NCBI GenBank assembly: GCA_015661185.1
Contig: JACVXU010000001.1
Location: forward strand, 1-47,448
Length of the DNA stretch: 47,448 nt
Direction of reading: 5' to 3'
Source of the DNA: Bacteroidota bacterium
GTDB lineage: Bacteria > Bacteroidota > Ignavibacteria > UBA10030
In this document: piece by piece, positions 1-47,448 of the stretch
Layout: each line of letters opens with the position of its first letter
Numbering within the stretch: the first letter of the stretch is position 1
The notes under the pieces: generated by a model
Told to the model about the DNA's origin: nothing
The model's input: the letters and a program-made list of their open reading frames with translations, nothing else
Database searches by the model: none
Translations under genes and position numbers: made by a program

Positions 1-56
1 CCAGAACGCGCAGCGGGCTGGCAAGTCACCAAGGAAAAGATTCGAATTCTTTCAGT

Positions 57-150
57 CTTTGTGGGGCTTTGCGTCTTCTGCGCCAGAGGCGCATGAGCCT
101 TTGGCTCAGTGTCTTGCCTGCCCCGAAGTTTCCTATTCGGGGGTGGCAGG
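57..150. repeat. Degenerate CTT(T/G)G(T/C)G-type periodic tract interrupted by two small hairpin inserts
   Basis: CTTTGTGGGG-CTTTGCGT-CTT|insert 78-107|AGTGT-CTTG|insert 117-142|GTGGC. The inserts contain the hairpins TGCGCC-AGA-GGCGCA, TGAGCC-TTT-GGCTCA and CCCCGAA-N8-TTCGGGG. Confidence 0.6.
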
Positions 151-167
151 ACTTGTCGGCCGCGTCT

Positions 168-614
168 CTAGTACTTCACTCCATGTTCCACGTAAAATTT
201 TAAAAGGGTCAGGGCTTGGGCCCAGCCTGTTACTCGGTTGAGAAAGTCCTGCATTCCCACAGGACTATCTTCGTAGCCGTACTCCATGAGTTTGACGACC
301 GTTCCCGAGGCAACCGGTGTGAAGTCGATTTCGACCGTGGTCAAATATGAACCGCTGTCGGCTTTCCACCGAAACACGAATCGCTCAGGCCGCCTCGCTT
401 CAAGAATGGGTCCGCCGTTTTCCCCCGTGTAGTTTTCCAGCCCATGGTCTTTCCAGCGGAAATGAATCGCTCCTCCGGCGTTGGAATCGACGCTCGCTCC
501 CTTTGTAAACCAACCATCGAGCCCTTCACCTGTGGCGATCGAATCATAGACACGTTCAGGCTGCGCTCGAACCAGGGTGCTGAATTCGACCTTTCTGTCC
601 ATTATGATTCCCAT
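168..614 (-). CDS. SRPBCC/AHSA1-like (START-fold) domain protein
   Basis: 148 aa with the pattern 'VRAQPERVYDSIATGEGLDGWF...GGAIHFRW...RPERFVFRW...TTVEIDF...GTVVKL...GWAQAL..LK.YVE'. The start may be 602. Confidence 0.85.
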   Translation of the reverse strand: MGIIMDRKVEFSTLVRAQPERVYDSIATGEGLDGWFTKGASVDSNAGGAIHFRWKDHGLENYTGENGGPILEARRPERFVFRWKADSGSYLTTVEIDFTPVASGTVVKLMEYGYEDSPVGMQDFLNRVTGWAQALTLLKFYVEHGVKY

Positions 615-861
615 GACTTCCTCGTTGTTTTGAAGTGGAGTTGGAGCCGCTTCTCTGAGTGAATGTAGTGCCGAAAACTATCGAGTGCAACTGCGCGTGC
701 GTCCTCACAGGATCGGCGGTGGTGTATCCGACAGGTTTCAACGATTTGGTTTTCAATGTCGGATATTGGCAAATCAGAACCTTTCAGTCCTTGCCAGTCA
801 TAGGTCTTGCGGGATGACTGCCATGTTCACATTCAATTTAACCAATCACCAGGACATGGAA

Positions 862-2232
862 CTACCAAGTTCTCCTAATCGGATGCGCTTCCGTATTGAA
901 GACAACTTTGTTGAACTCCAGAGTCTCCGGCGGAGCGAAAAGCAGGTAGAGATACTTCAGCGTCTCGGCAAGGAAGTAGCTCTCCATCCGATCTGTTTTT
1001 TCTTTTGTGATGACACTCTTCAGCTCGGCATATCCCGCTTCCGCACGACAGTGCTGCTTCAGACCGTCGAGAAAGGTCTTACCCATATGCAGGTACCGGG
1101 GGTCCTGCGTGAACTGGTAAAGGTAGTAGGCCGATTCCATGATCTCCGGGTTGAGGAAAAACCGTTCCCACTTCGGATCGCCCGGCACGTCCATTTTACG
1201 ATAATCAAACTGCTCCGGCTCAATACCATACTTGTTCCACATCTTCAGACACGACTCCTGAAGTCGGGCCGCGGTCTCCACATCTCCTGAGAGTGCGAGC
1301 ACGGCAGGGAAGAACGCATCAAGCGCGCCGAACCAGGTCCTCGTCCGCTTGCCGGTGTTCATATCGGCGTGGCCATACCAGAGTCCGCTGGGGGCTTCGT
1401 CTGCAACGTATTTGTCCAGAGCTGCTCTGCTCGAATCCCACATCCTCTTGAAGTCCTGATCGTCGAACAGGAGAGCGCACTTCACCATATATTCGTAGTA
1501 TGAATCAATGCACGCGCTCACGTGACTGTCGCTATCCAGCCATTTTCCCGTTTCCGCATCGATCCACGTGCCAACAAGTCCGATGGATGAGCGCCGATTG
1601 TACACCTGAAGCACTGCATTCTTTGCCACGTTGTAGTACACCGGCTTACCCGTCAACTTGCTCAGTGTGCCAAACTCCACCAGTAGCGTACCGATTTCTC
1701 CCGGATTCGTCCTCGAATTGCGCACCGCTCCCGTCTTGAGGTTCACATCGACATAGGGCATCCCTGTCGGTGAGTTGAAGACCGGCAGCAAACGCGTTCC
1801 GAGGTCATCCGCAAGCTTTAGCAGCCGCTCATCTCCCGTCAACTGGTAGCTGGAAAGCAGCCCGCCGAGCAGGCGTATCGTGATTTCGAAGTTCTTGACG
1901 TAGATGTCGCGATCAAAGGAGAGGTGTGTGGCAACGAATTCCCGCACGGAGTCTGCCTCTTCCTTCAGTCCCATGAGGATCATCGTGTCCAGCGCGTCAA
2001 CAAGCGACATGTAGAGCGGGGCGCTGTACCAATCGTAATACGTCTTCGAGAGAGGCTTGAGACCATCGTGACCCCACGCGTACTTCTTATAGGCGTTCCA
2101 GGAATGAAGGAACTCCTGCCTGACCTCGTCGGCCAGCCGGCCCTTTTCAGAACGGATGGTCTGGTCGGAAGTGCATGATGAGAGCACCGCGGCGAGCATC
2201 GTACCGGCAATAATCAGCGAAGTCAGTTTCAT
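862..2232 (-). CDS. Glycoside hydrolase family 47 (class I alpha-1,2-mannosidase), predicted lipoprotein
   Basis: GH47 motifs 'AWGHDGLKPLS', 'FEITIRLLGGLLS', 'DSYYEY', 'PEIMES', 'MESYFLAETLKYLYLLF', 'NTEAHP'. Start reset to ATG 2232 (MKLTSLIIAGTMLAAVLSSC, lipobox), preceded by a purine-rich SD-like tract. Confidence 0.92.
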   Translation of the reverse strand: MKLTSLIIAGTMLAAVLSSCTSDQTIRSEKGRLADEVRQEFLHSWNAYKKYAWGHDGLKPLSKTYYDWYSAPLYMSLVDALDTMILMGLKEEADSVREFVATHLSFDRDIYVKNFEITIRLLGGLLSSYQLTGDERLLKLADDLGTRLLPVFNSPTGMPYVDVNLKTGAVRNSRTNPGEIGTLLVEFGTLSKLTGKPVYYNVAKNAVLQVYNRRSSIGLVGTWIDAETGKWLDSDSHVSACIDSYYEYMVKCALLFDDQDFKRMWDSSRAALDKYVADEAPSGLWYGHADMNTGKRTRTWFGALDAFFPAVLALSGDVETAARLQESCLKMWNKYGIEPEQFDYRKMDVPGDPKWERFFLNPEIMESAYYLYQFTQDPRYLHMGKTFLDGLKQHCRAEAGYAELKSVITKEKTDRMESYFLAETLKYLYLLFAPPETLEFNKVVFNTEAHPIRRTW

Positions 2233-2260
2233 GGACGGCTCTTTCCCTTTGTGATTCGAA

Positions 2261-2485
2261 TTACTTGTGAAACCAATGGTTGACCAGGATGGGGATGATG
2301 AAGTAAGCAAAGCACATGCCCGAGAAAACGAGTCCCGCCAACGCTCCAAAGGACCAGAAGGCCATTTTGAGCTCACCTTCGGGTTTCTTGGCGTTTTTTA
2401 CCGCGAAGACAAGGCAAAGGACGGACACGATGAGGCCGATGGCGGAAAGTGTTCCAAAAACGATGAGCAGAATATTGTCGGGCAT
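2261..2485 (-). CDS. Small two-TM membrane protein (74 aa)
   Basis: Two hydrophobic segments separated by KNAKKPE. Its ATG overlaps the serpin stop codon (TGATG), which indicates translational coupling. Confidence 0.7.
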   Translation of the reverse strand: MPDNILLIVFGTLSAIGLIVSVLCLVFAVKNAKKPEGELKMAFWSFGALAGLVFSGMCFAYFIIPILVNHWFHK

Positions 2486-3720
2486 CAGAGTTTCGGTTCC
2501 ACAATCTTTCCCACGAACAAAATGGTTCCGGAGTGATTCTCGCGAATCACAAACACAAACGGTCGGTCGATGCGCATCACGAACGTATCGCCGATGCTGG
2601 TTCTTCCGACGCCCACGGACGTGACTGCTGCCGCTTCCGTTCCTTCTTCATCGACCTGAACAAATGTTTTGTGCTGAACGTCGCTGATGAAAAGCCCGCC
2701 CCGTTTGTCGATGTTCGTGAAGTCGGCTAGGTCCGGCGAGAAGGCGATCGACATCCCCATTGCCTTGAGCACGTCGTTCAGCTTCTTGCTGTACTCCAGT
2801 TTGAACTTCGGGAAATAGAGCTCAGCTTCTTTGGTCGTAAGTCCGCTTACGATGGAAATCCACTGCTCCTGGGTCAGCCTCCCCGCGAACTCGTCAATAT
2901 TCGTCCCGGCTTTCGGCAGGAGGATCGTCATGCTGAATCCGGCATCGCCGTACGCCAGATCCATCGCCTGAACCTGGTCGGTTGACGTGCAGCGCAGATC
3001 CCCTTTGAGATACATCATCTTGCACGTCGTCTTCGATCCGTTGGGAAGTGTAAACGAATCATCCCTGGTGTTCTTCGGATCGAAACTGTACGTCCAGGTC
3101 CCTTTGAAATAGATTGCATTGATCAGGTACATCACGATATCCCGCGGGATTGGATCGGGGACGATCTCCTTGATCTTTCCGTTTGTGCTTCGATCAACCC
3201 AACCGTTGATCGTCTTCGCTGCACCAGGATCACTGAAGTTGAGGCTGTTGATCTCTGCATTGAAGTGAAGACTGTTGACGTCCTTGAATGCCTGCTCGAC
3301 CAGAAGGTCAGGCCGGTACCAAATGGAATTCGCAATCTGAAACTTCACCTTTGGGTCGATGCTGGTGAGAAGAGCGATAAGCGACTTGTACGACGAATTG
3401 ATATCCGCCTGCGTCAATCCGGCAAACTCGAGAGTCCGGGCCATGGAATCCCGTGTGGCTGCATTGGCCCCGTTCAGCGTCATACCGAGGGCCATCGAAA
3501 CGCTGACAGGCGAAACGAATACATCCTTGCCGGCATCTTCTTTGTTGACTGCCGCGAGGAGCTTGAAACCGAACGTATTGTCGGCGGTAACGAGGGCCTG
3601 TTCGCCAGATGTGAGCGAACGCATCGGGATGCGCTGTTCACCCGATGGTGTGCCGAGGTCTTCGCATCCGAGTGTGCTGAGAAGTGCGAGAACGCCGAGT
3701 GTCAGAATACACGTCTTCAT
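2485..3720 (-). CDS. Serpin (serine protease inhibitor), predicted lipoprotein
   Basis: 'SPVSVSMALGM', 'LINAIYFKGTW', 'FPKFKLEY', hinge 'EEGTEAAAVT', 'DRPFVFVIRE..SGTILFVG'. Lipobox LSTLGC; SD AAAGGAGGT upstream. Confidence 0.95.
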   Translation of the reverse strand: MKTCILTLGVLALLSTLGCEDLGTPSGEQRIPMRSLTSGEQALVTADNTFGFKLLAAVNKEDAGKDVFVSPVSVSMALGMTLNGANAATRDSMARTLEFAGLTQADINSSYKSLIALLTSIDPKVKFQIANSIWYRPDLLVEQAFKDVNSLHFNAEINSLNFSDPGAAKTINGWVDRSTNGKIKEIVPDPIPRDIVMYLINAIYFKGTWTYSFDPKNTRDDSFTLPNGSKTTCKMMYLKGDLRCTSTDQVQAMDLAYGDAGFSMTILLPKAGTNIDEFAGRLTQEQWISIVSGLTTKEAELYFPKFKLEYSKKLNDVLKAMGMSIAFSPDLADFTNIDKRGGLFISDVQHKTFVQVDEEGTEAAAVTSVGVGRTSIGDTFVMRIDRPFVFVIRENHSGTILFVGKIVEPKL

Positions 3721-3819
3721 AATCAGACACCTCCTTTCATTCTACTAAATGCCTGAGATTCCCGACATCACGATCCTCTCGCGTTGGGAGATTCAAGGAA
3801 TCTGCCAGGACACGAAAAC

Positions 3820-3848
3820 AAAATAAGGAATCCTTATGGACTGTGCAA
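3820..3848 (-). promoter_or_regulatory. Putative sigma70-type promoter for the serpin operon
   Basis: Minus strand TTGCAC-N17-TATTTT, about 100 nt upstream of the serpin start. Confidence 0.45.
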
Positions 3849-3888
3849 GGAGGAGAAGATGAATGATAGGAGTGCAGCTGTGCGGGGA

Positions 3889-4737
3889 TCAGAATGAGAA
3901 CACGAGGCCTGCGGAAAGCGAGATGCTTCTCGTGAGGCCATCAACATTGACTTCGCGTTTCAGCAGAGGCGCGGCGGCGGCAAGCTGGATCATCGACGAC
4001 CCCTGAAGCGGTATGAATGCGCTGCCGAGAATGTTGACCTGGAACTGGTCACTTTTCGGAACATCATAGAAGGCATTTCCGGGAATGAGGGGATTCCGGA
4101 CGCTTGATTCCTTGAGTCGCTTGATTGCCAGTACCTCACCTGAGAATGAGTAGTCGTTCCACTCGGTAGTGTATCCTGCCCGAATGAGCAGATCGTCACC
4201 ACGCTTGAGTTGATCCGCTGCATTCTCACTTCTTCCACCTGCAATCTGATAGCCCAGGGATCCGGTCCAATGCGAAGTGCCGTACCTAAGCCCCAGCAAC
4301 ACGTCGTTTGTCCCAAGTCCGCTTTGATATCTTTGGGGGAGGTTGCTGCCGTTGACGGACGCAATCGCAAGCTTTCCTCCGAACTGGAGGCTGACCCGCC
4401 TGTCGCTATCTCCGGCCAGCTCCTGGTCCCACACAAGTGTCAGGTCGCCGAGGCCCGAAGTTGAGCCGAGAGGCCCGGATTGCCGTGACCATGGGATGGA
4501 TACCATCAGCCCCGAGGATTCGAAGACCGACAGGCTTACGCTGAGGTGCAGGGAATGGAAACTCAGATCATCGGACTTGGTGCTCTGGCCGTACGAGTAC
4601 GTCAGCCCCAGAGAGTGGTGCAGCGATGTGTGACCTTTCCCGATAGTGCAGACTCCAGCATCCGAACATTGCGCAAATGTGTTCGGCTGGAAGCACATGG
4701 AGAACACTATGACGGCTACTCCGATGAATCGCTTCAT
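3889..4737 (-). CDS. Putative outer-membrane beta-barrel protein with an N-terminal CSDAGVC motif
   Basis: Signal peptide; 'SGLGDLTL' and 'QSGLGTND' as in MetA-pathway-like barrels; amphipathic strands; C-terminal Phe. Confidence 0.7.
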   Translation of the reverse strand: MKRFIGVAVIVFSMCFQPNTFAQCSDAGVCTIGKGHTSLHHSLGLTYSYGQSTKSDDLSFHSLHLSVSLSVFESSGLMVSIPWSRQSGPLGSTSGLGDLTLVWDQELAGDSDRRVSLQFGGKLAIASVNGSNLPQRYQSGLGTNDVLLGLRYGTSHWTGSLGYQIAGGRSENAADQLKRGDDLLIRAGYTTEWNDYSFSGEVLAIKRLKESSVRNPLIPGNAFYDVPKSDQFQVNILGSAFIPLQGSSMIQLAAAAPLLKREVNVDGLTRSISLSAGLVFSF

Positions 4738-4811
4738 ACCCGGATTTCTCTCTGATGTTGTTCCGCCGATGGGGGGCGACGTTTGGTCAGCCCCGCTCCG
4801 CGAGATTCACG

Positions 4812-5213
4812 CTACTGTTTCGAATTCTTCAACGAGGCAACTTTGATGTTATCGCCGTCCATCATCCCCTTGACTTCGACGACGAGGTTGCTTTCTCGTT
4901 TCGTCTTGTTCAGATAGTTGACTGCAAGCTTATCACCCGATTCATCGAACTTATGGAACTTGCCATCCATGATGAGACCGTAACCGCTCGCCTTGCAGTT
5001 CTCTTCCAGTGCGCAGTCCTTCGTGTGCTTCTTTGCTTTCTCGGTTGCTTTCTTCACGTCTCCGCTCTTGGTGAAGCCGGTGGCGCACATCTTGTCGACC
5101 AAATATCCTTTGTACACCATGTCTTTCTTCTCCGTTTTTGCCTGGGCCATCACGGAGGCGGTGGCGAAGAAGAGGGCCAAAACGATTGTCGTGAGTCTGC
5201 TGAGCTTGTTCAT
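4812..5213 (-). CDS. Secreted basic hypothetical protein with a Cys/His motif
   Basis: Signal peptide (ending VMAQA); 'GYLVDKMC...HTKDCALEENCKASGYGL'; SD AAAGGA. Confidence 0.75.
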   Translation of the reverse strand: MNKLSRLTTIVLALFFATASVMAQAKTEKKDMVYKGYLVDKMCATGFTKSGDVKKATEKAKKHTKDCALEENCKASGYGLIMDGKFHKFDESGDKLAVNYLNKTKRESNLVVEVKGMMDGDNIKVASLKNSKQ

Positions 5214-5339
5214 GCTAAATCCTTTCGTTAATGGTTGTATTGACGGGCTGCAATGCTTTGCGTTACCTCAACAAGTGTTCAGATGATGGGGTTCCCGGTC
5301 CTCGTGTGGACCCGATGTGTGAGAGGGCGAGCTCACCTC

Positions 5340-7478
5340 TTAGCGAGAAAGAAGCCGCGCCACAACCGCCGGATCGGATGTTGGCAGCTGGCAGGCGTAG
5401 TTCTCGCAGACATATGCAGTTGGCCGGCCGTCGATTGTCTTCAGCGTACCGATGAATGGGATGAACCTGGTGAGAAACGTTTGTCCGTCCCCTGCATCCG
5501 CAAGCATCAAGATTTTGTTCGGTATAAAGTGAGAATGAATCTCTTTGAAAAGAACGCGGGTGTGTGCGTCGTTGACCCTGCCCGCGACAATGACTTGTGT
5601 CGGTTTTGAGAGGCTGAACTCGAGAGCGGCGAGAAACTGAGGCGTTGCCTGCCCGGCGGTGAGAAGTCGCTCACCAAAAAAGGAGAGTGATGTTCGCGCC
5701 ATCGTATCAAGGGACTGGTTGTTTGTGAACTGAGCGAGGCGAAGCAGGTTCAGGATTGCGATGGAGTTGCCGCTTGGTTCAGCTCCGTCGTACCATTCCT
5801 TCGTCCGGACAAGCAATGACTTGTCCCTTCCGGAAGTGTCAAAGAATCCTCCGCTCTCGTGATCGTAGAAGAGCCTCGTCTGGTCTTCCGCCAGCGACAA
5901 TGCTTCCGACAGCCAGTCAATGTTGAAGTTCGCCTCGTACAAATCGATGAGCGCCTGAATGAAAAAAGCATAGTCGTCGAGATGCGCTTCGAAGCGAGCT
6001 TCGCCGTCGCGATAACGATGGAGGAGCTCACGGCTCGATGCGTCCCGCAGATGCGACAGGATAAACGTTGCGGCTTTCTCTGCCGCATGCAAATACTCTT
6101 CCTCGCCAAGTACTTGATATGCGCGGGCGAAAGCCGAAATCATCAGGCCGTTCCACGAGGTAAGGATCTTGTCATCCAGATGGCACCGCGGTCGCCTGCT
6201 TCGCCCGGCGGCGAGCTTTTGTCGCGAAGAGGTCAACATTGCCTTCACGTGCTCATCTGATAGACCGGATTCAGTCGATGCATCGCCGATGGATTGGACG
6301 ATGTGCAGAATGTTTTGTCCTTGAAAGACTCCGTGTGGATCTTCTGCGACATTGCCCGATTCCTCTACGCCAAAGTAACGGTTGAAGAGAGCCGCTTCTT
6401 CAGGTGAGAGGACGCTGTCGATTTCGTGCTTCGTCCAGACATAGTAGGCCCCTTCTTCCTTTTCTCTGGGCTTCGCGGCATCTGGAGCGCTTTCTGCATC
6501 CTCAGCGGAGTAGAAGCCGCCCTGGGGATGAGTCAGATCCCGGAGCACGTATGCGAGGACATCTCTGGCGACGCCGGCGAATGAAGCATCTTGAGTAATT
6601 TGATATGCTTCGATGTAAGCGATCGCGAGCTGCGCCTGATCGTACAGCATTTTCTCGAAGTGGGGAACGTGCCACCGCTCGTCCGTTGCGTATCGATGGA
6701 AACCGCCTCCGACATGATCGTACATACCGCCGTTTGCCATGCGCCGCAGCGTCTCGAGCGACATCTCGAGCGCCTCGCGGGTCTTCGTCCTGGAGTAATA
6801 CCGAAGCAGAAAATTGAGCACAACCGGCCTCGGGAACTTCGGAGCTCCGCCGAAGCCGGCGTTCCGCGCATCGAAAGTTCGCTGGAAGTACTCGAACCCG
6901 AGGTCCAGCGCCCTGGCTCCGGCATCAACGCTTTGCGTGCCGGGATCGGAGAGCTGATTCAGGTATTCGCCAATGCGTTGCCCGGCATCGAGAACTTGCT
7001 TGCGGTCGGATGTCCATACCTCATGTACGCGTTCCAGGATTTGCGGGAAGCCCGGTCGACCATAGCGGTCGGCAGGGGGGATGTAGGTAGCTCCGAAAAA
7101 CGGTTTGAGATCGGGGGTCAAAAACATCGACATCGGCCAGCCGCCGCTGCCGCTCATCGCCTGCAGGGCAGACATGTAAATGCGGTCGATGTCGGGGCGT
7201 TCTTCGCGGTCAACCTTAATGCAGACCACGGTCCGATTCATGAGCGCGGCAATAGATTCGTCCTCGAAGACTTCTCGTTCCATGACGTGGCACCAGTAGC
7301 ACGTCGAGTAGCCGATCGAGAGGAAGATAGGTTTGTCTTCCCGGCGGGCTCTCTCGAATGCTTCCTCCCCCCACGGATACCAATCGACAGGATTATGGGC
7401 GTGTTGGAGAAGATAGGGGCTCTTCTCGTGGAGGAGACGGTTGGGTTTCTTGGTTTGTATGATCTTGGGGTCGTGCAT
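5340..7478 (-). CDS. YyaL/SSP411-like protein (thioredoxin domain plus (alpha/alpha)6 domain, DUF255)
   Basis: '[25 protein letters not shown]', '[10 protein letters not shown]', '[11 protein letters not shown]', 'GGWPMS', '[11 protein letters not shown]', '[13 protein letters not shown]'. Confidence 0.93.
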
Positions 7479-7572
7479 CGCAGAGAGTATTCTTAATCCT
7501 TACAACGCTTGTTCGCGGAGCAAAGTTGCAGGAAATTCGGAATCGCGAAGAAGTGTCGTGTCAACGTGTGAG

Positions 7573-8292
7573 TCAACTATGGCGAAGAGGGGGCGGCATA
7601 CCCACGACCCACATCCAGGGCCAAAGATCGGGTGCGTTGGCTAATCCATGCTTCAAAGCGTTACTGTAAATGTAATCGATGTGGTTGTCAAAATCTCTTT
7701 GATCTCGGATAAGGTGGTCCCGGAAGGATTTCTGCCAGCGGAAATGCGGGAAATCGATGGCCGCAGTCGTATTCGCGTCGAAGCTCTGACGGATCGATTC
7801 TAGGTGATCAAAGTGGTTCTTGTACGTATCGAAGGTGAGATGAGGATGCTTTTGTTTCGTGGCTTGAAAATTACGTTGTAGACGACGATTCGAATCGTCG
7901 TCTACAGAAACATCGGAATCGTCGTCCACAGATACATTCGAATCGTCCCCTTCGGATGGAAGGTGGAGGTTGCGCACGAAAGGGTGTCCCGAAATCAGAT
8001 CGTTGATATCACGAGTGACATTCCGTTTCAATGATTCTACGGCCGCAGAACAATTCGATTCACCGAGTGGTTGGAACAGAATATGAACATGCTCGGGCAT
8101 CACCGTGTAGCCAAGAAGCTCAAGTTCCTTCAGTTCGCAGGCAAACCAGAGGTCTTCGACAAACAACCGGGCGAAATGAGATGAAGTGAAGTAGGGGTAA
8201 CGCTCGTGGGTTATCGAGGTGACGAAGTACTCGGCCCCTTCAACATAGAATCGCTTCTGGTGTGGACGGTGATGAAGAGTTCTGAAGCGCAC
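7573..8292 (-). mobile_element. REP-associated tyrosine transposase (RAYT/TnpA-REP, Y1 HUH family)
   Basis: 'YFVTSIT', HUH motif 'VMPEHVHIL', 'RWQKSFRDHLIRD', catalytic helix 'DYIYSNALKHGL', 'WPW'. GTG start; contains an internal insertion. Confidence 0.85.
7877..7953. repeat. REP-like 30-bp perfect palindrome plus 24-bp degenerate tandem copies inside the RAYT gene
   Basis: TGTAGACGACGATTC|GAATCGTCGTCTACA at 7877-7906. The 24-bp units are at 7888-7911, 7912-7935 and (partial) 7936-7953. Confidence 0.9.
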
Positions 8293-8326
8293 GATGACAT
8301 CCCCGTGGGGGTGTGCTTGGTCCTCG

Positions 8327-10150
8327 TTACGAGCCTGCCGCGAGTACCGGCTTCACCTTCTCAATGAATTCCTTCGGAGGGAGGTAACCGACAACGCGGG
8401 AACTTGCAACTTCCTGACCACGCTTATCAATGAACACAATCGTTGGGACTCCCGCGATGCTGAACTTCTTTCGCAGGGCCTCTGATTCGGGAGAATCGAA
8501 ATGTGTGAGGTCAACCTTGAGCCGTATGAAATCTTTCGTTTCGGCAATCACACCGGGATCGGTAAACGTTTTTCGGTCGAGCTCAAGACAGGGAATACAC
8601 CAGTCTGCGTAGAAGTCAATGACGACAGGCTTGTTCAGGCTCATTGCTTCGGCGATCTTTGCTTCAGAGAATTGCTCCCAACTCATACCTTCCTCACGTA
8701 GAGCATTCGCCGACATGAAACCGAAAACCAGTGCGATGACACCGAACGCCCACTTGAATCGCTGCAGCCCCTTTTTTCCTTTTCCGGACGGTTCGAGAAA
8801 ACCAAGATAGAGACCGCCGAGAATCAGTGCGACTGGAATGACATACGCGGAATATTTGGGGACAAATGCCAGCGAGACATAGAACACCCCGGCTGCGCTG
8901 AGGATGACCCCGAAGAGCCTTTCGACCCAGACGAGCCAGTCGCCGGAGCGCGGGATTTTTTTCAACATCCCGGAGAACGTGCCGAGAATCAGGTATGGAA
9001 ATCCGAGACCGAGCGAAAGCGTGAAAAACACCCAGAATCCGAAAACCGGGTCAGCCTTAGAGCTGACGAGCGTAAGAAGCGCAATGACAGGAGGGCCGAT
9101 GCATGGCGCGGCGAAAACGCCCACCACAAGTCCTGAAAGATAGAGACTGATTATTCCCGTCCCCGTTGTCCCGCCGAGCTTGCTTGTCAGCCAGTACGGC
9201 ATCTGAATCTGGTAAAGCCCGAAGCTGCTCAGTGCGAGACCGATGAGCAGAGCACCGATGCCGCCGAGAACCCACGGGCTCTGAAGCCAGCTCCCAAATA
9301 ATGTCCCGCTGAGCGCAGCGCTAACACCAAGAACGGTGTACATCGTCGCGATGCCGAGCACGTACGTCACTGCTTTTAGGAAAACCTTCAGCGCGCTGGT
9401 TTCAGACTGACTGCCGAAAAGCGAGACGGTCACCGAGAGCATGGGATAGACGCAAGGGGTGAGGTTGAGTGCCAGCCCGATCAAAAAAACCGCGAGGAAC
9501 GATACGAATGCTCCTCTCTCATCGAACAGTTGACCAATATCGCTTTTGTTGCTGCTTGTCGGCGTGCTTCCCTCGATGTAATAGGAAGAGAAAATGTCGT
9601 CGTTGATCGAATTCGATTTCTCATCGGGGCCGACAATCTCCAGCGGGATCAGGACGTCAATCGACGCTGGTGCGAGGCAGACCTGGTCATTACAGGCCTG
9701 AACCTGGAGTTTTGCCCTCAACGTGTCTTTCCCGACAGCGATCCGGTCCGAAAGCTTGATTGTGTAGAAGATCGTGGGGCTTCCCTCATAGACGCTCAGC
9801 GAGTCTTCGGCGAAGCCGAACTTGAGATTCTTTCCTTTAGGATACCGAAGATCCACAACGATGAAGCCTTCACGCTGCTGCGGCTCAAGGGAGGTCGCAA
9901 TCAGGTATTCGTACGTTGGTGTGTTCGAGTTGATGTGCCAGCCTTCCGCGATCTTCAGAATAGTCGCAGCTTTGAACTCCGAACCGGCAGCAGCCTTGTC
10001 GACTGAGAGTTTCGATTCAACCCGCACTTTCCCTGCGCTCGAACTCGGGCCGCCGCCGATCTGGAAAGCGGCTGAGGGCGCAGTCAGCGATGCGTAGATG
10101 AAGAGTGCGAAGAACAGAAGGCGTCCGGAGATTGACCCTACTTGGTGCAT
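8327..10150 (-). CDS. dsbD: Thiol:disulfide interchange protein DsbD
   Basis: N-terminal domain 'QACNDQVCLAP'; TM domain 'LTPCVYPM' and 'AAPCIGP'; C-terminal thioredoxin 'DFYADWCIPC'. Confidence 0.92.
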   Translation of the reverse strand: MHQVGSISGRLLFFALFIYASLTAPSAAFQIGGGPSSSAGKVRVESKLSVDKAAAGSEFKAATILKIAEGWHINSNTPTYEYLIATSLEPQQREGFIVVDLRYPKGKNLKFGFAEDSLSVYEGSPTIFYTIKLSDRIAVGKDTLRAKLQVQACNDQVCLAPASIDVLIPLEIVGPDEKSNSINDDIFSSYYIEGSTPTSSNKSDIGQLFDERGAFVSFLAVFLIGLALNLTPCVYPMLSVTVSLFGSQSETSALKVFLKAVTYVLGIATMYTVLGVSAALSGTLFGSWLQSPWVLGGIGALLIGLALSSFGLYQIQMPYWLTSKLGGTTGTGIISLYLSGLVVGVFAAPCIGPPVIALLTLVSSKADPVFGFWVFFTLSLGLGFPYLILGTFSGMLKKIPRSGDWLVWVERLFGVILSAAGVFYVSLAFVPKYSAYVIPVALILGGLYLGFLEPSGKGKKGLQRFKWAFGVIALVFGFMSANALREEGMSWEQFSEAKIAEAMSLNKPVVIDFYADWCIPCLELDRKTFTDPGVIAETKDFIRLKVDLTHFDSPESEALRKKFSIAGVPTIVFIDKRGQEVASSRVVGYLPPKEFIEKVKPVLAAGS

Positions 10151-10182
10151 ACGATAGTGTCCTTACGCGAGAAGTAAAAAAA

Positions 10183-10671
10183 TCAGACGCCCTTCTTCAA
10201 GAGCGGTTTGATCTTGGCTTCCAACATTGCCTTCGTCATTACGCCAGTGTGCTCATCAACGATGTTGCCGTTCGGATCGATGATAAAGGTCGTGGGGATG
10301 AACTGGATCTTGCCAAAGGTCGAGGCGACCGTCCCGTTGTCGAGCACCACCGGATAATTGATGTTGTTCTGCTTCACGAATGGATTCACTTTTTCCCATC
10401 CACCCTTATCAAGCGAGATGCCGACAATTTCCACCCCCTGGTCCTTGTACTTCTTGTAAACTTCGATGAAATCGGGGATCTCCTGCCGGCAGGGCCCGCA
10501 CCAGGTCGCCCAGAAATTCAGAATTACAACCTTCCCCTTATTCTGGTACAGTTCATACTTCTTCCCGTCACCAGTCTTCAATGAGAAGTTCGGAGCTTTC
10601 TTTTGAGCTGTTGCTTCAGTGAACAAACCGATGCTCAGAGCTATGATCAAAACAGCTGCGATGCGCTTCAT
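10183..10671 (-). CDS. TlpA/ResA-family thiol-disulfide reductase
   Basis: Signal peptide; 'APNFSL', 'LNFWATWCGPCRQEIP', 'IPTTFIID'. Confidence 0.93.
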   Translation of the reverse strand: MKRIAAVLIIALSIGLFTEATAQKKAPNFSLKTGDGKKYELYQNKGKVVILNFWATWCGPCRQEIPDFIEVYKKYKDQGVEIVGISLDKGGWEKVNPFVKQNNINYPVVLDNGTVASTFGKIQFIPTTFIIDPNGNIVDEHTGVMTKAMLEAKIKPLLKKGV

Positions 10672-10797
10672 GTTGATCCCTTTTCCCTTTGTGAATGAAC
10701 TCCGTTTTTTATCTGAAAATCTTGGGGTCCGTCGGTGGTAGAACCTAACTCAAAAAGTCCTCGGAGAGCAGAGCATCGTGATCGGGATCAATGAATG

Positions 10798-10882
10798 GCA
10801 CACTGATGACACTGATGTAACGAGATCTGCGCGGATAATCAATCTGTGACAATCTCGTGCCTCTTCTGCGTCATCTGTGTGC
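10798..10882. repeat. Imperfect inverted array of 9-12 nt spaced heptamer cores (hairpin)
   Basis: Left cores CACTGAT, CACTGAT, ACGAGAT, CGCGGAT. Right cores ATCTGTG, ATCTCGT, TTCTGCG, ATCTGTG. The loop is 5 nt. Confidence 0.75.
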
Positions 10883-11182
10883 TAAACATCGAACCAAGAT
10901 TTCGTCAGCATTTGTATTTTTGAGATTAGTTCTAATTGCCTCAAATCCCGGCAAACTCGCAATTGTCTCCGGCATCAGAGGTGTGAGTCGCTTGTTAGAT
11001 GCAGGAATCAGCAAGAAGACGCCGGATTCGAAGAGCGCACTCAAGAATTCCCAGTTAAAAGTCAAATGATCCAGAGGCTCGGGCGAATAGTATAGCGAAC
11101 ATTTTTCCAAAGGGCAACGCGACTCATCGTCGCCGAGTTGTCATCGATGACTGCCATCTGATTTGTTCTCTCCGCGCATTTC

Positions 11183-11211
11183 TTGATTTTACCTGCAATT
11201 ATGGCTACTTT
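11183..11211 (+). promoter_or_regulatory. Putative sigma70-type promoter of the peptidoglycan-salvage operon
   Basis: TTGATT-N17-TACTTT, then SD GAGGT (11216-11220) and ATG 11226. Confidence 0.5.
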
Positions 11212-11225
11212 CTTCGAGGTGTCCT

Positions 11226-12179
11226 ATGGCAAAAAGACAATTCGTTGTAGGGATGGACGGTGGAGCGACGAAGACCGCCGCTATGCTCAGCGATTTGGCT
11301 GGCCAGGTCCTGGCGGAAGAAACTGGCGGCCCGAGCAATCCGCAGGTTGTCGGTGCTGAAAAATCCGCGGATGTCATCGTCGATCTCCTTGAAAAACTGT
11401 GCAGCAAAGCGAAGTGCGGAACCAACGAGGTCCTTTTCACCGTCGCCGGACTTGCCGGAGCCGGTCGCGAAGGAGACAAAGAACGTGTTCGGTTGGCTGC
11501 AGTGGCAGTGGCAAAGAAACGTAAGCTGGCGATTGGGAAAGTTCGTATCGAGAGCGATGGAAGAATCTCGCTCGAGGGGGCTTTCAAGGGCCGGTTGGGT
11601 ATCATCCTGATTGCAGGGACGGGCTCGTTCTCATTGGCGAAGGATCACAAGGGAGGAATCCATCGCGCGGGAGGATGGGGAAGGGTTGTTGGTGATGAAG
11701 GAAGTGGCTATGTTATTGGCCGCGATGGCCTGAACGCTGTGGCGAAGCATCTTGACGGGCGCGGAAAAGCGACAATGTTGACGAAGCTTGTCGATGAGCG
11801 ACTCGGTCTCTCGAATCAGGAGAAGATCATAAGTGGCGTGTACAGGGAGAACTTCGACGTCGCCAAAGTGGCGCCGCTTGTGATTGAAGCGGCTGAGGGG
11901 AAAGACACAGAGTGTGCGCGAATTCTGAACAAGGCTACATTCGAGCTTTTTGAACATGTGCGGACGCTGGTGAATAAGATCGAGCAATCGTCACGCGCCC
12001 GGTCAAAAATATCCCTTTCGTTCATTGGCAGCCTGATCAGTAACGACAATATTTATCGGAAAATCCTGACTAACAAGATTACATTCTCTTTGCCCCAGGT
12101 CAATGTCATTGCTCCTGAAACGCCGCCGGCGTACGGAGCTGTCCTTCTATCCATCCAATCGGCCCAGGAACAGCTATGA
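11226..12179 (+). CDS. BadF/BadG/BcrA/BcrD-family sugar kinase (GlcNAc/MurNAc kinase-like)
   Basis: 'GMDGGATKT', 'AGLAGAG', 'ILIAGTGS', '[18 protein letters not shown]'. Confidence 0.88.
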
Positions 12180-13648
12180 GTGTGATTTCTGTCGCTCTTC
12201 CGTTCTCCACACAACCCCATTTCGAGTCTATTCTTCGTCAATTCATTGACTCACCCCTCGTAGAGAAGATCTTTGTTATCCATTCCGGCCAATATTCCGG
12301 CAGGCATGACAAATGCGAGGGATTCCTCTCCCATACGCTGACTGCCGGCACGACGTTGAACACGATCCTGAAAAGGATTACGTCGGACTATTTTCTTTTC
12401 ATTACGCAATCGCAGGAGATTCAGCTCGGTCAGGCGGCGCTGGAGCGGTTTGTCGGAATCGCTCAGCAGACGTCCTCCGGCATGTGCTACTCCGACTTTT
12501 TCGAGATCAAGAAGGGGGTGCGGACGGAGCGGCCGGTGATTGATTGTCAGTTTGGCAGCGTGCGTGACAACTTCGAATTCGGAGCGTTGCTCTTCTTCTC
12601 AATGGCAGCGGTCCGGGCTGCCCTGAAGAAGTGCGGCGATCTTGCTGCTGTCGATGTCGCCGGGCTCTATGACCTTCGGCTGAAGGTGTCCGTCGATCAC
12701 AGTCTCTTTCATGTGCAGGAGTACCTCTACACGAAAGTCGAATCCGATTTGCGTCTGACCGGGGAGAAACTCTTCGACTACGTCGATCCCAGGAACCAGG
12801 CCGCTCAGAAAGAAATGGAAGCGGTCGTGACGCAGCATCTGAAACACGTCAATGTCTATCTTGCGCCCAACTTCAAATCCATCCCGGCTTCTGAAGACAC
12901 ATTCCCGGTTGAAGCAAGTGTTGTCATTCCTGTCCGGGACCGTGAGCACACGATTGCGGATGCCGTCCTGAGTGCCCTTCAACAGAAGTTTGACCAGGCC
13001 TTCAATGTCATCGTTGTTGATAATCACTCGTCCGATGGGACGACCAGGATCATGGAGGATCTCGCTGCACGGCACCCGGCAGTGAAACACATCATCCCGA
13101 CCCGGCATGATCTTGGCATCGGCGGATGCTGGAACGAAGCTGTATTCTCAGTCCATTGTGGACGCTATGCTGTTCAACTCGATTCCGATGACATCTATAG
13201 CGGACCCGACACATTGCGGAAGATCGTCGACGTGTTCCGGAGTGGCCAGTACGCGATGGTGATCGGCTCCTACAAACTCGTCAATATGAAACTTGAGGAA
13301 CTCCCGCCGGGCATCATAGATCATCGCGAATGGACACCCGACAACGGCCGGAACAATGCGCTGAGAATCAATGGCCTCGGAGCGCCGCGGGCGTTCAACA
13401 CGTCGCTGCTCAGAACGGTGAGACTGCCAAACGTGAGCTACGGCGAGGACTACGCGGTTGCGCTCCAATTGTCCCGTGAGTATCAGATCGGGAGGATCTT
13501 CGAACCTCTGTATCTCTGTCGCCGGTGGGAGGGGAACACCGACGCAGCGCTCTCGATCGAGAGAGCGAATCGCTACGATGTTTATAAAGACAAGATTCGC
13601 ACCATTGAAATGATGGCTCGCCAACGCCTCAATCATCAAGGAGAATAG
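12176..13648 (+). CDS. Glycosyltransferase family 2 (degenerate N-terminal GT-A-like domain plus C-terminal GT2)
   Basis: 'SVVIPVRDR', '[10 protein letters not shown]', DxD 'QLDSDD', 'YGEDY'. ATGA overlap with the kinase gene. Confidence 0.88.
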
Positions 13649-13649
13649 C

Positions 13650-14159
13650 ATGGCACAACTCGTTCGTCGCTGGACACTCGATGATCTAACAGTTATTCAG
13701 GAAGTCCTCTGGAAGACGTGGCTCGATTCCTATTCGCATTTCATTCCGGAGGAGGACCTGAAAAGCTATTTCTCGGAGCATTACGACCGTGACTCATTGA
13801 GAACGTTGTTTCACAACCCCCTGGCTGACGGTTTCGTGGCACTTGATGACGAAAAGGTGGCTGGATTCATGAGGACGGCCCGCGATACCGAGGAGAACCG
13901 ATACTACGTCTCTTCCATTTACGTCCTCCCGCAATTTCAGGGGAGAAAAATTGGAAAGGCGCTGATGGAACGTGCCGGGCAGGAGGCAAAAGCCTTCAAG
14001 CTCGACCGGATCTGGATAGGAGTCATGGTGCAGAACACCCAGGCTGTGGACTGGTACAAGTCGATGGGGTATGAAGTTGTTCGCACAGAGCCGTTCACGA
14101 TGGGAAAATCGACCGTCGATCATTACATTGGATTTGTCAAGATCGATTCGCTACGCTGA
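13650..14159 (+). CDS. GNAT-family N-acetyltransferase
   Basis: 'SIYVLPQFQGRKIGKALM', 'NTQAVDWYKSMGYE'; SD AGGAG. Confidence 0.9.
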   Translation: MAQLVRRWTLDDLTVIQEVLWKTWLDSYSHFIPEEDLKSYFSEHYDRDSLRTLFHNPLADGFVALDDEKVAGFMRTARDTEENRYYVSSIYVLPQFQGRKIGKALMERAGQEAKAFKLDRIWIGVMVQNTQAVDWYKSMGYEVVRTEPFTMGKSTVDHYIGFVKIDSLR

Positions 14160-14220
14160 GGAAGCGGTCTCCGCGAGAGGAAAGCCTGCCCTCGCTGCAC
14201 AATCAGATCGTTGAGAAAAC

Positions 14221-14259
14221 CCGAAATCCTTTGCCGAAATCCTTTGCCAAAATCCTTTG
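14221..14259 (+). repeat. 13-bp tandem repeat, three copies
   Basis: CCGAAATCCTTTG CCGAAATCCTTTG CCAAAATCCTTTG. The last TTG is the predicted start of the next gene. Confidence 0.9.
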
Positions 14260-15243
14260 ATTGACCCCAAGATTTTCGCCGTATTCGATCTGAAGTCCCC
14301 GAAGAGCTCGCTCCCTGAGCTCGCGGTGAGGCTGCTCGACGGGCAGAAAGAGACGTGGCCGCAGCTGACCGCAGGGTACTCGTCGCTTGACTCGATCCGG
14401 CTGCGCGAGGTCCGGTGTGGAGGCTATTCGGTCTGGCTTCAGTTCAATCCCGGCCGCATCGTCAGCACCGGGGCAAAGGTTGATGCCCAGTCTATCAGAG
14501 AACGCCGGTGTTTCCTCTGTGTGCAAAACCTTCCTGCGGCGCAGAACGGAATCCTGTACCGGGATGAATTCCTGATACTCTGCAATCCCGCCCCGATTTT
14601 CCGTGAGCACTTCACGATCTCACACGTCGATCATGTTCCGCAGTTGTTCAGCAACTCTGTTGTCCGGTTTCTGGAGCTCGCCCGCGATCTGAGTCCGCGG
14701 TACACCGTCTTCTATAACGGTCCGAGGTGCGGGGCTTCGGCTCCCGACCACATGCACTTCCAGGCGAGCCCTTCCGGAACAATACCTGTGGAAGAAGCGG
14801 CACGCGAAAAAAGCCGGCGAATGCGCAGAAAGCATGTCCGGGGTGTGGAAATTCTGACGCTCGCAGATTTCGGTCGGGAAGTCATCGTCCTCGAATCTCA
14901 GCAGATCGAACGTCTCGGGCACGTCCTGCTCGATCTCCTCGAAGCGCTCCCCGCCGCTACGGGCACAAAGGAAGAGCCGATGATGAACCTGCTCTGCTCG
15001 TATGGCGATTCCGCGTGGCGGGTGATCCTGTTCCCGAGAAGCAAACATCGTCCCGATGCATATTTCAAGGAGGGGGATGAGCGCATTCTCATAAGCCCGG
15101 CGGCGGTTGACATTGGCGGACTGATCGTCACTCCGCTGGAAAAGGACTTCAACACTGTCGACGCAAGAACCGTTGAAGGGATCTTTCGTGAAGTGAGCAT
15201 CCCGCAAGCGACGGTGGAAGCGGCGATAGAAGAACTTTCCTGA
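14257..15243 (+). CDS. DUF4922-family protein with an HxHxQ (HIT/GalT-superfamily-like) motif
   Basis: 'QFNPGRIVSTGAKVD', 'CFLC', 'LCNPAPIF.EHFTI', 'FYNGPRCGASAPDHMHFQA', 'KHRP', 'ISPAAVDIGG'. Confidence 0.82.
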   Translation: MIDPKIFAVFDLKSPKSSLPELAVRLLDGQKETWPQLTAGYSSLDSIRLREVRCGGYSVWLQFNPGRIVSTGAKVDAQSIRERRCFLCVQNLPAAQNGILYRDEFLILCNPAPIFREHFTISHVDHVPQLFSNSVVRFLELARDLSPRYTVFYNGPRCGASAPDHMHFQASPSGTIPVEEAAREKSRRMRRKHVRGVEILTLADFGREVIVLESQQIERLGHVLLDLLEALPAATGTKEEPMMNLLCSYGDSAWRVILFPRSKHRPDAYFKEGDERILISPAAVDIGGLIVTPLEKDFNTVDARTVEGIFREVSIPQATVEAAIEELS

Positions 15244-15265
15244 TCAACAACATGTACTTAAAGAC

Positions 15266-16600
15266 ATGATCAAAGAAGAACCGAGAATAAACGTTGGTGT
15301 CGTCGAGCATGCGCGCGAAATCCAGGGCGTGTTCAATGGCCCGTTCGAACTCCCGACGAGTGTTCGTCTGGAAGGAGCTTTCACGGCTCGCCTTGTGGGC
15401 GATCGCGTCGTGCTGTTCGACAACGAGGGAATAGAAGTGATGAAAGGGACCGAGATCGTTTGCCGGCCTCTCCGAAGCGGGACATTCACGCTGAAAGGAG
15501 TAACGATCGGAATCAACTTTCATTGGGAACGCAAGGAAGACCAGACGTTTGAGGGGGCACTTTGCCTGCTTTCTTCTCCAGACGGATCAATGACGGCGAT
15601 CAATGAGATAAGCGTTGAAAACTACTTGAAAAGTGTCATATCATCCGAGATGAGTGCAGAGGCTCCCCTTGAGCTGCTCAAAGCGCACGCGATTACCTCG
15701 CGGAGCTGGCTGGTGGCGATGCTCGAGAAGCAAATGCGTGGAAAGAATGTTGGCGCACCGGCGCTTCGGACGCGGGAGACCGGCTCGGAAGTCGTCCGTT
15801 GGTACGATCGGGAAGATCATACTTCTTTCGATGTCTGTGCAGACGACCACTGCCAGCGCTATCAGGGGATCACGAAAATCATCTCGTCCAGGGCTCAGGA
15901 GGCAATCGACGTGACCCGTGGTTCGTTCCTTGTCCATGAGGAAGAGATTTGTGACGCGCGGTACTACAAAGCATGCGGTGGCTTGACAGAATGCTTCGAG
16001 AACGTCTGGGAAGACACGGCGGTGTCCTACTTGCAGACGGTCTCCGACTCAGAGCACCCGCATCCTGCGATCGCCACTGAAACTGACGCCCGCCGGTGGA
16101 TTCTCTCGTCGCCCGATGCATACTGCAACACCACGGATGCGGAGGTGCTGAGGCAGATCCTTCCGTCGTTCGATCAGGAGACCGCCGATTTCTTCCGATG
16201 GCGTATCGAATACTCGCGTGAAGAACTGGAGCGAATCGTCGGGAAAAAATCCGGCATCGACTTCGGGACGATCACGGATTTGGTACCAATGCAAAGGGGT
16301 CCCTCCGGTCGAATCATCCGGTTGAAGATTGTGGGGACAAAAAAGGTTATCGTGGTGGGAAAAGAACTGGAGGTGCGCCGCTGGTTGTCGAACAGCCATC
16401 TCTATAGTTCTGCTTTTGTCGTTGACACAGAGCGTGATCGGGATGGAGTGCCAACGCGGTTCACACTGCGCGGAGCGGGATGGGGGCACGGTGTTGGTTT
16501 GTGCCAGATTGGCGCTGCCGTGATGGCGGCACGCGGAAAGAAGGCGGAAGAGATCGTCCTGCATTATTTCCGAGGTGCCCGGGTGCAGAGGCTGTACTAA
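15266..16600 (+). CDS. SpoIID/LytB-domain protein (lytic transglycosylase family)
   Basis: 'VENYLKSVISSEM...LKAHAITSRS', 'FDVCADDHCQRYQG', 'GAGWGHGVGLCQIGA..MA..G...EEIVLHYF.GA'. Confidence 0.9.
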   Translation: MIKEEPRINVGVVEHAREIQGVFNGPFELPTSVRLEGAFTARLVGDRVVLFDNEGIEVMKGTEIVCRPLRSGTFTLKGVTIGINFHWERKEDQTFEGALCLLSSPDGSMTAINEISVENYLKSVISSEMSAEAPLELLKAHAITSRSWLVAMLEKQMRGKNVGAPALRTRETGSEVVRWYDREDHTSFDVCADDHCQRYQGITKIISSRAQEAIDVTRGSFLVHEEEICDARYYKACGGLTECFENVWEDTAVSYLQTVSDSEHPHPAIATETDARRWILSSPDAYCNTTDAEVLRQILPSFDQETADFFRWRIEYSREELERIVGKKSGIDFGTITDLVPMQRGPSGRIIRLKIVGTKKVIVVGKELEVRRWLSNSHLYSSAFVVDTERDRDGVPTRFTLRGAGWGHGVGLCQIGAAVMAARGKKAEEIVLHYFRGARVQRLY

Positions 16601-16625
16601 ACTGATTCTCAGAGAGGGATCGCAG

Positions 16626-17921
16626 ATGGAAACGAGCAAACCCAATTACCGACAGCCTTGGGCATGGGTACCCAGTTTGTATTTTGCCCAGGGTATCCCA
16701 TACGTCGTTGCTCAGACTGTTTCCGTGATAATGTACAAGCGTTTGGGAATCTCAAATACCGACATTGCCTTCTATACGAGCTTGTTGTATCTCCCCTGGG
16801 TCATCAAACCGTTGTGGAGTCCCTTCGTCGACATGTTCTCCACGAAACGCTTGTGGACTGTCGCATTGCAGTTCGTTATGGGGCTGGCACTTGCCGTCGT
16901 CGCTATCGTTCTGCCTCTCCCCTCATTCTTCACATGGACCCTTGCGATATTTTGGTTGTTGGCTTTTTTTTCAGCCACGCACGATATCGCGGCGGATGGA
17001 TTCTACATGCTTGCCCTGGATCCGCATCAACAGGCGGCATTCGTGGGTGTGAGAAGCACCTTCTACCGGATAGCAATGATCACAGGTTCCGGCCTCCTGG
17101 TGATGCTGGCTGGCCACATTGAATCGAGTAGTGGAGGCAACATCCCTCTTGCCTGGTCTGTCACGTTCGGTGCACTTGCGGGACTTTTCCTGCTCTTCTT
17201 TGCGTATCACAAATTGATGTTGCCCTATCCGATAGTGGACAAACCAACGCTCGTTGACAAATCGAGGTCGGTTTGGCAGGAGTTCGCGCAAACTTTTGTC
17301 ATCTTCTTCAAGAAGAAAGATGTCGTTTCTATTCTCGCTTTTCTTCTGTTCTACCGATTTGCTGAGGCTCAGTTGGTTAAGCTCGTCTCTCCGTTTCTGC
17401 TCGATCCGAGGGATAAAGGGGGGCTCGGGCTCTCGACAGGTGAGGTCGGCATCGTGTACGGTACTGTGGGTATCATCGCGCTGACGCTGGGTGGACTCCT
17501 TGGAGGATACGTTGTCTCAAAGAATGGTTTGAAATACTGGCTCTGGATTATGGTCTTTTCCATCCATTTGCCCGACCTGATGTTTGTGTATCTTTCCCAG
17601 GTTCAACCTGAGAATTTCCTCCTCGTCAATATCGCTGTGGCGATCGAACAATTCGGCTACGGCTTCGGGTTCACTGCGTACATGCTCTATATGATCATTG
17701 TGTCCGCGGGTGATCATAAGACGGCACACTACGCGATCTGTACCGGCTTCATGGCCCTCGGAATGATGGGACCCGGGATGCTGAGCGGGTACTTGCAGGA
17801 GTTCTTGGGTTATAAGAACTTTTTCCTGTGGGTAATCGTTGCCACGATTCCGGGATTTCTTGTCGCTGCATTCGCGAAGATAGATCCACTCTTTGGCAGG
17901 AAAGTCGCGCAGACGCAGTAA
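16626..17921 (+). CDS. ampG: AmpG-family MFS muropeptide permease
   Basis: 'WVPSLYFAQGIPY', 'LPWVIKPLWSPFVD', 'SATHDIAADGFY', 'GVRSTFYRIA'; many TM segments. Start reset to ATG 16626 after GAGAGGGA. Confidence 0.85.
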   Translation: METSKPNYRQPWAWVPSLYFAQGIPYVVAQTVSVIMYKRLGISNTDIAFYTSLLYLPWVIKPLWSPFVDMFSTKRLWTVALQFVMGLALAVVAIVLPLPSFFTWTLAIFWLLAFFSATHDIAADGFYMLALDPHQQAAFVGVRSTFYRIAMITGSGLLVMLAGHIESSSGGNIPLAWSVTFGALAGLFLLFFAYHKLMLPYPIVDKPTLVDKSRSVWQEFAQTFVIFFKKKDVVSILAFLLFYRFAEAQLVKLVSPFLLDPRDKGGLGLSTGEVGIVYGTVGIIALTLGGLLGGYVVSKNGLKYWLWIMVFSIHLPDLMFVYLSQVQPENFLLVNIAVAIEQFGYGFGFTAYMLYMIIVSAGDHKTAHYAICTGFMALGMMGPGMLSGYLQEFLGYKNFFLWVIVATIPGFLVAAFAKIDPLFGRKVAQTQ

Positions 17922-17930
17922 TGATCTGGA

Positions 17931-17959
17931 TTGATTCTGTAGACTTTGCTGTGTACCTT
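17931..17959 (+). promoter_or_regulatory. Putative internal promoter upstream of the GH3 fusion gene
   Basis: TTGATT-N17-TACCTT. Confidence 0.4.
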
Positions 17960-18001
17960 TCACAATATTTTTTGCCACATATATTCTCCAGGGAGATTGA
18001 A

Positions 18002-20911
18002 GTGCTATCATACCGCGTTCGAACGAACGTTTGCCGGATGCTGTTGACGGGGATATTGCCCCTTATTCTAACTGCTTCACTTGCAAGCGCTCGCGGCGCT
18101 CAGCAACTTCCCGCCAAGTCACTCCAGGCCACCACACCGGCGGCAAGCACAGGCGACGATTGGGTCGAATCGACTCTCAAGCGCCTCACGCTGGAAGAGA
18201 AAGTAGCACAACTCGTTTTCCCGTCGACTCAAGGCTCTTACCATGCAGAGGATTCAGAGACCTGGCGGGAACTCGAACGCTTGATTGTCAATCGCAAGGT
18301 CGGCGGGCTCGTTCTTTCAATTGGTGATGTGTACGAGTATGCTGTCCAGTTGAACAAGATCCAGAAACTGGCGGATGTCCCTCTGCTTGTTGCCGGAGAC
18401 TTCGAGTATGGAGTAGCGATGCGTGTGCCGCGCGCAACTGCGTTCCCGCGGGCAATGGCCATCGGAGCCACGAGAAATGCCCGCTACGCGTACCAGGTCG
18501 GGCGTGTGACGGCAAATGAAGGCCGGGCACTTGGCGTCCATCAGAACTACGCCCCGACGATCGATGTCAACAACAACCCACGCAATCCCGTGATCAACAC
18601 CCGCTCCTTTGGTGATGACGTGAGTCTCGTGAGTGATATGGGAGCGGCGTACGTCAAGGGGACGCAAGATGGTGGAATGATATCGACCGTTAAGCACTTT
18701 CCCGGACACGGAGACACGGACGTCGATACGCATCTTGGTCTGGTGACGCTCAATTTCGACAAGAAGCACTTTGATCAAGTCGAATTGCCTCCGTTCAAGG
18801 CTGCCATCAAGAGTGGGGCCATGTCGGTGATGGTCGGACACATCGCTGTCCCGGCATTCGACACCGCCGCTGGGATCCCCGCAACCGTCTCCCTAAAGAT
18901 CACGACGGAACTGCTGCGCAACGAACTCAAGTTCGACGGTCTCATTGTGACCGACGCCATGAGAATGCGCGGTGTCTCTGCAAAATATGCTGCGGGAGAA
19001 GCTTCCGTCCTGGCCTTCAAGGCCGGTTCCGACATCGTGCTGATGCCGACGGATATCGATGTGGCAATCGACGCGATCATCGCTTCTGTGAAGCGAGGAG
19101 AGATTCCTGAGGAGCGAATCGATGCGTCGTTGCGCAAACTCCTGAAGGCGAAACAATGGGCGGGACTTGACAAGAATCGATCCGTGGATGTCGACAAGAT
19201 CGCCGGCGTTGTCGGCTCACGTGAGCACGAGCTGCTCGCGAGGAAAGTCGCGCGTAACGCCGTCACCGTGCTCGGCAACAAGAAAGAGGTTCTTCCCCTC
19301 TCTCCGACCGATACGAGGAAGATCCTTGACCTGGTGATTGCCGATACCGAAGATCCCAGAGAGGGGCGACGTTTCCACTCGCTTCTGAGGGAACGTCGCA
19401 ATAACGTGGATTTCGCCAAGGTCGATCCCCGGAGCAATGAACTCGAATACGATTCAATCACCGAGAGTGCGAAGAGTGCCGATATCATCCTCTGCCAGCT
19501 GCAACTGACCACGCGCTCGGGCGAAATGACGGGCTTCATCAGCGCCAGGCAAAAGAGTTTTCTGTCCCGACTCGCTTCGCTCGGCAAGCCAATCGTAGCC
19601 ATCGCTTTCGGTAATCCTTATGTTGTGATGGATCTCCCGAAGGTGGAATCATACGTCTGCGCTTATTCGAGCACAGATGTTATGCAGGAAGCCGTTGCCG
19701 AAGTGTTGTTCGCTGAAGAACCTGCTGTGGGGAAACTCCCGATTACGATCCCGGGTATCTACAACTTTGGCGATGGCGTCGAGTATCCGAAGATGAGGTT
19801 TCGGAGAGGTCTGCCGGAAGAGGTGGGATTCACGAGCGGAGGGCTCGCCAACGTCGATGCAGTCATTGAACAGGCAATCCGCGACTCATCCTTCCCGGGA
19901 GCCGTGCTGCTGATTGCGAAGGACGGAATCATCGTTCACGAAAAGGCATATGGATCATACGACTACGAGCCGTACTCAAGGCGCACCGATGTCAATAGCA
20001 TGTTCGACCTCGCTTCGGTCACGAAGGTGATCTCGACAACGAGTGCCATGATGCGCCTTGTCGGTGAAGGAAAGGTGAAACTTGAAGACCCCGTGGTCAA
20101 ATACATCCCGAAGTTCGGGCAGAACGGAAAGGAACACATCACGCTCTACAACCTGTTGGTGCACAACTCAGGACTCGTTGGCTGGCGAAAGTTTTACGAA
20201 CTCGGCAAGAACCCTCAGGAATTGCTTGATACGATTTTCGCGGCACGCCTGATGTATAGAACAGGGGATTCGACCATCTACAGCGATCTCGGATTGATCA
20301 CGACCGGCAAGATCATCGAGAAAGTCACAGGGACGTCGCTCGACAGGTTTGTGGATTCGGTGTTCTTCAAACCGCTTGGGATGTTGAGTACGATGTTCAA
20401 TCCGCCTGAGAGGTTGTGGAACCGTGTCATGCCGACGGAGGTTGATACGTACTGGCGCAAGACGGGAACCGCTGTGCGCGGAACTGTGCACGATGAGAAC
20501 GCATGGGCTCTCGGCGGTGTCGCGGGCCACGCCGGCCTGTTTTCGACGGCGCCCAACCTGGCCATCCTCCTCCAGATGGAACTCAACGGTGGGACGTATG
20601 GTGGAAAGAGATATCTAAGCGAGGATGTCATCCGTCAGTTTACGACGCGGCAATCGGAGAAAAGCACACGCGGCATCGGTTGGGACATGAAGCCGCCGTC
20701 ACGCTCATGGGCGGGCACGTTGTTGTCCACCAGGACATTCCTTCATACGGGGTTCACCGGGACGTCCGTAGCCGCAGATCCGACGCGAAACCTGATCATT
20801 GTTTTCCTGACCAATCGGGTCTATCCCACGAGGGCAAGTCAGAAGATTAATGCAGTCCGGCCTCAAGTGCACGATGCTGTGGTTAGTGCACTGAACCAGG
20901 AACAGAAGTAA
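18002..20911 (+). CDS. Exported GH3 beta-N-acetylglucosaminidase (NagZ-like) fused to a beta-lactamase-fold serine hydrolase (AmiE-like)
   Basis: 'KHFPGHGDTDVDTH' and 'IVTDAM'. The C-terminal domain has SxxK 'FDLASVTK', 'YSDLG' and 'HTGFTGT'. Signal peptide present; start is GTG 18002 (SD GGGAG) or ATG 18038. Confidence 0.9.
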   Translation: MLSYRVRTNVCRMLLTGILPLILTASLASARGAQQLPAKSLQATTPAASTGDDWVESTLKRLTLEEKVAQLVFPSTQGSYHAEDSETWRELERLIVNRKVGGLVLSIGDVYEYAVQLNKIQKLADVPLLVAGDFEYGVAMRVPRATAFPRAMAIGATRNARYAYQVGRVTANEGRALGVHQNYAPTIDVNNNPRNPVINTRSFGDDVSLVSDMGAAYVKGTQDGGMISTVKHFPGHGDTDVDTHLGLVTLNFDKKHFDQVELPPFKAAIKSGAMSVMVGHIAVPAFDTAAGIPATVSLKITTELLRNELKFDGLIVTDAMRMRGVSAKYAAGEASVLAFKAGSDIVLMPTDIDVAIDAIIASVKRGEIPEERIDASLRKLLKAKQWAGLDKNRSVDVDKIAGVVGSREHELLARKVARNAVTVLGNKKEVLPLSPTDTRKILDLVIADTEDPREGRRFHSLLRERRNNVDFAKVDPRSNELEYDSITESAKSADIILCQLQLTTRSGEMTGFISARQKSFLSRLASLGKPIVAIAFGNPYVVMDLPKVESYVCAYSSTDVMQEAVAEVLFAEEPAVGKLPITIPGIYNFGDGVEYPKMRFRRGLPEEVGFTSGGLANVDAVIEQAIRDSSFPGAVLLIAKDGIIVHEKAYGSYDYEPYSRRTDVNSMFDLASVTKVISTTSAMMRLVGEGKVKLEDPVVKYIPKFGQNGKEHITLYNLLVHNSGLVGWRKFYELGKNPQELLDTIFAARLMYRTGDSTIYSDLGLITTGKIIEKVTGTSLDRFVDSVFFKPLGMLSTMFNPPERLWNRVMPTEVDTYWRKTGTAVRGTVHDENAWALGGVAGHAGLFSTAPNLAILLQMELNGGTYGGKRYLSEDVIRQFTTRQSEKSTRGIGWDMKPPSRSWAGTLLSTRTFLHTGFTGTSVAADPTRNLIIVFLTNRVYPTRASQKINAVRPQVHDAVVSALNQEQK

Positions 20912-20938
20912 TATTCTTCAATAAAAAGGAACAAGTGC

Positions 20939-22495
20939 ATGGCAATCCCGACATTCAAGAATGAACCCTTAACCGATTTCACGAAACCGGCGAACCGCAG
21001 AGCGATGGAGAAAGCTCTCGCCAAAGTGAAGTCGATGCTTGGAAGAGAATATCCGATCGTTATGGGTGAGGAAGAGATCCTTACCCAGGACAAGTTCAAC
21101 TCCTACAACCCATCCAGCCCGGCTGAGATCATCGGTGTCTTCCAGAAGGCGGATGCAGCGTTGGCGGACAAAGCAGTGGAGACGGCTGCGGCGAAGTTTG
21201 AAGAATGGAAATGGGTTGAGCCTAAGAAGCGGGCGGAGTACCTCTTCAAGGCAGCGAAGATCATGCGGAAACGCAAGCATGAATTCAGCGCCGTGATGGT
21301 CTACGAAGTTGGAAAGACGTGGCCCGAAGCCGACGCCGATACCGCTGAAGCGATCGACTTTCTGGAGTTCTATGCCCGCGAGATGCTGCGCTATGCGTCG
21401 AAACAGCCTGTCACAAAAATCCCGAAGGAAAAGAACGAGCTTGTGTATATCCCGCTCGGAGTCGGCGTCGTCGTTCCGCCGTGGAATTTTGCGCTCGCCA
21501 TCCTCGCCGGCATGTCTTCTGCGGCAATTGTCTGCGGCAATACCATCGTTCTCAAGCCCTCGAGCGACTCTCCGTTGACCGGTTGGATGTACTTCGAGCT
21601 GATGCGCGAAGTTGGGATCCCCGCCGGAGTGATTAACTTCGTCTCCGGACCTGGCGGCTCCTTTGGCAACGCGATCGTCGCTCATCCGAAGACCCGGTTC
21701 ATCTCCTTCACAGGATCGAAGGAGGTCGGGATCCATGTCAATGAACTTGCAGCGAAGGTCCAGCCGGGCCAGAAGTGGCTGAAGCGCGTGATCGCGGAAA
21801 TGGGCGGCAAAGATTCCATTGTGATCGACGAGCAGACAAACCTTGAAGCAGCGGCGCAGGCCACGATTGCGTCGGCGTTCGGCTTCCAGGGACAGAAATG
21901 CTCGGCCGCGTCCCGGGCAATCGTCGTCGAGAAAGTGTACGACAAATTTGTGGATTTGATCAAAGAGAAGGCCTCGAAAATCAAAGTCGGACAATCCGAT
22001 GACCCTGCGAATTATATGGGCCCTGTGATCAACGAAAGTTCGCATCGGAAAATACTCGCGTACATCGAGAAAGGGATTCAAGAGGGGGGGCGATTGATCG
22101 CCGGCGGCTCCAAAGCCCCAGGTGACGGATATTTCATTCAGGCGACCGTTATCGCTGACGTTCACCCAAAGTCGACCATCTCCCAGGAGGAGATTTTTGG
22201 TCCCGTGCTCGCGATCATCAAGGCAAAGGATTTCAGCAACGCGCTGGAAATCGCGAACGATACGGAGTTTGGTTTGACCGGTGGCGTGTGGACGAACAAT
22301 CGAAAGAAGATTGAGAAAGCGAAGAAGGAATTCCACGTGGGCAACTTCTACATAAATCGAAAAATCACCGGTGCGATGGTGGGAGTTCACCCGTTCGGCG
22401 GTTTCAATATGTCGGGTACCGACTCGAAAGCCGGCGGAAGAGACTACCTGCTCCTGATGATGCAGGCAAAGTCGATTTCAGAAAAAGTGAAGTGA
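20939..22495 (+). CDS. pruA: L-glutamate gamma-semialdehyde (1-pyrroline-5-carboxylate) dehydrogenase
   Basis: 'FKNEPLTDF', 'EADADTAEAIDFLEFYAR', 'PPWNF', 'FTGSKEVG', 'AEMGGKD', 'GQKCSAASR', 'EEIFGPV', 'SGTDSKAGG.DYL'. Confidence 0.95.
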   Translation: MAIPTFKNEPLTDFTKPANRRAMEKALAKVKSMLGREYPIVMGEEEILTQDKFNSYNPSSPAEIIGVFQKADAALADKAVETAAAKFEEWKWVEPKKRAEYLFKAAKIMRKRKHEFSAVMVYEVGKTWPEADADTAEAIDFLEFYAREMLRYASKQPVTKIPKEKNELVYIPLGVGVVVPPWNFALAILAGMSSAAIVCGNTIVLKPSSDSPLTGWMYFELMREVGIPAGVINFVSGPGGSFGNAIVAHPKTRFISFTGSKEVGIHVNELAAKVQPGQKWLKRVIAEMGGKDSIVIDEQTNLEAAAQATIASAFGFQGQKCSAASRAIVVEKVYDKFVDLIKEKASKIKVGQSDDPANYMGPVINESSHRKILAYIEKGIQEGGRLIAGGSKAPGDGYFIQATVIADVHPKSTISQEEIFGPVLAIIKAKDFSNALEIANDTEFGLTGGVWTNNRKKIEKAKKEFHVGNFYINRKITGAMVGVHPFGGFNMSGTDSKAGGRDYLLLMMQAKSISEKVK

Positions 22496-22536
22496 GCAAC
22501 TCAATGCCTGTCAAAGAAGGGGGTTTTCTGTTTCTT

Positions 22537-22619
22537 AACGCAGAGTCGCTGAGATCGCGGAGAATCGCAGAGACTTAAGCCCCCTCTGCGGTGCTCTGCG
22601 GACTCTGCGCCTCCGCGTT
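22537..22619. repeat. Inverted array of CGCAGAG/CTCTGCG cores with mirrored spacing
   Basis: Left cores start at 22539, 22547, 22556, 22566 (spacing 8, 9, 10). Right cores start at 22584, 22594, 22603, 22611 (spacing 10, 9, 8). Confidence 0.88.
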
Positions 22620-22718
22620 GAAAGACCTCGATGGCTTGCTTTCGCACCAAGGAATGAGTGAAACCGCCTCACGAAGATTTCTGGTCAATTGAGCGTCTCA
22701 ATCTGAGTTGAGGGGACA

Positions 22719-23240
22719 ATGGACTCTCCTGAATATATCAGCTGCACCTCGTGCAGTGAGGAAATCACGCCCGACAGCGAGTTCTGCCCGCACTGCGGAG
22801 TTCTCTTCTCCGAGGCTGCGAAGGAGAAGTGCGACACCCATCCGGCGAATCTTGCGCAGGGTATCTGCGTTATCTGTCGCAAGCTCGTCTGCGAGGTGTG
22901 CGGAAAGATAGTCCACGGGCGCAATTTCTGTCTCGGGCATCAGACCGTCGAGGTCCGGCAGGATTGGGCGCGGGCGTTCCAGTCGACAGATATCAACGAT
23001 AGTGAGCTTGTCAAGTCGCTTCTTGAGTCGAACGGGTTCAAGGTGTTGGTCCAGAATTTCACGCCGATGGGATATGCATGGGATGGCGGCGGTGATTCCT
23101 CAATCTCGAGAAGCACACTGAACAAGCCGGCGAAAGTGTTTGTCCCGATCCCCGAATACATCCGTGCAGAGGAAGCTCTCAAAGAATGGAAGTCGGGCGA
23201 GGCAGATGCCGGGGAACAAGAGTCGGATACCAGTCAATAG
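22719..23240 (+). CDS. Hypothetical protein: zinc ribbon, B-box-like Cys/His cluster and DUF2007-like domain
   Basis: 'CTSC...CPHCG', 'CDTHP..AQGICVICRKLVCEVC...FCLGH', 'SELVKSLLESNGFKV...KVFVP..EY.RA'; SD GAGGGG. Confidence 0.78.
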   Translation: MDSPEYISCTSCSEEITPDSEFCPHCGVLFSEAAKEKCDTHPANLAQGICVICRKLVCEVCGKIVHGRNFCLGHQTVEVRQDWARAFQSTDINDSELVKSLLESNGFKVLVQNFTPMGYAWDGGGDSSISRSTLNKPAKVFVPIPEYIRAEEALKEWKSGEADAGEQESDTSQ

Positions 23241-23255
23241 ACAGCAGGAGAGAAC

Positions 23256-24419
23256 ATGAAAATTCATGAATACCAGGGAAAAGAAATCCTGAAGAAATTT
23301 GGTGTCCCGGTTCCAATTGGGAAGGTGGCGTTCAGCGTCGATGAAGCAGGACGAGCCGCAGAAACGGTTGGTGGTTCCGTCTGGGTCGTGAAGGCGCAGA
23401 TCCACGCTGGCGGCCGAGGTAAAGGCGGCGGTGTGAAGCTGGCGAGGAGTATTGATGAAGTGAAGGATCGGGCCTCTGATATCCTCGGTATGCGCCTCGT
23501 AACGCATCAAACGGGTCCAGAGGGGCGAATCGTCAAGCGGCTGCTCATTGAACAGGGAATGAGCATAGCGAAGGAGATGTATGTCGGCATCACACTGGAT
23601 CGTGGACGCTCACAGACCGTGGTGATGGTATCGACAGAAGGAGGTGTTGAAATCGAGAAGGTGGCCGCTGAAACGCCGGACAAGATTCTGAAGGAGTACG
23701 TCTATCCTTCGCTCGGTTTGCAGCAGTACCAGGCGCGGAGATTGTGCTTCGGGTTGAATTTGAGCGGCGACGCGTTCAAGAACGGCGTGAAATTCCTCCT
23801 TGCACTGTACAGGGCCTACGATGCTTCGGATGCTTCCCTTGCGGAAATCAATCCTCTCGTTATCACGGCAGAGGGGGGTGTGATCGCACTCGATGCAAAG
23901 ATGACGTTCGACGACAACGCGCTCTATCGCCATCCTGAAATCGTGGCGATGCGCGATCTCGACGAGGAAGATCCCCTGGAGATCGCAGCGTCGAAGTCGA
24001 ATCTCAATTACATCAAGCTCGACGGCAACGTGGGATGCATGGTCAATGGCGCCGGGTTGGCGATGGGGACAATGGACATCATCAAGCTTGCCGGCGGTAT
24101 GCCCGCAAACTTCCTCGATGTCGGCGGCGGGGCAAGTGCAGAAACCGTTGAAGCAGGCTTCCGCATCATCCTCAAAGATCCAAATGTGAAAGCCGTTCTG
24201 ATTAACATCTTTGGCGGCATTGTCCGCTGTGACCGGGTTGCAACCGGCGTGGTGCAGGCAGCGAAGAACGTGCAGGTGTCCATTCCGATCGTGATCCGTC
24301 TGGCGGGCACGAACGCTGAACTGGCAGCAGACATCTTGAAAACATCGGGCCTGAGCTTTGTTGTTGCCGACAGTCTGAAGGATGCCGCTGAGAAGGTGAC
24401 GAAGGCCATCGCGGCGTGA
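23256..24419 (+). CDS. sucC: Succinyl-CoA ligase (ADP-forming) beta subunit
   Basis: '[12 protein letters not shown]', '[16 protein letters not shown]', 'EINPL', '[15 protein letters not shown]', 'NFLDVGGGA', '[10 protein letters not shown]'. Confidence 0.97.
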
Positions 24420-24628
24420 GTAGAGAGGTAAGACGGTAGACGGTAGACGTAAGAGGTAAGCAGCTACTAGCCAATAGCAGATAGGCAACAGCCGAAAGCT
24501 GACCGCTGATTGCTGGATGCATCGCGGGTTGGCTTTCTGCCTACTTCTTACTCCCTACTGCTTACTGCCTTCTGTCTTCCGAATTCTGTCTCCTGACTTC
24601 TGGATGCTGACTCCTGAATTCCTGACTT
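24420..24628. repeat. Mosaic of degenerate 7-nt tandem arrays, purine-rich on the left and pyrimidine-rich on the right
   Basis: About 14 in-phase heptamers at 24420-24520 (GGTAAGA/CGGTAGA..., then AGCnnAn). About 13 more at 24534-24625 (CTACTGC/TTACTGC..., then CTCCTGA). Confidence 0.88.
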
Positions 24629-26098
24629 ATGGCCTCCTGGGACCCTAAATACGAGCCGGTCATCGGCCTCGAAGTACACGCGCAGCTCCTGACCCGATCG
24701 AAGGCGTTCTGCGGCTGCTCGACGAGTTTCGGCGCCGAGCCGAATTCGAACGTCTGCCCGGTCTGTCTTGGATTGCCGGGCGTTCTCCCCGTCCTGAACC
24801 TGAGTCTGGTCGATTATGTCATACGGATGGGGCTTGCGACCCATTGCTCGATCGCCCCGCGTTCCATCTTCGCCCGCAAGAACTACTTCTATCCTGATCT
24901 CCCCAAAGGGTACCAAATCTCCCAATATGAAGAGCCGATCTGCTCGGGTGGATTTGTGGAGATCGAGCTTGAAGACGGATTGCGCAAGCGAATCGGATTG
25001 ACGCGCATCCATATGGAAGAAGACGCGGGAAAGTTGATTCACGATATCGATGTCGATACACTCGTCGATGTCAACCGGTGCGGGACTCCGCTGATCGAGA
25101 TAGTAAGCGAGCCGGAAATCCGCTCTCCACGCGAAGCATATCTCTATCTGGCGAAGATTCGCCAGATTGTAACGTACCTGGGCATCTGTGACGGGAACAT
25201 GGAGGAAGGGAGTCTTCGGTGCGACGCGAATGTCTCGGTGCGTTTGAACGGAGAGTCGGAACTCGGCACGAAGACGGAAGTCAAGAACATGAACTCCTTC
25301 CGCTTTGTCGAGAAGGCTCTGGAATTCGAAATTGGCAGGCAGATTGGATTGATCGAAAGCGGCGAAAAAGTTGTGCAGGAAACACTTCTCTGGGATTCGG
25401 GACAGGGGATTGCGGTCCCGATGCGCTCCAAAGAGGAGGCGCATGATTACCGGTATTTTCCCGATCCGGACCTTGTCCCTGTTCTTGTCACCGAAGAGTG
25501 GATCCAGAGGGTCGCGGAAACCCTTCCAGTGGATCCAACAGTCCGACGAGATCGGTTCGTTTCGGAATACAAGATCCCAATGTACGATGCAAACCTCCTG
25601 ACGGCCGAAAAGCCGCTTGCGGATTACTTTGAAGGAGTGGTCCGGAACCTGAAAACACCGACTGAAGAGAACTACAAACTCGCGAGCAACTGGACCATGG
25701 TTGATGTGCTGCGGGTCGTGAACACGGAGAACATTGCTCTCGCGGTTTTCCCTGTCACGCCGGCTCACCTTGCTGAGATGATCAACCTTATTGCTGACGG
25801 AACGATCAGCGGCAAGATGGCAAAAGATGTGTTCGAGGAAATGCGTACAACCAAGGAGTCGCCTCAGGATATTGTCGGGAGAAAAGGTCTGGTCCAACTG
25901 AGCGACACTGATACGCTCGAAAAGATTGTTGATCAGGTGCTCGAGAAGAATGCGGGGCAGGTTGCGGAGTTTCTCGGAGGGAAGTCGCAGGTCTTTGGTT
26001 TCCTGGTCGGTGAGTCTATGAAAGCGACCAAAGGAAGAGGGAATCCGAAGATTGTGAATGAGCTCTTGCGGAAAAAGTTGGAAACAATGAAGAAATGA
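24629..26098 (+). CDS. gatB: Asp-tRNA(Asn)/Glu-tRNA(Gln) amidotransferase subunit B
   Basis: '[10 protein letters not shown]', '[12 protein letters not shown]', '[17 protein letters not shown]', '[10 protein letters not shown]', '[10 protein letters not shown]', '[10 protein letters not shown]'. Confidence 0.97.
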
Positions 26099-26100
26099 TG

Positions 26101-26132
26101 GAGTATATGAGTATCGGAGTCTTGTAGCTCAG
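26101..26132 (+). repeat. 8-nt array, left flank of the four-helix-bundle gene
   Basis: GAGTATAT GAGTATCG GAGTCTTG TAGCTCAG, starting 2 nt after the gatB stop. Confidence 0.65.
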
Positions 26133-26162
26133 TTGGTTCGATATTCCCTGGAGGGAGATGCT

Positions 26163-26519
26163 ATGCACAAATTCAAAGAGCTGGATGTATACAAGAAGGC
26201 GCTCACTTTCACAAGGGTAGTGAGAGAAACAACGAAACGATTCCCGAAAGAAGAACTCTTTGTGTTGTCATCGCAATTTCGTCGTGCAGCTGATTCAATT
26301 GTTTTGAACATTGCGGAGGGGGCGGGGAACTCCAGCAAGAAGGAGTTTGCCCGATTCCTGGATTACTCAATACGATCAGGCTTTGAATGTCTGGGTTGCC
26401 TTGACATCTCTCTGCAAAACAAGTTCATCGAAGAATCTGCGCACTCGACACTCACTCACGATGTAAATGAGATTGTTGCAATGCTCTACGGTCTGAAGAA
26501 GTCTCTTTTTCGATCGTAG
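26163..26519 (+). CDS. Four helix bundle protein (TIGR02436 / 23S rRNA IVS-protein family, Avd-like fold)
   Basis: 'FKELDVYKKA', 'FPKEELFVLSSQFRRAADSIVLNIAEG', 'KEFARFLDYSIRSGFEC'. ATG 26163 follows SD GGAGGGAG. Confidence 0.92.
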   Translation: MHKFKELDVYKKALTFTRVVRETTKRFPKEELFVLSSQFRRAADSIVLNIAEGAGNSSKKEFARFLDYSIRSGFECLGCLDISLQNKFIEESAHSTLTHDVNEIVAMLYGLKKSLFRS

Positions 26520-26559
26520 ATTTGATGTCTTTGTCCGTTCATTGATCGCACCACTCAAC

Positions 26560-26630
26560 AAATCCCGTAATCCACAACTTGCTACTTAATTACTCCATTA
26601 CTTAACTACTTCACTACTCAACTACTTCAT
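26560..26630 (+). repeat. 8-nt array, right flank of the four-helix-bundle gene, inverted relative to the left flank
   Basis: TACTTAAT TACTCCAT TACTTAAC TACTTCAC TACTCAAC TACTTCAT at 26583-26630, abutting the tpiA ATG. Weaker units lie at 26560-26582. Confidence 0.85.
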
Positions 26631-27392
26631 ATGCGTACGAAGACTATCGCTGGCAACTGGAAAATGAACAAGGATTTCCTCCAGACTGAAGAACTCATCG
26701 ATGAACTCAAGAAGGCGTTGAGTTTCGATCTGAAAGGAGTGAAGGTGATCATCTGTCCCCCCTTCACATCTCTCGAGCTCGCACATCGTCTGATTCACGG
26801 ATCGGCGATCGAACTCGGCGCCCAGAACATGCATCACGAGGACGAAGGCGCGTTCACGGGTGAAGTGTCCCCCACGATGCTGAAAGCCGTTGGATGCAAG
26901 TACGTCATCCTCGGACACTCCGAGCGGAGACAGTACTTCCACGAGAGCGACGCATTCATTAACAAGAAAGTGAAAAAGGCGATCGCGGCGGGATTGACCT
27001 CGATAGTCTGCTTCGGAGAAACACTCGATCAGAGAGAGAAAAACATCACTGCTCAGGTCGTGACTGCGCAAGTTCGTGGAGTGTTAGAGGATATCGCTGC
27101 GGAAAACGTCGAGAGACTAATTCTCGCCTACGAGCCGGTGTGGGCAATCGGCACAGGAAGAAATGCGACACCCCAGCAGGCAGAAGAAGTTCACGTCCTG
27201 GTCCGAAAACTGCTGGGCGAGATGTACACTGCGTCAACTGCGGAAAGAGTCATCATACAGTACGGCGGGAGCGTCAAGCCGGAGAATGCTGCAGAACTGC
27301 TCTGGCAGCCAAACGTCGATGGGGCCCTTGTCGGAGGCGCCTGTTTGAAAGCCGATTCCTTTGCTGGCATTATCAAAGCCGCCGCCCGGTAG
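26631..27392 (+). CDS. tpiA: Triosephosphate isomerase
   Basis: 'IAGNWKMN', 'GAFTGEVS', 'ILGHSERR', 'AYEPVWAIGTG', 'YGGSVKP', 'DGALVGGA'. Confidence 0.97.
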   Translation: MRTKTIAGNWKMNKDFLQTEELIDELKKALSFDLKGVKVIICPPFTSLELAHRLIHGSAIELGAQNMHHEDEGAFTGEVSPTMLKAVGCKYVILGHSERRQYFHESDAFINKKVKKAIAAGLTSIVCFGETLDQREKNITAQVVTAQVRGVLEDIAAENVERLILAYEPVWAIGTGRNATPQQAEEVHVLVRKLLGEMYTASTAERVIIQYGGSVKPENAAELLWQPNVDGALVGGACLKADSFAGIIKAAAR

Positions 27393-27569
27393 GCTGTTGG
27401 AAGGGCAATCCGGCTGACTGGTGTCGGAGGATCTGGAAGTTCTGCTCTTGACAGCATTGTTCCACGGACTCAGTGGTTTGTTCTTCAATTGATGGCCAGA
27501 AATCCTTGAAATTCTAGCGTTTAGACGGATTCCCAAGTCTGCAAATGCTATGATTTTCGTTGATTTCCG

Positions 27570-27598
27570 GCCATTTCTGTATTATATTCCTGCCAACG
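27570..27598 (+). promoter_or_regulatory. Putative sigma70-type promoter of the GH2-like/smc/lpx operon
   Basis: TTGATT-N17-TATATT. It lies inside the 5' extension of the ORF-track call, which argues for a later start codon. Confidence 0.5.
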
Positions 27599-27657
27599 TT
27601 TCACGGGTTGGGAAATCAATCCGTCCCGTCTTATTGGCCCATTACCCTCGTAGAGAA

Positions 27658-30288
27658 TTGATCAGAAAATCTCAAAGTTTTTCCAGAATTCTCCCTCTTG
27701 TCTTCGCCTTTCTTTGCCTCAATACGGGCTTTCCTGCCCTGGGTCAGGTCACGATTTACGAAAACGGCCAGCCAACTCTCATCGGCTCTGATGCAAGTAT
27801 GCACATCGACAACCAATCGAGACGCAAAATCGATTTGGCAGGCACGTGGACATATTCCATGGACAACGAGACCTGGAAAGAGGTCAAGGTCCCCGGCTCA
27901 TTCGACTACAAAGGACGGATAACCTTTGTCCGGAAGTTTACACTCGACAAAACGACACTCACTTCATCCGCGTTTCACCTGGTCGGATTTGGAATCAATC
28001 ACGACGCTGAGATTTACATCAACGACCTCTTTGTCGGCAGGCACGTCGGCGGCTACACCACTGTCGATATTGATTTGCCCGAGAACGCTCTGCAATTGGG
28101 AAGCGAAAACGCCATTAAAATTATCGTCAACAACAACCTCAGCGCTTGGTCGACGCTTCCGCTGAGACAGCAGATCTGGGGATGGCGCGACTATGGGGGC
28201 ATCTTGCGCGACATCTATTTGCTTGTCACGCCAAAACTCTGGATCGATCGGCTAGGCGTTGATGCAAATCTAAGTGCCGACCTCACTCTGGGAACAGTCA
28301 ATGTTGTCGGTGTCCTCAACAGCAAGTTATCCGGAATCCCGGACGATACCCTTAGCGCTTTGATCGGCTCCGCACAACCGAGCTTCGTGGTGGAAGTCGT
28401 CGACAGATCAACTGGTGCAGTCGTTGGGCAATCGCCGCCTCAGCCGGTGAACGTACCCCCCAATCGGGACTATGAGATGAAGGTTGCTGTGGCTATGAAG
28501 TCGCCTCGACTGTGGAGCCCCGAGTCGCCGGATCTGTACATTGTTCGGGGAAAACTCACCGTGCAACAGGGGAAGCAGGTGAAGGTGATCGACGAGTTCG
28601 ATTGTGTCACAGGCTTCCGCCGGTTTGAAAGCGACAATAATGGCTTTGCCCTGAATGGAAAATCCGTCATCCTGCGCGGTGTTGTGTGGCACGAAGATGC
28701 ACCTCGCTTTGGAGCTTCGCTCTCGTATGAGCAGATGGAGAAGGACATCACCCTCATCAAGACGCTTGGGGCGAATGCGGTCAGATTCGCATTTCATCCT
28801 CCTCATCCTTATGTCTTGAATCTTTGTGATCGTTATGGCCTCCTTGCTTTTGTTGAAATTCCCGCCAGGAGCGTCCCCGGAGAAATTCTTGATCAGGAGC
28901 ATTTCAAGTTGCTTGCTGAAGCAATGATGGGCGAGGTGATCGAGCGGGATCAACATCGTCCCTCTGTCGTTGCCTGGGGAGTCGGGGATGGTTTCGACTC
29001 CGCGGATCCCCGCACTTGCAGCTTTGTCGAGAGGATCGCTGCAGCAGCTCGGAAACTGGATCACCGACTAGTCTATTTCGGGTCGTGCGTGGTTTCAAAC
29101 GATCGGTGTGCTGGAACAATGGACATTGCGGCAGTCAGATTCTCGGCAGAGGCCCCTGGTTCTCTCAAGAGCAGTATCCTTACGTGGAAGGAAGCACACC
29201 CCGAGCAGCCTGTCGTGATCCTCGCCTACGGGAAAACAGTCGAGCCCGAGAACCGCAACGGCTGGAGCGACCCGATGTCCCAGGAGGCTCAGGCCGAGTA
29301 TTTCAAGAAAGCGATTTCCGTCATCAAGGAAGCAGGTGTCGCGGGATCCTTCATTGATGCATTCGCCGATTGGAGGGGAGACCGTCCTTTGATGGCGATA
29401 AGCGCCGGTGATAGGTACGTGTACCCTCTCGGACTTCTCAGCTATTCCCGGGAGAAGCGAGCGTCCTTCGAGATGGTCAAGCTTCTCTACAATGGAGAGA
29501 AAACGAATGCACTTCCGATAGGGCGCTACCGTGCGTCGTTCCCGGTCGCACACATCATTTGGGGGTTCGGGGTTATCTTCGTGGTTGCATATCTCTATCA
29601 CTACAATCGTCGGTTCAACGAAACATTTAAACGCGCGCTGCTCCGTTCTTACAACTTCTATGCGGACCTCCGGGATGTCCATACCGTGTCAATTCCTCAG
29701 ACCTTCGTCCTTGCAGCGACAGTCTCAGTGACGCTCGGAGTCATCCTCTCCGGAATCCTGTACCGATTCAAGACGGAAACGCTGGCGGACTACCTTCTGA
29801 CCACGTTGGTGGTGTCGGACGGTACAAAAGAGAGCCTTATTACTGCAACCTGGCATCCGTTCCCCGGCATTCTACTGTTCTCCCTGGTTTTGCTACTGTG
29901 GTATCCCGCTGTGGCATTATTGATCCGGTTGTTGGCCCTTCTCGTGAAGCGAAGAGTATACTGGTACCACGCTTTTGCAGTTGCGGTGTGGGGCTCGCTT
30001 CCCATCGTCCTGTTGAGTCCGGTCGCGATGGCGTTTTTCAAGCTTCTCGAGAGTACTCTCAACGTGCTCCTTGCCTTTGCATTGGTCGCAGTCTTCCTGA
30101 TCTGGTCGTTGCTCAGAACGCTTAAGGGCGTCTCGGTCATATACGATGTCAGCCCGCTCAAGGCATATGCCGGAGGAATCCTTCTGGTTCTGGTCTTCCT
30201 CGGAGGGGTGTTTCTCTACTATGAGTCGACCTATGCTCTCTCTGCGTATATCGAATTCTTCTTCCACATTGGGCGGAGCCTCGGTTAA
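27658..30288 (+). CDS. GH2-fold exported protein with a C-terminal multi-TM domain; probably catalytically inactive
   Basis: GH2 landmarks 'GRHVGGYT', 'YGGILRDIYL', 'LWSPESPDLY', 'GFRRFE...FALNGK', 'LGANAVR', 'CDRYGLL'. The expected NE and EYG motifs read DG and AYG. About six TM segments at the C-terminus. Start uncertain (TTG 27658 chosen; the frame is open from 27550). Confidence 0.82.
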   Translation: MIRKSQSFSRILPLVFAFLCLNTGFPALGQVTIYENGQPTLIGSDASMHIDNQSRRKIDLAGTWTYSMDNETWKEVKVPGSFDYKGRITFVRKFTLDKTTLTSSAFHLVGFGINHDAEIYINDLFVGRHVGGYTTVDIDLPENALQLGSENAIKIIVNNNLSAWSTLPLRQQIWGWRDYGGILRDIYLLVTPKLWIDRLGVDANLSADLTLGTVNVVGVLNSKLSGIPDDTLSALIGSAQPSFVVEVVDRSTGAVVGQSPPQPVNVPPNRDYEMKVAVAMKSPRLWSPESPDLYIVRGKLTVQQGKQVKVIDEFDCVTGFRRFESDNNGFALNGKSVILRGVVWHEDAPRFGASLSYEQMEKDITLIKTLGANAVRFAFHPPHPYVLNLCDRYGLLAFVEIPARSVPGEILDQEHFKLLAEAMMGEVIERDQHRPSVVAWGVGDGFDSADPRTCSFVERIAAAARKLDHRLVYFGSCVVSNDRCAGTMDIAAVRFSAEAPGSLKSSILTWKEAHPEQPVVILAYGKTVEPENRNGWSDPMSQEAQAEYFKKAISVIKEAGVAGSFIDAFADWRGDRPLMAISAGDRYVYPLGLLSYSREKRASFEMVKLLYNGEKTNALPIGRYRASFPVAHIIWGFGVIFVVAYLYHYNRRFNETFKRALLRSYNFYADLRDVHTVSIPQTFVLAATVSVTLGVILSGILYRFKTETLADYLLTTLVVSDGTKESLITATWHPFPGILLFSLVLLLWYPAVALLIRLLALLVKRRVYWYHAFAVAVWGSLPIVLLSPVAMAFFKLLESTLNVLLAFALVAVFLIWSLLRTLKGVSVIYDVSPLKAYAGGILLVLVFLGGVFLYYESTYALSAYIEFFFHIGRSLG

Positions 30289-33200
30289 TGTATCTATCCA
30301 AGCTTGAAGTCTTCGGATTCAAGTCATTCGCCCAGAAGATCAATCTGACTTTTGATGCCGGCCTCACGGCGATCGTCGGGCCGAATGGTTGCGGCAAAAC
30401 CAATGTTGTCGATGCCATCCGGTGGGCTCTCGGGGAGCAGAGACCAACCATGCTGCGCAGCGACAAGATGGAGGACGTCATCTTCAACGGTACGAAGAAC
30501 CGAAAGCCGCTGAGTATCGCCGAGGTGTCGCTCACCATCGAGAACACCAAGGGCATTCTTCCTTCGGAATACACGGAAGTTGTCGTTACCCGCCGGGTGT
30601 ACCGCTCCGGCGAGAGTGAGTACTATCTCAACAAGGCTCTCTGTCGTTTGAAGGACATTCGCGATCTGTTCATGGATACCGGCATGGGATCGGACGCGTA
30701 TTCCGTGATCGAACTGAAAATGGTCGAAACGATCCTGAGCGACAGCGCAGACGAGCGACGAAGGCTTTTCGAGGAAGCGGCCGGTGTCACAAAGTACAAG
30801 CATCGCCGGAAGGAAGCATACCGGAAGCTTGAATCGGTGCAGCACGACCTTACGCGCGTGAGCGATATCGTACGGGAAGTTCAGAAAGCGGTAAACTCCC
30901 TCGAGCGGCAGGCGCACAAAGCTGAACGCTACAATGAGTACGCGAAGAACGTTCACATCCTCGAAACAAATCTTATCGCCAGGGAATACGCCAGCGTTGT
31001 TACGAAGATCTCCCCGCTGCAGGAACAACTGAACCAGGCTGTGACCGAAAAATCGAAAATCCATGTCGGGCTATCTCAGGAAGAGGCCCTCCTCGACGTC
31101 CTTCGTGCGGAGATGGAAGAGTCGGAAGATCGAATGGCCGAATTACAGACGGCATACTCCGATCATCAGGTGAAAGTCCATCAGGCCGAACGGTCCATCG
31201 CGACCTCGAATGAACGGCGACGCTCCCTCGCGGTGAATATCGAGCGGTTCGAAAAGGAAAAGGTCCAGCTGCGCCAGCGGGAAGAGGAGTTGGGGCGCAG
31301 ACAGGACGAGCTCGCTGTGAAGCTCGCAGAAGTGCGCGTGAAGTCTGCTGCGGCAGAGGAAGCGTACCGTCACAAGAAAGAAGAACTGGACAAGTTCGAG
31401 CATCAGCTCAACGAGAAAAAGTCCGAGATGAAGGCCCACCAGGATCGTGTGATTGCCCTGTTACACGAAGTGTCTGAAGTGAGAAACCGTGAAGGGCATG
31501 CAAGGGCGAGGACGGAAAACCTCCGCGGCCGGATTGATTATACGGCAGACGAGAACCAGCGGTCCAAAGAAGAAATCGAGAAGAATACCGAGCTCGTCCT
31601 TCACCTTTCGGCGGAGGATCGTGAGCTGCGGCGGAAACATGCTGAAGCCGAGGTTCGCGTCCATCAGAAGGAAGCACGAAAGATTGAACTTCAAAAGGAG
31701 CTGGAGTCGCTGCGCGATCGCGATTTCGAGATGCGAACCACGATTGACCGCAAGCAGGCGAAGATGGACTTCCTGAAGGGCCTGGTCGAGAACTTCGACG
31801 GGTACTCCGAGGGTGCGCGGTATCTCATTACGAGCGGTGACTGGAAGTCGATTGTCGAGACGACTGTCGGCGAAGCGGCGACAGTGGATCCGCGGTACAG
31901 GATTGCGATCGAATCGGCGCTGGGCGATACGTCCGGGTACGTTATCGTATCGAACATCGACCATGCCTACGGTGCGATTGAGTATCTGAAAAAAGAACAG
32001 AAGGGCAAAGCTACCTTCATTTGCCTGGATCGTCTCCCAAAATTGATGGATCACCGGCCGTTGTATACCGATCCGGGCGTCGTTGGCTGGGCGGGAAGCC
32101 TCGTCCACGCGGACGTTCGGTACATGGATGTGTATCGCGTGCTGCTGGATGACACGCTCGTCGTCACCGACGTCGAGGTGGCGCGGCAGTTGGTAGGACG
32201 CGACAAGGGGATCCGCTGCGTCACGCTCGAAGGCGAAATCGTGACGAACAAGGGCGTGCTTCGAGGTGGAAGCGTGCGACAGGATGAAGGAGGACACATC
32301 GGAGGTCGCTCGCAGTTGGAGGAGATGGCCGAGGAAATCCGTGGTCTCGAGCGTCAGCGAGAACGGATGATGCACGAGGTCGAAAGCAGGAACGATGAAC
32401 TCAGTCGCATCGATGTGAAGCAATTGCTTGAAGAGGCAAAGGCCCTCGAGCTGGAAATGACGACCGTCGAAATTCGCATTGCCCAACTGGAATTCGAGAA
32501 GAAACGCGCCGGTGAAATCATCGAGCGCAATCAGACCGAAGCGCAGAAGCTCCAGCAGGAAATCCAGTTGCTCGCTCAAGAACTGAACGCGCTCGGTCCG
32601 GCCGTTGACCGGTTGGAGCAGGACAAAACCGAGGCAGAACGGTTATCCGGCGCTGCCGCGAGTGAACTTGAGACGATGGAGGCGCTGTGGAATGAGTATT
32701 CCAGAGTGGCGAACGATGCGAGCGTACACGTCCTCTCGCTCAAAGGCGAGGAGCGAAGCGTCCACCAGGATATTGATCATACAGCATCGACACTTCAGTC
32801 AGTTGTTGCGACGTTCGACCAACGCACAGCGGACATCGTCTCGGCACGGGAAGAGATTGAGCACCTCGCGATCGACATGAAGGAGACCGAAGACGCTCTG
32901 AGTTCCGCCCGTGTGGAATTGACTTCGCTGAACGAGAAAAAGAAGGGGTTGGAAAAAGAGGTGGCCTCGAAGCGGGGACAGGTACACGAAATTGATCTGA
33001 AATTGAAGGACGAACGGCTCCGCCACGAGGGGTCGCTGAAGGCTGCGTATGACCTGGAAATGAAGATCCAGGAACTTACGATGAGGGCCGAGAACCTCAA
33101 GTCCCGTGCGAAAGAAGAGTTCGATTTGGAGCTTGAACTGCAGACCTTCGACGACAACGAGACATTTGATTTCCACGTGGCGCGCGAAGAGGTTCGTACG

Positions 33201-33836
33201 CTCAAAGAAAAGATCCGCGCTCTGGGCCCGGTGAATTTCGCGGCATTTGATGAGTACAAGAGCGAAAAAGAGCGGCTGGATTTTGTGAACGCTCAGCGAA
33301 AAGACCTGGTCGACTCCGAGCATACGCTCATGGCGACCATTGAAGAGATCAATACGACGGCGCAGAACCAATTCCTTGGGACATTCGGCAAGATCCGCGA
33401 GAATTTCATTACGACCTTCAAAGGACTGTTCGATGAAGGGGATGAGTGTGATCTTCGGATAGATGATGAGGTCGATCCCCTGGAAGCTCGCATCGAGATT
33501 ATCGCGAAGCCGCGCGGTAAACGTCCGACATCAATTGATCTGTTGTCGGGAGGTGAGAAGACTCTGACTGCTATCGCTTTACTCTTTGCGATCTATCTGG
33601 TCAAACCAAGCCCCTTCTGTATCCTCGACGAAGTCGATGCTCCGTTGGACGATTCGAATATCGATCGCTTCACGCGGATACTTCGCAAATTCTCTGACAA
33701 CACTCAGTTCATCGTCGTGACGCACAACAAGCGCACGATGGAATCCGCCAACGCACTGTACGGAGTGACGATGGAAGAGGAAGGAGTCTCCAAGCTCGTA
33801 TCTGTCCGATTTAACGAGACGGTGACGACCGCGTAG
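30288..33836 (+). CDS. smc: Chromosome segregation protein SMC
   Basis: 'GFKSFA', Walker A 'GPNGCGKTN', coiled coils, hinge, 'LSGGEK', 'FCILDEVDAPLD', 'QFIVVTHNK'. Confidence 0.97.
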   Translation: MYLSKLEVFGFKSFAQKINLTFDAGLTAIVGPNGCGKTNVVDAIRWALGEQRPTMLRSDKMEDVIFNGTKNRKPLSIAEVSLTIENTKGILPSEYTEVVVTRRVYRSGESEYYLNKALCRLKDIRDLFMDTGMGSDAYSVIELKMVETILSDSADERRRLFEEAAGVTKYKHRRKEAYRKLESVQHDLTRVSDIVREVQKAVNSLERQAHKAERYNEYAKNVHILETNLIAREYASVVTKISPLQEQLNQAVTEKSKIHVGLSQEEALLDVLRAEMEESEDRMAELQTAYSDHQVKVHQAERSIATSNERRRSLAVNIERFEKEKVQLRQREEELGRRQDELAVKLAEVRVKSAAAEEAYRHKKEELDKFEHQLNEKKSEMKAHQDRVIALLHEVSEVRNREGHARARTENLRGRIDYTADENQRSKEEIEKNTELVLHLSAEDRELRRKHAEAEVRVHQKEARKIELQKELESLRDRDFEMRTTIDRKQAKMDFLKGLVENFDGYSEGARYLITSGDWKSIVETTVGEAATVDPRYRIAIESALGDTSGYVIVSNIDHAYGAIEYLKKEQKGKATFICLDRLPKLMDHRPLYTDPGVVGWAGSLVHADVRYMDVYRVLLDDTLVVTDVEVARQLVGRDKGIRCVTLEGEIVTNKGVLRGGSVRQDEGGHIGGRSQLEEMAEEIRGLERQRERMMHEVESRNDELSRIDVKQLLEEAKALELEMTTVEIRIAQLEFEKKRAGEIIERNQTEAQKLQQEIQLLAQELNALGPAVDRLEQDKTEAERLSGAAASELETMEALWNEYSRVANDASVHVLSLKGEERSVHQDIDHTASTLQSVVATFDQRTADIVSAREEIEHLAIDMKETEDALSSARVELTSLNEKKKGLEKEVASKRGQVHEIDLKLKDERLRHEGSLKAAYDLEMKIQELTMRAENLKSRAKEEFDLELELQTFDDNETFDFHVAREEVRTLKEKIRALGPVNFAAFDEYKSEKERLDFVNAQRKDLVDSEHTLMATIEEINTTAQNQFLGTFGKIRENFITTFKGLFDEGDECDLRIDDEVDPLEARIEIIAKPRGKRPTSIDLLSGGEKTLTAIALLFAIYLVKPSPFCILDEVDAPLDDSNIDRFTRILRKFSDNTQFIVVTHNKRTMESANALYGVTMEEEGVSKLVSVRFNETVTTA

Positions 33837-33851
33837 GGGATCGGAAAACCG

Positions 33852-34568
33852 ATGCTGAGAGTGTTTAGTGATTTCGACGGAACAATTGCAGTGGAGGATG
33901 TCGGAAGCCAGCTCTTCCGGAAGTTCGCTGGATCGAGAGCAGTCGAGATTGTGCGCAACTATCTTGATGGAACGATCACGGCGCGTGACTGTCTGAAACA
34001 GGAGTGTCAGGCCGTCGAGAACGTACCTTTGAGTGAACTCGAAGAGTTTGTCAATCAGTTTTCGCTCGACCCGACGTTTGGTTCGTTTGTTGAATTCTGC
34101 CGGCACCGGAGTATTCCCGTCGTTGTCCTGAGTGATGGTCTCGATTTCTATGTCAACCGGCTTCTGCAGAAGAACGGTTTTGGAGATCTTCCGTTCTTTT
34201 CCAACCACCTGGAATTGATCCAGCAGGGCCTTGTGACGAAGCTGGTGCCGTCATTTCCCCATACTGATGCTGAATGCATACTTTGTGGCAACTGCAAGCG
34301 CAATCACCTCCTGACCCTCTCGGCGGATGACGACATCATTGTGTATATCGGTGATGGCATCTCTGATCGGTGCCCGGTTCGCTATGCAGATATTGTTTTC
34401 GCCAAAGGGCAGTTGATCCGGTACTGCCAGGCGCAGAATGTCACGTATCACGAGTTCAGAGATTTTGACGATATACGCCGGCGGATCGAACTGATCCTCA
34501 AGCAGAAGCGCATCAGGAAGCGTCGGGAGGCCGAGATGGCAAGGCGGGATGTATTCGCTCAAGGTTAA
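33852..34568 (+). CDS. MtnX-like HAD-IB phosphatase
   Basis: 'FSDFDGTIAVED', 'VLSDGLDFYV', 'CGNCK', 'YIGDGISDRCP..ADIVFAK'. Confidence 0.88.
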   Translation: MLRVFSDFDGTIAVEDVGSQLFRKFAGSRAVEIVRNYLDGTITARDCLKQECQAVENVPLSELEEFVNQFSLDPTFGSFVEFCRHRSIPVVVLSDGLDFYVNRLLQKNGFGDLPFFSNHLELIQQGLVTKLVPSFPHTDAECILCGNCKRNHLLTLSADDDIIVYIGDGISDRCPVRYADIVFAKGQLIRYCQAQNVTYHEFRDFDDIRRRIELILKQKRIRKRREAEMARRDVFAQG

Positions 34569-34599
34569 TTGCACTGAATAAATCCGGAGGCACGGCAGG

Positions 34600-35181
34600 T
34601 TGTCAGACATTCGTCAATCATTGTTCCAGTATCGAAGCTACACACCGTTTCCGTTTCTGTTCGCTATGGTGCTGTTTGCGCGACCGACTCCCACAACACT
34701 GTTGAGCGGAGTTGTGCTTACGCTCCTCGGAGAGTCTCTCAGGTTCTGGGGTGTCGCATATGCAGGGAGTCTCACGCGCGTGACCGGCGGAGTCGGAGCC
34801 CCGGAGGTCGTCATCGCTGGCCCTTTCTCGTACGTTCGCAATCCGCTCTATATCGGCAATATTTTTATGTACACTGGGGTCGGTCTCATGGCAAACGCCC
34901 TCACGCCATGGCTGGTGTCGGTTGCTCTTGTCTATTTCATTGTTCAATACTCGCTGATCGTGTCCCTCGAGGAGGAGTTTCTTGAGAAAGAGTTCGGAGA
35001 AGGATATCGCGACTTCAAAAACAACGTGCCGAGGTTTTTTCCGCGCCTTCGTCCATACCAGAATCCTCGCCAGGAACACCAAAAACCGAACTGGGCAGAA
35101 GCAGTCCGCTCTGAGCGGCGGACCTTTCAGGCAATTGTTCTTGCCATGCTCTTGCTGCTCTTGATTTGGATCTGGAGGTAG
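34600..35181 (+). CDS. ICMT/PEMT-family membrane methyltransferase (LmtA-like candidate)
   Basis: 'LFQYRSYTP', 'GESLRFWG', 'GPFSYVRNPLYIGN', 'EEEFLEKEFGEGY..F..NVPRFFP'. TTG start after SD GGAGG. Confidence 0.85.
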   Translation: MSDIRQSLFQYRSYTPFPFLFAMVLFARPTPTTLLSGVVLTLLGESLRFWGVAYAGSLTRVTGGVGAPEVVIAGPFSYVRNPLYIGNIFMYTGVGLMANALTPWLVSVALVYFIVQYSLIVSLEEEFLEKEFGEGYRDFKNNVPRFFPRLRPYQNPRQEHQKPNWAEAVRSERRTFQAIVLAMLLLLLIWIWR

Positions 35182-35184
35182 AGT

Positions 35185-36306
35185 TTGGTCAGGAGCGTGA
35201 TGATCATAGCAGGGGAAGCGTCGGGGGATCTGCACGGGGCCGGCGTGGTCCGGGAACTTAAAAGGGCCAACCCCTCGATTGACATATTTGGTGTCGGAGG
35301 GGATCGGATGAAGCAGGAGGGGATGCGATTGATCTACCATGTGAACGAGCTTGGGTTCATGGGATTTGTAGAAGTGATCAAGCATCTGCCAGTCATCCGA
35401 TCGATGAAGAAAACGCTGGAAACCGTTCTCCGGCACAAAAAACCTGACGTCGTTTTGCTGATCGACTATCCGGGATTTAACCTCCGCTTCGCTAAAACGG
35501 CGAAACGAAGTGGCTCAAAGGTCGTTTATTACATCAGTCCGCAGGTGTGGGCGTGGCATCCGTCGCGGGTGAAGAAGATGCGCGGAATTGTCGATACGAT
35601 GCTGGTGATTTTTCCCTTCGAGGCTGACCTCTATCGAAAAGAAGGGATTGATGCTGAGTTCGTCGGTCATCCCTTGCTGGAAGTTTTGAACTCGGACCTC
35701 GATCGGAAGGGGTTCGGCAAACGCTTTGGCCTCGTTGCGGACAAGAAGGTTCTCGCGCTCCTGCCTGGCAGCCGGATGCAGGAAATTGAAATGATCTTCC
35801 CAGAGATGCTGAAAGCGGCGCGGGCAATCGCGCGTGAGGAAGGGATGGAAATTGTCCTGGCTGTGGCTCCGACACTTCAGGAAGAACATTTTCGGACTTT
35901 CTACAACCTGGAGGGCATCCGGATTGTGAAGAACGCCTCGTACGAGGTGATGCGGAATGCGGACTTCGCCCTCGTGACATCGGGGACCGCGACGCTGGAA
36001 ACAGGATTGTTCGGGACACCGATGGTTGTCGTGTACAAGACGTCGTGGCCGACGTATCTGATCGGACGTCTGTTGATCCGCTTGAAGAACATCGGCCTTG
36101 TGAATATCGTCGCCGGAAAACAAATCGTTCCGGAGTTCATACAACATCGTGCAACAGCAGCGAATCTCGCCCGTGAGGTTCTCGGAATCCTCCGCAACGA
36201 GGAGTCCCTTTCAGCCATGAAGAAAGAGCTTTCGGCCGTGAGAGGAAAACTCGGCGAGAGCGGTGCTTCCTCTCGGGTTGCACAACGAATCCTCCAAATG
36301 GTCTGA
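35185..36306 (+). CDS. lpxB: Lipid-A-disaccharide synthase
   Basis: 'IAGEASGDLHG', 'MGFVEV', 'IDYPGFNL', 'YYISPQVWAW', 'FVGHPL', 'LLPGSR', 'SGTATLE'. Confidence 0.96.
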   Translation: MVRSVMIIAGEASGDLHGAGVVRELKRANPSIDIFGVGGDRMKQEGMRLIYHVNELGFMGFVEVIKHLPVIRSMKKTLETVLRHKKPDVVLLIDYPGFNLRFAKTAKRSGSKVVYYISPQVWAWHPSRVKKMRGIVDTMLVIFPFEADLYRKEGIDAEFVGHPLLEVLNSDLDRKGFGKRFGLVADKKVLALLPGSRMQEIEMIFPEMLKAARAIAREEGMEIVLAVAPTLQEEHFRTFYNLEGIRIVKNASYEVMRNADFALVTSGTATLETGLFGTPMVVVYKTSWPTYLIGRLLIRLKNIGLVNIVAGKQIVPEFIQHRATAANLAREVLGILRNEESLSAMKKELSAVRGKLGESGASSRVAQRILQMV

Positions 36307-36308
36307 AT

Positions 36309-37355
36309 GTGAATGCTATGCGGCCACTCTTGCTGCCATTCTCGTACGTGTTCGGCGCTGGCGTGGTGCTTCGCAACTGGTTCTTTGATACTGGGGTACT
36401 GCGGAGCCTTCCGGTTGGCGTCCCAGTCATATCTGTCGGCAACATCGAATCGGGGGGCGTTGGGAAGACTCCTTTTGTTGAGTTCCTCGTAAAGAAGCTC
36501 ACCCAGAAGGGTCGGAAGGTCGCTGTCGTGAGCCGGGGCTACAAACGCAGCAGCATCGGGACCGTGGTCGTGAGCAACGGATCGGTGCAGTGTGCCGAAG
36601 CCTCCGAGTCGGGCGATGAGCCTGCGCAGATGGCATCGAAACTGACCGGTTCGGTCGTCATCGTTGATGAACAACGTGTCCGGGGTGCACAGTACGCAAT
36701 CGAGAAATTTGGAGTGAACATCATCATCCTCGACGATGGCTTTCAGCATCGTTACCTGCGCCGCGATGCCGACATTGTGATCCTCTCCGTTGAGGATATC
36801 CAGGAGCCGGGTTGGATGCTCCCAGCGGGAAACAGGAGAGAACCCCTGACTTCTCTTCGCCGCGCATCGATGATCGCGATCTCAAGATGCGAGAGCATCG
36901 AGCAATATGAGAGGGCGCATGCTGCCGTTCGCGGTTGGACCGAGAAACCGGTGATCGGGTTGACGACAAAGGTATCGGCCTTCAGGAGAGCAAGCTACCG
37001 GTTCAGTGTGGACCTTGCAGGGCTCAAGGGTAAATCGGCGTTGGCTTTCTCCGGAATCGGGAATCCGCAGTCTTTTGAGAAAACATTGCGATCGGTCGGC
37101 CTGGCCGTGAAAAAGCATGTCGTCTTTTCCGACCATCACTCCTACACCGACAACGAATTGGTGGATTTGGAAAACGGCGTGCGGGAACTCAATGTCGACT
37201 TCCTCGTGACAACGGAAAAAGATGTCGCGCGGTTCAACTCCGGAAATAGCAGGCACATGTCGTTCCTGGAAATGATGCCCCTGTTCTATGTCGAGATTGA
37301 ACAAGCCGTCATGCGTGGTGAGTCGGCTTTGAATGAAATGATTGATCGGTTTTGA
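36309..37355 (+). CDS. lpxK: Tetraacyldisaccharide 4'-kinase
   Basis: 'PVISVGNI.SGGVGKTP', 'SRGYKR', 'GDEP', 'LDDGFQH', 'LPAGNRREP', 'GIGNPQSF', 'DHH', 'TTEKD'. Confidence 0.96.
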   Translation: MNAMRPLLLPFSYVFGAGVVLRNWFFDTGVLRSLPVGVPVISVGNIESGGVGKTPFVEFLVKKLTQKGRKVAVVSRGYKRSSIGTVVVSNGSVQCAEASESGDEPAQMASKLTGSVVIVDEQRVRGAQYAIEKFGVNIIILDDGFQHRYLRRDADIVILSVEDIQEPGWMLPAGNRREPLTSLRRASMIAISRCESIEQYERAHAAVRGWTEKPVIGLTTKVSAFRRASYRFSVDLAGLKGKSALAFSGIGNPQSFEKTLRSVGLAVKKHVVFSDHHSYTDNELVDLENGVRELNVDFLVTTEKDVARFNSGNSRHMSFLEMMPLFYVEIEQAVMRGESALNEMIDRF

Positions 37356-37505
37356 GAGAATGGAAAAAGAATTTGAGAGCCCTGGATCAATGGCAATAGC
37401 TCGGAGGTTTCTGAAAGAAGTTCAGCAGAACAAAATTATCAAGAACTCGACACCTGCTTCACACCTCATTGAAGAATAAGCATCAAAGAAAGAGAGACAC
37501 ACACT

Positions 37506-40295
37506 ATGGCAAGAAATCCAAAGTATGTTTACTTCTTCGGCAGCGGCAAAGCTGAAGGAAAAGCAGTGATGAAGAGTCTGCTCGGTGGCAAGGGGGCAAA
37601 CCTTGCCGAGATGACCAATATCGGTCTCCCGGTGCCCGCCGGATTCACCGTTTCAACGGACGTGTGCACGTACTACTATGCTCACGGGCAGGCGTATCCC
37701 AAGAGCCTGAAGAAAGAAGTTGAGGCCGCCCTGGCAAAGGTCGAAAAGGCGATGGGTGCGAGGTTCGGTGACCCCTCGAATCCGCTGCTCGTCAGCGTCC
37801 GGTCCGGCGCCCGTGCATCGATGCCTGGGATGATGGACACGATTCTGAATCTCGGACTGAACAACAAGACGGTGGCAGGCCTGATCAAGAAGACGAAGAA
37901 CGAGAGGTTCGTCTACGATTCCTACCGCCGGTTTGTCCAGATGTACGGCGACGTCGTCCTCGGTTTGAAGCCAGTTCACAAAGATGACATCGATCCGTTT
38001 GAGGCGATTATTGAGCAGAAGAAGACAGAACGTGGCGTCCACCTTGACACGGATCTGACGGCAGACGACCTGAAGGATCTTGTCGGCAGGTTCAAGACTG
38101 CCGTCAAGGAGCGGACGGGGAGAGATTTCCCGGAAAACCCGATGGACCAGATGTGGGGTGCGGTAGGATCGGTATTTGGCTCGTGGATGAACGATCGGGC
38201 GATTGCGTATCGCAGACTCTACGACATCCCGGAAGCCTGGGGAACCGCTGTGAACATCCAGTCGATGGTCTTCGGTAACATGGGTGAAGATTCAGGCACG
38301 GGTGTCGCGTTCACACGCGACGCAGCCACTGGAGAAAACGTCTTCTACGGCGAGTATCTCATGAACGCACAAGGAGAGGATGTTGTGGCAGGCACCCGGA
38401 CACCGCTGCCCATTTCCCAGCTCGCCAAGCAGGATCCGAAAATCTATGGTCAGCTTGACAAGATCCGCAAGAACCTCGAGAAGCACTATCGGGACATGAT
38501 GGACGTGGAATTTACGATTCAGCAGGGAAAACTGTACATGCTGCAGTGCCGTGTCGGGAAGCGGACATCCTTCGCTGAAATCAAGATCGCAGTCGATATG
38601 GTAAAAGAGAAGCTGATCACCGATCGCGAGGCTCTCTTGCGTGTCCAGCCCGACCAGCTCAACCAACTGCTCAGACCGATCTTCGACTTGAAAGAAAAAG
38701 AGCTTGCAGTGAAGGGGGGCCGATTGCTTGCGAAGGGCTTGAACGCAGGTCCGGGTGCTGCTGCCGGACGCGTTGTGTTCAACGCTCATGACGCCGAGGA
38801 ATGGGCAAAGCGCGGAGAGAAGGTTATCCTCACCCGAATCGAGACCTCGCCCGAAGACATCAAAGGTATGAACGCCGCTGAAGGTATCCTCACGGCACGC
38901 GGCGGTATGACATCGCACGCAGCTCTTGTCGCGCGGCAGATGGGCAGGGTATGCGTCGCGGGTTGCAGCACGCTCGATATTGACTATTCAAAGCACGTGA
39001 TGAAGGTCGCAGGCCAGGTCATCAAGGAAGGCGACTGGATCTCGATCGACGGCACAACCGGCGAGGTCATCAATGGAAAGGTCAACACGAAACCGTCTGA
39101 GGTATTACAGGTGCTGATCGACAAGACAATGGATCCGAAGGATGCACCGGTCTTTCGGACGTTCGATCAGATCATGAAGTGGGCGGACAAGTATCGCCGC
39201 CTGAAGATCCGCACCAACGCAGATCAGCCCGACCAGTCCTCCAACGCCGTGGCGTTTGGCGCTCAGGGAATCGGCCTCTGCCGTACGGAGCACATGTTTT
39301 TCGGCGAAGGCAAGATCGGCCCGATGCGCGAGATGATTCTGGCAGACACCGTGGAAGAACGCAAAGCCGCCCTGGCAAAGCTCCTGCCGTTGCAGCGCAA
39401 GGACTTCGCGGGCATCTTCGAAGTGATGAACGGCCGGCCGGTGACCATCCGCACGATCGACCCGCCGTTGCACGAGTTCGTTCCGCACGAAGAGAAGGCT
39501 CAGCGTGAACTGGCAGCGCAGATCGGCATCTCGTATGAGAAGGTAAAACAGCGTGTTGAGTCGTTGCATGAATTCAATCCGATGCTCGGATTCCGCGGAT
39601 GCCGTCTGGGCATCGTGTATCCGGAGATTACCGAGATGCAGTCGCGTGCCGTGTTCGAGGCCGCTGCGGAAGTGAAAAAGCGTGGTATTCCTGTGGAGCC
39701 GGAAGTGATGATCCCGCTCGTCGGCAACGTGAAAGAACTTCAGCACCAGGCGAAAATCGTCCGAGAGACAGCCGAAGCTGTGATGAAAGAGCAGAAAGTC
39801 AGGTTCCCGTACCTTGTCGGGACGATGATCGAAATCCCGCGCGGCGCAGTAACGGCAGATGAGATCGCGTCCGTTGCTGAGTTCTTCAGCTTCGGGACGA
39901 ACGACTTGACGCAGACCACGCTCGGAATCAGCCGTGATGACTCCGCTCGATTCATTGCTCCGTACGTCGACAGGGAAATATATTCAAAGGATCCGTTCGA
40001 GGTTCTTGACCGGACCGGCGTTGGAGCCATGATGAAGATCGCTGTCGAAAAAGGACGGTCCACCCGGCCCGATATCAAGCTCGGGATCTGCGGTGAGCAT
40101 GGCGGAGAACCATCAAGCATCGAGTTTTGCCATCTCCTCGGCCTGAACTATGTCAGCTGTTCACCGTTCCGTGTTCCCATAGCCCGATTGGCTGCAGCGC
40201 GCGCGGCCTTGTTGAATGACAAGCCGGTTGCGCAGGGCAGGGGTGCCGGCAAGGCAAAGAAGGCCTCCGGCCGCATGCCGGCACGGAAGCGGTAG
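37506..40295 (+). CDS. ppdK: Pyruvate, phosphate dikinase
   Basis: '[12 protein letters not shown]', '[16 protein letters not shown]', '[12 protein letters not shown]', 'GLCRTEHMF', '[10 protein letters not shown]', 'SFGTNDLTQ', 'GICGEHGG'. Confidence 0.97.
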
Positions 40296-40434
40296 GGCTT
40301 GCGAGCCGTCAAGAGTACTGTCGTGCTCGCTTCTCGGAGAGGGTAATACTGCACCATCTTCGGACGGGCGGGCACGCAGGTTTATAATCGTTGTTTGTCC
40401 ATACTCATCCCATTATTGAGAGAGGCGTTAAGCA

Positions 40435-41472
40435 ATGAAACTCTCTGATTTCAAATATCCTTTACCTCGCAATTTGATAGCGAAGTTTCCTGCGAAGCCG
40501 CGTGATCACTCCCGGCTGATGGTGCTGAACCGTGCCGATGAGTCGATCGACGATCGGAAGTTTCATGAGATCGTGGACTACCTTAGCAAAGGGGACTGCC
40601 TGGTCGTGAACGAGGCCAAGGTGTTTCAGGCTCGTCTGTTCGGAAAGAAAGAAAAGACCAACGCGAAAATTGAAGTCTTTCTCCTGCGCGAACTGAACGC
40701 AGAGGAGAATATCTGGGACGTGATCGTCGATCCGGCGCGCAAAGTGCGCATCGGAAACAAGATATTCTTCGACAACGGCAAACTCTGGTGTGAGGTCATT
40801 GACAATACGACCTCACGCGGTCGCACAGTCCGGTTCAACCACAAGGGGGATTTCTTCAAGATCATTGAGAGGATCGGGATTACTCCGCTCCCCACCTACA
40901 TCAAGCGCGATGCAACGGATAAGGACAAGGACTCGTACCAGACGGTCTACGCACGCGTCCTCGGCGCGGTAGCTGCGCCGACGGCAGGCCTCCATTTCAC
41001 CAAGCCTCTCCTCAGGAAGATCGAGCGCAAAGGTATCAAGATCGTGCCGGTTCTGCTGCATGTCGGGCTCGGCTCGTTCAGGGCCGTCGAAGTAGAAGAC
41101 CTGACGAAGCACAAAATGGACTCGGAGTACTACGAAATCTCCGCCGAAGCTGCTCATACAATCAACAAAGTCATCGATGCGAAACGAAACGTCTTTGTCG
41201 TCGGCACGAGTACCTGCCGGGCCCTCGAATCGAGCGTGACCTCTGACGGACACCTGAAGCCGTCGAAGGGCTGGACGGATAAATTTCTCTTTCCACCGTA
41301 CGATTTCAAGATCGCCGACAAGCTCATCACAAACTTCCATCTCCCCGAGTCGACCCTGCTGATGCTCGTGAGCGCAATTGCAGGGCACGATTTTGTGATG
41401 CGCGCGTACAAGCGGGGCATCAAAGAAGGATACCGTTTCTACAGCTACGGCGACGCAATGCTGATTCTTTAG
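40435..41472 (+). CDS. queA: S-adenosylmethionine:tRNA ribosyltransferase-isomerase
   Basis: 'MKLSDFKY.LP..LIA..P', 'YQTVYA', 'GAVAAPTAGLHF', 'LHVGLGSF', 'TNFHLPESTLLMLVSA', 'YRFYSYGDAMLI'. Confidence 0.97.
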   Translation: MKLSDFKYPLPRNLIAKFPAKPRDHSRLMVLNRADESIDDRKFHEIVDYLSKGDCLVVNEAKVFQARLFGKKEKTNAKIEVFLLRELNAEENIWDVIVDPARKVRIGNKIFFDNGKLWCEVIDNTTSRGRTVRFNHKGDFFKIIERIGITPLPTYIKRDATDKDKDSYQTVYARVLGAVAAPTAGLHFTKPLLRKIERKGIKIVPVLLHVGLGSFRAVEVEDLTKHKMDSEYYEISAEAAHTINKVIDAKRNVFVVGTSTCRALESSVTSDGHLKPSKGWTDKFLFPPYDFKIADKLITNFHLPESTLLMLVSAIAGHDFVMRAYKRGIKEGYRFYSYGDAMLIL

Positions 41473-41534
41473 ACATTCGCACTTCACTCATATGGGCAGA
41501 AGCAACGGGGTGAAGTTTACTCATTCTTGTCTCT

Positions 41535-42254
41535 ATGACGAAAATCCGTCCGAAAATATTTGCGATCATTCCTGCCGCGGGATTAGGGAAACGTCTGGGC
41601 GGCTCGGTCAAGAAGCAGTTCCTTCTGCTCAGGGACAAGCCGATCATCGTTCACACGTTGCAGCGTTTTGAACACTGCTCAGAGATTGACGAGATTGCTA
41701 TCGCCGTGCCCGAGCAGTCGATCGCGGAGATGGAATCCTTGATCTCACATTTTCGACTGCACAAAGTCAGTATGGTGACAGTCGGAGGAGAGAAGAGGCA
41801 GGATTCTGTGTACAACGCTTTGAGGCGGTTCGCTTTCAAACCGTCAGATATCGTTCTCGTGCATGACGGTGTCCGGCCGTTTATCGAATCGAAACGGATA
41901 GCACATCTGATCAGGTCGTGCAAGGAACATGAAGCCGCGGTGCTCGCTGTGCAGCCGAAGGATACCATCCGCCGTTCTCGGGGAGGCGAGTACTTCGACC
42001 AGACGCTTGATCGGAACGCGCTCTGGCTCGTTCAGACACCGCAAGCCTTCAGAGCTTCGGTCCTGATGAAGGCATTCAAGGAGGCAAAACGCACTCGGTT
42101 CTACGGGACCGATGAAGTAGGTCTCGTCGAACGAATTGGTGTCAGGGTGAGAATTGTTGAGGGTTCGTACGACAACATCAAGATCACGACCCAGGAAGAC
42201 GTCGACCTGGGCCGATTGATACTCGAACGGTGGAGAACCAAAGGCCTGCTTTGA
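41535..42254 (+). CDS. ispD: 2-C-methyl-D-erythritol 4-phosphate cytidylyltransferase
   Basis: 'IIPAAGLGKRLG', 'KQFL', 'GGEKRQDSV', 'VLVHDGVRPF', 'VQTPQAF', 'NIKITTQED'. Confidence 0.95.
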   Translation: MTKIRPKIFAIIPAAGLGKRLGGSVKKQFLLLRDKPIIVHTLQRFEHCSEIDEIAIAVPEQSIAEMESLISHFRLHKVSMVTVGGEKRQDSVYNALRRFAFKPSDIVLVHDGVRPFIESKRIAHLIRSCKEHEAAVLAVQPKDTIRRSRGGEYFDQTLDRNALWLVQTPQAFRASVLMKAFKEAKRTRFYGTDEVGLVERIGVRVRIVEGSYDNIKITTQEDVDLGRLILERWRTKGLL

Positions 42255-42283
42255 GCTGGAAGCAGGAATCGTTCTGAATTTTC

Positions 42284-42312
42284 TTGCATCTCATTCAGCG
42301 AGTGCCTACATT
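42284..42312 (+). promoter_or_regulatory. Putative sigma70-type promoter of plsY-gpsA
   Basis: TTGCAT-N17-TACATT. Confidence 0.45.
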
Positions 42313-42354
42313 TTATCAGTAGTTCTTGTCATGGTAAGCGAAAGGTCCTGAAGA

Positions 42355-43047
42355 ATGGTCAATCTTGCGATCGTCATTCTCCTGAGTTATATCATCGGAT
42401 CCATGCCGACGAGCATCATGCTCTCGAAATGGAAGCACGGCTTTGACATCCGTACGAAGGGGAGCGGGAATGCCGGTGGCACCAACGTCTTCCGTGTGCT
42501 TGGGTGGAAGTCGGGTGTGCTGGTCATGGCGGTTGACATGGCCAAGGGAGCGATCGCGACAGCTCTGATTTCGAGGCTCTTCTGGGATCCTTCACTGCCG
42601 TTTTATAACAGGACGCCGTTTGATGATTTCACCATCATTCAGATGATCTGCGGTGGCGCCGCCATTGTTGGTCATATATGGACGGTGTTCGCAGGGTTCA
42701 AGGGGGGAAAAGGAATCGCTACCGGTGCGGGAATGCTGATCGGTGTCGCGCCGACAGAAGCCGCAATCTCCATCGGTATGTTTTTCCTTGTGTTCATGGT
42801 CTATAAGTACGTTTCTCTGGGCTCAATTGCCGCTGCCGTTGCGTTCCCGGTTTCGTTGTTTGTACGGCACAACATCTTTGGTGATGAGATCCAGAGTTAC
42901 AGGACGTTGATCGTCTTTAGCCTCTCTGTCGCCATTCTGTTGCTCTATTCTCATCGTCACAACATCAAGCGGCTGATTGATGGGACCGAGAAGAAGGTAT
43001 CCGGCTTCACCCCGAAGGAAGTGCGCGAGACCAGTCTCCGGCTGTAG
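42355..43047 (+). CDS. plsY: Acyl-phosphate:glycerol-3-phosphate acyltransferase
   Basis: 'YIIGSMP', 'DIRTKGSGNAGGTNVFR', 'DMAKG', 'GHIW..FAGFKGGKGIAT', 'YVSLGSI', 'HRHNIKRL..GTE'. Confidence 0.95.
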   Translation: MVNLAIVILLSYIIGSMPTSIMLSKWKHGFDIRTKGSGNAGGTNVFRVLGWKSGVLVMAVDMAKGAIATALISRLFWDPSLPFYNRTPFDDFTIIQMICGGAAIVGHIWTVFAGFKGGKGIATGAGMLIGVAPTEAAISIGMFFLVFMVYKYVSLGSIAAAVAFPVSLFVRHNIFGDEIQSYRTLIVFSLSVAILLLYSHRHNIKRLIDGTEKKVSGFTPKEVRETSLRL

Positions 43048-43124
43048 ACCCTCTGCAGCGAATCCCCTCAATGGCCCTGAGCAGTCTGACGAGCGTATAG
43101 TACTCCAGAAGAATACTCATCTCG

Positions 43125-44120
43125 ATGAAAATCACTGTCCTTGGTGCCGGTAGCTGGGGAACCACCCTCGCACTAGTTCTGCTCGGAAACGGCCATGATG
43201 TCTCGCTCTGGTGCTACACGCAGGACCAGGTGGACCTCATGCGTCAGCAGCACGAGAATACTGAGTTCCTACCCGGCGTCCCTCTTCCCCCGAACCTGAA
43301 GTTTACCGGTGAAATTGAAGCGGCATCTGAGAAGCGCGACATGATCGTGACTGCTGTCCCCTCTCAGTACTTACGTCCAGTCCTTGAGAAGATCGCTCAT
43401 CTCGACCTGGAGCGTACCGTCATTTGCAACGTCGCGAAGGGGATCGAGAACTCCACATTGATGACGATGTCAGAGGTGCTGCTCGACGTTCTCAAACACG
43501 AGAGGAAGGAAAACCTCGCGATTCTCTCCGGTCCAAGCCACGCAGAGGAAGTCTCGAGACGGATTCCAACCGCGATTGTCGCTGCATCCTTCAAGGAAAA
43601 AACCTCAAAGATTGTGCAAGATGCGTTCACCACAAACTACTTCCGTGTGTACGTCAACGATGATATCCGGGGTGTAGAGCTGGGCGGCTCATTGAAAAAC
43701 GTGATCGCAGTCGCAGCCGGTATCAGCGATGGCGCGGGATTCGGTGACAACACAAAAGCAGCGATCATGACACGAGGCATTTACGAAATCACACGCCTCG
43801 GCGTAAAACTTGGTGCCCAGCCAAAGACGTTCGCAGGGTTGTCGGGTATGGGCGATCTGATTGTCACCTGCATGAGCCATCATAGTCGCAATCGGTACCT
43901 CGGGGAACAAATCGGCAAGGGACGCAAACTCGAGGATGTTCTGAAGGAAATGGTGATGGTTGCCGAGGGAGTCGCGACAGCAAAATCGGTTCGCGATCTC
44001 GAGAAGAAATACGATATCGACCTGCCGATCATGTCCGAGGTCCATGAGGTTCTCTTTGAGAACAAGGATCCACAAAAGGCGACAACCGATCTCATGACCC
44101 GTCACTCAAAAGGGGAATAA
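43125..44120 (+). CDS. gpsA: NAD(P)H-dependent glycerol-3-phosphate dehydrogenase
   Basis: 'LGAGSWGTTLA', 'AKGIE', 'LSGPSHAEEV', 'GGSLKNVIA', 'GDNTKAA', 'GMGDLIVTC.S.HSRNR', 'VAEGV'. Confidence 0.96.
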   Translation: MKITVLGAGSWGTTLALVLLGNGHDVSLWCYTQDQVDLMRQQHENTEFLPGVPLPPNLKFTGEIEAASEKRDMIVTAVPSQYLRPVLEKIAHLDLERTVICNVAKGIENSTLMTMSEVLLDVLKHERKENLAILSGPSHAEEVSRRIPTAIVAASFKEKTSKIVQDAFTTNYFRVYVNDDIRGVELGGSLKNVIAVAAGISDGAGFGDNTKAAIMTRGIYEITRLGVKLGAQPKTFAGLSGMGDLIVTCMSHHSRNRYLGEQIGKGRKLEDVLKEMVMVAEGVATAKSVRDLEKKYDIDLPIMSEVHEVLFENKDPQKATTDLMTRHSKGE

Positions 44121-44225
44121 GGTCGGAGAGTATTATCACTTTTAATACGGTACTTCTTAGATTCATCCGCTCTAAATCCTGCTGGTTTTCGCATTCTTCT
44201 TCGTTTGTGCTCAAAAGGGCCTACC

Positions 44226-44254
44226 TTGCTTCTCGCGGCTGTTTTCTGTAGATT
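44226..44254 (+). promoter_or_regulatory. Putative sigma70-type promoter upstream of the second plsY
   Basis: TTGCTT-N17-TAGATT. Confidence 0.4.
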
Positions 44255-44298
44255 CATTATGAATTCGATACAGACAGCTGTTAAGTCCTGGTGACCAC

Positions 44299-44949
44299 TT
44301 GTTGGAAGTGTTCGCAATTCTCGTCGGCAGCTACCTGATTGGCTCAATCCCTGTTGCCTTCATAATTGTCAGGAAGCAGGCGGATGTGGATATTCGCGAG
44401 ACAGGCAGCGGCAACGCGGGGGGCTTCAATGCCTACGTGGTTACGAAATCGAGACTGACGGGCATTCTCGTGGGGGTGCTGGATGCTGGCAAGGGCTTCG
44501 CTCCCGTACTGGCGGCAGGACTCTTGTTTCCGAATTCCTTCCTTCATGGGTGCCTCGCCCTGTTGGGCGCGATCCTGGGGCACAACTACCCGATTTGGAC
44601 TGGGTTCAAAGGGGGAAGAGGGCTTTCTACTAGTGCCGGTGGTATGTTTTCTCTGGGATTCAGCTACACTGTTGTGTGGTGTACGATCTGGATGGTCACC
44701 AAATACCTCCTGAAGCGTGACATTCTCGTCTCAAACGTCACAGCAATTCTCACGACACCGCTCGTGCTTTGGCTTCTGCCGTGGGAATGGGTGAGCCAAC
44801 TTATCGTGGCAAAGGTAGAGAATTGGACATTCGTGTTCTTCTCATGTGTTCTCAGCACCATATTGCTTCTGAGCCATCTTGATGCCGTTAAAGACATTTG
44901 GAAAGGTCCTCCAAAGGAGCGACCGGACATATCCACTCCACATTCATAA
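44299..44949 (+). CDS. Divergent PlsY-family acyltransferase paralog
   Basis: 'YLIGSIP', 'DIRETGSGNAGGFNA', 'DAGKG', 'GHNYPIW.GFKGGRGLST'. The C-terminal motif is degenerate. Confidence 0.85.
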   Translation: MLEVFAILVGSYLIGSIPVAFIIVRKQADVDIRETGSGNAGGFNAYVVTKSRLTGILVGVLDAGKGFAPVLAAGLLFPNSFLHGCLALLGAILGHNYPIWTGFKGGRGLSTSAGGMFSLGFSYTVVWCTIWMVTKYLLKRDILVSNVTAILTTPLVLWLLPWEWVSQLIVAKVENWTFVFFSCVLSTILLLSHLDAVKDIWKGPPKERPDISTPHS

Positions 44950-44964
44950 AAACCTCGTGTAGCT

Positions 44965-46182
44965 ATGAAGAAGAACTACTTCATGCTTCTCCTGGTATTC
45001 GCGGTTCCTCTTCTCGTGGGAATCGGCATAGGGTATTCGATCAAACCATCTGTCGCAGCTTCTACGCGCGACGCGAATGAGGCTTTCGATACGGCATTCC
45101 CGACAGCTGTGCGTGTCCAGGACAAGTCAGGGAGCGAGCAGGACCAGGTCTCCGGCTCGCGCCGCAACGCCATTACGCGCGCCATCGCAAAGGTCAGCCC
45201 GGCTACCGTCGGAATTAACGTGACGGAAGTCCACGAGCAACCCGGCCTCCTGAATGTCGATCCGTACTTCCGCCAATATCTCGGCAATGATCCCTTCTGG
45301 AAACAATTCATCGGTCCTCAGCGGTACCAGGTTCAGAATCTTGGATCCGGGGTCATCATTTCCCCCGACGGCTATATCGTTACGAACTTCCATGTCGCAG
45401 GGAACGCCAAAGAGATTACGGTGACATTCGTCGGTGGAAAGAAGATGAAAGCGAAACTCGTAGGTGGCGATCCCGTCAGCGACGTCGCTTTGCTGAAAGT
45501 CGACGGATCGGATCTTGCCTACGCGACTCTCGGCACCTCGGATGATATCGTCATCGGGGAATGGGCCATCGCCTTGGGCAATCCGTTCGGACTGTTTGAG
45601 ATCAACGACAAACCGACCGTGACAGTCGGCGTCATCAGCTCGATTGGCATGAATCTTGGCCGTCAGGGAAATGCCGTCTATCGGGATATGATAGAGACAG
45701 ACGCGGCCATCAATGGAGGGAATAGTGGTGGCCCCCTGGTGAACAGCAACGGTGATGTTGTGGGAATCAATACGCTGATCTTCACCGGAGGAGTCAGCCA
45801 GGCATTTGTTGGATACGGTTTCGCGATTCCCGTGAACAAGGTCAAGAAGATTGTAGCAGATCTCCGCAAGAAGGGCCAGGTGACCCGTGATATCTTCACC
45901 GGATTCGAAGCCCAGGAAGTGGATGCGCGCGTTGCACGGTATTTCGGACTGACCGAAGTTCGGGGAATCATCGTGAGCGATATCTTTCGAAAGGGACCGG
46001 CCGAAAAAGCCGATCTCCGGGTGGGAGATATCATCCTCGAGAGCAATGGAGCCAAGATCAACTCTGCTGAAGATTTCTCCGCCATTCTTTCCGATGCAAG
46101 CGCTGGTGAGGTATTGAAACTCAAGGTATTTCGTGAACGCAAGGTGATGAATCTCGATCTGAAACTCGAAAAGAAACCGTAA
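44965..46182 (+). CDS. HtrA/DegP-family serine protease with one PDZ domain
   Basis: N-terminal TM segment; 'GSGVII..DGYIVTNFHV', 'DVALLK', 'ALGNPFGL', 'TDAAINGGNSGGPLVN'; PDZ 'GPAEKADLRVGDII'. Confidence 0.93.
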   Translation: MKKNYFMLLLVFAVPLLVGIGIGYSIKPSVAASTRDANEAFDTAFPTAVRVQDKSGSEQDQVSGSRRNAITRAIAKVSPATVGINVTEVHEQPGLLNVDPYFRQYLGNDPFWKQFIGPQRYQVQNLGSGVIISPDGYIVTNFHVAGNAKEITVTFVGGKKMKAKLVGGDPVSDVALLKVDGSDLAYATLGTSDDIVIGEWAIALGNPFGLFEINDKPTVTVGVISSIGMNLGRQGNAVYRDMIETDAAINGGNSGGPLVNSNGDVVGINTLIFTGGVSQAFVGYGFAIPVNKVKKIVADLRKKGQVTRDIFTGFEAQEVDARVARYFGLTEVRGIIVSDIFRKGPAEKADLRVGDIILESNGAKINSAEDFSAILSDASAGEVLKLKVFRERKVMNLDLKLEKKP

Positions 46183-46198
46183 ACGGAAAGGCTGAGCT

Positions 46199-47448
46199 GT
46201 GATCGCACGCTATACACGCCCGGAGATGGGCAAACTCTGGGAAGATGAAAACAGATTCCGCATCTGGCTCGAAATCGAGATCCTGGCATGCGAAGCGCAA
46301 GCTCAACTCGGTGTGATACCGATGGAGGCGGTCGAAAGTATCCGTGCAAAGGCCAGTTTCAACGTCGACCGGATCCTTCAGATAGAAGAACAAGTCAAGC
46401 ACGACGTGATCGCTTTTCTCACCAACGTGGGAGAGTATGTCGGACCCGAGTCGCGGTTTATCCATCTCGGAATGACCTCGTCGGATGTGTTGGATACAGC
46501 TCTTGCCGTTCAGATGAAGCAGTCCGCAGACCTGCTCCTCGAAGACCTCGAGTCATTGAAAGCCGTCCTCGCACGAAGGGCGAAAGAGTTCAAGCACACG
46601 CTCATGATCGGGCGCACGCATGGAATCCATGCCGAACCGACGACATTTGGGCTGAAACTAGCGCTCTGGTATGCAGAGACAGTTCGAAACATCGACCGCC
46701 TGAAACATGCAAGAGAGACTATTGCTGTCGGACAGATCTCGGGGGCAGTCGGTACCTATGCCCACCTGGATCCATTTGTGGAACGACATGTCTGCGAGAA
46801 GCTCGGTCTGAAGCCGGCTCCGATCTCGACACAGGTGCTGCAACGCGACCGGCATGCCGAATTGATGAGTACGTTGGCCCTCTGTGCGAGCTCGCTGGAG
46901 AAATTCGCTACTGAAATCCGTCACCTTCAGAAGACTGAAGTGCTCGAGGTCGAGGAGTACTTCTCGAAGGGGCAGAAGGGTTCATCGGCCATGCCGCACA
47001 AACGGAACCCGATTACGTGTGAACGGGTTGCCGGTCTGTCGCGCGTGCTGCGGGGAAATGCAATGGCGGCTCTCGAAAATGTTGCGCTGTGGCACGAACG
47101 GGATATCACCCACTCTTCCGTCGAGCGCGTGATAGTCCCGGACAGTTGCATCCTTCTGGACTACATGCTTGTCCAGTTCACAAAAATAGTGGATCAACTG
47201 CTCGTGTATCCGGAAAATATGATGGCGAACCTTGACCGGACTCACGGCCTCATCTTCTCGCAGGACGCTCTCCTGGCACTGACGAAAGCGGGGATGAAGA
47301 GGGAAGACGCGTACCGTATTGTGCAGGAAGAGGCGATGAAAGTCTGGCAGAATGGTCAGAGTTTCCGGAGCCTGCTTGAACAACGGGAAGAGGTGAAGAG
47401 ATTCGTTCCGAGTCAGGAGCTCGACCGGCTCTTTGATCCCCGGCGAAG
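46199..47448 (+). CDS. purB: Adenylosuccinate lyase (3'-truncated by the window edge; absent from the ORF track)
   Basis: Manual translation from GTG 46199 gives [27 protein letters not shown]..., then 'HDVIAFL', '[10 protein letters not shown]', '[12 protein letters not shown]' and the signature '[14 protein letters not shown]'. Confidence 0.96.

Follow-up and report, generated by a model that had tools for sequence, protein, structure and literature searches.

The four-helix-bundle gene located between gatB and tpiA is enclosed by inverted arrays of 8-nt units, and this cassette represents one resident copy of a widespread module composed of an array, a leader with an SD, a four-helix-bundle gene and an inverse array. 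The module is established in its anatomy and its generality. That the arms would serve as recognition arrays for the ring-forming protein encoded by the module itself, and would in this way promote its copying or movement, is the reading that we prefer and to which we give about an even chance of being right.

The gatB-tpiA cassette

The window (i.e. the whole stretch of 47,448 nt that was analysed) contains the cassette, its host genes and a related spacer at the following positions:

24420..24628, + strand: gene-less compound spacer between sucC and gatB, with a 7-nt TAAGACG-type array after the stop and CTGCCTA-/CTGACTT-type 7-nt arrays up to the gatB ATG
24629..26098, + strand: gatB, the upstream host gene (NF004014 709 bits, TIGR00133 572 bits)
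26099..26135, + strand: 5′ arm, with GAGTA at 26101 and 26109, GAGTC at 26117, and an inner segment pairing with the beginning of the 3′ arm
26150..26157, + strand: SD-like GGAGGGAG, 5 nt 5′ of the ATG of the four-helix-bundle gene (read from the sequence)
26163..26519, + strand: 118-aa four-helix-bundle gene of the S23p family (TIGR02436 / PF05635, by profile scores)
26575..26630, + strand: 3′ arm, with an inner segment and six 8-nt TACTY units (26583-26630), ending at the tpiA ATG
26631..27392, + strand: tpiA, the downstream host gene (TIGR00419 217 bits)

The stop codon of gatB (TGA, 26096-26098) is followed 2 nt further on by the first 8-nt unit of the 5′ arm, whose three listed units are spaced by 8 nt. 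On the 3′ side, the TACTY units start at 26583, 26591, 26599, 26607, 26615 and 26623, again with 8-nt spacing, and the tpiA ATG at 26631 lies directly 3′ of the last of them. That is, the two arms are unequal in unit number, with 3 units in the 5′ arm and 6 in the 3′ arm. TRF reported the 3′ array with a period of 8 (5.8 copies, score 50) and also with a period of 16 (score 68). The pattern TACTY-N3-TACTY-N3-TACTY has 4 overlapping matches in the window against 0 in 100 shuffles, and GAGTA-N3-GAGTA has a single match in the whole 47 kb, at 26101, where 0.01 would be expected.

These positions confirm the layout given by an earlier, sequence-only reading of the window, in which GAGTA-type units begin 2 nt past the gatB stop, TACTY units run up to the tpiA ATG and a 118-aa gene with its own SD lies between the two arrays. 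The same reading had found no rRNA or reverse transcriptase in the window, and this stands, as no Rfam family reached the gathering score and RVT_1 had 0 matches in the entire genome (99.3% complete, 445 contigs). It had also singled out tpiA for its missing SD, which turned out to be nothing special: GGAG or GAGG occurs upstream of only 675 of the 2786 genes of this genome (24%), so that an SD-less tpiA is ordinary here. The cassette points the same way as its operon, and no tRNA, Rfam family, sigma-70-like promoter or terminator-like site was found within it. Rfam accounts for none of the spacers, its sole match being a 23-bit psaA match located elsewhere. A GTAGCTCAGTTGG-like stretch at 26124, considered as a possible tRNA, was rejected by the tRNA check; it is the inner part of the 5′ arm and pairs in the arm duplex.

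As had been proposed from the sequence, the arms are complementary arrays able to loop out the gene. The RNA duplex of the arms alone (26099-26135 with 26575-26630) has a computed free energy of −30.2 kcal/mol, compared with a mean of −13.8 kcal/mol (sd 3.1) for shuffled arms, and the observed value was reached by none of 300 shuffles. The duplex comprises 28 pairs in blocks of 7, 6, 5, 5 and 5, parted by internal loops of 2-3 nt, and the two 3′-arm units closest to the tpiA ATG stay unpaired. The arms also pair in both the MFE and the centroid folds of a 551-nt stretch, for which the z-score of the whole is only −1.78, and a cruder alignment test on 200-nt flanks was not significant (focal score 23 versus a shuffle maximum of 26). 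RNAduplex was noisy on flanks of 130-145 nt, any two of which gave about −50 kcal/mol, and arm-limited duplexes were used instead. At four of six loci of the focal protein's clade the sense duplex was stabler than the antisense one, and one locus (L122) strongly favoured the antisense duplex. Two metatranscriptome runs shared 6-9% of the window's words; contigs built from them were 90-95% alike, i.e. derived from relatives, and one 173-nt piece from such relatives spans 26586-26758. The runs gave no joints or ends at the arms, being uninformative in this respect.

The four-helix-bundle protein

The focal protein scores 100 bits against TIGR02436 (cut-off 24) and 106.6 bits against PF05635 (cut-off 33.8), and its family matches are to four-helix-bundle models only; no recognisable nuclease, recombinase or polymerase domain was found in it. 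The R-x3-S-x3-N-x2-E motif quoted for the family (PMC3936711) is present as a stripe in the focal family, in which R41, S45, N49 and E52 are invariant in an alignment of 6 sequences (A2), and in which, in an alignment of 28 sequences (A1), S45 does not vary and R41 and N49 show a conservation of at least 90%. The relatives of the focal protein in the PDB, 2gsc (E 3.1e-9) and 2rld (E 3.9e-5), contain five chains each, from which we infer that the family forms rings, i.e. pentamers of four-helix bundles. The protein also matches the Avd model NF033474 with 24.3 bits (E 2.9e-5), which is below the cut-off of 80. Between this genome (G000) and its nearest relative (G009), dN/dS is 0.145 for the four-helix-bundle gene, 0.105 for tpiA and 0.096 for gatB; by this measure the focal gene is under purifying selection. 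The genome also encodes an RNase III (228 bits).

Distribution and architecture of the module

The genome of the window (4.33 Mb, 445 contigs) contains 14 TIGR02436 matches, 13 of them above cut-off, and the flanks of most of these paralogues carry inverse arrays whose unit sequences differ. In a first shuffle test within this genome, 6 of the 12 loci with two flanks beat all 200 shuffles. A genus set of ten genomes gave 113 family matches, from which 90 ORFs were taken, 84 with two clean flanks; a wide set of species-representative genomes, queried with alignment A2 of the focal clade and biased towards relatives of the focal protein, takes in organisms from Bacteroidota (with strains of Pedobacter, Mucilaginibacter, Carboxylicivirga and Winogradskyella in the set), Ignavibacteria-type organisms, Chloroflexota, Nitrospirota and others. 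In the genus set, 51 of the 84 loci had inverted arms that outscored each of 100 shuffles, whereas the direct-orientation control did so at 12, and 59 of the 77 testable loci of the wide set passed the test compared with 6 in the control, all of these being counts inflated by kinship because both sets include orthologues and the loci are not independent events. Furthermore, the arms of a locus outscored those of 10 cross-locus partners at 44 of the 77 wide-set loci. The arm tests used mononucleotide shuffles and the gene calls were crude longest-ORF calls; the genomes are metagenome-assembled and fragmented, with arrays falling at contig ends. Several copies are in fact located at contig ends, the arrays breaking assemblies. 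Inverted arrays around paralogues, for which the sequence-only reading had proposed to test, are present. Some loci (L052 and L055) carry arrays in direct orientation on both sides. Most arms contain 4-5 units, a count that was seeded with a 4-unit window and is therefore silent on a match to the pentamer.

The position of the arms was measured on the 110 loci at which they were significant. The 5′ arm has its outer edge at a median of 2 nt past the upstream stop codon (quartiles −5 and 15; within 10 nt at 52 of 104 loci), and that of the 3′ arm at a median of 11 nt ahead of the next start codon (quartiles −2 and 48; within 25 nt at 69 of 101 loci). That is, the module spans stop-to-start spacers as a rule, and the placement at stop/start boundaries that had been suggested from the focal locus holds generally. 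The gene is co-oriented with both neighbours at 64 of the 68 complete loci of the wide set and at 43 of the 57 complete loci of the genus set, in which 7 cassettes are antisense to both neighbours.

Repeat period and motif in relation to the protein tree

Flanks of 121 full-length proteins were assigned to period 7 (83 proteins), period 8 (19), no clear period (17) or another period (2). On a FastTree protein tree the 7/8 label requires 5 changes, compared with a mean of 17.7 and a minimum of 14 in 300 label shuffles, a test that overstates the signal because many of the loci are orthologues. As far as the tree goes, it identifies the 8-nt period as a property of the focal protein's clade, the sister clades using 7 nt. 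Members of the focal clade (57-92% identical to the focal protein) have 8-nt units with a GAG[TC]AG-like core, and these units occur at three sites or more, namely ahead of tpiA, of murC (L136) and of a third gene (L130 and L135). In the clade resident at the ftsZ site, 8 loci were labelled period 7 and none period 8. Two other, distant protein groups also have 8-nt units, of the CATCGGNN type and of the TTAACCAR type.

The arm family does not strictly track the protein, since proteins that are 58% identical carry different arm families at the ftsA-ftsZ site, and since the focal arm type is common to proteins that are 57-58% identical whereas proteins that are 62-64% identical have other arms. 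Much of the period signal is shared descent, and period and motif could follow the tree by co-inheritance alone. The 8-nt-unit clade, standing beside sister clades with 7-nt units, offers a ready comparison of specificity.

Gene-less arrays

Arrays of this kind are far more numerous than the genes. Pairing of TRF consensus sequences yielded only 5 inverse pairs genome-wide, because the array units are degenerate, and the census was made by lag autocorrelation instead. This revealed 142 arrays of period 7 and 20 of period 8 in the genome, compared with 2 and 0, respectively, after a triplet shuffle; when the threshold was tightened, period 7 kept 34 arrays, and each other period from 5 to 13 had 0-4. 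The 162 arrays of period 7 or 8 comprise 108 intergenic arrays, 10 at gene edges and 44 in coding sequence. The 118 non-coding arrays form 39 unit clusters, and only 12 of them adjoin a four-helix-bundle gene, i.e. the 106 others make gene-less arrays more frequent by about 9 to 1. Unit clusters with a gene-linked member hold only 50 of the 118 arrays. In the window itself, the sucC-gatB spacer is occupied from stop codon to ATG by a gene-less array pair, and in two relatives the same spacer contains a four-helix-bundle gene. A search of 929 co-directional spacers gave 33 gene-less hairpins, a set that also takes in other hairpin families.

Age, decay and transfer

Of the relatives' loci examined, 24 of 29 have a gatB match upstream of tpiA; L040 has another gene in between. 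The nearest species (G009, tpiA 94% identical) has the cassette with a protein that is 92% identical and the same arm type, the unit numbers being 3 in this genome versus 4-5 in G009 for the 5′ arm, and 6 versus 8 for the 3′ arm. Other relatives have remnants at the same place: what is left in G001, of the same genus, is two 5′ units, about 33 codons from the beginning of the gene and 3′ units, and in G019, of another genus (tpiA 62% identical), about 22 codons from its end and 3′ units. In G002 and G005 the spacer contains a different insert of 266-270 nt, with TACTC-like units still ahead of the ATG, and three further members of the genus (G008, G004 and G006) have plain, array-free gatB-tpiA spacers of 45-51 nt. 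Empty sites, which the sequence-only reading had proposed to look for, are thus represented by both gene-less and plain spacers. At 11 of the 80 loci of the wide set, tpiA directly follows the gene, with gatB upstream at 8 of these, and the tpiA genes of the 11 loci are 55-94% identical to that of the window.

A recent insertion at gatB-tpiA does not agree with these data, as the gene precedes tpiA even where the identity of the relatives' tpiA to that of the window is down to 55-70%, and as remnants occur in G001 and G019. Since the gene precedes divergent tpiA genes, remnants persist and dN/dS is low, the comparison of relatives indicates that the cassette upstream of tpiA is an old, selected resident that has been repeatedly lost or eroded and no fresh insertion. 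The remnants in turn indicate that the focal cassette decays by internal deletion into gene-less arrays. A sister clade shows a similarly long residence upstream of ftsZ (17 of 80 wide-set loci), which makes the positions upstream of tpiA and of ftsZ two housekeeping junctions at which the cassette has persisted across deep divergences. Such long residence at a single site under purifying selection would fit a domesticated function in the operon as well as a selfish one.

Other sites are more dynamic. The sucC-gatB spacer exists in at least five states within one genus: it is plain (54 nt) in two genomes, and elsewhere contains a gene-less CAGAATG/ATTCTGA hairpin, the compound arrays seen both in the window and in the relative nearest to it, an antisense four-helix-bundle gene whose arms are of the CAATCG/CGATTG type, an antisense gene that is truncated, or an unrelated repeat with other arrays. 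Moreover, two loci in different genomes, L063 (G008) and L059 (G003), encode proteins that are 89% identical at unrelated sites, and their DNA homology extends from the outer edge of the 5′ array to the outer edge of the 3′ array, the flanks being unalignable. Because the homology stops at the outer edges of the arrays, arms and gene behave in this pair as one transferable unit.

Matching and polarity of the arms

At one locus with orthologues in several species, the units of this genome read xxTCAGC upstream and GCTGAxx downstream, and those of three other species xTTAGCx and xGCTAAx, respectively. Comparison of these orthologues shows both arms as having changed together, across all units. 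Transition mismatches between arms were counted as G:U or A:C, giving ratios of 115:106 for the genus loci and 92:100 for the wide-set loci (207:206 in total). By locus, G:U exceeded A:C at 20 genus and 19 wide loci, and was lower at 20 and 22, respectively. As a selected helix should tolerate G:U and purge A:C, no selection for a sense-strand RNA helix is seen, and the matching of the arms looks DNA-level or protein-directed rather than RNA-selected.

The 5′ arm is richer in G than in C at 49 wide-set loci and poorer at 6 (4 being equal), and richer at 42 genus-set loci and poorer at 7 (2 equal); that is, it is G-rich at 91 of the 104 loci with unequal G and C in both sets. To judge from this composition, the arms of the module have a fixed polarity. 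The G bias is absent in the 33 gene-less hairpins (18 versus 14), with the other hairpin families included in that set.

Proposed mechanism and alternative explanations

According to the preferred reading, the units of both arms would be recognised by the ring-forming protein that the cassette itself encodes, with one unit per subunit, and the arms would match each other through this recognition and not via selection on an RNA helix. The bound protein would bring the two arms together and, with host enzymes, would help the module and gene-less arrays to be copied, homogenised or moved, in a mode that can be likened to REPIN-RAYT systems or foldback elements. Any mobility would need host factors, given that the protein has no nuclease, recombinase or polymerase domain. 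Pairing of the arms within the operon mRNA may, in addition, extrude the insert as a loop, so that its presence between two cistrons would be tolerated. A mechanism of this type would account for arms that are matched without a wobble signature, for their concerted change, for the clade-wise period and motif, and for the lasting gene-less arrays.

The cassette could instead be a strict mRNA intervening sequence, as the sequence-only reading had it, in which case RNase III would cut the stem in the gatB-tpiA transcript, free the four-helix-bundle mRNA and part the flanking cistrons, and the RNA stem would be under selection. The arms do pair in the MFE and centroid folds (−30.2 versus −13.8 kcal/mol for shuffled arms), the genome has an RNase III (228 bits), the cassette lacks promoter-like and terminator-like sites of its own, and it is co-oriented with both neighbours at 64 of 68 and 43 of 57 complete loci; a precedent exists in the Coxiella IVS, with its GACAGAT heptamers and an RNase III cut at the first repeat (PMC4990558). 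We nevertheless consider this explanation rather unlikely, in view of the even ratio of G:U to A:C among arm mismatches (207:206 over two sets), of a sense duplex that is not consistently stabler (4 of 6 loci, with L122 strongly antisense), of a focal stem made only of 5-7-bp blocks interrupted by 2-3-nt loops, and of the seven genus cassettes that are antisense to both neighbours. Unit recognition by the protein and excision from the RNA might also both hold. A different role for the transcript would be that of a translational or attenuation device, in which the ring would hold the G-rich 5′-arm units of the mRNA, as TRAP does with spaced triplets, and would gate their pairing with the pyrimidine-rich 3′ arm, thereby tuning tpiA translation. 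Such a device would make sense of a 3′ arm that ends at the tpiA ATG (and, over 101 loci, at a median of 11 nt short of the next start), of the G-richness of the 5′ arm (91 of the 104 loci in which G and C differ), of the excess of 3′ units (6) over 5′ units (3), which allows alternative registers, and of the retention of the cassette at housekeeping junctions under purifying selection; the heptamers of Beggiatoaceae that end 1 nt before start codons have likewise been proposed to act post-transcriptionally (PMC4679880). The lack of a G:U excess counts here too, however, as do the missing G bias of the 5′ arm in gene-less hairpins (18 versus 14) and the three genus members with array-free gatB-tpiA spacers of 45-51 nt, and we hold this role to be improbable.

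Two further explanations are very improbable. Tandem repeats could arise alone by replication slippage, the four-helix-bundle gene being a mere neighbour: the unit number does vary between the close species G000 and G009 (3 versus 4-5 and 6 versus 8), and heptanucleotide repeats have been described as the most abundant class of long SSRs in many genomes (PMC4679880, citing earlier work). Slippage makes no inverse array across a gene, however, and inverted arms were found at 51 of 84 and 59 of 77 loci compared with 12 and 6 for direct ones; together with the homology of copies at unrelated sites, which stops at the outer edges of the arrays, and the concerted change of both arms, this makes slippage a highly improbable origin. 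Slightest of all is the prospect that the cassette is what remains of a diversity-generating retroelement, or a satellite of one, and that its gene is the Avd partner of a reverse transcriptase. The weak match to the Avd model (E 2.9e-5) would point that way, but it amounts to 24.3 bits against a cut-off of 80, there is no RVT_1 in the 99%-complete genome, and no template/variable repeat pair was seen in the region.

Relation to known systems

REPIN-RAYT systems consist of REP doublets and an associated transposase, the gene of which is flanked by inverted short repeats, and gene-less copies form intergenic hairpins. The gene is largely inherited vertically, and each gene family has its own repeat family. 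The module is similar in that a focal-type gene is found with inverted repeats that also exist as gene-less copies (106 of 118 arrays). It differs in that the protein is a four-helix bundle without an HUH/Y1 transposase domain, and in that the arms are tandem arrays of 7-8-nt units instead of a single palindrome of 20-40 nt. Drosophila foldback transposons have long inverted termini that consist of short subrepeats in tandem, and they occasionally contain genes, many copies having none; these are eukaryotic, far larger elements with unrelated proteins, and their likeness to the cassette is an analogy only. Avd is a pentameric four-helix bundle that binds nucleic acid. The focal protein resembles it by remote sequence similarity (E 2.9e-5) and by the five chains of its PDB relatives 2gsc and 2rld, but its match is below cut-off, and it is unlike Avd in that the genome has no reverse transcriptase and no template/variable repeats accompany it.

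STRRs are intergenic heptanucleotide repeats of cyanobacteria. Like these and the heptamers of Beggiatoaceae, tandem 7-nt units populate the spacers of the present genome (142 period-7 arrays versus 2 in shuffled sequence) and often end at a start codon, with a few unit families being reused across a genome. Unlike the exact 7-nt units of STRRs, the units of the focal arms have 8 nt. TAACTGA heptamers in Beggiatoaceae commonly stop 1 nt short of a start codon, and the part of the source that bears on them makes no mention of the S23p family (PMC4679880). There, the heptamers are described as direct repeats and are not linked to a gene (PMC4679880), whereas those described here form inverse pairs, some of which enclose a gene.

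In the helix-45 IVS of Coxiella burnetii, three tandem GACAGAT heptamers, variable in number, precede the S23p ORF, the IVS termini pair over 28 bp into a stem, and the RNase III cut falls where the first repeat begins (PMC4990558). The cassette is like 23S rRNA IVSs with an ORF in that the loop encodes a protein of the same family and the complementary termini pair into a stem, and like the Coxiella IVS in having short tandem repeats by an S23p ORF; both systems have been proposed to be selfish or mobile. It differs from 23S rRNA IVSs in its location between the protein genes gatB and tpiA and not in an rRNA helix (no Rfam family at gathering score), and from the Coxiella IVS in its 8-nt units and in the whole arrays on both sides. 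RNase III cleavage has been demonstrated for the Coxiella IVS, whereas in the focal cassette it would be putative. The Coxiella authors suggested that S23p is not made and is decaying (PMC4990558), unlike the focal gene with its dN/dS of 0.145.

Among openly searchable papers, nothing was found that links the TIGR02436/S23p family in general to heptamer or octamer arrays, the Coxiella IVS being one partial case. What is new here is the clade-bound 8-nt period, the age and decay of the cassette at tpiA, the unit-wise transfer, the absence of a wobble excess and the polarity of the arms. More broadly, the S23p-type ring may be a sequence-specific reader of 7-8-nt units that, together with inverted arrays, constitutes a transposase-less, foldback-like prokaryotic element, with STRR-like heptamers as its gene-less descendants and rRNA IVSs as copies that landed in rRNA. 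We advance this wider view tentatively, as a possibility with somewhat less than even prospects. One answer might then serve three puzzles, i.e. the function of the '23S rRNA intervening-sequence protein', the 7-nt spacer repeats and the nature of rRNA IVSs, and a package of gene plus repeats may account for many short repeats between bacterial genes. Finally, 18 genes of the S23p family have been described inside cas loci, e.g. between cmr3 and cmr2, in a passage that leaves arrays unmentioned (PMC3936711); the presence of arrays inside operons may explain the family's reported 'association' with cas operons.

Variable occupancy of operon junctions

Within a single genus, the spacer between sucC and gatB (window positions 24420-24628; loci L072-L079) is a hot spot. 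It consists either of a plain 54-nt sequence or of gene-less heptamer hairpins built from differing unit families, and in further cases it is occupied by an unrelated repeat, by a four-helix-bundle gene in antisense orientation or by a truncated copy of such a gene. In the window's own copy, CTGACTT/CTGAATT units make up a second 3′ array, similar to the 3′ arm of the hairpin in the same-genus genome G002, as if an older array pair had been overlaid by a newer one.

Two arm families, of the GCAGATT and AGTAnnn types, were found at one operon junction in the ftsA-ftsZ spacer (loci L005, L087, L068 and L088), where the proteins of cassettes with differing arm families are only 58% identical. This combination suggests that one cassette has replaced another at a single site. 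In the gatB-tpiA spacer of two same-genus relatives (L017 in G002 and L018 in G005), the four-helix-bundle gene is replaced by a different insert of 266-270 nt containing a GC-rich inverted repeat, and TACTC-like units still stand directly before the tpiA ATG.

Exceptions to the inverse arm layout were L052 (genome G009) and L055 (genome G008), in which the gene has the same CACTGTT-type array on either side, in direct orientation. At L055 the inverse array is located farther upstream, as if the gene lay within one arm.

A second tpiA-like sequence and SD usage

A partial second tpiA-like match, 53% identical, lies at the end of contig C227 of the own genome (positions 6-575). It could be a paralogue or belong to a contaminating contig; contamination is listed as 3.5%. 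Genome-wide, an SD-like motif precedes only 24-31% of the 2786 longer genes, a proportion in keeping with the nearest named relatives, whose labels are of the Bacteroidota/Ignavibacteria type.

Other dispersed repeats

Three further kinds of repeat were noted:

Window 22539-22609 and own contigs C83, C113, C163, C226, C297, C329, C347 and C405: hairpin family with 9-10-nt units
Own contigs C133, C148, C177 and C291: ~30-nt GC-rich motif containing two small hairpins
Own contig C67, 3097-3412, and L078 (sucC-gatB spacer of the sister species G004): structured repeat of ~200 nt

The hairpins form a separate dispersed family, with CGCAGAGnn units, CTCTGCGnn as the inverse and a common leader. They are present in at least nine co-directional spacers of the own genome, in none of which do they enclose a gene. 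The GC-rich motif recurs within or next to GAATATCG/CAATCG-type arrays, and brings to mind small dispersed repeats that have been described within the heptamer arrays of cyanobacteria. The structured repeat is common to two different settings, the C67 spacer being unrelated to the sucC-gatB spacer. Short arrays flank both copies, and the repeat is therefore MITE-like.
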